64,000 bases of DNA from Phaeosaccion multiseriatum. Taxonomy: Eukaryota > Protista > Ochrophyta, other classes. The stretch lies in NCBI GenBank assembly GCA_965112735.1, contig OZ218952.1, forward strand, positions 5,270,001 to 5,334,000. The letters run 5' to 3'. Shown here piece after piece: positions 1 to 64,000 of the stretch. Both the position numbers and the translations under genes were made by a program. The notes under the pieces were generated by a model. It made no database searches and was not told the origin of the DNA. It was given only the letters and a program-made list of their open reading frames with translations. The number at the start of each line of letters is the position of its first letter. Position 1 is the first letter of the stretch.

Positions 1-184
1 GCTGTTCTTGTTGGTGGTGGTGGTGGTGGTGCTGCTGCTTATTCTTGTTGTCTGCGTTGTTCACTTAGTTGGCTTTCACTTTACTCTCTACTCCTCTACA
101 CCCCTACGTTACCCTCTCTCTCTCACTCCTCCCACCTCCATACCCCACGTACCCCCATCTCTCTCTCACCCCTCCCCCCCTTAG

Positions 185-665
185 AGCTTATCGGAGCGTG
201 TGCTGTCCTGGTTTCGGGAGAAGCCCGACAAGCCCCTGCAGACGGTGCGCTGCGGAATGTTGCAGGGCAAGGATCTGTGGCTGCAGGGACAGATCACCTT
301 CGACACCGTCTATGTCGAGTTTAAGGCCGATGTCCACTGCTTCGACCACCTGGTACGTAACGGTCCGTCCTACTTATGTACAACTTACGTACTACTTGGA
401 TGGGGCTATGGCTCGCTTGCTCTTGGCGTCCATATGCCTGTCGGCCTGCTTGCCTGCCTACCTGCCCATATGCCTCCCCTGCACCCCTGACACCTAACAC
501 TTGACACGAGGTCACACACACACAACAACACCCAAACACACACAGAGCTTTGAAAGGAATGGTCTTGAATGTTACACGAACAGAGTCGGCTTTGCCGCTC
601 TTCCTGCCTTACTTCTTTTCAAAAGGCAGCACCCCAACCACACCCCCAACCACACCCCCTCCCAA

Positions 666-703
<38 letters not shown>

Positions 704-3700
704 ACACACACAGGTGTGGGAGCGCTACCACTTCCAAGACATTCTCGACATGAAGACGTACAGCAAGTCAGGCATACTCCTGCAGGTGGTGAACCCCTCC
801 CGCAGAGGGCTTGAGGATCTGGAGGTGATATTCGACTTCCACGACAAGAAGCTGAGGACTGAAACCTTCAAGGCGGCGCGCAAGCTGTGGAGGAGGGTGG
901 GGCGCAACATGGACTTGATTCAGAGGGCCCGCGTACGTAAGTGCTTGTGTTGGTGTTGGTGTTGGTGTTGGTGTGGTGTGGTGGTGGTGCGCAGGGGAGG
1001 GGTGTATCGAATGTGGGGTGGGGGGGGGGTTGTCTCTTAAAGGCCTGAGCCTAAAACTCCGCTCACTCCCCCTCCCTCCCCGCCCCCTCCGTCCCTCCGT
1101 CCCTCCCTCCGTCCCTCCCTCCCTCCCCAGGTAAGCTCAAGAAGCTGCAGCGCTCTGGCCTGGCCAGCAGAGCCGACCTTGAGGAGCCCGACCTTGTGGA
1201 AGCCTTCAACAAGGCACGACGGTTCGAGACCAAGGAGCGGCTGGAGAACCACCTGATCACCTACAAGGATTGGGAAAAGGTCATGGGGGGAGTTTCGATC
1301 AGGGTGCTGCAGCAGGGAGAGGCGCTCCTCACCACTGGCGACGACTTCACCAAGGTAGAGTGGGAAAAGGGGGGGCCACTGGAAGGGAGGTCAGAGAGAC
1401 AAGAAAGAGAGAGAGAAAAGAATTGTCGGCGAACAGTCTTTGCTCTGAGCGGCGGGCAACAGACTTGAGGAGCAATGGCCTCCCTCCCTCAGTAGTGAGA
1501 TGGTGACACGTCGGCCCTTATTAGTGAGACAGTGACATCGCCTGTTGGAGCTGCCCCCCACTCGGCTGCAGCAGTGTCAGCAGTGTCTGTCTGTAGCCGG
1601 GGATTGGCGCCAACTGGGGATCGGCATCTTCCTTGGAGAGAGGCGCAGGACAGTGAGGGCGAGTTTGTGACTCTTGACACCTCTTGACACGTCCTCTGTC
1701 CATCCACTGCCATATGTACACCCCTGCCTGTCTGGCTGTCCACTGCCATCCCCTGCCCTACACTCATCCCTGCCTGCCTGGCCATCGGCTGCCATCCATC
1801 CATTCATCCATCCATCCCTGCCTGCACATCCACTGCCATCCCGCTCCTCAGATCTTCCACGTGGCGCAGGGCATGGTGGAGGTGGCGGAGGCTCTGGACA
1901 CGGGGGACACCACAGACGCGGGCAGCGCTGCCACCGGTAAGTCAATGGGAGAGAGAGAGAGAGGGAGGGAGGGAGCCATCCATAAGTCGGTGATGAGCGG
2001 ACCATATACCTCTGTCCTCCCTCAGGCGCTGCGTGCGCGTGCCCTGGCGGCCTCGCCTTGATGCCTTAAATGCCTCTCTGCACACCCCCTTGGTGCCTTG
2101 TCTTGCTGCCCTGCCCGCCACGGTTACATATGACTGCGGCGCTTGGCTCATTCTCCGACCGCCCCTGCCCTGCTCTGCCCATGCCGTGCCCATCCACTGC
2201 CATCCCCCCACCGCCCCTCCTCGTCTGTGCCCCTTTTGTCTGTCCGTGGACACATGTAATTCCATCCAAATTACGTAACAGCCTCCGCTGCGAACCTCAA
2301 GACTCTGGCCACCGAGGTGAGTGTGTGAGTGAGCACAGAGCACACTACAGCATGCAATGTTATGCATATGTTATGTTATGTTATGCAATGTTATGCAATG
2401 TTATGCCTTTCCTGGCGTCTCTTTCTCTCCTCTCCTCTTCTCCCTCCTTGCCCCCGCCCGTCTACTGCCATCACTCGTTAAGCGAAGCGTTGCGATGACC
2501 ACGGCCGTGGTGGCCAAACCTCTCCGCTCTCCCTTCCCCCCTCCTCCTCTCCATACACCACCATCCCCTTCTCCTCCTCATCCACGACCAACCCCTCCTC
2601 CTTCTATCCCCTGCCTATCCACTGCCATCCCCCCCTGTACGCATACCCAGGCGGAGGTGGTGGGTGACGGACGAGAAGCCCGCTCTTGGGCGAAGTACGC
2701 CGCTTCTCGACAGGAGGGGGGGGAGACCAAGACGGGAGGGGATCCGGAGGAGGAGCTTGAGTATGAGGACCCGGAAGACGCGACCAAGGGGGTGAGTGGG
2801 AGTGGGGATGGCAGTCGATGGGAGTAAGTGAGTGAGTTGGTGGGTGGGTGGGTGGGTGGGTGGGTGAGTGAGTGAGTTGGTGGGCGAGTGAGTGAGTGAG
2901 TGAGTGAGTGAGTGAGTGAGTGAGTGACACGGGGCTGCTGACTTGACGGGATGGCGCTTGATGGCTCCACTCTGTCCTGTTTATCCGTCCTGTCTGTCCC
3001 TCTCTCCTCCTGTCAGTGCCTCGCATGCTTCGTAGCCCCTGCTCTGCGATCCATCTACCCATACGCCTCTCACGTTGTGTTTACCTCTCCCTCTCTGCCT
3101 CTCTCTCATCTCCCCCTCCCTCCCTCTCCCCCTCCTTCTCCCCCTCCCCTCCTTTGCTGTGCCCCCTGCCCCCCCTCCCTCCAACATGCTTCACTGCCCT
3201 CCCCATACGCCTGTGCAGAGTGCCCCCTTGGGCAAGAAGGCTCTGAGTGGGGACTCCGACTCCAGCGAGTCCGCCTACTCCGACGACGACGTAAGTTGGG
3301 CCCCCTGACTAGACCCAAATGAGCACCCCAACCCACCCCTCACCCCCCCCGCCCCCCTCCTCCTCCTCCATAAATGACCCACTGCCATCCACTACCATCC
3401 ACTGCCATCCATTAGATCGACGCGGAAGACGTGACCATGTCTGGCTACGAGTCGCAGAGCGTGTACAGCGTGGAGGATGGTATGGCAGGACCTGAGATGG
3501 TGACGCTCGGCATCATGCGTAAGGACGACATATTCGGTATTGTGCCCTTCCTGCTCACCAAGGACGGACAGGTGCGTGAGGAGAGAGGGTGGGGGCAGGG
3601 TGTAAGGGTAGGGCGATACAGATGGATGGGTGGATGGATGGATGGACGTGCAGCAGATAGATACACGCAGACAGATGCGGTGAGATTGGGTGGGGCGACG

Positions 3701-6700
3701 CAGAAAGATTGGATTGGATGGATGGGTGGGTGGATGGGTGGGTGGGTGGGTGGGTGGGTGGATGGATGGATGGATGGATGGATGGATGGGTGGATGGATG
3801 GATGGATGGGTGGATTGATGGACAGATACATAGGCAGATGGGGTGGGATGGGGTGGGCCGGCGCTCTCTTGCCTTGTGGAGTGCGGCGTAGAGAGACGTT
3901 CGTCTCGCGAACCCCCCGTGGCATGACGAGACGCTCTTTCTCTTCTCTTCTCTTGACATAAGTCTCCCTCTCTCCCTCCCTCGACTTCTCTTTCCCATCC
4001 ACCGCCACCGCTGTGCCCCCATCCACTGCCATCCCTGCCACACTACTCAGGTGCCCAAGAGCGGGTTGACCTTCACGGCAAGGGAGGAGGGCGCCACCGT
4101 CGTCTTCGCGCTCGACAGTGACTTCCTCAAGAAGGAGATCCTCAAGGTACCTAAGCATTGCGTAAGGAGTGCCGTAGGGATGATGTATGCATAACCCACC
4201 CCATCTTCACCTTTTACCTTACCCATCATGCTCTCACCCTCCTTATGCCATCCACTACCGTCCTCCTTCCCCCATCCACTGCCATCCTCCCCCTCTGTCC
4301 TTCCCTTCCAGCCCAAGAAGGAGGTGACTGCGGCATTCTTCAAGTACCTCGCAGCTCTGCTCGGGGAAAGGACAGAGGCCGCAGAGGACGCCATGTTCAC
4401 AAGGAAGGTCAGTCAGTCGACAAGTGGAGGCATATGGGGAGTGAGTGGAGGCATATGGAGAGAGAGGGAGTGGAGAGGGAGTGAGTCGAGGCATGACATT
4501 ATATATATATATATATATACATATTTCCAACTGCTCTGTTCCTACTCCTGCTCCTAGGTGAGGGAGAAGCGCCTGGAAGTGGCCCGAGCGGAGGAGGATA
4601 TGCTTGCAAAGCGACGCCAGGACGAGGAGGAGCGTGGTGGGGTGGCGATTCCCTCCACACCGGAGGACCTTTTGGCGCTGCAAGTGAGGCAGCTCTTCAA
4701 CTTCTCGGCAGCGGAGCAGGTGGCAGGCACCTTCAAGGGCAGGTGGGTGGGTGGGTGGGTGGGTGGGTGGGTGGTTTTTTTCTCTTTTGTGTGTACTATA
4801 TATGTATGTGTACAGGCTGTGGGAGAGCGCGAGTGGGGGCAAAGCTCTCAGTCTTCTCAGATGATCCGTCGTTTCCTCTCTCCTCCTCCTCCCTCTCAAC
4901 CCCCCCCCCCCCCCCCCCTGACCTACGCACGCACTTACGCCTCACACCACCCACCACAGATACACATACACCGACCCGGACACCAAGAAGGTCGTTAAAA
5001 TCTCGGGCGACTTTTACGTCACCTCCCACTACTTTGCCTTTGCGGGCAAGAAGATGGTGGACTTCTCGCAGCTGGATCTCAACCACGGATACAAGGCGAG
5101 TTAAAAGGGGCAAGGGAGAGGGGTTTAGTCAGAGGGCGAGGGAGGAGAGAGGAGGGGTGAGAGGGATGAGAGCGGGGAGGGAGGGAGGGAGGCCGCGATC
5201 GATGAGTGGGAACATGTGTCTACCATCGCGGCTGAAAGGAAGGTGATGGATGGCAAGTCGACCAGAGCAAACACAAGTCCGGGGATGGGGGCGGGGGGAA
5301 TGGGGGGATGGTTTGTTTTGTACCTTTCTTGTTTGCGATGGTGCGTGCATACATGTGTGCGTGCGTGCGTGTGTGCGTGCGTGCGCACTATGCACTCACT
5401 GCTTGCCTCTAACCGCTCCCGCCTTATCCCACCTCGTACCCATCCACCGACTTGCGCACCTGCCTACCTCCCACCTACAAACCCACCTACCTTCCCACCC
5501 ACGTACCTACCCTCCCACATCTCCCTATCCACCTCTACCTACCTACCTATCACCTACCAACCCACGTACCTTCCTACCTTCCCACCTTCCCACCTACCCA
5601 CCCACCCACCCATATCTCCCTACGCACGTACCTGCCCACCCACCCACCTACCCACCTATCTACCTACCCATTCATTGACTTTCTATCCACCCACCTACCT
5701 ACCTACCCACCTACCCATTCATTGACTTTCTATCCACCCACCCACAGGTGCTTAACCGTCACGACGAGATGATTACCATCCGCTACGAGGGCTCCAGGGG
5801 CGTGTTGTTCATCGTTAACGGGCCCAGGCCTCAGAAGGCGCTCTTCGAGGTCAAGTCGAAGGACGAGAGGGAGAGGCTCTACACGCTCGCCATGTGTGAG
5901 TACGAGTAGGGCAGGCATATGGGCAGGCAGACAAGGCATACTTTGGCATATGGGCAGGCAGATGGGCAGGCATATGGGCAGGCAGATGGGCAGGCACGCA
6001 TGTAAACATGCAAGGCGTGGAGTTGTGTGTGAGTGTGTGTGTGTGTGTGTGTGGGTGGTTGGGTGCGTGTGAATGTTGAAGGGGTACATGTGCCAAGTCC
6101 GAAGACGTTAGGGACAGACGGGCGTGTGTTGTATCTGGAGCCTTTGAGGGCAGGCGTGCGCTGCCATCCCGCCATCCACCACCATCCCCTCTTGGCTCCT
6201 TGCAGCCTAGAAGACCCTCCTCTGCCCACCCCTCTTGGCCAGTCTCTCACCCCCCCTCCCACGCTCTATCCATGCACCTCCCCACGCCCTGCCCATTCAC
6301 CTTTGCAGCCAAGTGGAAGAAGGAGGACGAGGTGACCGCCAAGGAGATGCGCAAGCTGCTGCGGCGGAAGATGACTCGTCTCTCTCTGGGCTACCTCAAC
6401 GCCACGGAGCGGGTCACGCAACAGACCATCGGCTCCATGATGAGCGACCTCACGGAGAAGGACAAGAAACAGCTCTTCGCGGGCTGCGTGCCCATCGGAC
6501 TCAACAGGAACCAGGTGGGTGGGTGAAGTATGTCAATGGATGGGTGGGTGTAGTATGTCAATGGATGGGTGGGTGTAGTATGTCAACAGATGGGTGGGTG
6601 TAGTATGTCAATGGATGGGTGGGTGTAGTATGTCAATGGACGGGTGGGTGTAGTATGTCAATGGATGGGTGGAGTGGTTGGGTAGGTGGGTTGGTGCTGT

Positions 6701-7270
6701 GTACGGATTGCGTGTCTACCTCCACCCACACACACACACACACACACACATGCACTGCACGCGTCTCATCCGTTCCCGGGGACCGGACTGAGTACCTGCC
6801 TGTGCTGGAACGAACGGGACCGGAAGCGGACAGGATCGACATAACTGCCCTTCTGCTCTTTGCTCCTCCCTTCCTGCTAATATTCGCCTCTGCCCGTTCT
6901 TTCTGTACAACCAACTGCTGCTACTGCTGCTGCTGCGTCGCCATCTATGACCCATGCACCATGCGGCCATCCATCCACAGGTCATCATCGACGAGCTGAA
7001 CTTCAACGAGAACCTGTACCTGCTCTGCACCGGCATTACGCGCGTGCAGCGTGTGCAGGAGCACGCTGGCAACATGCTCGACTCTGGCAAGGCCCTCGAC
7101 AGGGTGGTCTTTCAGGAGCTGCACTCGGGGGAGATATTCGGCTTCGACTCCTTCCTCACCGGTACGTGGGGGTGTGTAAGAGTGGCTCTGTTGTGTGTGG
7201 GAGTGTGTGGGCTCCGCTGCCTGAGCAGGGGCCAAGCAAGCACGCTACAGAGCACTCAATGCCTCACCCC

Positions 7271-7331
<61 letters not shown>

Positions 7332-7611
7332 CCCCCCCTCCCCCCTCTCTCTCTCCGGGTGTGTTCGTTCCTCCCTCTATCCGTCCGTCCGTCCCTCCCT
7401 CCCTCCCTGCTGCGCACCGCCCCCAGGCTCCCCGGCGTACTCATCCATCGTGGTGGACAGCGAGAAAGCCGTAGTCCGCAGCTGCACCAAGGAGCAGATC
7501 ATGGCCCGCCTCCGAGAGGACCGCCGTCTTGCTGCCAAGTTCTATCGCATTGCGGCCATCAGCATCGCCTCGCGCCTCGCAGAGATCAGCCCCCTCGACA
7601 TCTATCTGTGA
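185..7611 (+). CDS. Multi-exon protein with two GRAM/PH-like + cyclic-nucleotide-binding-like (cNMP) modules; 5' end outside window
   Basis: Phase-consistent exons ~185-352, 714-936, 1131-1354, 1852-1936, 2282-2316, 2651-2791, 3219-3290, 3416-3571, 4051-4146, 4312-4407, 4558-4742, 4960-5095 (GC donor), 5748-5895, 6309-6514, 6981-7161, 7427-7611 (TGA). GRAM-like motifs [17 protein letters not shown] and [16 protein letters not shown]; cNMP-like [11 protein letters not shown]...MRKDDIFG and [11 protein letters not shown]...LHSGEIFG...[16 protein letters not shown]. Confidence 0.75.
6523..6670 (+). repeat. Intronic minisatellite, ~6 x 25-bp GTAGTATGTCAATGGATGGGTGGGT
   Basis: Tandem units read directly just after the donor at 6515. 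Confidence 0.9.
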
Positions 7612-8821
7612 GTGGGTCCCTGAGTGGGTATCTGACGGGGTCGGATCGAGGTTATCCTCGACATTGATATCGATGAATACTCTACATTGATATCGATGAA
7701 TCTTGTGCCTGCGTTTGAAGAGAGGAGAGGTTCTCGGTGTGTGCTTTGAGAGGAGAGTGGGAAAGTGTGAACTTTCTGCTGTTAGGAACTACTAGTATTG
7801 CGTAAGCTTACGTTACAAGAGAGGAGAGGAGTGGCGGAGGTGACATTGGGCAATTGAGTGGGTGGTAGGGCTTTACACACACACTCCTATACTACCAACC
7901 GCAGTAGAAAGGGAAGGGTAGCGAGAGTGGTGCATTCATGTCATGCACATGCAGGGCGGGCGGGCGGTAGGGAGGGAGGAAGGGAGGGAGAGAGGGAGCT
8001 CTGACTGCGAGAGGCAGTGGCCCATGGAACTGCGTTTCTGATTACAAGACGGAGAGGGGCAGAGGGTTTGCGGGGGGGGGGGACTAGTCGGTGGTTAGGC
8101 AGTGGTTAGACAGTGGTTGGTGAGTATCGTGGGGGGGTGGGCTCGAGGTTGTGTTGGCCAGGCGGGCTCGGAGGTGGGGCGACTACGATAGGGGGCAACA
8201 AGGGCAACTACAGAGTGATGACCGTGTGTGTCTCAGAGGTCGAAAGAGACTGGAGACAACGGCCGCCACACGGTCGTCGTTTTCTGTCTCGGAGAGAAGG
8301 CGAAAGAGAGAGATAGAGAGAGAGCACGGACCGGGATGGGAGAGAGGGGGTGGGGTGGGGTGGGGGGGAGTTTTGCCTTCTCTCGGCAAGCGCATCAGAG
8401 CAGCGGTAGCAGTAGCACGAGAAATGGCACACTTTGGGTCAAAGTTAATTTCAAAGAATTGAATTAAATGAACAATATGGAAAATGGTAGAGCAATAACC
8501 AAACACCCTGAACAAATTTACATACATGCATAGCCGCTTCCAACCGCTCCCCAAACTAAAACAATAAACACAAGCCTCTAAAAAAAGGGGTTAAAAATAA
8601 TCCGCCCCTCTCTCCTCCATCCCCTCCCCATCGCTTGACACCCCCCCCCCCCCCCCTTCCGGACCACAACACTGCCATCTCCTTACTAACTCTGCGAGCC
8701 TTCCCCACAAGGTGCTTTTAACAAGCGCACCACCTGCCCTTCAGGAATGGCGCGTCGATCGCTCTCGTGCTCCAGCAGCAGCACCAAGCCCGTCTGCTAC
8801 CATCCACTCTCCGCCTCCCTT

Positions 8822-10074
8822 CTACTCTTCCTCCCAGGCGCTGTCGAAGCGGACCACAAAGTCCGTCCCCCAGGGCCCGTCCACGACGTAGTCCTCGTCC
8901 TTGGAGGAGGACAGGATGAGGTCCCTGTCCCTGTCGAGGGCATGCCCAGAGCTGTCGCGTTTCAGGATCTGAGTCTCTCCCATGACCCCGCTCCAGCGCT
9001 CCACGCCGACGTCATTGGGCTTGTGGATGAAACCAACGTCGAGCACATGGGCGTAGCAGCGCTCAGTCTCCTGGCGGTAGTCCACCTGGAAGGAGTACGT
9101 GTCGGTGAAGATGTAAACGCTCGCCCACGACCCGGGCGGGGTGAAGAGGTCTCTCTCGACGCGTTTTTCCGCGATCCACGCCTCACAGAGGGTCCTAGCT
9201 ATCCTCGGCCTGTGCAGGCGAGACTCCACAGCCAGCAGCACCCCAACGTCGTTACCCAATGCCATCTCCGAGAGGCGGCGACTGGAAGAGGGTATGACGG
9301 GGATGACAAAGGAGGGAGGGGGGGGAAGGGAGATCCTGGCTGGGCCACGGCTCCCTAGTAGTCACTATCGAGGACAAGCAAATCACCAAGCCGGGGCTCT
9401 ACCGCATGGCCAGCGGCGGCACGGTGATGGCCTCCAACACGGACGGCCCCCGTCCAGTGCAGCGTGACCTCCACATGATGGAAGAGCTCAACGAGGCGGC
9501 GTCTGAGAGGCGAGGCTTTGAGCCTCTCCGCCGCGTTGAGCTCTTCCATCATGTGGAGGTCGCGCTTGACTTGACAGGGGCCGTACGCGTTGAAGGCCTA
9601 CGTAGAGCCCCGGCTTTGTAATTTGCTTGTCCTCGATAGTGACTCCCAGCGAGCCGTAGCCCAGTATCTCCCTTCCCCCATTTGTCGTCCCCATCTTCTC
9701 TATTCCTGGGCTCTCCTATGAGGTGTGATACCTCTCGTCCTGGTAAAAGGACTCCTCCCTCACCCAACCTTGAAGCTATGAAAGCCAGACTTGGACAAGT
9801 CCGCTCGCCGCTCGCCTCGGAGGAGCGGGCAACATTGCGTTGTCGAGAGTGCTGACGCCCCCCCCCCCCATCCACGGTCAACGCCGGCAGCGTCCGTCAG
9901 TCTGAATTCCCCGCCGTTACCGCTACTCAGGCGCCTGCTCATGTCGCTGCTGGCGCCACTGCTGCTGCTGCTGCCGCTGCTGCTGCTCCATCTCCGGTGG
10001 GGCTTCGTGTGCTGGAGCTGCCCCAACTGCTGCTGTCTCTCCGGTCCCGCTCGAGGCAGGCTGGCCCACGCCAT
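8822..10074 (-). CDS. Two-exon hypothetical protein (~257 aa)
   Basis: Exon 1 10074-9764 (ATG MAWASLP..., donor GTGAGG at 9763); exon 2 9281-8822 (acceptor CTCTTCCAG). The phase-2 junction joins ...SFKVG to RRLSEMALGNDVG...WEEE*. No recognisable domain. Confidence 0.55.
9296..9695 (-). ncRNA. Long intronic inverted repeat / candidate pre-miRNA or hairpin RNA
   Basis: Arms ~9296-9510 and ~9520-9695. Perfect 28-bp (9466-9493/9534-9561) and 24-bp (9360-9383/9621-9644) stems. Transition mismatches mostly form G:U pairs on the minus (host transcript) strand. Confidence 0.55.
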
Positions 10075-10387
10075 ACAGGGCCATAGCCATGGGCAAGCCA
10101 ATAGCAACTTGAGGCAAGTGTGCAAGCAGCCAACAAAGTCGCCTGATGTAGGCGCCCGCCCCAGCCAGTCCCCAGCGCGGGAAATTGCTCAGCCGTTGCT
10201 GACCCTCCAAACACCTATGATCTTCAGCCCTCCGAGGCTCCTGGTTCGTCTACTGTCCTTCTCAGCGGCCGAAACGAGCCCTCCTCTTCAAACGGGGGAG
10301 GCGCCTAGCTACCCTTCGTCGATCGGACAGCCACTGCTCAACAACGCAGGCGCCCCCTGCTACTACTCTACGCCCACGCATCCGACT

Positions 10388-10400
10388 GGTTAGGGTTAGG
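10388..10400 (-). other. Telomere-like motif GGTTAGGGTTAGG (minus strand CCTAACCCTAACC): telo-box or telomerase RNA template candidate
   Basis: 13-nt exact TTAGGG-type match in the divergent intergenic region; function uncertain. Confidence 0.3.
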
Positions 10401-10983
10401 AGGAATGTGATGATGTGCGTCTGGTCAGATAAGACGCAGCGCTGCCCGTGCTCCACTGCGATCCCTGGCTCTGCGCCTCGTGCTCCCCCTTTGCGTTTTT
10501 TTTTTTATAAATTAGTTTTAAAAAATTAATAGTAGGCACCTAAGAAAAACTCAAAGTGTGTGTGTGTGTGTGTGTGCATGTGTCTCTGCGTCTCTGGGGG
10601 CCGCGAGAGGCCGATTACTTCCTCTTGGGCGGGGATTAATCGAGAGGGGGCTCAATCCACTCACAGGTGAAGAACCAACACACGTAGGTTTATTTTTGCC
10701 CACCGTTGGTAAGTCAATAAATCCCATATCGGCCGGCCCGGCCAGTCTTTGAGCAGCCTCGTCTTAGGAAAGGAGGTTCCGAAGTGAGAAACCTCGCACG
10801 GAGAAGATATCGCTCGGACAATGCGGTCGTTACCCATGACAGAGGCAAAATGGGAGCCCAACTGCGGACTCTGCCTGCCGTCAGGGGATTCAGCCCCCCC
10901 CTCCCTTCTAAAGAGATCATTGTAGCTTTCGGTTGCAATCAATTAGAGGTCCATACACATACAGAGCGTAAGAAAGCAAGCCA

Positions 10984-13900
10984 ATGCCCGTTTTTGTCGC
11001 AAAAGGCTGGGGCAGAAGCGACCAAGGACGGGGGGGTCGGCTGGGGACGGTTTACACGCGGCTTGCGCAGCTGCTGCTGGATGAGGGCTGGGTTCGGAAA
11101 GCCTCCGCCACCGGGAAGTTCCACCTCTTCTTAGGCGGTGCCCAGGTGAGGTAGCTGTATAGCAATGCTATGGCTAGGAGGATGCATCTTCCCTGACTTG
11201 GGCTCGCTTGCTTTCTTCTCTTGTTCAGGCAGCCGGAATTCCCTTCACCCGACTGGCCGCTGCCGGCTCCGCCTATGGGGTTACGCCCGTCGCCAACTAC
11301 TACAGGGGCTTCCGCTGCATTTGCCGCAAGTCTCTCATGGTCAAGACCCTCCGCCAACACCACCACGCCTCCCTCCCCCCGCCGCCCCCCGAGGGCGGCG
11401 GGCACGACAAGGAGGGAGACCGGCCTGTTGAGGCTGTCGGAGCCTTGGGACGTGTGGAGGATACGTCTCCGGCGGCACCTGGCGGGGGCTGCGACTTTCT
11501 GCCTCCATCCTTCCTCTTCTACCCGGCCAGGCCCGCAGACAGCGAGAGAGAGGTGAGAAGTCAAAGGCTCGTGCCGAGGTCGCTACCTTGCCGCTGCTGC
11601 TGCTGGTGCTACTGCGCCTTTGTCGTGCTGCGACCCGCCTGAACCGTTCGTGTTTGATTTATTCACTTCAGAAGAACATCTGTGTTCCGGACCAAGTACT
11701 GCTCGGCCACACACAATTGGACATGGACACTTTTGTGATCTGTACGCTCCCTCCCATGCGCCTTCCCCTCTCTCTCCCCTTCCCTTGCCGCACACACACC
11801 TACGCTCAATTACACACATACAATCACACATGCGCACACACGTACACAAACACACGCCCACTTAGGAGCTGATTGAGCACTTCAATCTCCTCCTCCAAGC
11901 GGGGAGACCCACCGTGTTCATCCTCAAGCCCTCCGATGGCGGCAAGGGGGAGGGTATCGTCTGTATGGACGACCTACAGACCATCCTCGCCTTCCTCGAG
12001 GGCCAGCAGGAGGGGAGCGTGGCATGGCAGGTGGGAGGCTGGATGGGAGGGTATGTATCACCAACGCCAACACCTCGCCATCTGCCCTCCCTCTGTGCTC
12101 ATCCCGTACCTCCTTCCCTCTGTACCCTGCTAGAAGTGGGCGTGGATGGCGCCCTGCTCTTTCATCTCAAGGGAGCCCGCGTCCCCTTCGCCTGACCACC
12201 CACACGGTCCCACCGCACCACCCTTCTCAGCTCCTTCATCCCTCCGCCACTGAACGCTACCAGCACCAGACGACGCTACAGCACCAGATTACTTCAGCGT
12301 CTCCTCCTCTTCCTCCCACCTCCTCAAGCTTACCCCTTTCCTTTACGTTACACACAGGCATAGTAGCTACGACTGGACGCCAAAACATTGGAATGAGCCC
12401 TCTTCCCTCGCCCCTCGTCCTTGGTCACTTGACTGTACAGGTCCAGGAGTACATTGCGAGGCCCATGCTTCTGCCAGGGCGGAGGAAGTTCGACATTCGC
12501 TGCTGGGTCCTGCTCACCAGCGACTATACCGTTAGACTGCATAGGTAAGTCCCCCTCCTCTCTGTGAGGTCGGCAGATACGGCATTGATTGATTGATTCC
12601 TGGCCTTGCCTCCCCTCCTCTCCCTTCCCTTCCCTCGATGCATGTTTCCGCCGCTGGCTGCCCTTTCGCATCCGACGCCATCGGAGGGAGGGCTCAGCTT
12701 GCCGCCCTCCCCTGCTCTCCCCGGCGTGCTGCAATGCTCTGCTCTTTGCTCTCTGCTCTTCTCTCTCTTCTCTCTGCCCTTCCCTCCCTTCCCCTGCCAT
12801 GCCCTGTCCCGGGGGGGCGGGCGACCCTCGTGCCCTCTGCGGGGCTCCCCCGTCGTCATCTGTTTTCGTCTGGATCACCACTTCCTCTCCTCCCCCCCCT
12901 CTCGCCTGCGCCTCCTGTGCCCCTCCTGACTCTTGAAACTCCCCACCTTCCCTCTCTGTCCCCTACGTCTGCGTGCAGGGAGGGCGTGGTTCGAACCTGC
13001 ACCGTCCCGTTCAGCCTGCACGACCTCAAAGACCCCTTTCCCCACCTTAGCAACCACTGCATCCAGGTACTGTATACAGGTCACAGTTGACAGCCACTGA
13101 ATCCAAAGTCACAGGCGGCAGTGGCCGCGGGGTGGGTGCATTTCCAATGACTGCTGCTGCTCACTCGCACACACACATACACACATGCACACACACACAC
13201 ACACACACACGTACACAAACAGGAGAAGCACCCATTGTTCGGGAGCCTCGAAGCCGCCAACGAGATGTTCTTCCCTGACTTCGAAGAGGTGCTCAAGGCC
13301 CAGGGCTTCTCTTTGCAGCAACACGTGCTGCCTCAGGTGCGTCGGTCATCCACTGCCATCCACTGCCTGTTATCCACTGTGCGCTTCTTCTGGCATTGTT
13401 GGGGTTCCTTCGTGCGGACGTCTCCCTCACCTCCTCATCCTAACCAACAACCTTTCCCCCATCTCTTCTCCTCTCCCGTCCTCTCCTCTCCTCTCCTCTC
13501 CTCTCCCGTCCTCTCCTCTCCTCTCCCCTCCTCTCCTCTCCTCTCCTCTCCTCTCCCCCCCTCTCCTCTCCTCTCCCCTCCCCTCCTCTCCTGCCTCTCC
13601 TCTCCTCTCCTCTCCTCTCATCTCCTCTCCTCTCCTCTCTCCTCTCCTCTCCCCTCCCCCCTTCCCCTTGTCCCACCCATGACTCCCATCGCAGATCAGA
13701 CACATTGTGAAGGAGTGCCTGTCCGCCGCTCGGGAGGAAATGGAGCTCCCCAAGGGGGCAGGCTACAAGACCTTCAACCTCTTTGGCTTCGACTTTATGG
13801 CAGACCAAGACTGCAAAGTGTATCTTATTGAGGCAAGTATGTATGTGGCCAGGGGGGGGAGGAGGAGGAGGAGGTGGTGGGACCATTCGTAACGATCCCC

Positions 13901-14215
13901 TCACATGACAGTACAAATACCATCGCTCCTTTGTGGTCCTCCCTGCCCCATATACCTGCATTCCACCCATACGCCTGCATGCCCCATATACCACCCACAT
14001 GACTGCAGGTCAACTCCTCCCCGGCAGTGGCGGCGGCGCTTCTTGAGGGAATGGTGCGCGATTTGCTTCAAGTGCTCAAGAGCGTAGAGATGGGTGACGG
14101 GGAGGGGGAGGAAGGGGAGGAAGGGGGGGGGGTGGGAGATGGAGAGGGAGGAGAGGGGGGGGAGGGGGGAGGGGCGCGCCGTGACGGATTCGAAGTCCTT
14201 CCCTGGGATGGATGA
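10984..14215 (+). CDS. TTL: Tubulin--tyrosine ligase
   Basis: Exons ~10984-11145, 11229-11552, 11866-12030, 12441-12544, 12979-13066, 13223-13336, 13695-13832 (GC donor), 14009-14215. Motifs ANYYRGFRCICRKSLMVK, KPSDGGKGEGI, VQEYIARPMLL..RKFDIRCWVL, HLSNHCIQ, FGFDFM..YLIEVNSSP match the TTL family. Confidence 0.9.
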
Positions 14216-14631
14216 ACGTTGCCATCCTGACAATCTCCGCCCGCACGAAGCGTAGGGAAGGCCGTTCGTAGCGTCCTTGTGCAAGTTCCTTCCTTCCTTC
14301 CTTCCTTTCTGTACTCGTTTCTTAGTCCAGCTCTCACTAAATAAACCATCCAATAGATCCTCTCGTTCCTCTAAACATTGTATTATAAAACTAATGAATT
14401 TAATTGTAATCCCCGAGTCCAGTAGCACACACAGTGGGGTAGGTACGCGGGTCGGTAAGAGCGGAGTGAGTCTCTCTCTCTCGCGTCTCCCCTCCCTCCC
14501 CTCTACCCTCTGTCGCCCCTTCACTCTCACCTCTAACCCCCCTTTACCTTTCAAGTATCGTATGTAAGCGAGTGGGACGTCGTTGTAAACCCATAAAACT
14601 GCCGTAACCGCCGTATCCCCCAACCCCCCTC

Positions 14632-17600
14632 TCACTTTTTCCGCCTGAGAATGTCCTCCGCGTATCTCTGCGTGGGCGGTCCCTGGTCTGCCCACTCGTA
14701 GCCTTTCTCCTTCTCCCATGCCTCCTGGAAGATCTTGACGATCTCACTCTTGGCGTCTTCGGTGCTTGCCACGGGTTGGCGGAAACCGATTCGGAACTCG
14801 TCCGTCCGCGCTCCGTGGCTCACCTGCGGGTAGGGAGTATAGGGTATAAGGTATGGGGTATCGGGTATGGGGTATGGGGTATAGGGTATTGGGTATGGGG
14901 TATTGGGTATGGGGTATGGGGTATGGGGCATTGGGTATAGGGTAGGGAGTATGGGGTATGGGGTATAGGGTATGGGCGGGGTATGGGGTATGGGGGAAAG
15001 GGTGTGGGGTATGAGAGGGAGAGAGAGAGAGAGACAGAGAGGAGAGGAGGGAGAAAGCGAGGGTGGGCAGCACAAGCGTAAGCTGCTTGTCGCCTGTGAC
15101 CCTGAGGCTGTGAGGCTGTGAGGCTGTGAGGCAGTGAGGCAGTGAGGCTGTGAGGCAGTGAGGCAGTGAGGCAGTGAGGCAGTGAGGCAGTGAGGCAGTG
15201 AGGCTGTGAGGCTGTGAGGCAGTGAGGCAGTGAGGATGTGAGGCTGGGGCCACAACCCCGACTCCGCCCTCCTGCCTTGCGCCCAGCTCCAGCCTGTAGC
15301 CCGCCTCCTCGTCTCCCTCCCCATCCACTGCCATCCGTCTCCCTCCCTGCCTGCCTATCTACCGGCCTGCCTGTCTCACCCGAATGTCTAGGCCGAGCCG
15401 ATCCAACATGGTGACAGTTGCCTGTACGAGGGAGGAGGGAGGAAGAGGGGGGGAGAGGGGGGTGACTGCGTTGAGGAGGGAGGAAGGGGGGAGGAGAGGA
15501 GAGAGGAGCACAGACTCCATCTGACTCCATATGCAGGGAAGAAGAGAACGAAAGAAAGGAAGAACGACGACAGTGCGCGCCGCTTGCCGACACAACCCGT
15601 GTGCCCCCATCACACCCCCCCCCCCTCACCCCCTTCCCTTCCTCCACCACACCCTCACACAGCTCTCCTCGTCGGCCCCTCCCCTCCCCCACCCGGGCTT
15701 GCCGGTCGCCTCTTGTCGCTCACCCATCTAGCTCTCTCTCTCTCCGACCTCCTCCTCCCATATATCTATCTCTGACCTCCACCCATCCATCTCTCTCTCT
15801 CTGACCTTCTCCACATTCTCAATGCCGAGAAAGCGCCTGCAGACGTTGTAAATGTCCTCCTTCTTGGAACGATTGATCTTCGTCACAATGTCCGGCGCCT
15901 CGTCAGCGAGGATGTCCGGCTTGGCGGCCTCGTAGGCTGCAGAGTTGGTGATACAGCAGTTGGTGGTACAACACAGGGCGTAAGGGTCATGGGTCACGCG
16001 GCCGTCACAGTGGAGGATTGCATGGGACAAGGGCGCTGTGCCTCACAAACGGTAGGCGGGCAGAAGTCCCTCTGTCGTCCAAAGGTCTCTCTCCCTCCCC
16101 TTCCATATGCCTTCAAGAAGAAGGCTTGCCCCATTGCCACTCCAACGCTTCTCTCAATCCCCTTTCCTTCCCATTGTGGTTCATATGAGACTCTCCCTCC
16201 CTCCCATTTTCTTTCCTCTGTCGCTCCCTGATTCCCTCTCCCTCCCCTTCCTCTCTCTATCAGGGGCTCTCTCCCCGTTTTCTCTCCTTCGGATCCTTCG
16301 GAGGCGCCTGACTTACCCGGTATGTCAATGAACTTGCTCATCACGCCGAAGCCTCCCACGTAGTACACCTGTACGAGAAACACAAGGGATGGCAGTGGAC
16401 GAGGAGGGGATGGCAGTGGATGGACATGCGTCAGTCGACTCCCGCTCCACTCTGGCGCCTCTATAGAGGAGCCCCCCTCTCTTCTCTTGTCTCTCTCTCT
16501 CTCTCTCTCGGTCTCTCCGTCTGTAATTAGGCGCTGGGCTCCACCCCCATCCCCCCCTACTCCCCTGACGCCACCTCACATTCCACCACCACTACCACCA
16601 CCACCTCCCCCTCCTCCTCCTCCTCCTCCTCCTCCTCCTCCTCCTCCTCCTCCTCCTCCTCACTGACCTTGTCGGGCCTCAACTTGAAGAATTTGAAGCT
16701 CGGAGATTGAGTCAGCGCGTCAGCGTACTTGTGTGTCAGCGGGAAGTTGGCTGAGCAGGGAACAAGATGGGATGGCAGTCCATGGGGAGAGCGACAGGAC
16801 GCGATGGCAGTTGACGGAGGAAAGGGCACAATACGACGACGACGCGAGAGGCAGAGAGGGTGTGAGGGAGGGGGCAGGGGCGGGTTGAGGCCGTTACTCA
16901 CGGTGTGGGGGACGAGGAGGAGGAGAAGGAGGAGGAGGAGGAGGAGGAGGAAGAGAGGGGGGAGGAGGAGGAGAAGGAGGGGAGGAGGACGAGAGCGAGG
17001 AGAAGAGGAGAAGGAGGAGGAGAAGAAGAAGGAGGAGGAGAAAGAGGAGGAGAAGGAGGAGAAAGAGGAGGAGAAGGAGGAGGAGAAGGAGGAGGAGGTG
17101 GTGGAGGAGGAGGAGGAGGAGGAGGAGGAGGAGGAGGAGAGACAATCTGCATACAGGGGCACCCACAGTGGCGGGGTTCAAAGAGGCACCAGCAGCCAAG
17201 GAGCTAGAGCCGCGTCTATCAATCCACTATTGAACCTGAGAGCAGGCGATCCCCGCGCTGCCCTTCGCCCTGCTTAGGCTTGGCCCGGCCTCCCCTGCCC
17301 CAAGCGATGCCCCCCCCCCCTTCCCCTTGGTCTGCTCACCCTTGAACTGGATGAGCTCGTCGTCATCGGTCACGTCCACAACGTTGCCCACAAGCGTCAC
17401 TCGAGGCAGTGCCGCAGCAGGGGCAGAGCCGGAGCCGGGCAGCATCTGTACCAGCAGAGACACCTGAGGAGGAAGGAAGGAAGGAAGGGAGGGAGGAAGG
17501 AAGGAAGGAGGAAGAAAGGAAGGAAGGAGGAAGAAAGGAAGGAAGAGGTGTGTGCGAGGGTATCGGCCAGAGAAGGGGACGGGAAGGGAGGGGATAGGAG

Positions 17601-18234
17601 GGAGGGGGAGGGGAGACGGGTGACGAGAGAAGGGGGGGGAGGATAGGGAAGGAGGTAAGGACGTGCGAGGATAGCGAAGGAGGGCGCAGAGGAAGGCGAA
17701 AGAAGCAGACGCACGCGGTGTTAGTTACGCAAGCAGGAGGAAACAGAAACAAAGCGCAAGAGAGACCGACCGACCAAAGGCACAGCCCTCACCCATGCGT
17801 CACCAACAGCCTGCCAACAGGCCGTCAACCAACCAACCGGCAGCCAAGCTGGCAAAAGCATCATCCCCAACATACCGACCCATCAACCTACCCTAAAGGC
17901 CACCCACCCTACCTGGTTGTTGGCATTAATATTCTGTGTGTGCATGGACGCCTCTGCCAGCAGAAAGACGGGCCAGCCGTTGTCGTCCAGCACAAAGTCT
18001 ACGTGGGAGCCAAAGGGGGCGCCGTGCAGGGCGGTGTCGTTGCTCACCGCGAAGGTACTGAGAGTGCCGTAGGTGGCCACGTGTGTCACTGTCCGGGCCC
18101 TCTCCACTGAGGACAAGATGAGGGTTCTGGGTCGCTCCTCCTCCGGGGACACGTCATCTCCCGCTGAGGAGGACTCGGCGGCCGCAGGGGAGGTGGATGC
18201 GAGAGCTGATGAGACGCCGGCACTTCTGCTTGTG

Positions 18235-18274
<40 letters not shown>

Positions 18275-18542
18275 CGCTACCGCTGCTAGGACTGCCACTA
18301 CATCTCCACTTTAGGCCGCTGCTGCTGCTGCCGCTTCTAGATGAGTGTGCTCCACTCGCTAGCTCAACCTGCCCCCCTCCTCTTGCTGCTCCTCCCACTA
18401 GCCTGGGCGCTCCAGTCGCTGGGACGAAGGCCCCCGAGTAGCCAACGAGGCACTGTAGGTATGTAGTCACTGCTAGTAGTGTAAGGCAGAATGCTGGAGA
18501 CGAGAAGGCACAACCTCCCCGAGCTCCAGCAAGAGGAGCCAT
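14632..18542 (-). CDS. Plastid-targeted HugZ/HOZ-like (PNPOx split-barrel + GluTR-binding-type C-terminal domain) protein
   Basis: Exons ~18542-17913, 17463-17340, 16753-16668, 16368-16317, 15936-15806, 15421-15380, 14823-14632. Signal peptide ending YSGA-FVP (ASAFAP-like) followed by a Ser-rich transit peptide. Motifs ERARTV..YGTLST..PFGSHVDFVLD..PVFLL..HTQNI, PRVTLVG, VYYVGGFG, LDRLGLDIRV. Confidence 0.8.
14830..15245. repeat. Adjacent intronic satellites (GGGTATG/A)n and (TGAGGCAG)n
   Basis: 7-mer array ~14830-15010 and 8-mer array ~15103-15245. Confidence 0.9.
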
Positions 18543-19277
18543 CTCTGCTCAAGAGTCTATCTTGGCCCAGGCCTTGGCCTGGCTGTAGCTGCGGCTCCTC
18601 CTCCTGCCTGAGGTTAGAGGTTGAGAAACGAAAGACAGGCCAGAAAGATTCATGCAATCGATAGAGAATCAGCGAAGCAGAGAGGGGGGCGAGGATTGGG
18701 GTACGAAAGAGGCAGCGCTCCCTCAGAGCGTGGGCAAGAGGCATGCACGATCCGCTTGTCAATTTAAGGTTGGGAGCTTTCTGGCATACTGGCCACCCCT
18801 CCCAGGCAGCAACTCATACGAGCGACTGCTAGCGTATCTTTCTGGAGGTAGCATCACTTTCGAATGGTGCAGTCTTTCCAGTACAGCAGCAAGGCGGGGG
18901 AAAGGAGGAGGAGAGGCAAAGCAGGCTTTGTCACATCAAGTTTGCTCATTTTATGACCTCTCTCACCTCCTTGATGCAGCTCGCTCCGGTCTTTCGTGCC
19001 ACACCCCCTCCCTCTACTAATGCACGGGCTATTCTAAGCCTTGTGCAAGCTGGGCGGCCGCCTGTCTCTCTTTCCACCCCTGTCGCTGTCAGGTGATTTG
19101 GGCCATCAAGCCCCCTCGGAAATCGAATTTATCGACACCGATTTTTTGTTTGGATCCTCAATGAATGTGAATCTCGATCGCTCACTCACCACCCAATCCA
19201 CCCCTCCACAATACCATCACACATTCTCTTCCTTCTCTTACCGCGCCTCTCTCTTTCTGCCTTGCTCAGCCGGTACT

Positions 19278-20931
19278 ATGCAAAGGACCTTCAGCACTGA
19301 GGTGGGAAGTATCCCTCCTTTTTTTTTTTAATCTGAATGACGCACTCGCTCTCTCACTTTCTTTGTCCCCTCCTACTCTGGCGCTGTTACTTTGCTCCTT
19401 CTGGCAGGGCACCCGTCTTCAGGAAACCATCAAAAGTGGCCAGAGCGTCAAAAAGGTGAAAGCGGCGGTGAGAGCCCTCGTCGCTAAAAACGGAGGGAGG
19501 AAGGCATGCTTGGATGAGCCCCTCGATGAGAGAGGGGGGTTTGCCCTGCTCGCAGCTATATTTGAAGGGAGGGGTGACATCTTGGCTCTTCTGCTGCAAG
19601 AGGGGGCGTCACCGAATGCTGTAATTCGTGTGTGCGGGTTGACTGTGTTCATGAGTGCATGTACGCGAAATAATGCTGCTGCTATTGTACCACAGCTTCT
19701 CTCTGCTGGTGCGGACGTCAATGCAGTAACGAGCGACGGATTGACGGCTCTCATGATGACCTCCCAGCAAGGGAACGTTGTGGTGGTGCACAAGCTGCTC
19801 TCTGCGGGTGCCCGGGTGGACTTGACTGACAGTGATGGAGCCACGGAGTTGTTCTACGCCTCTGAGAGGGGCCATCATGCAGTGGTGCAGCAGCTGATCT
19901 CGGCGGGTGCAGAGGTGGACTGGGCAAATATGAAGGGGTGTACAGCCCTTCAGATAGCCTCACTTAATGGACATGAAAGAGTGGTCTCGCAGCTCCTATC
20001 AGCCGGCGCGGAGGTCGACAAGGCAGATTCGGAAGGCGCTACGGCCTTGGTATTGGCCTCCCAGCGAGGACATCTTGCGGCGATGCAGCAGCTGCTGTCG
20101 GCCGGCGTCGATCCCAACCACTTGGATGAGAGAAATTCCCGCACCGCCCTGTTCATTGCCGCAGGACAAGGACACCACAGGGTCACACAGCTGCTGCTTA
20201 CCTCCGGGGCACATGCAAATTTGGGAGGCCACAGCGGATGGTATCCGCTCTATGCTGCAAGCGGACATGGTCATGGCCTTGTGGTGGAGCAGCTCATCAG
20301 AGCCGGCGCGGAAGTCGAGAGGCGTAATGGTGAGGAGGGGAAAAGTGCATTGATGGGAGCGTCTATACAGGGGCACAGAAGCATTGTGCGGAAGCTGCTC
20401 AGGGCTGGTGCAGAGGTGAATGCGATCAGTGGCGACGGTGTTGGAGCGATACACGTGGCAGCTGCAAAGGGCCATGCTCGCGTCGTGGAGGAGCTCATCT
20501 CAGGAGGTGCTGAAGTCGAGACGCTGACTGAAGAGGGACACACAGCTTTGCTCAAAGCTGCTATACAGGGCCATGGCGCAGTGGTGCGTGTGCTGCTGTC
20601 TGCTGGGGCTGATCCTGACAATGAGGGCACTATCCATGATGGAACGCCCTTGTTTCATGCGGCACAACAAGGCCACAGCGGGGCGGCGCTGGAGCTGCTC
20701 TCAGGAGGAGCCTCACTGGCAAAGGCTTTGACAACAGCACGAGAGGATAGCGATGAAGCCCGTATTGTAGGATTCCTGCTGGTGGCGGACAGACATATCT
20801 TTGCGTCACAAAGCGCGTTGGACTTGATGCGGGGTACTGACCCTCTCTTTGGCAAGGAAGGGAGGCTGAAGGTGTCGCAGAGAGAGGTCAGCCCAGAGGT
20901 GCTGCAGGAGGTGGCGGAGGAGATGGCATGA
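19278..20931 (+). CDS. Ankyrin-repeat protein (~12 repeats)
   Basis: Mini exon 19278-19301 (MQRTFSTE) plus long exon 19408-20931, with repeated G.TAL..A...GH..VV..LLSAGA.VD units. Confidence 0.9.
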
Positions 20932-22165
20932 TGAAGGGGGCACCTCTCGCCTGCGGTGGGAAGGACGACGGGTGTTGCCCTAAGGGTGAGGACGAAAAGG
21001 GAAAGGGCTCTTGTCATGAGAATTGTGAGTTTCAGTGAGAGGGCGTTGAGGGAGAGGGCATGCCCATGCGGAATGGTGCATCAGCGCGAAGGGGGGAGTG
21101 GGGGGCCCTAAAACCTCTTTTATTCTGTAAAAAATACATACTGTAAGTTGGAGAGTAATACTAGTACCCTCAAAAATAGCGCTACCTCTGCTACGCCTGC
21201 TACTCCTGCTGCTGCTGCTGCTTCAGAGGTCAGAAGACCAGCCTTTCCTACCAACCACTCACACTCTCACTCCTCCCTCCCTCCCGCGCCGATTTGAGCT
21301 GTGCCGTCGCTCCAGCCGGTACCATAGTGCCCTTCGTTCTGTCGCTTCCTGGGCGGAGCTCGTGGCCCATATACCTTCACAAGCCACCTGCACGCGCGCC
21401 TTGGGTCGGCCAGCCCCTCTCCATCAACTTTATTGACTTAATAGAGAGGGGTGATGCCCGTGCTGCGAATCCCCGCACCCCTGTGGACAGGGTCTGTGTG
21501 GCGAGTTTGTGAATTCGTTGGCCAGCAGGAGGAGTAGGCCGTGTCGGTATGTGTATCGGTGTGTGTGCCGGTGTGTCGAAGTTGGTGGTACGATCGGCCG
21601 AGGTCCAGCACAGGTGTCAAATACATCACAGTCGGCTTGTTCTCCACCTGGCGCGTCAGGTGCCTCAAATGCCTCAAATGCCTCAAATGCAGTGTTTGCT
21701 GCCCTCCTCCCCCAGCAGCGGCAGCAGCAACAGCACCCACTGCAAGGGCCCGGATTGTGCTCACGTGATGGTCACCTGCGGCCGCGTGCGGCGCTTCCCT
21801 CCAAACGATGGCGATAGCTTCAAGGTGGCGGACGAGGGGCTCAATGCCTTCCCATGCTGTAGTGAATGGGGCTCAATCGCTTTGGTTGGGCGTCCATCCC
21901 TTCTGTCGCGTGTCGAGTCGAGTCAGCACTGCGGTAGTAGTAGTAGCAGCAGCCAGGCCAGCAAGGGCGGACGGCCCTTCATCAAGGCCCTTGGGCCGCA
22001 CACACTGTGACAGAAGGGGGTGGGGTTGCTTGGACCAGCCATACACTTGATGAACAGTTTTCCTCCAACATTTGACGACGACTCTGGAGGGGGCACTCGC
22101 GGGGTACCCATCTACCCAGTTCGGAGCGAGCGCAACGGCTGCGAGAAAGAGGGAAGCAAGGTGGC

Positions 22166-24927
22166 TCAAGACACGCCCCCCTCCGCGTGTACATGTACTG
22201 CTGTACCACCAACTGCTCTGTCTCCTCCTGGTGTCTCCTCCTGCCGGCGCCCCTGCCGCTCGTTGCTCTCTCGTCGGTGGTCTCTGCAGCTGGCGTCCCA
22301 TACGTTCCTCAACCCCTTGGTGTTCACATTGAGTCCGTCGACCTCGACGCCGTACTGCTCCACTCCACCCGTCGACTCGCAGAACGAAGCGAACTGCCCC
22401 ACACCTGATATCACCATACAAACGTCCCCACCCTCGCTGCGCCCTCCCCCCTCCTCCTCGTATGCCCGTATGCCTGTACGCTTTTCCTCATCCGTCTTCG
22501 CTTGCCCGTCGTCGACATCGCTGACCTTCCTTCCCCCCCCCGGGGCCTTCCTCCTACCCCCCTGGGCCCCGCTCGCAACCCCCCCCGGGCCTGCCCACTT
22601 GCGCTTCGCCGCCGCCCGAAGCCTCAGAAGGTTTCCGAGCGACGTCATGAGGTAGGTGCACCACGGATTGCGCTGAGGGCCCACGAAACGGCCGCCGACC
22701 TAGAGCACGTTGGTGATACAGCAGAGCATCACGAGAGCAGAGCAGTTGGTGGTACAGCAGAGCATTGCGAGTAGAGCAGTTGGCGATGCAGCAGCACTGC
22801 GATGAGCAAGACAGAGCCCAAGTCGCGTGCATGCAGTAAGGGGGTGCCTGGCAGAGGGGTGGAGGGCGTAGTGCTTCTGACTCGTCCGCCACTGACGACT
22901 CTACATCTCTTTCTCTCCCACCTTTGATCTCTCTATCCTCTTTCTCATTCTCCCGCCCTGTGCCTCTCTCTCACTCTCGCGCACTTGCTCTTACTTCCCA
23001 CCCTTTTCCCTCTCTAGCCTGTTCTACCTCTCTCTGCCGCTCCCTCCCTTTCCCTTTCTCTGCCCTCTCTATCCCTCCCTCTCTCTTCTCATCCCTGTCT
23101 CTCTCTCTCCCTCTCTCTTCCTTCTTCTTCTCTTCCATCCCTTTCTCTCTCCCTGTCTCTCCCCTCCCATCTCTCCCTCTCTCTGTCTCTCTCTCTCGTC
23201 CTTTCTCTCACTCACCTGAGCGCATATGCCCTCCACCGAGACCTCAACGTCGTCAGGGTCTGTCAGGCGCTGACCGTCGGACAAGAGAAGCGTCACCCCG
23301 GGGGACGCCAGCCCATGTCCAAGCCCCCCCTCGGGGCCGCCGGGCACTGAGACCAATCCGCGCTGAGCAGCAGCCGTTGGCGATGCACCACCAGCGGCAG
23401 CAGCAGCAGCTGTAGCAGGAGATGATAAAGGAGTAGTGGACGCCCTTACAGTCGATGAGGACGATGATGATGACGATGATGATGATGATTGTATTTCTTC
23501 TTCTTCTTCTTCTTCTTCTTCTTCTTCTTCTCCTCCTCCTCCTCCTCCTCCTCCTCCTCCTCCTCTTCCTTCTCCTTCTTGATCTTCCTCTTGCTCTTCT
23601 CCCGATTGCCCCCGAAACGCCCTGTGTAGCAGGGTGCGACAGCGCTCTATCTGCCCGAGGTTGCTGTTCTGCCTCACATGAGTAGAGACAAAGCCCAGAG
23701 GGGGCAGCAGGGCCGGGCGGGTCATGATGTACACGCTCGGCATGTAGTACAGCAGGTAGTCAGACACGAAGTTAGTGGCGGCACGGAGGTCGAAGACGCC
23801 TCGTAGACTGAGGGAGGGCGATGACGATGACGACGACGATGAGGAGGAGGAGGAGGAGGAGGAGGAGGAGGCTGCCCCAAGCCCACCGCAGTTGCTGCTG
23901 TCTGTGGACAGAGCCAATGGCCAGTACCTGTAGCGGGTGGGTGTCAGGACACAAGGGTGGGGAATGGTGGGGGCGTGGGACATGGCAGTGGACGGGGGGC
24001 AGGGGGCGGTCAAAGAGGCGTCGAACAGGGTTATGGTTCATCTCTTCGCGCTACATGACGGTGACGATCCACACCTCCATTGCCATCCATTGCCATCCAT
24101 GACCCCATCGCATTGGCCTGACGTGAGCTCTCCCTTTACACTTCTTCCTCTCTCCCATCTCACTCTCTCTCTCATTCTCTCTCCCCCTCTATACGCTCAA
24201 TACAGCCCTTCAGTCCTCCCTTACCTCAGCAGCAACTCCTCCATCCCCCTACGGCTCACGGCGTAGCTAAAGGCCCCCCAGAACATCCAATCCGAACCCA
24301 GCGGATCTCTCCAGGCCGCCAACGCGCCCTCTTCGTAGAACAGACGCCGCAGCTGCTCCACCTTTGCCTCATTCACAACGGTCGTTGCCAGCTGAAGCAC
24401 GGACCAGTCCGAGGGGAGCGCCGCAAGAGCCCTCCTCACGTCGGCACTGCCCAACACGTCTGCGGGGGGAGGCAAGGGGAGGGGGTCGTGGAGTCAAGAG
24501 GCCGAAGGGAAGCGGGGTCTGCTCGTGTGGAAAAAGGGTGGGCTCCCAATAGTGAGATTGTAGAGCTTCGCCCCTACCCTGTTCCCTGTCTCTTTTCATA
24601 CACACACACACACACACACACACACTCTTTCTCTCTCACACACACACAAAGCACTCTCTTTCACACACACAGCACTCTCTCACTCTCCCTCTCTCTCTCA
24701 GCACTCGGTCCCCTCAACCCCGCACCTGCAGGGGCGAAGCTGACGTCATCCTCGAGCACCATTGCCACCTCATCCCCGTTGTGGTACGCCATGCACAGGG
24801 CACGGAGGTGGGACAGCGTGAGGGCGGCCTAAGCCAGCCAAGCAGAGCACAGACGGAGAGAGAAGCCACGGAGGAGCGTCAGAGATGGCAGATGACTAGG
24901 GCAAGTACACGCAAACGCTTCACACAC

Positions 24928-24999
<72 letters not shown>

Positions 25000-25599
25000 G
25001 CTTGTTGTGGTCTCCGTTGGTCCCCTCAAAGGTGTGGACATCCCACGTGACGATGGAGAGAGCTGCTCGAAAGCCGCCTTCGTCGTCGCCCACCGCGGGG
25101 TGGTATTTCTTCTGCTCACCCCCCTTTGCCTCCTTCTCCTCCTTCTTCTCCACGTCCTCCTCTCCGGAGTGGTAGTAGGTCACGGTACCCGTTGCCTCCT
25201 CGACATGGGAAGACAGGAGAGCCCCGTCCAGAGCCTCGACTCGGACAGGCTCCACGCCCACCTGCCTCAGCTGGGAGGACATGTAAGCCCACCTGTCGAG
25301 AGGGAGGAGGGCGAGCGATTACAGCGCATTTGAGCAGCAGGAGAGAGGGGTAGTTTGTTCTCGTTAAGTTGTCGGTGAAAGCGTCGGTCGGTTTGGATTC
25401 CTCTCTCCCTGCCTCCTCACCTATCTGCGCTGCGCCGCAAGTTGATGACGTACACATTGTCCACGGCGCGCATCATGTCCTCCACCCCAGCACCGATTGC
25501 CACCTCCTGACTCTCTTGCTGGGCACGAGGAGCAGCAGCAGCTCTGGCGGCAGAGATGGAAATCACCAGGAGACAGCGCAGCAGGATGGAGTGCAACAT
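22166..25599 (-). CDS. Secreted/membrane glycosyltransferase family 25-like protein with low-complexity inserts
   Basis: Exons ~25599-25421, 25292-24998, 24829-24726, 24459-24225, 23927-23216, 22699-22166. Signal peptide; motifs VYVINLRRSADRW, RVEALDG, LTLSHLRAL, AMVLEDD, LPSDWSVLQL, GAFSYAVSRRG. The 3' end is less certain. Confidence 0.75.
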
Positions 25600-27440
25600 G
25601 TTTTCGAGGCGGTCCTGCTGCTGCTGCTACCGCTGTTATGTTCTAGCTCGTTCCATGACCACCCTAGCTCCTGTCATCTCACCCAGCTTCGCTCTCCAAG
25701 TAGTGGCGGGTGAGAGCGAGGGAGCTTTACTTTTAGGCAGAGACACAGATGGCAGATGGCACTTGAGGAGCTTTATAAGCCTGATTGCTCACAATCACAA
25801 TAGCACAATAGCTAATATTTACGATATGCATGTATTATGCACGTAAGAGAGACACGCTTGATGCCCTGCAGCCTTCCCCTCCTTCGTTATTCGTTATTCG
25901 TGCATACGGCGAGCCGAAGTAAGCCAATTAGCTAAGCCAAGGCAAGGCCAAGGGCACTAACTTCCTCGGGCCAGTCCACATCTGCATCCGGACGAAATGA
26001 CGAAATCAAGCCTCTGTGGAATGAATCATGTTCTGCATCATCCTTACTCCCTCCCACTCCCCATCCACCCGCCACCCCACTCCTCCCTGTGTTCCCCTCT
26101 CTCCCCGCTCGCTCTCCCCCCCCCCCCGGATCCTCCCAAACAATCCATGTAAGTCAGCGGGTGTGCTTCCTTGCCCCTTGCTCCTTGCTCCTTGTGCTTT
26201 GAGCTCCACGATGCCCGTGACCTTCATCCCGTCCTCCCTCCCTCTCCGACTCGCCCCCGCGCCACCCCCATGGCCGACGCTGAGTCCCTCTCCATGATGA
26301 TGATGATGAGCCCCTCGCAGTCTCCACCTTTCACTCGGAGATTGAGGATGACTTCTCCCACCCCACCACAGTGGAGTGAGAGAGAGGAAGAAGAGAGCTC
26401 GATAGAGCTGAGAACCTCCCATCTTCTCCTTCTCTTCGCCGTCGTCCTCCTCCTCCTCCTCCTCCTCCTCCTCCTCCTCCTCCTCCTCCTCCTCCTCCTC
26501 CTCCTCCTCCTCCTCCTCCTCCTCCTCCTCCTCCTCCTCCTCCTCCTCCCCCTTCTTCATTCTTCACGAGTCACCCCAGACAAAGAGACCCGCGGCTCTC
26601 TCGAAGCCTCTTTCCCTCCTCCCCGAATTTCTCTCGAGACCCTTTCCCCTCTCCTTTCTCGTCCCTCGCCATCATCTCCCTCTGTGTGTCTCTCTCGCTC
26701 AATCGTGGACGGACACGCCATGCGCAGGGCACTTGATGACTCTCCTCCTTCCCCCTTTCACGCCTGCCTCCCCTCCCTTCCCCTCACCACTTGCTTTGCC
26801 CTGCCTCGCATGGATATGGGCTCAGTCGCAGGCGATTTTACTGTCAAAAGATGACAGTGTAATGCCGAAGGCCTGGAAAGGGCTGTTTCGATAAATGATG
26901 AATATAACATTCATGTGTGTGAAAGGCATCGGCCGAAGACGAGGCAGAGGAAGAGGGGAATGACAGCGGGTGGTGAGACAGGCATCCCACGATCCATCGA
27001 AACCACAGAGGGCAAGAACAAGACTGGCACTCTACTCTGCACACCTCTGCACACCCACTCGCACACCCATGCATGCTCACGCAAGCGCCGCACACGCACA
27101 CCAACACACACCGCACACACACACACACACACACACACTCTTTCTCTCTCACACACACACAAAGCACTCTCTTTCACACACACAGCACTCTCTCACTCTC
27201 CCTCTCTCTCTCAGCACTCGGTCCCCTCAACCCCGCACCTGCAGGGGCGAAGCTGACGTCATCCTCGAGCACCATTGCCACCTCATCCCCGTTGTGGTAC
27301 GCCATGCACAGGGCACGGAGGTGGGACAGCGTGAGGGCGGCCTAAGCCAGCCAAGCAGAGCACAGACGGAGAGAGAAGCCACGGAGGAGCGTCAGAGATG
27401 GCAGATGACTAGGGCAAGTACACGCAAACGCTTCACACAC

Positions 27441-27508
<68 letters not shown>

Positions 27509-29623
27509 GCTTGTTGTGGTCTCCGTTGGTCCCCTCAAAGGTGTGGACATCCCACGTGACGATGGAGAGAGCTGCTCGAAAGCCGCCTTCGTCGTCGCCC
27601 ACCGCGGGGTGGTATTTCTTCTGCTCACCCCCCTTTGCCTCCTTCTCCTCCTTCTTCTCCACGTCCTCCTCTCCGGAGTGGTAGTAGGTCACGGTACCCG
27701 TTGCCTCCTCGACATGGGAAGACAGGAGAGCCCCGTCCAGAGCCTCGACTCGGACAGGCTCCACGCCCACCTGCCTCAGCTGGGAGGACATGTAAGCCCA
27801 CCTGTCGAGAGGGAGGAGGGCGAGCGATTACAGCGCATTTGAGCAGCAGGAGAGAGGGGTAGTTTGTTCTCGTTAAGTTGTCGGTGAAAGCGTCGGTCGG
27901 TTTGGATTCCTCTCTCCCTGCCTCCTCACCTATCTGCGCTGCGCCGCAAGTTGATGACGTACACATTGTCCACGGCGCGCATCATGTCCTCCACCCCAGC
28001 ACCGATTGCCACCTCCTGACTCTCTTGCTGGGCACGAGGAGCAGCAGCAGCTCTGGCGGCAGAGATGGAAATCACCAGGAGACAGCGCAGCAGGATGGAG
28101 TGCAACATGTTTTCGAGGCGGTCCTGCTGCTGCTGCTACCGCTGTTATGTTCTAGCTCGTTCCATGACCACCCTAGCTCCTGTCATCTCACCCAGCTTCG
28201 CTCTCCAAGTAGTGGCGGGTGAGAGCGAGGGAGCTTTACTTTTAGGCAGAGACACAGATGGCAGATGGCACTTGAGGAGCTTTATAAGCCTGATTGCTCA
28301 CAATCACAATAGCACAATAGCTAATATTTACGATATGCATGTATTATGCACGTAAGAGAGACACGCTTGATGCCCTGCAGCCTTCCCCTCCTTCGTTATT
28401 CGTTATTCGTGCATACGGCGAGCCGAAGTAAGCCAATTAGCTAAGCCAAGGCAAGGCCAAGGGCACTAACTTCCTCGGGCCAGTCCACATCTGCATCCGG
28501 ACGAAATGACGAAATCAAGCCTCTGTGGAATGAATCATGTTCTGCATCATCCTTACTCCCTCCCACTCCCCATCCACCCGCCACCCCACTCCTCCCTGTG
28601 TTCCCCTCTCTCCCCGCTCGCTCTCCCCCCCCCCCCGGATCCTCCCAAACAATCCATGTAAGTCAGCGGGTGTGCTTCCTTGCCCCTTGCTCCTTGCTCC
28701 TTGTGCTTTGAGCTCCACGATGCCCGTGACCTTCATCCCGTCCTCCCTCCCTCTCCGACTCGCCCCCGCGCCACCCCCATGGCCGACGCTGAGTCCCTCT
28801 CCATGATGATGATGATGAGCCCCTCGCAGTCTCCACCTTTCACTCGGAGATTGAGGATGACTTCTCCCACCCCACCACAGTGGAGTGAGAGAGAGGAAGA
28901 AGAGAGCTCGATAGAGCTGAGAACCTCCCATCTTCTCCTTCTCTTCGCCGTCGTCCTCCTCCTCCTCCTCCTCCTCCTCCTCCTCCTCCTCCTCCTCCTC
29001 CTCCTCCTCCTCCTCCTCCTCCTCCTCCTCCTCCTCCTCCTCCTCCTCCTCCTCCTCCTCCCCCTTCTTCATTCTTCACGAGTCACCCCAGACAAAGAGA
29101 CCCGCGGCTCTCTCGAAGCCTCTTTCCCTCCTCCCCGAATTTCTCTCGAGACCCTTTCCCCTCTCCTTTCTCGTCCCTCGCCATCATCTCCCTCTGTGTG
29201 TCTCTCTCGCTCAATCGTGGACGGACACGCCATGCGCAGGGCACTTGATGACTCTCCTCCTTCCCCCTTTCACGCCTGCCTCCCCTCCCTTCCCCTCACC
29301 ACTTGCTTTGCCCTGCCTCGCATGGATATGGGCTCAGTCGCAGGCGATTTTACTGTCAAAAGATGACAGTGTAATGCCGAAGGCCTGGAAAGGGCTGTTT
29401 CGATAAATGATGAATATAACATTCATGTGTGTGAAAGGCATCGGCCGAAGACGAGGCAGAGGAAGAGGGGAATGACAGCGGGTGGTGAGACAGGCATCCC
29501 ACGATCCATCGAAACCACAGAGGGCAAGAACAAGACTGGCACTCTACTCTGCACACCTCTGCACACCCACTCGCACACCCATGCATGCTCACGCAAGCGC
29601 CGCACACGCACACCAACACACAC

Positions 29624-29640
<17 letters not shown>
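24600..29640. repeat. Near-identical ~2.51-kb tandem duplication bounded by (CA)n tracts
   Basis: ~24600-27115 repeats as ~27115-29630 (offset 2509-2513). The only differences noticed are microsatellite lengths. Confidence 0.95.
26758..28108 (-). pseudogene. Truncated GT25 copy (exons 1-3) positioned to splice into a duplicated Tubby last exon
   Basis: Copies of GT25 exons 1-3 at 28108-27239 are followed by the Tubby terminal acceptor/exon copy at 26882-26822. The phase mismatch gives an out-of-frame tail ending at TGA 26760-26758. Confidence 0.6.
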
Positions 29641-29661
<21 letters not shown>

Positions 29662-29703
29662 GAGGCGCATACACACGCGCACACACACACCCGCACACAC
29701 ACC

Positions 29704-29736
<33 letters not shown>

Positions 29737-32700
29737 ACACGCACGCACGCACTCACACACCTGATGGGGTACTGGAAGTCCATCGTAAATTCATCCTTGG
29801 CAACTCGCCCGAACTGCAGAATGATGTTATTCTGGTCGTCGGGAGACACGAGCTGCAGCGTGGGGAACGGGGGGGAGAAGCGCAACACCACAGCAACATC
29901 ACAGCAACACCACAGCAACACCACAGCAACACCACAGCAACACAACAGCAGCACATCACAGCAACACCACAGCAATATCACAGCAACATCCGGCAAGTTG
30001 CACTTAGTCAGAGGTCTTTCGGTGGGGGCTCTTCCTCCGTTTCCGTTCGTGCCGTTCCCCTAAACCTCAAGCCGGGGGGCAGGGGGCTTCAAGCGTGACA
30101 AAGCACAGCAAAAGCAAAGCAACGCAAGGCAAAGCACGGCAAAAACAGCCCCACACTCTCTTGCATCATCACACCACACCACATGATGTCAAATCACATT
30201 TGACCGGACGATAACTCCCTCCCTGCCTGCCGAGTAGTCTCCCTGAGGCCTCCCTTCCTCCATCCGTCTCTGTCTCTGTCTCTCTGTCGTGCCGATGGAG
30301 CACACCCACTCACCCACCCACTCACCCACTCACTCACTCACTCACTCACCCACCTACCACCCACACAACCTCTCTCTTCCTCGCCTTCTTCACCTGAAAG
30401 TTCTTGACGCTGGCCATGGTGACGCGTCCGTTGAAGTTGAGCACATACGCGCTCACCTGTGCATTGTGTGGACATCAAAGCAGCAGAAGTGCAGCAGCAG
30501 AAGTGCAGCATAGAGAAGCAGCAGGAGCAGCGAGGCGCAGACAACGAAGGAAAGGAGGAAGGAGGCAAGGTGAGACAAGAAGGGGGGCAAACCGACAGAA
30601 CGAGGACATGAGAACGTGCCCCAGCCGACTAATCAACCAAGCAACCAACCAACCAACCACCAGTCATCCACCCACCCCAACCACTCAGCCACCCACCCCA
30701 CCTGATCATTCCATCGCGGGGGCTTGTTGATGAGATAGATGATGTCATTGTACTCTCGATTGCGTATTTTGCCGAGCATGTCGTCTTCGTTGGGCCCGGG
30801 CACGCGGTAGCGCTCTACCTCCGCCCCTGTGAGGCGGGGGATGGCTGCCTGCATCTTACGAGGGCCTCTGTTGGAGGGAGGGGAGAGGAGGGGAGGGGAG
30901 AGAGGAGGAGAGGAAGGATGAGTGGCAATGGATGGCGGGGAACGAGCGCGTTGAGCTTGGACTTTGAGGATAGACTCGAGATTCGATTTCGATATCGATA
31001 TCTTGATGGCTTGGTGTTGGGGGTACTGAAGGTAGGGTGTAAGAAAGTCAAAGTGAAAATTTTGATGTGGTTCTTTGTGGTTCTGAGACGCTTCCGAGAC
31101 TACTCTCAGATAGTTCTGAGATGGTTCCGCACCTGCTGCCCATGACGTTGGAGGCGTACACGGCGGAGGCGAGCTCCTGGCGGGGAAGGTCGGAGTGCGT
31201 GCCACCCTCCGCATCCTTGGGGTTGGTGCCGTCGTCGAACACCTGTGAGTGAGATGAGTGAGATGAGGGAGGTAGGTGTATATGAGTGCTCGTGCCTCCC
31301 TCCCTCCCCTCCCCTCCCCTCCTGCCACTCTGCCCCACCCACACACACACATACACACCCACTCACCCACCAACTCCCCACACCCACACCCAGGCACCCA
31401 TATACACACATGCACCGCTGCTCCCATACCCCCATTGACGAACCACACCCACCCACCCATTGACACACTACATCCACCCGCTCACCTGGAACTCCGTCCC
31501 CACGAAGTTGGCCCTGAGCTTGCCCAAGTAGTTCCCGCTCTCTTTGTTGAGGTCACCGGCACGCATTGAAATGAGGTAGTTCGAGGTGCGATTCTTGGCT
31601 CTCTTCTTGCCGCACATGAGGAAGCGGTCACCCTCCTTCATGTAGAGGTGGTACTCGGGGAACACCTAAAGGAGGAGGGGGGGGGGGGATGAGGGAGGAA
31701 ATAGGGAGAATATGACTAAGGGGTAAAACTGATAGTCAAGCTCTTCCTTCCTTCCTTCCTTCCTCACTCCAAACCCCTCCTCCTCCTCCTGCTCCTCCTT
31801 CTCCCCCTTGTATCACCAACTGCTCACCTTCTTCCCTCCGGTCTTGTTCCTCCTTACGTAACACTGCACAATACCCGCCTGCCTCGGAGTGGGTGCCATG
31901 AGGAGCTTGCGCATGTCACTAAAGTCCATTGCATCCGCACTGGATACGCGCGGGGTGGACTCACGCACAGACCCACTCAAAGAGCCGCCCTTGTCGACAT
32001 CCGAGGTAGGGCTGCTCGCGTTGCTCCCGCCCTCTTCCTTGGTGTCCTCCTCCGCCTCTCCGCTCCTATTGGCCGCCAGCTCTAGCTCCAGCTCCTCCTC
32101 CTCCTCCTCGTCATCCTCCTCCTCGTCATCCTCCTCCTCCTCCTCCTCCTCCTCCTCATCATCATCATCATCATCCTCATCATCACCATCATCGTCGCTG
32201 TCCTCCCCCTCCTCCTCGCTGTCCATCCGCCGGTTGCCCCTCCTCCCGCCGCGCTGCTTGCCCTCGGAATCCTCTTTCCTGCTGCTGCCCCCCCTCTTGT
32301 GGGAGCGGCTCTTGCTGCTGCCGGCCCTTCCCTCCTCACCTTGGTCGTCCTCGTCCCTGTTGCTTCTCGGCTTTCTCTTGGGCGACGACGCACCCCCCCT
32401 CTCCCCCTCCTCCTTTTCGTCCTCCTCCTCCTCCTCGTGCCCCCTCCTCCGCGCCGATCTGGAAGAGCCTGTTCGTTGGTGCCCCCCCCCTCCCCCTCCG
32501 TCGCCGTCCTCCTCCTCATCCTCGAAGGAGGAGGATGTTCGGCTCTTGCCCTTGCTGCGACTGTTCTTCGACTCTTGCTCACCCCCCCTGTGACTGTTCC
32601 CCCTTCGATCAGCCCCCCTCTCAGACGGCTTTGAGCCGGCACCATCCCTGTCTCTGTGTGCTGCCTTATCTGCCCTCCCCTTGCTGCTCTTGCTGCCGGT

Positions 32701-34390
32701 GCCCCCCCTCCTCCCTTCCCCAGACATGTGGCTGTCGTTGTCATTGTCACTGTCGTGTTGGTTGTTCAGTCGGTCGGCGCTGCCCTTCCTCCTCACATCG
32801 CTGCTGATCCCTCCCCTTGCCTTGCCCCTCCCTACGGGGCCCTTGCTGCCGCCTATGGACGAAGACCCCCCCACGCTGGCCTTCCTACTCCCTCCACCCG
32901 CGTCTTCCCAATCGTCCTCACCGGAGTCCTCATCCCTCCCGTGGAATCCACTCCCCCTCCTCTTGCCTCCTCGATCCTCTCTCTCCCTGCCGACCACCTT
33001 TCCTCTACCCGACTTTGTTGGACTCGGTCTCTCCCACTGGTCCGCTTCGTCCGGGGCACCCGTCTCGTCGTCTCCTCCTCCCCTCCTGCTGGCCTTTCGA
33101 CCTTCGGTGCCGTTGCCATCACCGTGATTGTCGTCGTCTTGTTGCGCATCGGAGTCTCTGTCCTTTCTCCTCCTTCTCCTTCGCTCGTCCTCCTCCTCTT
33201 CTCCGTCGCTTCTCATGAGGTTGGCAGTTACAGGCCGCCGTCCAAACTCACTGCCCCCGCTCCTCTTAGAAGCCGAAGTCCGCCGTCCGTCCTCTCTCCC
33301 TGTTGTCCCCGATCCCCTCTTTTCCCGTCTTCCCTTCCCTCGCCTTCCTTCTTCGTCGTCCTCCCCTCCCTCCTCTTCCCCATCACTACCCCCACCCCTA
33401 CGGGAGCCCTGCCGACTGTGTGACTTCCCCTCCTTGGTCTCCTCCTCCTCCTCCTCCTCGTCGTCGTCGTCGTCGTCCTCCCCATACGGGTCGTGATCCA
33501 TTGTCCTAGGGGCAGAAAACTGCCTCACTGGTGGAGTAAAGGTGCCTCCCGGCGCTGCTGCCGTAGCCCCAGCCCCCCCCCCGCCTTTCAGATAAGAAGG
33601 GTTGGCGAGCCCTCGACTCAAACCCACGGCGTCGGTGTTGGCTCGAATCGCTCCCCCTGGTCCGTTCTGCTGCCTCCGTTTCATCTGAATCTCCCGCTGC
33701 TGCGCAAGGACTCGAGCTCGGCTTTGACTGGTGGAGCCGAAGGAAGAGCCAAGGTCGAGATCACGGTCGATATCCGCTTCTCGTTGGGCTAGCCCCAGCG
33801 TTCCTCCCTCCGCTGCCCCTCCAGCCGGGGACCCCCCTCCTACTGTGGAGCTCAGCGTCTTGTCGATACTAGAGCGCTGCGGAGGAGGCGCGGACGAAGG
33901 AGCGGGAAGTTTCCTCCTGGTCTTGCCGGACGAACCTACTGAGTCTCTTCCCTGTTTCGCAGGAGAGGGCCGTCAGGCGTCAGGAGCAGCAGCAAGAGCG
34001 GAGAACGCAGTACAGGTGGAGCGTAAGCGGTGCATGTCAGAGAGAGGGGGGGATAAGGGCTTCCCTCAGTCTGCTCATGTGCCCCTCCATCGACGAGAGA
34101 CATGTAGTTTTCCCCTTCGAGAGCAGAGTAGGAGGGAGATGGGTCAGAGCCGTAGGTGATGCAGAAGAGGAGATTCCCAAGACAGGAGGACACCACATCC
34201 TCACATCCTTGTGTCAACAGCGCACCTTGGAGTGCCTCCCGTAGCCTACTGTCGCGGATGCTCCTCCGGTGGTGTCCCTCTCCGCCTTCCCGTGTCGACT
34301 CGTCTTGCTCTCCTCCTGCGGCACCGCGCAGGCTTCTTCTAGCTCCCTCTCCAGGTCTGCCATCTCGAAGGCGCTCTCATCCATAAACAT
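29334..34390 (-). CDS. Tubby-like protein with long disordered N-terminus
   Basis: Exons ~34390-34226, 33951-31828, 31665-31486, 31242-31133, 30867-30702, 30457-30395, 29852-29761, 29394-29334. Motifs [92 protein letters not shown]. Confidence 0.95.
29884..29990. repeat. Intronic 11-mer minisatellite (CAACACCACAG)n
   Basis: Tandem units read directly. Confidence 0.85.
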
Positions 34391-34583
34391 GATCAGATAC
34401 GCGCTAGTGCTGCCCCTTTCTCTCTCTCTTGTACGAGAAGTAGTTGAGGGAGAGAGAAAGGAAAGGAGTAACCGATGATCGCCTGGTGTCAGGACTCAAA
34501 TCGCCATATGCCTCTAAATAATGCGGAGTTCGATTTTTTTTTTCTACAAATTTGCCTCATGTACATAGAGCTTGCTCGAATGT

Positions 34584-36517
34584 CTAAGCTCGGTCGATTG
34601 GAATCCACTCTATACCATCCCCCACCTCCCACAGCCGCTCCCACAGCCGCTCGCGGTCCTCCGCGCTCAGCGCCTGGCAGCCCGCGTTGGCCTCCAGCCT
34701 CCCCCTCACCGACTGCTGCTGCTGTTGCTGTATCACCAACTGCTGTTGCTGTTCGGGGTCGCTCACAGACACAGGCGCAGGTGCAGGTACAGTGCCGTCC
34801 ACGTTGGTCCAGGCTTGCTTACTCTCTCGCCCCTTGGTGTGTCCCCCTGCTCCTGCTGCTGGTAATGCTCCTGCTGCTGCTGCTGCTGCTCCTCCTCCAG
34901 GTCCTCCTCCTGCTGCTGCTGCTGCCCCTCCTCCTCCTCCACTGTTCAGCGGTGTGTCCTCCCAAAGGCACCCAAAAGCGCGGCGGATGCGCCCCAGGCA
35001 GGCCGCTTCGAGCCGCTTGCAAGCGTACTCCAACGCCACCGAGAACAACCCAAACACCTGCGTGGGACGTGACACACACACATATCATATATAAACACAG
35101 CACACACAAGCAGCCACACACACAGCGAGTAGGGTGAGGCTCACAGATGGTGATCTGGTGTGGTGAGAGAGCTCTGCCTCCACATCCAACGTACCCTCCC
35201 TTCGAATTGGATCCCTATACACTATATACCCTATTCTTTACCCTAACCTATCTTATCCTCCAATCTCCCTTCGCTACCCTATACACTTACCCTCTCTGAA
35301 CTCTCTACTACCTCCCCTCCCATCCCATCCCTGTACCTGATCAATGGCGACTGTCGCTAAGCAGAGCACCAACTCATCCTCGCACCGCCTCTTCAGCCCC
35401 TCGACATCGAACATATCCGCCACCTCAAGGAGGTACAGCGCGCCCTCCACAGCTCGCTCCAGACCTTGCTCCAGGCCTTGCTCCAGGCCTTGCTCCAGGC
35501 CTTGCTCCAGCTCGGGAGAGGCGGTGGCTGGGGGGTGGGGATAGCTGGAGGTGGACGCACTCTCATCCGCTTGCTCCTCCCGCTGGATGGCGGTGAAGGG
35601 AAAAGGCGGGCGGGTAGCGGAAGACGCGGAGGACGAGGAGGAAGGGAACGAGGGGCCCGGGATACAGCCAAGGAAGGACAGTGCTGCTCGGAAGAGGGCC
35701 ACCCCTCTGTGAGTGAGACGAGGGGGCACAGGCGGACAGGACAGAGAGGTTGAGGAGTGAAGGAGTGAAGGAAGTGAAGGGTATTATAGCGGGGTTATGG
35801 ATGATGAAGGTGTGAACGTTTGTAAGGCTGCGTCCCTAAACTGAGGGAGGAAAAGAAGGACGTTCGCGGGGCCCGGTCAGTCGGGGGCGGCGGCAAAGCT
35901 TTCGAGTCTCAGGATTCCATCGATTGCAGGACGGAGTGCTTGCTACCCTGCTTGCAGCGCAATACATCCACACGACGCTCGCTCGCTCACTCACTCTCCC
36001 CCTGCCTCACTCACTCACTCACCTTTCGTCGTCCTGCTCGCCAGGGGTGTTGTCCAAGTCGCTCCGTGGGGGCATGAGGGGAAGCGTCAGGCCCACTTCA
36101 CTCTGTGACGCCTCCGAGAAAGGGCCAGAAAGGAGCGCGCGGAATACAGGAGAGACCCTGTTCTTGTCGGCAGTGAGGTATAGGACAGGAGGGATATAGG
36201 GTATATAGTGTGTGGGGGAAAAGGTAAGAGGGGGGGATTTGAGCAGCGGGAGGGGCATGTTTCCGGTTCAGGTCGGGGGATGTGTGGGGTGGGTGGGTGG
36301 GTGGGTGGGTAGGTGGGTGGGAGAGAGGGGATGGAACGCGGACATCGCATGGGGGAGGACCACGCCTGCCACGGAAGGCTCCCCGTGGCCTCCTTTCCTT
36401 CCTTTGTTTGTTGCTTGCTGCCCACCTCTGTTATTGCACATTCACACAAGGGGGCATGGCATGTTGGGCGCACGGCAAGCACGCACGCACACACACCTAC
36501 CTACCTACCCACACAGA

Positions 36518-36572
<55 letters not shown>

Positions 36573-38596
36573 CTACCCACCCACCCCACCCACCTGCAAA
36601 GCGCATCCCGAGCGCAGCCCTCCACCCTGCCCACCACGGCCCTCTCCCCGAGGGGGGCCTTCTCCAGGGGGGCTTCCTCCACCCTGCTGACATCGGAAAC
36701 ACACACGAGTGTCACTGTCGCGCCTCCATCGCTCTCTCCCTCACCACGTTCACTCAGGGCCCCTGCCCTCTTCTCGGGAGGGGGTCGCCCCTCCCCCTCC
36801 CCCTCTCCCTGCTGCTGTATCACCACCTGCTGCTGCTTCTGCTGCTGCTGCCGTCGGAGCGGCCCCTGCAGGCCCAAGTCGAGGAGGTGAATGTCGCCAA
36901 AGTAGGCCTTGCAGTACACGCCTCCGCCCTGCACCAGCAGCTGCGCCCCTACCATCACTGACATGGGGGCGTTCCGCGGGCTGGGCAGCTCCCCAGTCAC
37001 CTCTCCGTTGCTGAAGGACGTACAGCACCTTCCACAGCATACACCAGCACTACACACCCTTCCACACCTCGTCCTCCTCCTACTACTTCCACTACTTCTC
37101 TGCGGATGACAGTTGGCGACGTGCAGTGGCATCGGTACGTTGGGAGTAGGTCGGGAGAGAGCGGTGCGTTGCTGACATACACATTCACCGCCACCTGAGG
37201 CAGCAGCCCCACCACCACCACCACCACCACCAGCAGTTGGTGATACAGCAGGTCCAGCCGCGCAAGGCCGGGGCACGAAGAAAGTCGGAGCCTTGAGACT
37301 TGTAAAGTCCATCACAAAGATTGAGTTGAGGTCCACGGGCTCACTGCTGATATTGTCGCTTGCTGCAGCATTGGCAAAGTCCCGCTGCTCCATGCTCACC
37401 CCTCCGAAGACGATGATGTAACGGTCGGCGAACACGGCTGCGGTGTGGAAGATGCGCCCCGGTGGCGTCTCCCCCGCGCAACGCTCGAGTACTTCTGATG
37501 GCGGTCGGGGCGCTCCTTCTTGTCCCACGCCTCCTTGTGGTTCCGAGCTCGCTCCTCCTCTTCCTCCTTCTCCTCCTCCGCTACCAGAAAGACGACATCC
37601 TCCTCCTTCTTCCCCTTCTTCTCCTTCTTCTCCTCCTCCTCCTCCTCCTCCTCCTCCTCCTCCTCCTCCTCCTCCTCCTCCTCCTCCTCCCCCTCCCCCT
37701 CTGTGTTCTTCTTCCTCTTCACATGCCCCCTCTTGTGCGTCGTCCTCCTCCGCCTCAAAGCTCTCTCTTGTAGGCGTAACGTCTGTCCACTTGAACGAGG
37801 TCAAGTTCAGGGCATAGACGGCAAGCATCGCTGCCCCCGTCAGCGAGGATCCCCCCCCGTAGATGATGAGGCTGTCGTGTCGATCCAGGACGTTTCCCGA
37901 AGCCATGAGCATGTTGATTGGAGGCACGCCGGACGCCGTCACCACACTCCAGACTTGCGTGGTGAGCTCTAGGACATTGATGTCGTAAAGCTTCACCTCT
38001 CTCGCGGACTCGATCAAAAAGCAGCCGCCCACCACGATCATCTGGGCCTTGCCGCTGCTCTCCTTTAGGCAGCTTAGGTGTCCTCTGCGAGGCTTGGGAA
38101 TCGCTCCGCTGGGGTTCAAGCGAGTCCATCTCTCCTTTAATGTATCTAGGATGAGGGTGTCGTTGAGCAGTATGGAAGAGGGCCCAACCCGTCGGTCGTC
38201 TCCTGCTGCTGCAAAGGCGGTACTGTCGCTCACCCCGCCAAACACTACGATGCTGTCCTGCTTCCACACCTGCGCCGAGTGGCCTCTCCTGGCATGGAAA
38301 ATATCCCCATTGTGGCTCATCTGGCGCCAGCTGTTGGTGAGAGTGTCAAAGACGTCAACCCGTGACAGATGCCGAAACTCCGTCGAGGTTTCCTCCTCCT
38401 CTCCATCCCCCTCTTGCTTTCCTCGCCTTGGCAGGGCCACGCCTCCTCCAATCACGATAAGATACCGATCCCTAATCATACTTAGGGTGTGTGAGCATCG
38501 AGGAGGGGGGTCTCCGGTTCTGGTGTGCACCCTCCTCCAGCGCTTCGTCGCGTCTCTCAACTGCCCAGGCTCGAAAGACGCCGATAGAAACGACAT
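34584..38596 (-). CDS. Kelch-repeat + BTB/BACK protein (LZTR1-like architecture)
   Basis: Exons ~38596-36594, 36157-36023, 35706-35337, 35057-34584. Six Kelch motifs (PPPRCSHT..IGGG, ARRGHS..FGG, PRRGH..VGG, GRIFHT..FGG, PSPRN..QGG); BTB SPVFRALLSGPFSEA and LLEVADMFDVEGLKRRCE. Confidence 0.85.
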
Positions 38597-38813
38597 CCTC
38601 TAAGGGGGGGTGCGATGAAGTAGCACCGCGGCAGAGACTATCCCTTCAAGTACTTAGTGAAGGAAGAGATGCGTAAGCCACTCTTTGATGAAGGTCAAGC
38701 AAGGGAGAAAGGGAGAAGGGGAAAGGGGAAAGGGCCGCTGCCAATTGTGAGAAAGTGACCAACACGTGAACTTCTGCCTCGTTGCTCAAGACGATTCTCA
38801 AGACTCTCTCTCA

Positions 38814-40232
38814 ATGTCCATGTCTTCTCCAAGCCAGGGTGGTACGGTGCTCACTGCGAAGGCTGGCCCTGATGCGTATCCACCATCTACCGCAGTGGTC
38901 GAAGCAGGACCAGGGGCGGCAGAAGTAGCAGCATCGGAAGCAGCAGCATCAGCTCCTTTGCCTCCCCTAGAGTATGCACCCACATCAGGTTCTCGGGGCC
39001 AACAGTTCTCCAACTCGTGTAGGAAACCTCTTGCGTGCTGCTCTCTGCTTCGATGGGAGGTCCTACAGGAGGGCGAGGAGTTCCTGGTCATCGATAAGCC
39101 CCCGGATGTACGTATGGACGGCATTCCGCCCCCTGCTGTCTCTGTGGAGAACTTGGTGCGGCATTCCAGGCGGGAACTCGCGGAAAGTCCTCTGTTCTTC
39201 GTGCACCGCCTCGATTATGGTACGTGTCTCGCATGGAGGGGAGGCGTGCGCACGTAAGCAAAGGATGGGTTTTCTGCCTTTGGACCCTCTCGCTCTCTCC
39301 CCCTTCCGTCTCGCGTCTTTGTCCATTCGTGCTAAAAATACAACACCAGCCACATCAGGGGCACCCTCACCCTCTCGCTCTCCCCCCCTCCGTCTCGCGC
39401 CTTTGTCCATTCGTGCCATCACCAACACGACCAGCCACATCAGGGGCATTGTGCATCGGGTTGTCGAGTGAGTTCGCGAACAGAGCGAGTAACTCGTGGC
39501 GCAGGGCGGGTAGGGAGAAGTCGTACATCGCTGTCGTGCGCGGTCACGTGGACCTTAGCGCCCTGCCCTTCCGTGCGCATCTCCCGTCGGTGGATGCCCC
39601 GAACAAGCCGGTGTATAAGCCAGTATGGAGCTTCCTGAAAGCGCACCAGTTGCAGCTCAAGAGAAGGAGGGAACGTAGGGCGCTCGGGCGAGGCGGAGGC
39701 GCAGAAGTACATCCTGGGGCAGCAGTGGCAGCAGCAGTTGGTGATACAGCAGAGGGTGGAGGAACGGCCTCCGAGGAAACAGCGGACTTGACAGAAGAAG
39801 AGGTGCGCATCTGTCCACACCTATCCTCGCATCCTCCCTCGCCCCATGTTGACCTCGTTCGATCAATCGTGTGCGCCTCTTGTCCCACTCACCCTCCTTG
39901 GCCCCATCTCTCCCTCTCATCCGATCATTCCTGTGCGCCGTACCGTGACCGTGTGCCCATGCTTCGAACTGCTTTCCAACGCAAACCCCGTTTGTCTCGT
40001 GTGCGGTTTTCCCCTCCTCCCCCATGTCCTTCGACCTCCTCGACAAGTGCAGGAGAAGGTGCTGAGTCTGTCCTGCTTGAGGGAGCTCAAGGAAGACCCC
40101 TCCTTGGCCCATGTGCTGCGCGGCTACCAGGAGCTCTCTGACGCGGACAAGGCGCAGAAGATGCGAGACAGGAACGAGGAATGCTTCCGAGGCGCACACG
40201 GGCACGCGGACCGCGGAGTGTTCCGGTTACGT

Positions 40233-40268
<36 letters not shown>

Positions 40269-41548
40269 GAGGAGGAGGAACAGGGGAAGGGGGCGGACGG
40301 AGAAGGAGAGACAGCGGGGCAGAGTCTGAATGGAGGAGATGAATACGAGGATAGGGCGGGCGGCAGCGGAGGCAGCGGAAGGGCGTACGTGTTCGCCTCC
40401 CTTGTGGACGACCCCAAGGCCTTTCTCGTGCGCTTTGGGACGGCCGAAGAGGTCAGACAACCCCCCCCTCTGGGTGGATGGTTGTGGATGCTTGTGGATG
40501 CTTGTGGATGGTTGGTGGCACTGTCATGCCGGTGCTCGCTCTCACCCTGCCGCTATCAAGGGTCTCAGGCAATACTCCTCTTCTTACACGTGTGTGTAGC
40601 TCATGGACCTTTCTTTCCCCTTTCTTCAAAATCGTGTTTGGCCTCTTCTCTGCTCCCCTCCCCTCCCCTCCCGTCCCCTCCCGTCTGGCAGCCGGGCAAG
40701 CCTTGCTTGACAGAGATTCAAGTGCTGGAAAGGGGCTACTACAATGGCGAGGAGTGCACCAAGGTCAAGCTCCTGTTGCACACCGGCAAGAGACACCAGC
40801 TGAGGCTGCACACCCTGAAAATAGGTGAATGCATTGCGAGTTCATTATCACAGGCACCCTCAAGTGCCATCTGCTGCCATCTGCTGCTGCTAAGATGTCG
40901 AACCTGCCGATGCTCTGACGAACGTTGCTCGTTTTCGATGGATTTACGCAGGCTTTTCTTCCTTCCAGAAACAACAAAACACGACAACGGCGTTGACCAC
41001 ACCACCCTCGCTTCCTATACTTCACTCACTCCCGTCTGTCCTCTGCTCCCGTCTGTCCTCTGCTCCCGTCTGTCCTCTGTTCCCATCTGGCATCTGCTCC
41101 TGTCTCCTGTGCTCCTCTCCTGTCTTCTCTTGTGCACACAGGGCACCCCATCGTCGGAGATGCCTCTTACAACAATCACGCTGGTGCCACGGGGGGTGCG
41201 CTCGCTCCACGCATGTGCCTCCACGCACACAAGCTTCACATCCCTCTCGTCTCAGCCAGTCAGGCCCACGGCCAAGGGGATGGCAGCCGAGGGAAGAAGC
41301 AGAAGCAGAAGCAGAACAAGAAGAAGAAGGGGCAGGGGCAGCAGAGCCCTTCGCCCAACTTGACCGAAGCAGGCGCCGCTCAGCACCGCTCCGAAGCCGA
41401 GGAGGAGGAAGCCATCGTCATCCATGCCGAGGCGCCGGACCCTTTCCCCTTTGTTGACGGCCATTTGAAGCTGGCGGGTGGCAACAGCAGTGGCAGCGAA
41501 CAACCCTCGACCGAGGAAAAAAACCCGTGCTCTTCGACCCCGGCGTGA
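38814..41548 (+). CDS. RluA-family RNA pseudouridine synthase
   Basis: Exons ~38814-39219, 39435-39802, 40053-40451, 40692-40824, 41142-41548. Motifs VIDKP, VHRLDYATSG, KSYIAVVRG, LHTGKRHQLRLH..GHPIVGDASY, RMCLHA. Confidence 0.9.
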
Positions 41549-42074
41549 TGCAACTCAGCCCCCCTCCCTCTCCTTCCGCGGTTCTACGAGTCTGCGAGCC
41601 CCGCACCAGGGTCCCCGTTGTTGGCGGTGTTGTAGCCATGCCTTGCAGCCCTTGGAGGAGAAGGACAGCACTGAGTCCATGATGCAACGGTGCATGCGTT
41701 GCAGTGGGGGACAGACAGACGGATATACGACGAAGAGAGGGGTCTCTTCCTCACCCTCTGTGACCTGCCTGGTGCAGCTGTATCGCCAACTGCTGTGGGT
41801 GCGCCCCCCTCCCCCCTTCAGCCAGGCCCTCCCCGTCAGTGAAGCGAGAGGCACTGAGGAAGGAAGGCTCCCTCCCGAGCTTCCTTCTCCCATCCAAGAC
41901 GACCGAAAGCACTTCGCACCTCGCCAGAGCGGCCCGGCAGGCAGGCAGGGGGGGAGCTGCCATGCAGGCCTCAAGGGCGTGTATGGGCCTGCTCTGCTCG
42001 CGCTCTACTCTGCTCTGGTAGCCGGTCCATCTCGGTCCGCCCGAACTTATGTCGAGCCTCATGTGGAGCTCAAG

Positions 42075-43967
42075 TTAGTCGGAAATCCGGACCGTCAGTG
42101 GCTCTCCGTATTTGGCGCCGTCAACGAGCGGCAGCCGCTTGTCAAAGATGTCTTTGATGCTGAGGCGAGCGCCTTCCAACTCGCCGCTCTTCTCCATCTC
42201 TCGGGCTCGGTCTTGGTCGAGAAGCTTGAGCTTGACCAGACAGATTCCCACGAAGTTCGCCTGGAGGGAGGGAGAGGGGCAAGGGATGGAGGGAGGGAGG
42301 GAGGGAGGGAGGGAGGAAGGGAGGAAGGAAGGAAGAACGATGAGGCACGCGGCGGACAAGCAGGAGGAGGGAGGTGGTAGGGAGTGCGTCCAGCACACGG
42401 CACACAGGTCGCTTGCAGCAGGGGGGATAGTAGACCCCTCTCTCGCTGTCTCGGGAAGCAGCCACCCCGGCGTGGCCTTCCCTATTTTGGAAGTATACAT
42501 AAACTCGAGAAGTAGCAAAAGCAAGCTGTCAGTAACTTTAATCACGAGTACGCTGCCTCGTCACTTGCTCCCTCCCTACCTCCTCCTCACCCACCCAAGC
42601 GAACATGCTGTCTCGTCGCTTTCTCCCTGTTCCCTCCCTCCCTCTCCCCCTCACCCAAGCGAGCAATCTGTTTCGTCGCTTCCTCCTCCCTCCCTCCTCC
42701 TCACCTTGGGCGAGAATGTGAACTCGGGCATGAAGTCCTCCGAGGGGGTGTCCGTGGCCTGACAGTACAGGGCCTTGATTAGGCTCGCAGCCTCGAGTTC
42801 GATCCCCCCCGCGGCCCACTTGCTCAGGGCGCTGGAGCGGTACTTCTCCACCGACATCTTGGCGTATCTGAGCAAGCAGCAGAGCAGTTGGTGACACAGC
42901 AGAGCGATAAGGCACGGTCGTCAGTCGTCGGATGAGGTCAGGGCTGGGCTGCTTCACGTGCGCTTGGCTTCTCTGCGCAGATGGATTATTCGGTCTATGC
43001 TGTCGTGAGTGCACTAGATCGTTCTACGATACACCTCTCTCCCTCTCTCTCTCTCTGTGGCCGCTTCTCTTGCTTTGCTTCTTCTCTTACGAACAAGTAC
43101 CTCTCTAGAGTGAGCCGTTGATCGTTGGACGGCTTGTGCTCGACGGGGATGACGGTGATCTCTTTGCTCTTGGACCAGCAGATGCGCTCGTCGTAGCGAC
43201 GGAACTTGGGCCCAGCAAGAGTTTGTTCCGCCACCCTGCACACGCGAGGGACAAGCCCGGGGAGGAGGGGTTTGTGGGAGTCAGAGGGAGGGTCCGTCCA
43301 AGGCCTCCAGCCTCCTCTCTTGGGGAACTGGGGTGGAGAGAGGGGGGAGGGAAGGGGTGCAGGGACAGGGATAGCAGCCTCACCATGGCACTCCGAATCT
43401 GTCCGACACGATGATTCCCACTCCGTCGTAGCGGCATTTGTGCACTTTCTTGGAGATCACACTCAGTAGAGCTGCTCCAGGCTGTGCGTAGATGGGAGAG
43501 GAGGGATGAGAATGGGCGTAAACGAGCAAGTGGCGTGTGAGCGTAGGGGAAGACACGAAAGAGAAAAGAGAGCTGGGGAGAAAAGGGAATATGTACGCTA
43601 CTGAGCGGGGAAGAGGGCAGATCTCTGACCTGCATGGCCTTCCAGTCTCTGCTGAACAAGATGATGTCGCCTGTCTTCAGTCTGTCTGAGAGCAGATCGT
43701 CCATGGTGCCAACGGGGAAGGACGTCTCCACCGGGGGCTCCGTCCTCGCCTACTCGTGTTCATTTCGCAAAGAAGGGGGTGCAGCGTAAGAGGGCAGCAG
43801 ATAAAGACGGGGCAAGCTCCTCAGCGAGGGGATGAGGTACGGGACAGAGCGTCTTGGGGCGAAATCACCTTCTTCGCAGTCACATTCCAATACGTGAGTC
43901 CAGCGATTGGAGTTGCTATGACCGCAGACGCCTTAGCAACGCCTGTCCACAGCTGTCTTCTCGCCAT
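42075..43967 (-). CDS. Permuted papain-like (NlpC/P60, YiiX-type) fold protein, probably catalytically inactive
   Basis: Exons ~43967-43869, 43749-43630, 43481-43384, 43235-43101, 42867-42705, 42260-42075. Motif LKTGDIILFS...YDGVGIIV..VPWVAE resembles the family's GD...H-VG motif. N-terminus is basic with a hydrophobic stretch. Confidence 0.55.
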
Positions 43968-44404
43968 CTTCCTTAATCTTTAATCTTTGCCCTTTTGTTG
44001 GCGATGTGGATGGGGACCGACTCAGAGGGCAGTGTCCGGTTTGCAGTCGATGGCTACGCCTTGGCTTCTCTTTCAACTTCAGGTGGCCCCCCTTATCTAA
44101 GCAAACCCCCCTGTGCTGCTATCTCTTCCGGGTTGAGAGAGAGAGATAGAGAGAGGAGGAAGAGGAAGAGGAGGAGGAGGAGGAGGAGGAGAGGAGGGGT
44201 GGGAGGGGAAACGACGAGGAGACAAACTTGGTGCCTTCTTCTCTCCTTTCCCCGCTCCTCTCCTCCCTCTTCCTCCTCAAGTGCTTGGCATCTTCCTCCT
44301 GGATATCCCTTCGCAGGCAGCCGTAGGCGTGGCGGAGAGAGGTACAGCTTCGAAAGAGGTGTGGGGCGATACAGGACGTCTCACCGAGGGGCGGGGCACA
44401 GATA

Positions 44405-45779
44405 ATGATTCCGCAGGGGGCTCAGGCGGCTTTTCGGCGGCCGAGGGCTGTTGCGGCTGTCACTGCGCAGAGAGGCGCGGCGCTGAGCAGTAGAGCAGCA
44501 GTGACAAAGGAAACACGTTGCCTACATACGTGTGTACGGCTGATCCCGCCTCAGGCAGCAGGGGGTGAGGCGCAAGGCGTGCAGAAGAGGAGGGGCTACG
44601 ATCATCATGGAGGCATCCTCCGTTCGTCTCGGCGCAGCTTTGCCTCAGTGAGGGTCTCGCCTCTGGCTAGAAAGGCGTCGGTGGACGATGCCGCCGCTCC
44701 CTTTCGAAGGCAGCCATCGTCCACCCCTCTATTTGCGTCGCTTGTTCTTGCGGGGGCAGCAGCAGCGGCGGTGGCAATACGCTGGCTGGACGACGAGAGA
44801 ATAGCGTTAGCGGAGGGGGCTGCAGAGAGGCCTCACAGCAGCACCTCAGGAAGAAGAGGAGCAGGGGAGGACGATGCCGTGGACTCCTCCGACTCTGCAT
44901 TGGGGCTGGCGGGGGTGAAGCGAGCCGCGCGTCTGGCCAGGAAGAGCAACAGCACCAGGCGCAAGAAGGTGCACTACCCGTACGTCATCTTGGGCGCAGG
45001 CACCACCGCACACGCCGCGGTCGAGGCCATTTTGCAGGAGCAGCCCGACGCCAAGATCCTCATGCTGACGGACGAGGCTTCCTTGCCCCTCACCATGATT
45101 GATGTGTACAACCGCAAGCCCCTCTCCAAGGACCTGCTCTCGAGCTACTCGGAGTGGCGCCGGTGCGTGTGTGTGTGATTGTGTTTGTGCGTGTGTGTGT
45201 ATGTGTCTGTGTGTCTGTGTGTGCATGTGTATGTGATTGTGTATGTGTGTGTGCGTGTGTGTGATTGTGCATGTGTTTGTGTGCGTCTATTCTTTGTCTT
45301 TCTCCCTCTCCCTCCGCCTTCTCCCACGCGAAGCACACCCATCCCCTCCTTCCCTCCCTCCCTCCCCTTTGTCCCTTCCCGCACCATGGCACACAGACAC
45401 GTGACGTCCCGGCTCGAGAGCGAGCCTCACTCTTTTAACAAGCACCTCATCACGCTCATGCTTGGCCGCAAGCAAATCAAACTCGACGCAAGCAAAAAGG
45501 TTCTCGTGCTGGACGACGGGGCCGAGGTGAGCAGCAGGGATGGGAAGGGGAGGGGAAGGGGGAGGGGAAGGAGCCAGGGGAAGGAGTCAGGCTCATCCTC
45601 TGGAGTCAGGAGTCAGACTCATGCTTAGGCTCAGACCGAAAGGCCCCATGTCCCATCCATATAATCCTCCGCCCCGCAAACGCTCCATAAGATGGGCGAG
45701 TTGGCCCACCTCCCACACACCCACACACCCCCACCAACACGCCTCACCTCCCCCTCCACCTCCACCCGCTTGTGCACGG

Positions 45780-45823
<44 letters not shown>

Positions 45824-46330
45824 TCTCTCCTCTCACTTCCCAAGATCCTGTTCGACCGCTGCCTCATCGCCACGGCGGGCAAGCCCCGACAGTTCTATGT
45901 GCTGGACTGGGAGAAGTCCGCCTACGTGCTCAGGGACCGCATCAACGCGCTGTCCTCACTCGCGGACTTCGAGGCCCTCAACGCTCTGCAGGTGGGGTGG
46001 GTATAGTATGTCATTGGGTGGGTATAGTATGTCAATGGGTGGGTGAGGAGGGTGTGGTTGTGTGTGGGTGAGTGTGTGTGTCGGTGTGTGTGTGTGTGTG
46101 TGTGGGTGGGTGAGTGGGTGTGTCGGTGTGTGTGTGTGTGTGTGTGGGTGAGTGGGTGTGTCGGTGTGTGTGTGTGTGTGTGTGTGTGGGTGGAGCTCGA
46201 GAGCTTGAGCCGGAGGGAGAGAAAGAGCCGAAGGGATGTGCGGGAGCGTGCAGGGCCCATTTCTATGGGATATGGTAGGGTGCAACGTCCCCCCCTGCCC
46301 TCACACCACCCCTCCTCCACTCTCTCTTTG

Positions 46331-46398
<68 letters not shown>

Positions 46399-48623
46399 GT
46401 CCTTCCTGGGCCTGGACTTTGACTTGACTGGACAGGAGTCCGACTCTCTGCCGTGCAAGGATGTTTGTGTGATTGGAGGCGGCTTCCTTGGCACGGAGGT
46501 GGCCTTGTCACTCACCAACAAGGGTCTGAAGGTTAGTCACGTCAGTCCATCAGTCCGTCAGCCCGTCAAGCCGTCAGTCTGTGAATCTGTTCAAATCCTC
46601 AGTCCGTCAGTCCTGCCCTATACCACTGTGAATGACGTGGTTGTGTGAGTGTGGCGTGTACTTACTTCCCTCTCTCCTTTCCCCTCCTCCCCCTCCCCCC
46701 CCCCCACACACCTCTTCTTCTCAGGTGCGGCAAATTTACGCCGAGAGCGCTCCTCTGAGCAGGCACCTCCCGCTGTATCTCGCAAACTTTGTCAAGAAGA
46801 GCCTGGCAGAGGTGAGCGCCCTCCCCTCCCGTCCCGTCCCCCTCCCCCTCCGCCCCTCCCCTCCCCCTCCTCCTCCCGCCCCCCCCACCATGACACCGTT
46901 GCCCGCCCCTCTCTGCGCTGGAAGCAAGTCATGCCACATGCACTGCCTCCCTTGTCCACCTCGCCCCCATTGACGTGGCGGGCGGGGAGGAGCGCCCCTT
47001 ACTTGTCTCTCTCTCATCTCCCCCCCTCTCACCCTCCCTTCCCCCACCCCCCTCCCCCTCCTCTCTCTCTTGCACCTACCCACAAACCATACGAACCGTT
47101 CTCCTCCCCAGGTGGGCGTGGAGCCTGTATACGAGCGCTTAGTGACATCTGTGAACTCCGGAGATGACGTCGGGCACGACCTGGAGAAGCTCTACGTGTC
47201 AATCATGGGGTGGGAAAAGAGCGTCATCGACACCGATTACGTGGTGTTGGCTTCCACACACATCGACCCGGTGACCTCTGTAGCCTCGGAGAGCAGTGGT
47301 ATCGAGTTGGACGCAAGCAACGGGGGCATTGTGGTGAATGGGCAGATGGAGGCGGTGGATGGGATCTACGCTGCGGGCGCGTGCGCGAGCTACTATGACA
47401 CGGCCTTGGGGAGGCGGAGAGTGGACATGTTTGATCATGCCGTGCACAGTGGTTTCTTGGCGGGGCATAATATGGCAACGAAGAAGAGATGCTACCACCC
47501 GGGCCTGGCCGGGACGGAGGACGATGAGGAGGAAGGGGAGGAAGAGAGACGGGAAGTCGACGAGGGGCTGCAGGCGGGGAGGAAGGTGGGAGGGAGGGCG
47601 GGAGGAGGAGGAGAAGGGGAAGGAGGAGAAGAAGAAGAAGAAGAAGAAGAAGGAGAAGGAGAAGGAGGAGGAGGAGGAGGAGGAGGAGGAGGAGGAGGAA
47701 GGGGAGAAGGAGGAGGAGGGGGGGGAGGGAGGGTGGGAGAAGGTGGAAAAGAAGGAAGTGGGGGAGGAGCAGGAGCAGGAGGCGGGGTGGAGGGGTGGAA
47801 ACAATTAGGAGCAGCAGGCGGGGGGGAAGTCGATGCTCGGGAGAAGCAGTTCCAGCAGCAGATGCAGCGCCAACGCCAGGCACACGAAGAGAAGCTGGAC
47901 AAGCTCCAGCAGCAGCAGCGGCAGAAGTTCGCAGAGGGGTTGGTTGGTAGCGATGGCAGTCTGCAGGAGAAGGTGGAGCACCAGGCCTCAACGGAGAGGG
48001 GTGAGGATGGGGCGGCGGGAGGAGCGGGTGGGGGCAGGGGCTTAGGGTGGGCGTGGATGGTGGGGGCAGAGGACGAGCTTGACTCAAAGGCCCTTCCTCC
48101 CTGTCCTCAGCTCTATCAGCATCAGCCCATGTTTACGAGTCGCCTGGCGGGTTTGGGTATCCTCATGCAAGGCTTGGGTGAGTTGGATTCCAACGTGCGG
48201 ACGGTGGGGGTGTGGTTGGATGGGAACCGATCGGAGGATGGGCGGGGAATAGGAGGAGGAGGAGGAGGGGGAGGAGGGGGGGGGGGCTGGTTTGGAGGAG
48301 ACGGAGAAGGGAGCATGACAGCGGCGAGGAGGGAGGAGCTGACCTCTACCTCTCTGTCGGTCGGGGGCACGCACTTCCAAGCAGGGGAAGAGCATTTCGA
48401 GAGGGGCATCGTGTATTATCTGTCGGGGAGTAAGATCACGGGCATTCTGCTGTGGAATGCCGATGATCTTCGCGACGAGGTGCGAGCGGTGCTGACTCGG
48501 CAGCCGCACGTTACGAGTATTGACATGTTAAAGGGGCTTGTAGCGTTGGCCCCCGACGATTGGCTCAAGGTGGTGGAGACCAATGCGGTTGCTTTGGTGC
48601 CGGAGGATGGGGAGGATGACTGA
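44405..48623 (+). CDS. AIFM1: Apoptosis-inducing factor (mitochondrial FAD/NADH oxidoreductase)
   Basis: Exons ~44405-45162, 45397-45526, 45845-45991, 46436-46531, 46725-46811, 47112-48623. Presequence + TM; motifs YVILGAGT, PLSKDL, VIGGGFLGTE, GGIVVN..IYAAG..YYDTALGRRRVDMFDHAVHSGFLAGHNM, YQHQPMF, GIVYYL..ITGILLWN. Confidence 0.9.
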
Positions 48624-48624
48624 A

Positions 48625-48903
48625 TCGGCCCTGGAAGAGGTTATCAGATTACTGATTACGGCCGGCGCAGCCGGCCTGATTACTGATTACTGCCGGCGCC
48701 AGCCGGCCTGATTATGGCGCCAGCCGGGCCTGATTACTGATTATGGCCGGCGCCAGCCGGGTCTGATTATGATTATGACCGGCGCCAGCCGGCCTGATTA
48801 CTGATTATGATGGGCGCTAGCCGGCCTGATTACTGATTATTGGCGCCAGCCGGCCTGATTACTGATTATGGTCGGCGAATACTGTAACCTCTTCCAGGGC
48901 CGA
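48625..48903. mobile_element. 279-bp MITE with perfect 19-bp TIRs, 7-bp TSD and internal minisatellite
   Basis: TIRs TCGGCCCTGGAAGAGGTTA (48625-48643) and TAACCTCTTCCAGGGCCGA (48885-48903); TSD GACTGAA at 48618-48624 and 48904-48910; interior of ~7 units of CTGATTA(CTGATTA)TGGCCGGCGCCAGCCGGC. Confidence 0.9.
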
Positions 48904-49190
48904 GACTGAACAGAGAGGATCTGAGAAGTAGTGATGGACCTGTGAGAGTTAAGTGGGTTAGGGGGCCTGCGTGCCCGGGAGGACGGGGAAGCAAGCAGCC
49001 CATCCATTCCACCAGCTACATATGCATATATATAGAGAGAGAGAGAGATTTTAATTCAAATGAAGAAGGAAGGGCCTTTCTAGGTCGACGTGGTTTGTCG
49101 ACGTCGACATCAAAGTAACGGATTTATTTTTTTTCGATGAAGCGTGCCGCCCCCTGCCTTTTGTGTTGTGAATTGTGAGCTGGCTGAGCC

Positions 49191-52100
49191 ATGCCAGGCA
49201 TAGACAGTCTACGCTCAGGCAAGAGTGGAGGGAGGGCCCGACTGATGGGCACAGCGTTGGGAAAGCACCACGAGGTGAAGGGCACGCAATCCCCTCTTGC
49301 TGCTTTGGGTGGGGGTGGCGGTGGGCCACATGAGGAGGTGGTAGTCGAAGGATGGGAGGGGCTTCTCGGGGATTCTGAAGCGGACAGTGGGAAGCGCTAT
49401 GCCTCCCCCACCCTGCCGGTGCTCTGGTTGCTGGGGGCTTTCGTGTGTGGGCTCATCGCCGTCTTGGGGGGAGAGTGGTTCATGAACAGCGAATACGTCT
49501 CTGGCTCCGGCAGCGAGTGGGCACAGTATGACGGGGGAGAGTTCTTCGGGCTTCTGCTGCAGGTGAGAGGGCATGACTTCCTGGAGATGGGGAGTAAGAG
49601 GGGGGTGGAGAAGGAAGTTAAAAGGCAGCAGGCCGGCCTGCTTTTGCAGGCTGAGTCGAAAGCCAGCACCTACCCTCTCTCACTCTCCACATCTCACCAC
49701 GAATCCACGCTCTTCCCTAGGGGCCCAGCCAGATCATAGCTCATCCGTTGCTCTTTTTTCTTTGCGTGGCAACTCGCCTCTCTTCCTTCCTCGCCCCTCC
49801 TCTTGCCTCCTCCTGCTGTGTCCAGTCAATCTTCTTCCCCGCGAGCACTGTGTGCCTCCTCTGCTTCGCCTTTACAAGCTTCAAGTCGGCGGGATGGCCC
49901 GCTTCTCTGCGAGTTATCGTGTACCTTTGCGTCATCGTGCTGCTGGTGACCAGCGCTGTCCTTGCTAGTGAGGAGTACACAGCAGGAGTCCTGACGTGCC
50001 TAGCGAGCTTCTGCGTCAACGGGGAGGACGATGACGATGGCATCAGCCCGTATATCACCACCGTGGCAATCTACTATGTGTTTACGCTTGTTGCCTTCAC
50101 CGTCGGGTTTGCCTTCCTCCTCATGCTGTCGCTGAGCGAAGTCCTGTTTGGAGGACCGGGGGGTGATGGCGGGCGGGGCGGAGCGCAGGCGAAGGGCGGA
50201 GAGCAGGCGAGGGGCGAGGGCCTCTCACTGAGGCAGCCCTTGGTGGGAGAAAGAGAAGGGAGCAGCTCCTCTTCGAAGGGTGACCCGGGAGGGGCTCCTT
50301 TCTCCTCGTCCGGGCAGGGTTTCTCGCTCCAAGAGCAGCAGCAGCAGCAGCAGCAACGGCATGTGGTGGGCAAGACCCTCCGCTCCTTGGAGAACCAACG
50401 ACTGAAGGAGCAGAGGCAGCGGCGCGTGGTGGGCGGCGCCTTGACACTCGTCGTGCTCTTCCCCGCCACCATGGTCGCCTCTTTCTCCGTGGGGGATGGA
50501 TGGCTGTACGCCACGCAGCCCAAACTCAAAGCCTATGCCTCCTCCTCCGTCTCCGATTCTGTGGGTCTGACCTGGAACCTTAAGTTCAGCGACAGTTACG
50601 TATGGAAGATTTACGGCGACATCCTCATGTATTGGCTCTTCGTGTACGGGTTGGTGTGTTTCGCACTCGCATCACACGTGCATAGGCCGCTGAGGGCCTG
50701 GGCGCACAGGAGAGTCTCTGTCTGGCCCACGGGTGGGTGGAGCGTGGGCGAGCTCTTCTTCCTCAGTTACTTTGGAGCCCTCCTGGTGGGCGAACTTAAC
50801 TACTGGTACGTAAGGGCATCTTGTGTCGGGGTCGGAGCCTGGGCAGGGTGTCAGGACACACACACCGAGATGTTGGGGGGTGTGAAGCGAAACTGAAGCC
50901 GAGGCAAAGGCTCCAGCTGTGCCACTTCCTTTCGTTTGCAAGGAGGCAGTAATGCTATCAAGTCTTGCCGTGTTCATCCTACCTTCGCTACTGCTCCCTT
51001 CTCTCTCTCCTGTCCTCTCCTCTCCTCTCCTCTCCTCTCCTCTCCTCTCCTCTCCTCTCCTCTCCTCTCCTCTCCTCTCCTCTCCTCTCCTCTCCTCTCC
51101 TCTCCTCTCCTCTCCTCTCCTCTCCTCTCCTCTCCTCTCCTCTCCTCTCCTCTCCTCTCCTCTCCTCTCCTCTCCTCTCCTCTCCTCTCCTCTCCTCTCC
51201 TCTCCTCTCCTCCCCTCTCCTCTCCTCCCCTCTCCTCCCCTCTCCTCTCCTCCCCTCTCCTCCCCTCTCCTCCCCTCTCCTCTCCTCTCCTCCCCTCTCC
51301 TCCCCTCTCCTCTCCTCTCCTCTCCTCCCCTCTCCTCCCCTCTCCTCTCCTCTCCTCCCCTCTCCCCCCCTCCCCCCCCCCTCCCTGTACCACACCTAAA
51401 CCTCGGCCAATACCCACTCTAGGTACTTTCGCCACGGATGGGAGGGCAAAAGCACTTCCTCCTACACCTCCACAGATCGCATGTCTCGGACGCTAGGGCA
51501 GCTTGGCAACCTCACCATGGGAGCCCTCACCCTCCCCACCACCCGCCATAGCGCCTTCCAGCCGCTCTTGGGGCTGTCCTGGGAGGCAATGGCGGCATAC
51601 CATCGCTGGCTTGGCCGCCTCTTCCTAGGGCTCATCTTTGCCCACATGGCATGCTGGTGGAAGGTTAGTCCGTCCGTCTGTCTGCTGCCATCTGCCTGTG
51701 CCTCACTCCTCTCGAGTGGGGAGCCAGTGGGAGAGTCGGAAGAAGAAAACCCGCTCCTTTGTGTATGTGTGGGCCTGCGTGTGTGTTTTTGTGCTCCATC
51801 ATCCTCGTCGTCGTCGTCATCATCCTCCTCACAAATCGAACCCAAAACCCAATGCACATCACATCGACACACACACAACACACGCACCCACACACACACA
51901 CACATCCATGCATCCACACACATATACACCCATGCACCCACACACACAACACACATCACATCCACGCACACACACACAACACATACACACACGCACACAC
52001 AACACATACACACATGCACACACACACACAATGCACACACACACATATACACACATACACACACATCACATCCACGCACACACACGCAATACACAACACA

Positions 52101-55100
52101 CATCCACACAAACACGCACGCACCAACCCGTCCACACGACGCCACAGGTGTGGGCCGAGCAAGGCTACTTCTCGCACGACTTTCCCATCGCCATCCCGAT
52201 GTACTACCACAGCGATAACTTCACCGTCCCCTTAGCCACCCTCACTTTCTGGACTCTGCTCATAACGCACGGCCTGCTGGCGCTCAAGCTGGTCCGTCGT
52301 CGCCATTTTGAGGTATTCTACTACGCCCACCACTTCTTCCTTGTGCTGTGGCTGGTCATGCTGTGGCATGCACAGAGCTGTTGGTACTACACGGGGGCGT
52401 CGTTGGTACTGTACGCACTGGACCGTGCCATGCGCTTCTCAAGCGGCCTAAGGAGAGCGGAGGTGTGTCAGGATCAGAGTCAGGGTCAGGGTCAGGGTCA
52501 GGGTCAGGGTCAGCGTCAGAGTCAGAGTTAGAGTCAGGGAGTCACGGTCAGGGTCAGGGTACCCCTGCCTGCCTACGCACACACCCACCCACACACACAC
52601 ACATGGTCATACGCCTGCTTCTGATAACACACCCACCCACGCACACACACACAGGTGGTCACCCTCTCTGCTGACAGCGACACCCGAATAACCCGCCTGG
52701 CCTTCACAGTGGCCTCTGGGCAGCAGCGCTGGCCCCTGCTCGGTCACCTCGGCCCCCTCCTCCTCCTCGGGGGCGGCAAGCAAGCGCCGCTCGGCCACGA
52801 CCCTGGGCAGTTTGTGTTCATCAATGTACCGGCGATAAGCGCTCTTGAGTCACACCCATTCACTGTCTCGTCGAGCCCCGGAGATGGGGTGTCTACTCTG
52901 CACATTAAGGCAATGGGAGGTGAGTGAGAGAGTGGTAGGCTCAGTGAGTGAGCGAGTGGGCTGGCTGAGTGGTGTGTGAGTGAGTGAGTGAGTGGGCTGA
53001 GTGAGTGAGTGTGTGAGTGAGTGAGTGAGTGAGTGAGTGAGTGAGTGAGTGAGTGAGTGAGTGAGTGAGTGAGTGAGTGAGTGAGTGAGTGAGTGAGTGA
53101 GTGAGTGAGTGAGTGAGTGAGTGAAGGAGTGAAGGAGTGACGGAGCCGTGAGTGGGCTGAGTGAGTAAGTGGTGGGCTCAGTGAGTGAGTGAGAGGGCTG
53201 AGTGAATAAGTGGTAGGCTCAGCGAGTGAGCGAGTGGGCTGAGTGAGTGAGTGTGTGTGTGAGTGAGTGGGCTGAGTGAGTGAGCGAGTGGGCTGGCTGA
53301 GTGAGTGTGTGAGTGAGTGAGTGAGTGAGTGAGTGAGTGAGTGAGTGAGTGAGTGAGTGAGTGAGTAAGTGAGTGAGTGAGTGAGTGAGTAAGTGAGTGA
53401 GTAAGCGGTGGGTGCAGTGAGTGAGTGAGAGGGCTGAGTGAGTAAGATGTGGGCTCAGAGAGTGAGTGAGTGGGCTGAGTGAGTGAGTGTGTGAGTGAGT
53501 GAGTGAGTGAGTGAGTGAGTGAGTGAGTGAGTAGGCTGAGTGAGTGAGCGAGTGGGCTGAGTGTGTGTGTGTGTGAGTAAGTGAGTGAGCGAGTGAGTGA
53601 GTGAGTGAGTGAGTGAGTGAGTGAGCGAGTGGGCTGAGTGTGTGTGTGTGTGAGTAAGTGAGTGAGTGAGTAAGTGAGTGAGTGAGTGAGTGAATGAGTA
53701 AGTGAGTGAGTGAGTGGGCTGAGTGAGTAAGTGGTGGGTGTAGTGAGTGAGTGAGAGGGCTGAGTGAATAAGTGGTGGGCTCAGAGAGTGAGTGAGTGGA
53801 CTGAGTGAGTGTGTGAGTGAGTGAGTGAGTGAGTGAGTGAGTGGGCTGAGTGAGTGAGCGAGTGGGCTGGCTGAGTGGTGTGTGAGTGAGTGGGCCGCGT
53901 GAGTAAGCGAGCATGACTACCCATATCAACAACTGCCACATCGTTGAGCCCTTGAAGCACCAACTTACACAGCCGCACACCTACTGCGAACACAGCAGTG
54001 CGCAGCCGCCAGGAATGCAAATATGAAGTCTTCTTTCTCAGGAGTATTTTACTCTTGACTCTCGACCCTCTGACTCAGGCCCAATCTCTCAGTGCTCACT
54101 CGTCCCCCCTCCTCCTTCCTTCCTTCCTTCCCACCTTGTCCAACACAAAAAGGCGACAACACTTTCACGAGGCGCCTCCTCCAACTCGCCTTGAGCTTGC
54201 AGAGCTCCATCAAGCCCGACAGCTCAGGCCATTCATCATCCCCCTCCTTACCCTCCTCACCCTCCCCACCCTCCTCACCCTACTCGGACCTCATCATCAA
54301 CGTCGAGGGCCCTTACGGCCTCAGCCTTGACTACTCGCAGTTCGAGTCGGTCGTTTTCGTCGCCGGAGGGATTGGGGTCACGCCGTGCCACTCGAGTTTT
54401 AGGTATTTGTATCACCTGCTTGCTGCTGGGGAGTCTGAGGAGGAGCAGCAGGGCGGGCAAGACGAGGAGGAAGAGAGAGGAAGCAGAAACAGCGGCAGCA
54501 GAGACCACGACGACGACAAGCGCAGCCTGCTCAGGTCTGTGTCGCTGGTGTGGATGGTGAAGGAAGAAGCAATGCTGGAAACCTTCGCCCCAACGCTATC
54601 GCTTGTCGCCCAGGACAGCCAGGTGAGTGCGTGAGTGGGTGAATGCGTGAGTGGGTGAGTGGGTGAGTGCGTGAGTGCGTGAGTGGGTGAGTGGGTGAGT
54701 GGGTGGTCTCGCGCAGCACAGTCTATGCCCTTCGCTGTGAAAGGAAGAAGGGGGGGGGCAAGCAAGATGGGGTATTGTGGGTATCACGGCAAGAGACACG
54801 CCGCGGGACCCTCTCGAACTAGTACCCCTCCTTCCCTCCCCTCCCTCACCTCCCCTCCCCTCCCCTCCCCTCCCCTCCCCTCCCTTCTCCCCCCTTCCCC
54901 TCCCCTCCCTTCTCCTCCCCTCCCCTCCCCTCCCCTCTCCTCTCCTCCCCTCCCCTCTCCTCCCTTCCCCTGCTCTCCCCTCCCCTCCTCTCCCATCAGG
55001 GCTCACGCTTCTCCACAGACCTATACGTCACTCAAGGAGCTTCATCACCATCGCTGACCTCAACCTTCCGCACCACCAAGGGCCGTCCTGACCTCTCCTC

Positions 55101-55236
55101 TAAGCTTGCTGCCTTGCAAGGCCTTGGTCAGAGAGCCCTTGTCTTTGTGTGCGGCCCTGAGGGGCTCCGAAGCGAGGTGGCGGCGCTGAGCGCTCGCTAC
55201 GGCCTAGGTTTCCACGGGGAGACTTTTGAGTTGTGA
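49191..55236 (+). CDS. Ferric reductase (FRE/FRO; NOX-superfamily flavocytochrome) with extended multi-TM N-terminus
   Basis: Exons ~49191(or 49245)-49562, 49721-50805, 51423-51663, 52149-52462, 52655-52919, 54153-54622, 55000-55236. Heme His pairs YHRWLG..AH and FYYAHH..WH; FAD motif PGQFVF..HPFTVSS; NADPH motifs VEGPYG, VAGGIGVTP, VCGP, FHGETFEL*. Confidence 0.9.
51005..51370. repeat. (CTCCT)n intronic satellite
   Basis: Pentamer array; similar arrays at ~13465-13660 and ~54830-54995. Confidence 0.95.
52920..53905. repeat. ~1-kb (GAGT)n intronic satellite with higher-order variants
   Basis: Starts at the donor GTGAGT (52920); recurrent variants such as GTAAGTGGTGGGCTCAG. Confidence 0.95.
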
Positions 55237-55301
55237 TGCAGGAAGAGAAGAGAGAGGAGAGGAGTGGAGAGGAGAAGTGTGAAGAGGAGCAGCACACACG
55301 C

Positions 55302-55338
<37 letters not shown>

Positions 55339-56808
55339 CGCCCCTCTCTCCCTCTCTCCGCCTTGGACCATACTGACGGGGTGTTCACGACCCTAAGACA
55401 TACGTATGGTCTACACGCAACAGCACCAGGGGAGACAGTGACAGTACTTAAGAAGAAGTCTCCCCACGCGATGTTCTAGAGGGCAGTGCATGCGGGTGGG
55501 AGGGCAGGCCTCCGGCAGGGGAGCGGAAGAAGCGAGGAGCGAGGAAGGGGCGCACCTCCTCTCGCCCTAGCTACCGCCACTACTCGTGTTGGTGTTGTAA
55601 GTCAGTGCCACGTGTGATCGATCGATGGATCGATCCCACAGACCATAAGGCAGTGACCCAAGTGGGCACTCTGCCCGCAGGTGCCCCCCCCTGGGAGGAG
55701 AGCCCTGGCTGGGCAGGGAGGGGGCCAGGCGATAAGTAGGGCATCCACCGTGCAGGCACCCACCGGGCAGTCGTCCAAGCACTATCGGCCGGCAAGACTG
55801 AGGAAGAGAGAGGTGTTCCGTGCGGGGGCTGTGAGCAGACTGCCCAAGCGATCCCTGAGAAGCGACAGCGACACAATTGGTGACACAGTTATCGACCCCT
55901 GATGCGCTAGCTATTGAGCTGTCGCTGTTGCCGGCGCCGGCCGTTACGCTATCATCAATTGATGCTTGCCAACGGGCCAATAGTCGATGCTCTCTCAGCA
56001 TGAAGCCGGCTGAAGGCCAGCCAGCCCACCCGGGAGCGAAGTGGCACTGGCGCAGATGATAGCTAGTATATATACTTCCGACAGCTTCTTTCTTACGCAA
56101 GCTGGTCTGGTCATCTGGCTAAAGCTACACCAAGGCGGGGGTCTAGCTTAAGCTGCATCAAGGTGGGCCTGTGTGTGCGCGCGTGGCTCCCCCTCAAAAA
56201 AATTAATGGGGCGTCAAAAGCGCCACACACACACACACTCAACCGCGAAATCACAGAAAGGCGAAAAGAAGCCAGAAGCCAGAAGCCCGGAGCCCCGAGA
56301 AGAAGAATGAAATTTTCGGGTAGTTGTAGTTGTCTTGCGGGGGCCGATCGGGATGATGCGGGCCGAAATCCACTCCCTTGCAGGCACTTTCGCCCACTTT
56401 CCTTTCAACATTTTCCCACACGAGAGCGAGAGGTAGGGAGAGAAATCACGTAACAGGTAAATTGTTTGAGAAGCGGCGGGCAAACCGGGAGAGGCACGGG
56501 CGGGTGGTGTGGTGAGGAAGAAAAGGGGGAGAAGGATTTTATCCGAATCGATTTTCCGATTGAGATTAGCGCCTGCCTTCTCTCCTCGCACATTTTATGG
56601 CTGCTTTGTCTCGCCGCAACCTCCTGTCTGCTGTGCGAATCCATTGCTCTGCAGGCTTCTGCTTTGATTCAGTTGAGAGATGTGGCAGATTTATCAAGCT
56701 CAAGTTGCGGAGCCTTCATGACGGCTTGTTATGTTTGGCCCCTGCCTGTTTCTTGCTTGCCTGCATTTCGTCGCAGCGGGCATTTGGAGAGTCTGCGAGA
56801 CTACAGCC

Positions 56809-59800
56809 ATGCTCTCCCCCGTGAAGCAGAACGGCTTCGGGAGGTGGTGGGCCCTCAGTCTGGTGCTGTGCCTCCTCGCAGCAACACCAGCCGCAGCTTT
56901 CCCGTGTTCCCCGGGCCAGCGAACAGGAACAGGCCCAATAAGCATGTTTTGTGAGTTCCAAGCAAAGTGGCTGGCTGCTGCGTGAGGCGTGGTGCAGCCC
57001 TGCCTAATTCGCTGCGCGCCGTCCAACCAGTAGCGCGTCTGCAGCCCACGGCCGGGAGGGAGGCTAGCCGGGTGTAGCGAGCTCTGAATGACTGTGAACA
57101 ACTGGAGCTGCATGTGCTAACGTCGCAGCCAATACTAGTAGGGGCTCAGGGTAATCCAACGGCTCAGGCTCAGGGTAATCCAACGTTATCTGAGCATAGC
57201 ACAGGCCATGCATGTGGAGCGACGCCCCTTTTTTTGCCTCTTGATTTTTTCTCTTTCCACCCCCTCTTCCGCTCGCTACGTCTATTTCAGCGTGTTTTTC
57301 ATGCGAGGCGGGCACATACCATCCAACGGGTACTGGTTCATGTGAGTCTCAAATCAAAGGTGCTGGCTGATGTGGGGCTTGACTTAGCGTTGCCGTATTT
57401 TTTGTAATTTTTTTTTTTGTCTGCCGCCCATTTACGCGATGGGTTGCCACGGCCAGGAGGGAGGCTGAAGGTATGCATGCAGCGAGCGAGGCTCTGAATG
57501 ACGGGAGCTGCAAGTAGAAGGCGAGGGTAGGGGTGTGGAAAACCTGCTTGCTTACCTCATCTTTTTCTTCCACCCCCTCTTCCGTTCGTCACGTGCACTT
57601 CAGCTTGCTTTGACTGCGCAGCGGGTACATACAGCGGGCCGGGTGCAGCATGTGAGTCTTAATGGGACTGGCTGATGTGGGGCTGACCATGGTGGTGCCG
57701 TTTTTTAAATTTTGTTTGTCTGCCGCCCATTTGCGCGATGGAGTGCCACGGCCAGCCAGCAGGAGGGAGGCTTACGGGCGGGGTGCACCCGCCGCCCTGT
57801 TGCGATGGGTCATCACGGCCAGGAGGGAGGCTCACGATATGTAGCGAGGCTCTGAATGACGGGAGCTGCATGCAGAAGGCGAGGGTGAGGGTGTCGATAC
57901 AGTCTGCTTGCTCGCCTCATCTTCTCTCTTTCCACATTCTCTCTCGCTCGTCACGTGCACTTGCTTCAGCCTGCGTCGACTGCGATGCGGGCACATACAG
58001 CGGGCCGGGTGCAACATGTAAGTCTTGAAGGGGCTGGCTGATGTGGGGCATGGTGGTGCCGTGTTTTGCTGTCCACGGCCTATTTGCGATGGGATTGCCA
58101 CGCACGGACAGGAGGGAGGCTTACGGGGTGTAGCAAAGCTCTGGATGACGGGAGCTGCATGCAGAAGGCGAGGGTGAGGGTTTCGATACAACCTGCTTGC
58201 TCGCCTCATCTTCTCTCTTCCCACACTCTCTCTCGCTCGTATCGTGCACTTACTTCAGCTTGCGACATATGCGAACCGGGTACATTCAGCGAGTTCAGTG
58301 CATCATGTAAGTCTTGAAGGGGCTGGTTGATGTGGGGCATGGCTGGAGGTGCCGTGTTTTGCTGTCCACGGCCTATTTGCGATGGGATTGCCACGCACGG
58401 ACAGGAGGGAGGCTTACGGGGTGTAGCAAAGCTCTGAATGACGGGAGCTGCATGCAGAAGGCGAGGGTGAGGGTGTCTACGCAACCTGCTTTTTCGCCTC
58501 ATCTTCTCTCTTCCCACTTTCTCTTGGTCTCGTCACGCGCTCTTCAGCTTCTTGCATAAACTGCCCACTGGGTACATACAACAACGAAGAAGGTGCATCA
58601 GGTCAGTCCGAATGGTGTTGGCTGATGTGTCTTGATATAAGGCCAACATAGCTATGTGGGGCATGGTGGTGCCGTGTGTTGTTAGCCGCCGCCCACTCTC
58701 ACTCTCGGACATCGATGCGCTTCATCGCTCAAGTTGTTTTGCCACAGCCAACCTTCTTGCCCCCCCCTTCCTCCCCATCATCCCTCTCGCTCGCTTCGTC
58801 TGCTCCAGCCTGCGAGGACTGCCAGTGTCAAGAGGGGATGGTATGCATCCCTTCGACGGGTGAATGTGGTGAGTGAGTGATGGCGCACGAATTCTGGAAG
58901 CTGTGTTCATTATCTAGCACCTTGCCTCTTCCAGCCACATGCGGGGAAGCAAGACACCCCACCCAGGCGGTTGATGTGTCCGTCGTTTTCGTTGTGCTTC
59001 ACGTGCCTGAGCTTGCTCAAGAGCCGTGCATCCTTAGCCCTGAACCCCCCCCCCCCCCCCCCGCCCTGGCCGCCCTTTCCCTGGGCCGGACTCTGTCTCC
59101 GTACCTGATTTCCGTCTGACTCTCCCTCTCCTCCCCCTTCTCTGACATCTCCCATCGCCCTGTTCTTCCTAACTTCCTCCACCCCCTCGTCCTCCTCATC
59201 CTTCTCTCCATCATCGACTCTTCCTGCCTCTCGCCCTGCCTCGATAAGCAACCCCCATCCCGTGTTTTTCCTCCTCGGGCAAGAGCCTCATCTCATCTCA
59301 CCTGACTGCCAGCTAATCAGCACCCCTTCTTCCTTGCCTCACCTGGCCTGGCCTGGCCTGCTGTTGTTCCGTGTGGCGAGTCCGACTTTCACGGAATAGC
59401 CCTCTCAGCCAGGCCAGCTGTATTGAAGGTGTATCCACCCGCCCACTAACGCGCCCTCGCACTGCTGCTCACCGCCCTCCTTTCCCTGTGCGGCCTCCTC
59501 ACTGCCCCTATGCCTATCGTAGAAATTTTTGGCAAGTAAGTACCCCCTCTGTGAAACTGATGGGAATAGTAGTACTGGAGCTCCCTGTGGACCTTCCCTT
59601 TCTCCTCATTTTATTGAGCCCCTCCTCCTGCTGCCTACGCGAAGCGCAAATGACGTCATTACAAACACACGTCCGTCTTGCCTGTCGATGCCCTTCCTCC
59701 TCGCCCCCCCCCTCGCTGATCTCACCCCTTTGCCCTTGCAGACGCGTCGTGATCGAAGTCGAGCAGGGCACGGCCCTCAATCTCGCAGAAGTCGCATGTT

Positions 59801-62800
59801 ACGATGGCAGCAACGTAAATATTCCGCGAACAGCCATCACCTTGAGCTCCGTCTTGAGGCACAGGTTTCGTGCCAATCGATGCGACGACGGCGACGTCAG
59901 CACCTTCTGTAGCTCCGACGCAAGCGCAGCAGAACCAGGCATCCTCACTCTCTACCTTTCTGGCGGTCCAGACCAAGTCGTTGCATACTGCGAGGTAACC
60001 AACCGCATTCACGCTTGCTGCAAGAACCGCATCGACGGCGCCAGCTTCAAGATCCTTGACGCGGACGACAATGCGCTGTACTCAAGCTTCTTTGTCGGAG
60101 CAGAAGACTCCTACACCTTCGGTACGTACACGTGGCCCTGCCTGCGTCATGCTCCCGCGGGGTGGGAGGGGGGGGAGTAGAGGGCGATCAATACTTGTCA
60201 GATGCCATGGTAGAGCTGCTCTTCGATCATTTCCCCAACGTATGTCTCGACCCCCCCCCCCTCCCCCGCCCGCCCGACCGCCCCATACACTTAACCTTAC
60301 GTGCTGCTCACGTCCTGTCCCCCGATTGGTCTGTTCTCTGCTGCCTACCCTGTTCGCCCGCATGTGTGCTTCCACGGCTCGGCACATGGGCGCTGACGGC
60401 CCTTTGGACCGCTGTGCACCCTCCTGCTCTCCTGTGCCTATCGTAGATATTGGCAAGTAAGTACCCCCTCTGTGAAACTCATGTGAAGAGCTCCCAATGG
60501 ACGTTCGTTTTCTCCTCATTTAATTGAGCCACTCCTCCTGCTGCCTGCGCGTGCCTGTCGATGTCCTTCCTCTCCTCGCCCCCCCTCCTCGCTCGCTGAT
60601 CTTACCCATTGGCCCTCGCAGACGCGTCGTGATCGAAGTCGAGCAGGGCACGGCCCTCAATCTCGCAGAAGTCGCATGTTACGATGGCAGCAACGTAAAG
60701 ATTCCGCGAACAGACATCACCTTGAGCTCCGTCTTGAGGCACAGGTTTCGTGCCAATCGATGCGACGACGGCGACGTCAGCACCTTCTGTCACTCCGACG
60801 CAAGCGCAGCAGAACCAGGCATCCTCACTCTCTACCTTTCTGGCGGTCCAGACCAAGTCGTTGCATACTGCGAGGTAACCAACCGCCTTCACGCTTGCTG
60901 CAAGGACCGCATCGACGGCGCCAGCTTCAAGATCCTTGACGCGGACGGCACTACTGAGCTCTACGCCAACACTTTCCCCTCACCCGCACGAGAGACATAC
61001 ACTTTCAGTAAGTACACGTGGCTGCGTCATGCTCCCGCGGGGTGGGAGGGGGGGGAGTAGAGGGCGGGGAGTAGAGGGCGATCAATACGTGTGAGATGCC
61101 ATGGTAGAGCTGCTCTTCGATCATTTCCCGACCGTATGTCTCGAAGCCCTACACACTTACTCTGGCGTGCTGCTCACGCCCCCCCCCCCCCATGGCTTGG
61201 GCTGCTCACTTCTCCCTGCCCTGTTCGCCCGTATGTGTGCTTCCACGGCTGGGCGGATGGGCACTGACGGCCCTTTGGACCACAGGTGAGGAAGGGGCTG
61301 CAGCAGGGAAGGAAAGAAGTTGAATTTCAAACCGTGGCTGTGATCCTTGTCAAGAGGTACAAAGCCTGCCTATTCCAAATAGAGCATGCAAGTCCTCTTC
61401 GGGATGTGTGGAGCTGACTGCACTGGTACCACAAAGGGTCGGATGTGTGATATGCTTGGCACTGATCGGCTCCTTCCTTTCTAACATCTCACTCCGCACC
61501 CTTTCTCATGCATGCTCGTGGCCTCTTCTTTTGCTTGTGCTGTGTGCGCGCTCTCTCTTTTTGCCCACTCGGCGCGCCGCCAGCCCTTGGCCTCGCGTGT
61601 TCGGGAGGGTATGATGACTCCACCGGCACATGCACGTGCGCCCCTCCTTCTTATTCATTGGTCTGTACCGACACGGCTTGCCAGGTACGTGAGCCCACGC
61701 TCCTTGCTGACTTCTTCGCTTGCGGTCTCCGTCCCGACTCTTGATTCCTCTGCTGATGAGTGCTTGCCACTGCTAATGCTCTGTGAGTCTTCGCAACTGT
61801 GTGCGAGTATGCGAACCCTTCTGACACTCATCACGTGGTGCCTCTGCCTTCGCCGTCACCTGCTGCGTCTGTCTACACTGCGCGGCCGGCCCCATCCTCG
61901 TGCTGGGCATCGCGCACTGGCTTGGCGGTCCGACCTGCCCACGTCTGGACGGTTGTTGGACGGTTGCACCACTCTCTGGACACCTCTGCTGCTTCCTGTG
62001 TACGCCGCGGGCTCCATCTGCTCTACTGTGATGCCTCCTTCATCCTGTGGCCGGGTGGTACCTGTTTTGCCCCCTTCAATGTCCTTCGCCACTCACACCG
62101 CGTGTCCTCCTCGCTTCAAAGGATAAGACGTTTGAGGTGAGGAACCAAGTGCTTGCATCATCTTTCTTGTGGTCGGCCTGGCTGCTGCCATTTTGTTTAC
62201 CCACTGCTCTTTGTAATTATTTGCTCATCTCTGTCATCGTATGCCGCTGCTCGCTTTCACCCCGTCGACCCACGTCGCCTCTGGTCACCCGTCATGAAGG
62301 TTTGCATGGTGGAGTGCACGGATCCTGATAGCTGCATAGTGAGTAAGGAGGTCTCTTGGTGCAGGCAGGTGTTGCCCGTTCCCCTGTCCCCTGCGCGCCC
62401 CCTCCACCCAATCGTGGAACCCCCTCATCGATGTCATCGATGTCATGATCTTGGCTGGCCTGACACTCCTCCTCCTGGCAATGCCTAGCAATGCCTACAT
62501 ACAGGCTGCTGCTGCTCCCCTCGTTCGCGCCTGCATGTGCCGGACCTCCTGCAAGCAGGCCTTGCACCCTCTAGACTCGCCCCTTTGCCTCTCTGCTTCC
62601 TGGTCTCTTCTCTCGTCAACGCCCATCCTGCTCCCCTCAAACCATAGGGCGCCACCTTCAAGGACGCTTCGACCGTTACCTGCTCTGATGAGTTCTCATG
62701 TCTGGTGAGTTGTCACTCAACCCAACTTGGCTCTCGATGCCTGGCGCCTGGCCGATTCTGTTCGTGCATTCATCCTCCGCCCTCTGCTTGCCAAGCAACG

Positions 62801-63968
62801 GACCTTGCATTTCCTGACCTCTCCCCTCTTTGCCCCTCTGCTGCTTCCTGCCCTTTTGTTCTCTCGTCCACACACACCCATCCTGCTCCCCTCGAACCAC
62901 AGGGGGCCACGTTCAAATGCCAATCGACCGCAACCTGCTCTGGGGAACTCTCATGTATGGTGAGTGATCAGCCAACCCATATCCGCTCTCCTGGCCTGGC
63001 CGGTTCTTTACCTTACTCGTGCCTTCGGCTGCACGCATGACGGCCCACACCTTAGCAACCCTTCCCCCTCTCCTGACTGTCCTATCTCTTCTCTCGTCCA
63101 CACACCCACCCTGCTCCCCTCGAACCACAGGGGGCCACGTTCGAATGCGAATCGACCGCAGCATGCTCTGGGGTAGAGTCCTGTCGTGTGAGTGATCAGT
63201 CAACCCATAGCTATCCGCTTTCCTTGCCTGGCAGGTTCTTGCCCTTGCCTTCCTCGTGACTTTCCGGTGCACGCATGACGGCGCGCACCTCAAGCCTTCC
63301 CCCTCCTCTCCTGACCTCTCCTCTGTGCCCTTCTGCTGCCTCCTGCCCTCTTCTCTCGTCCACACCCGCCCTACTCCCCTCAAACCATAGGGGACCACGT
63401 TCCAAGGCTCATCGACCGCAGCCTGCTCTGAATTAGATTCATGTCGTGTGAGTGACCAGCCAACCTATATCCGCTCTCCTTGCCTGGACTTTGGTTCCTT
63501 GAGCCTTGTCTTATTCATGACTTTCCGCTGCAAACATGACGGCGGACACCTCAAGCCTCAACCCCCTCCTGACCTCCCCTCTGTGCCCCTCTGCTGCTTC
63601 CTGCCTTCTTCTCTCGTCCACACCCACCCTGCTCCCGCCCCTCAAACCATAGGACGCCACGTTCGGAGGCCAATCGACCGCAGACTGCTCTGGGGTCCGC
63701 TCCTGTCTCGTGAGTGATCAGCCAACCCATATCCGCTCTCCTTGCCTGGCCGGTTCCTTGAGCCTGGCCTTGCTCATGACTTTCCACTGCACGCATGACG
63801 GCGCACACCTCAAGCCTCCCCCCTCTCCTGACCTCCCCTCTGTGCCCGTCTGCTGGTTCCTGCCCTCTTCTCTCGTCCACACCCACCCTGCTCCCGCCCC
63901 TCAAACCATAGTCGGCCACGTTCGAAGGCCAATCGACCGCAGCCTGCTCTGGGATAGGCTCCTGTGAT
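56809..63968 (+). CDS. Secreted/cell-surface Cys-rich modular protein (CxxCxxGxY repeats, EGF-like, 2 permuted F-type-lectin-like domains, 19-aa CSGxxSC repeats); 3' end outside window
   Basis: Signal-peptide exon 56809-56950; exons 57291-57341, 57604-57651, 57970-58017, 58259-58306, 58548-58601, 58809-58868, 59523-59535, 59742-60121, 60447-60456, 60622-61007, 61584-61684, 62122-62136, 62300-62338, 62648-62704, 62903-62959, 63131-63187, 63391-63447, 63653-63709, 63912-63968. All are AG/GT flanked and phase-consistent with no internal stop. Confidence 0.85.
57240..58640 (+). repeat. Tandem exon+intron cassettes (~290-365 bp, 5 copies)
   Basis: Conserved intron blocks (GGCTGGCTGATGTGGGGC, AGGAGGGAGGCT, GCTCTGAATGACGGGAGCTGCATGCAGAAGGCGAGGGT) around 48-54-nt exons. 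Confidence 0.9.
59480..61285 (+). repeat. Tandem duplication (~0.9 kb) of microexon + lectin-like exon + intron
   Basis: 59742-60065 is nearly identical to 60622-60945; the downstream introns 60122-60410 and 61008-61280 are homologous. Confidence 0.9.
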
Positions 63969-64000
63969 GTGAGTGATCAGCCAACCCATATCCGCTCTCC
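62580..64000 (+). repeat. Tandem exon+intron cassettes (~230-260 bp, at least 6 copies) each carrying a 57-nt exon
   Basis: Conserved TCTCTCGTCCACACCCACCCTGCTCCC..CTCAAACCAYAG acceptor context and GTGAGTGATCAGCCAACCCATATCCGCTCTCC donor context. Confidence 0.92.

Follow-up and report, generated by a model that had tools for sequence, protein, structure and literature searches.

Allen et al. are said to have proposed, in 2004, a model in which plant MIR genes are born by inverted duplication of their target genes, while pseudogene-derived endo-siRNAs were reportedly described in mouse oocytes by Tam and by Watanabe, both in 2008. Membership of the miRNA class requires precise miRNA/miRNA* reads. 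The model of MIR birth in plants has been updated (PMC3237417), while a survey in Ectocarpus placed 75% of miRNA loci in genes, mostly in introns and with long foldbacks, and traced none of them to a protein-coding gene (PMC4513859). Short inverted repeats, for their part, are sites at which template switching gives rise to inverted duplications (PMC10766183; PMC7999016).

The hairpin described here, which lies in a 64-kb window (the whole stretch of DNA that was analysed), has something in common with each of these systems. Like plant MIR genes, it has arms homologous to a protein-coding family over their whole length and extended complementarity to many potential targets, but it does not occupy a separate locus with a promoter of its own, as it sits inside a decayed member of the family. 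As with Drosophila hpRNAs (PMC10317233) and mouse pseudogene endo-siRNA loci, a long inverted repeat has formed from a gene of a multi-copy family in a genome with AGO and RNase III genes, and would yield endo-siRNAs directed at its founder genes, although its stem is shorter (~190 bp and imperfect) and the taxon is different. It resembles the intronic miRNA loci of Ectocarpus (Tarver et al., 2015; PMC4513859) in being a long foldback within a gene, on the host strand, whereas those foldbacks average 170 nt as against ~400 nt here and none is derived from a protein-coding gene. With fold-back priming, ODIRA, FoSTeS and MMBIR events it shares an inverted copy that abuts its template, an inner junction at a 7-nt inverted repeat, a 3-nt microhomology with a short re-copy at the outer junction and the presence of another inverted fragment. 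However, fold-back cases in yeast and humans span kilobases to megabases, whereas the copy here measures ~210 nt, is interstitial within one exon and has an age that allowed its arms to diverge by 13%; fold-back and template-switch models do not predict that this divergence should be strongly one-sided. What the first-pass annotation had put forward as a candidate miRNA gene is here recast as a fold-back duplication scar, a known kind of event, and this is probably the correct description.

The hairpin and its host gene

A repeat search found an imperfect inverted repeat where a ~400-nt hairpin had been noticed in the first-pass annotation, and a global alignment of the two halves extends it to ~9285-9712. 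In this alignment 149 of the 176 stem positions are paired, against 23 mismatches and four indel events. The repeat search resolved three nested arm pairs (9412-9499/9528-9615 at 81% identity, 9340-9402/9602-9664 at 90% and 9321-9339/9661-9679 at 95%). The two perfect stems already reported, of 28 bp (9466-9493/9534-9561) and 24 bp (9360-9383/9621-9644), are exactly where they had been placed and neither can be extended. RNA folding of 9282-9763, which had been suggested as a check on both strands, gave very stable structures for the minus-strand RNA (-336.7 kcal/mol, z = -20.4) as well as for the plus-strand RNA (-320.9 kcal/mol, z = -16.9), and none of the shuffled versions of this segment folded as stably as the real sequence. 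In the 64-kb window the hairpin is the sole long inverted repeat other than a CCT/GAG microsatellite, and the earlier statement that the window contains no second copy is correct. With arms that differ by 13% in addition to indels, an assembly artefact can be ruled out.

A genome-wide search for further copies, also suggested in the first-pass annotation, returned a single full-length match in the hairpin's own 67-Mb assembly, namely the locus itself. At about a dozen further places, some on either strand, just one half of the query is matched, with 73-86% identity, and these half-length matches fall in the coding sequences of paralogues, which at L003 and L027 means a 295-aa ORF. A protein search with this ORF gave 55 matches in the genome (14 full-length open copies with 65-100% identity, about a dozen further copies with ~53% identity, and fragments), and the number of family copies in the genome exceeds 25. 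The ORF located directly downstream of the hairpin (8822-9265, minus strand, 147 aa) shows 87% amino acid identity to residues 144-295 of L027, so that the host gene itself belongs to the family that gave rise to the arms. This family found no match in Pfam, a PDB sequence search, the ESM Atlas or a word-based protein search. A profile built from 18 paralogues retrieved 109 representative relatives (77 of them with E <= 1e-10), none of which indicates a function. The family domain, of ~240 aa, is usually C-terminal in longer proteins; the relatives include one with a subtilase domain and one from the diatom Thalassionema frauenfeldii. The AlphaFold model of a family protein is of low confidence (pLDDT 48). 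The family is multi-copy and lineage-restricted.

The host copy is without most of the N-terminal region of the family, and both the upstream exon (GDPMVFGFK...SCENGAQPV) and the start of the main exon, which are conserved in paralogues, are absent from the window. Within its downstream ORF, 12 private changes are non-synonymous and one is synonymous. Judged from its sequence, the host is a decayed, 5'-truncated paralogue that is unable to encode the full family domain. A second, short family fragment (~65 nt) lies antisense to the host gene, within the putative exon 1 that the intron of the first-pass annotation implies. The features of the locus are collected below.

Features of the hairpin locus (positions in the window)
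Feature	Positions	Strand	Basis or remark
Rest of family gene (SEMALGND...SAWEEE)	8822..9271	-	stop at 8822-8824; intact 147-aa ORF, ATG at 9265
Flank past junction 2 with dense private changes	9190..9271	-	paralogue comparison
Junction 2: CAG microhomology (9284-9282) and 10 re-copied bases TCGCCGCCTC (9281-9272)	9272..9284	-	repeat search, base-by-base read
Inverted copy of 9493-9712, inserted in exon	9285..9492	+	alignments; family sense on plus strand
Native short inverted repeat, right half (CCGCCTC)	9493..9499	-	paralogue alignment, base-by-base read
Sense arm, host coding sequence (ILGYGSL...MMEELN..RRRL), including loop region 9500-9527	9493..9667	-	colinear with paralogues
Native short inverted repeat, left half (now GCGGCGG, ancestral GAGGCGG), right after CTCAAC	9528..9534	-	paralogue alignment
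Site of 23-nt deletion in sense arm (RMANGGTVM codons lost, frame shifted)	9600..9601	-	alignments
Outer sense arm, pairs with 9285-9336	9668..9712	-	weak or no nucleotide homology to paralogues
Upstream 121-aa ORF, implied exon 1	9763..10125	-	unique in genome; unrelated to the family's conserved upstream exon
Second inverted family fragment (N-terminal residues ~38-56)	9791..9856	+	BLAST E = 2e-7, alignment

Origin of the inverted copy

Alignments, one of them of 14 sequences, show that the sense arm runs in step with the ORF of L027/L003 and with 11 other paralogues, and it is matched in tblastn as well. Compared with these paralogues, the extra DNA amounts to 221 nt (9272-9492). The inverted copy keeps 23 nt (9402-9424) that are absent from the sense arm, and because all the paralogues retain these bases too, their deletion from the sense arm must be younger than the duplication.

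Both ends of the insert can be read base by base. At the inner end (junction 1, 9493|9492), the sequence is CCGCCTC|GTTGAG, in which GTTGAG is the reverse complement of CTCAAC, and the closest paralogues (L027 and L029) carry CTCAAC-GAGGCGG, 28 nt and then CCGCCTC, i.e. a native 7-nt inverted repeat whose 28-nt spacer is the present hairpin loop. A nascent CCGCCTC that snapped back onto GAGGCGG and was then extended would produce exactly GTTGAG at this junction. At the outer end, the re-copied TCGCCGCCTC is a second copy of the 10 bases with which the sense arm ends, and a 13-nt direct repeat with one mismatch (9272-9284 and 9493-9505) brackets the inverted insert as a result. The first-pass annotation had found no target-site duplication; this holds for the whole inverted repeat (9285-9712), which no repeat flanks, but not for the inverted half taken alone, which the 13-nt direct repeat does flank. 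This direct repeat is the footprint of a template switch and not a transposon target-site duplication.

Several observations concern the source of the inverted copy. Pairing between the arms continues for ~45 nt past the end of nucleotide homology to the paralogues (BLAST homology starts at ~9667), which indicates that the duplication was local. A derived T at 9638/9366 is common to both arms, where 12 of 12 paralogues have C. In an ML tree the arms are sisters (support 91/83) inside the L027/L029 clade, the branch of the inverted copy being 3.3 times longer than that of the sense arm. Copying of the inverted arm from another paralogue can be ruled out, since no locus is closer than 86%, the arms are sisters and the mutated patches that were searched for are unique in the genome. 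Arms of local source, an inner junction at a short inverted repeat and a return to the template at the outer junction, which together define a self-templated fold-back duplication, are all present. The hairpin is almost certainly such a duplication, its origin being, to judge from the two junctions, established at base resolution, and is most likely a scar left by DNA copying or repair.

The events may be pictured as follows. During replication or break repair, a nascent 3' end (...CCGCCTC) would anneal to GAGGCGG 28 nt upstream on the same strand and copy itself backwards for ~210 nt, before returning to the original template via the CAG microhomology, 10 nt behind the point of departure. The 23-nt deletion in the sense arm and the substitutions, which lie mostly on the inverted copy, would have followed later. 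A transcript, if one is made, would be a long hairpin that could be cut by Dicer as a by-product. Taken as a whole, the locus is probably a fold-back mutational scar in a decayed paralogue, with no selected RNA function.

Uneven divergence of the two arms

The differences between the arms were polarised with 12 paralogues over 142 gap-free columns. Of 19 differences, 14 are private to the inverted copy, three to the sense arm (two of which abut the 23-nt deletion) and two are ambiguous (binomial p = 0.013). Private changes number 1-3/142 (~1-2%) in the sense arm (9493-9667) and 12-14/142 (~9-10%) in the inverted copy (9337-9492), and a comparable density continues beyond the hairpin, with 6-10/71 (8-14%) in the flank after junction 2 (9271-9190), before falling to 3/299 (1%) in the rest of the gene (9189-8822). 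Heterogeneity across these four regions is marked (chi-square 25-34, p <= 1.4e-5). The patch in the flank comprises six substitutions within 20 nt (9240-9259) and, near 9195-9210, two indels (-1 and +4), and no other copy of it was found in the genome at up to three mismatches. The mutated tract is contiguous, begins exactly at junction 1 and runs from 9492 to ~9190, a geometry that is that of the DNA newly synthesised under the fold-back model.

The uneven density of private substitutions counts against a simple neutral decay of a dead locus.

Four explanations for this pattern have been considered and found wanting. Polymerase error would have to reach 10%, a rate that no known polymerase comes near. 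If another locus had been copied, there should be a donor for the dense patches, and for two of the three, which were searched for, there is none elsewhere in the genome. Gene conversion refreshing the flanks is hard to square with the fact that the sense arm still has the derived base common to both arms, and in a broken gene it is not obvious what would keep the sense arm under constraint. A roughly tenfold excess of private substitutions, in the inverted copy as in the ~80 nt that follow it, is left unexplained. One suggestion, which we rate as rather unlikely, is that the mutated tract, with its three dense patches of 20-30 nt, is a birth mark of the event itself; this does not exclude that the scar has since become a source of hpRNA turned on 12 or more paralogues. 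If it were a true birth mark, it would be the direct trace of a DNA synthesis that, in the fold-back repair of this alga, was extremely error-prone.

Candidate products and other readings of the hairpin

The best-surviving alternative to a mere scar is that the locus is a young hpRNA or proto-miRNA gene, transcribed alone or within the host pre-mRNA, whose ~190-bp stem would be cut by Dicer into siRNAs that silence the intact paralogues in trans. The inverted-duplication model on which it draws is established in plants and flies (PMC3237417; PMC10317233), the fold is very stable on both strands and, on the host strand, a GT and an AG bracket the hairpin, which fits the mostly intronic position and long foldbacks of Ectocarpus miRNAs, although that same survey is without any miRNA derived from protein-coding genes (PMC4513859). 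The hairpin has perfect 21-mers in common with 12 intact paralogues (1-45 each), and the genome has a Piwi-domain gene (C13) and, on each of C1, C2 and C4, RNase III domains, as judged at the level of domain presence only. With Argonaute and RNase III genes and these common 21-mers, a silencing role is feasible. However, the antisense arm, which would provide the guides in a transcript of the host strand, is the one that has drifted from the paralogues (114/133 or 86% identity to L027, as against 121/133 or 91% for the sense arm), which is the opposite of what trans-silencing predicts.

Selection on the RNA structure was argued in the first-pass annotation from an excess of G:U pairs on the minus strand (seven versus two). 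This excess is not significant, either in the polarisable part of the stem (six in the minus-strand RNA versus two on the plus strand, p = 0.29) or over the whole stem (seven versus four, p = 0.55), and the apparent bias arises because nearly all substitutions fell on one arm, so that the evidence offered for a selected structure falls with it. The perfect duplexes are the one remaining hint of non-random preservation. In a simulation of run lengths that counted each indel as a single event, one perfect run of 28 bp was unremarkable (P = 0.16) while two runs of at least 28 and at least 24 bp together exceeded chance (P = 0.018), a value that is post hoc. However, mutation clustering accounts for the two long stems just as well, since there is a comparable dense patch beyond the hairpin. 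No orthologous hairpin was found, the pattern of the central palindrome being unmatched in metagenome contigs and close relatives being absent from protein libraries. Since a long paired inverted repeat homologous to genes is found together with RNAi machinery, the hairpin is a formal hpRNA candidate, which would yield a long dsRNA if transcribed. All in all, we regard the existence of a young silencing gene at this locus as unlikely, and a selected RNA function is likely to be absent.

The second alternative is that the hairpin has been 'intronised' (donor 9763, acceptor 9282), joining the upstream ORF in frame to the C-terminal half-domain in a truncated protein, with the stem bringing the splice sites together. 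On the minus strand there are indeed a GT at 9763-9762, within a GTGAGG donor, and an AG at 9283-9282, ending a pyrimidine-rich acceptor (...CTCTTCCAG), and by codon arithmetic made from ORF coordinates only, removal of 9763..9282 would leave the 121-aa upstream ORF in frame with the downstream one. The exons were searched separately. The downstream 147-aa ORF is intact, with only three private changes in its last 120 codons, and together with the in-frame GT...AG intron this makes a truncated expressed product possible. The 482-nt intron of the first-pass annotation is sound as regards its signals and frame, but it is not an ancestral intron. The 5' half of its content is a host coding exon (ILGYGSL...RRRL in paralogues), which the 3' half repeats in inverted form, and the coding sequence of paralogues is uninterrupted at this position. 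The pyrimidine tract and AG of the acceptor were created by the duplication, as the inverted copy of a purine-rich stretch, and both the GT/AG pair and the in-frame joining come from new sequence. Against a truncated protein, one joining in three would be in frame by chance, and the upstream ORF, which is unique and rich in repeats, has no relation to the real upstream exon and consists in part of antisense family sequence. The downstream private changes are 12 non-synonymous to one synonymous, and the sense arm, which would be a neutral intron, is yet the conserved arm. We hold this product, and with it a role of the stem in approximating the splice sites, to be very improbable. Splicing of the insert alone, from a GT at 9492 to the AG at 9282, was considered too and rejected, since its removal leaves 10 extra nt; a base-by-base read found no GT at a distance that would restore the frame.

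The remaining two readings have next to no chance of being correct. Membership in a known conserved miRNA or structured-RNA family draws on E-value matches in Rfam to several miRNA precursor models, but no family reaches its gathering score. All the matches, on both strands, are below threshold, the best being MIR1437 with 68 bits against a gathering score of 168 and another reaching 36.6 against 61, and as they involve unrelated plant and animal families they reflect generic hairpin similarity, which effectively refutes this reading. Insertion of a MITE or a fold-back transposon in an intron would account for a terminal inverted structure of MITE-like size, and such elements do occur in the genome. 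Two other long inverted repeats found in ~82 kb of family loci are dispersed fold-back elements, with at least 210 matches in the genome for the first and at least 124 for the second, and one of them has inserted in another copy of the host's family with a 4-bp duplication. However, these elements serve as positive controls, their many matches demonstrating that the genome search is able to detect MITEs, and the comparison is unfavourable. Although both kinds of locus are hairpin-forming inverted repeats of a few hundred nt inside a gene (e.g. 466 nt at L054:2050-2515), the genuine elements have more than 100 dispersed copies, TIRs and a 4-bp duplication and are unrelated to their host gene, whereas the present hairpin is single-copy in 67 Mb, has two arms homologous to host coding sequence and has no target-site duplication around the whole repeat. 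Copy number and host-gene homology effectively refute a transposon.

Read as a fold-back duplication, the locus is an example, datable and resolved to the base, of such an event being seeded inside an exon by a short inverted repeat that was native there, and its one-sided, patchy divergence is a concrete anomaly. The event creates, in one step, a long hairpin that can form dsRNA and is homologous to an entire gene family, and with it a new pyrimidine tract plus AG. Such products are the raw material for the birth of an hpRNA or miRNA and for intron gain, which is of relevance in a lineage where the single large survey of miRNAs did not connect them with coding genes (PMC4513859).

The gene family and its local cluster

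The window copy belongs to a gene family with more than 25 copies in the P. multiseriatum genome of a domain for which there is no Pfam model and whose motifs are DYRQE.ERC.AHV.D, WSG..GETQ and DEDY.VDGPWGT.F.AR. The 109 distant relatives in public data carry it mostly at the C-terminus of longer proteins; in one of them it is joined to a subtilase, and another was found in the transcriptome of a diatom. Two intact paralogues, L027 and L028, lie on the same contig as the hairpin, 65-90 kb away, and L027 falls in the clade nearest the window copy; the family therefore forms a loose cluster in this part of the contig.

Features of the gene family and of fold-back repeats in or beside its copies (G000, the assembly containing the window; C3 and C13, its contigs; L-numbers, paralogue loci)
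Feature	Position	Remark
Family domain, ~240 aa	L027:1576-2382, and paralogues in alignment A2	Well conserved, uncharacterised
Intact paralogue L027	G000 C3:5188852-5189736	
Intact paralogue L028	G000 C3:5213481-5214332	
Conserved upstream exon, ~65 aa	L031:983-1186; L036:1111-1314; L034:1146-1334	Locus orientation, gene on +
Fold-back element, 466 nt	L054:2050-2515 = G000 C13:3207865-3208330	Interrupts family gene copy
Palindrome chain	L027:2901-3670; G000 C3:5190231-5191041	500 nt downstream of intact paralogue L027
Indel pair, -1 and +4	window 9195-9210	~15 nt apart

Fold-back repeats at paralogous loci

The family copy at L054, a member of a subfamily of ~53% identity, is split between residues ...NDEGV and E... 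by an element with perfect 167-nt arms, a tRNA-like interior and an apparent 4-bp duplication (CGTG). This element looks recently active, since many of its at least 210 genome-wide matches are 99-100% identical. The chain of palindromes beside L027 (95-97%, with arms of 124-176 nt) is part of a dispersed family of fold-back repeats that matches the genome in at least 124 places; the unit shared by its members, ~410 nt long, covers query positions 384-791.

Coding remnants of the window copy

In the paralogues, the upstream exon (GDPMVFGFK..WYAALAERHLQWNWRLSVFPSCENGAQPV) is separated from the main exon by a (CA)n-rich intron; it is missing from the window copy. Within the latter, the -1 indel and the +4 indel, which adds CTAG, offset each other, so that the frame of the downstream ORF is kept while four residues are altered (AEDR to PRIAR). 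This pair may represent either a single complex mutation or residual selection on the reading frame.
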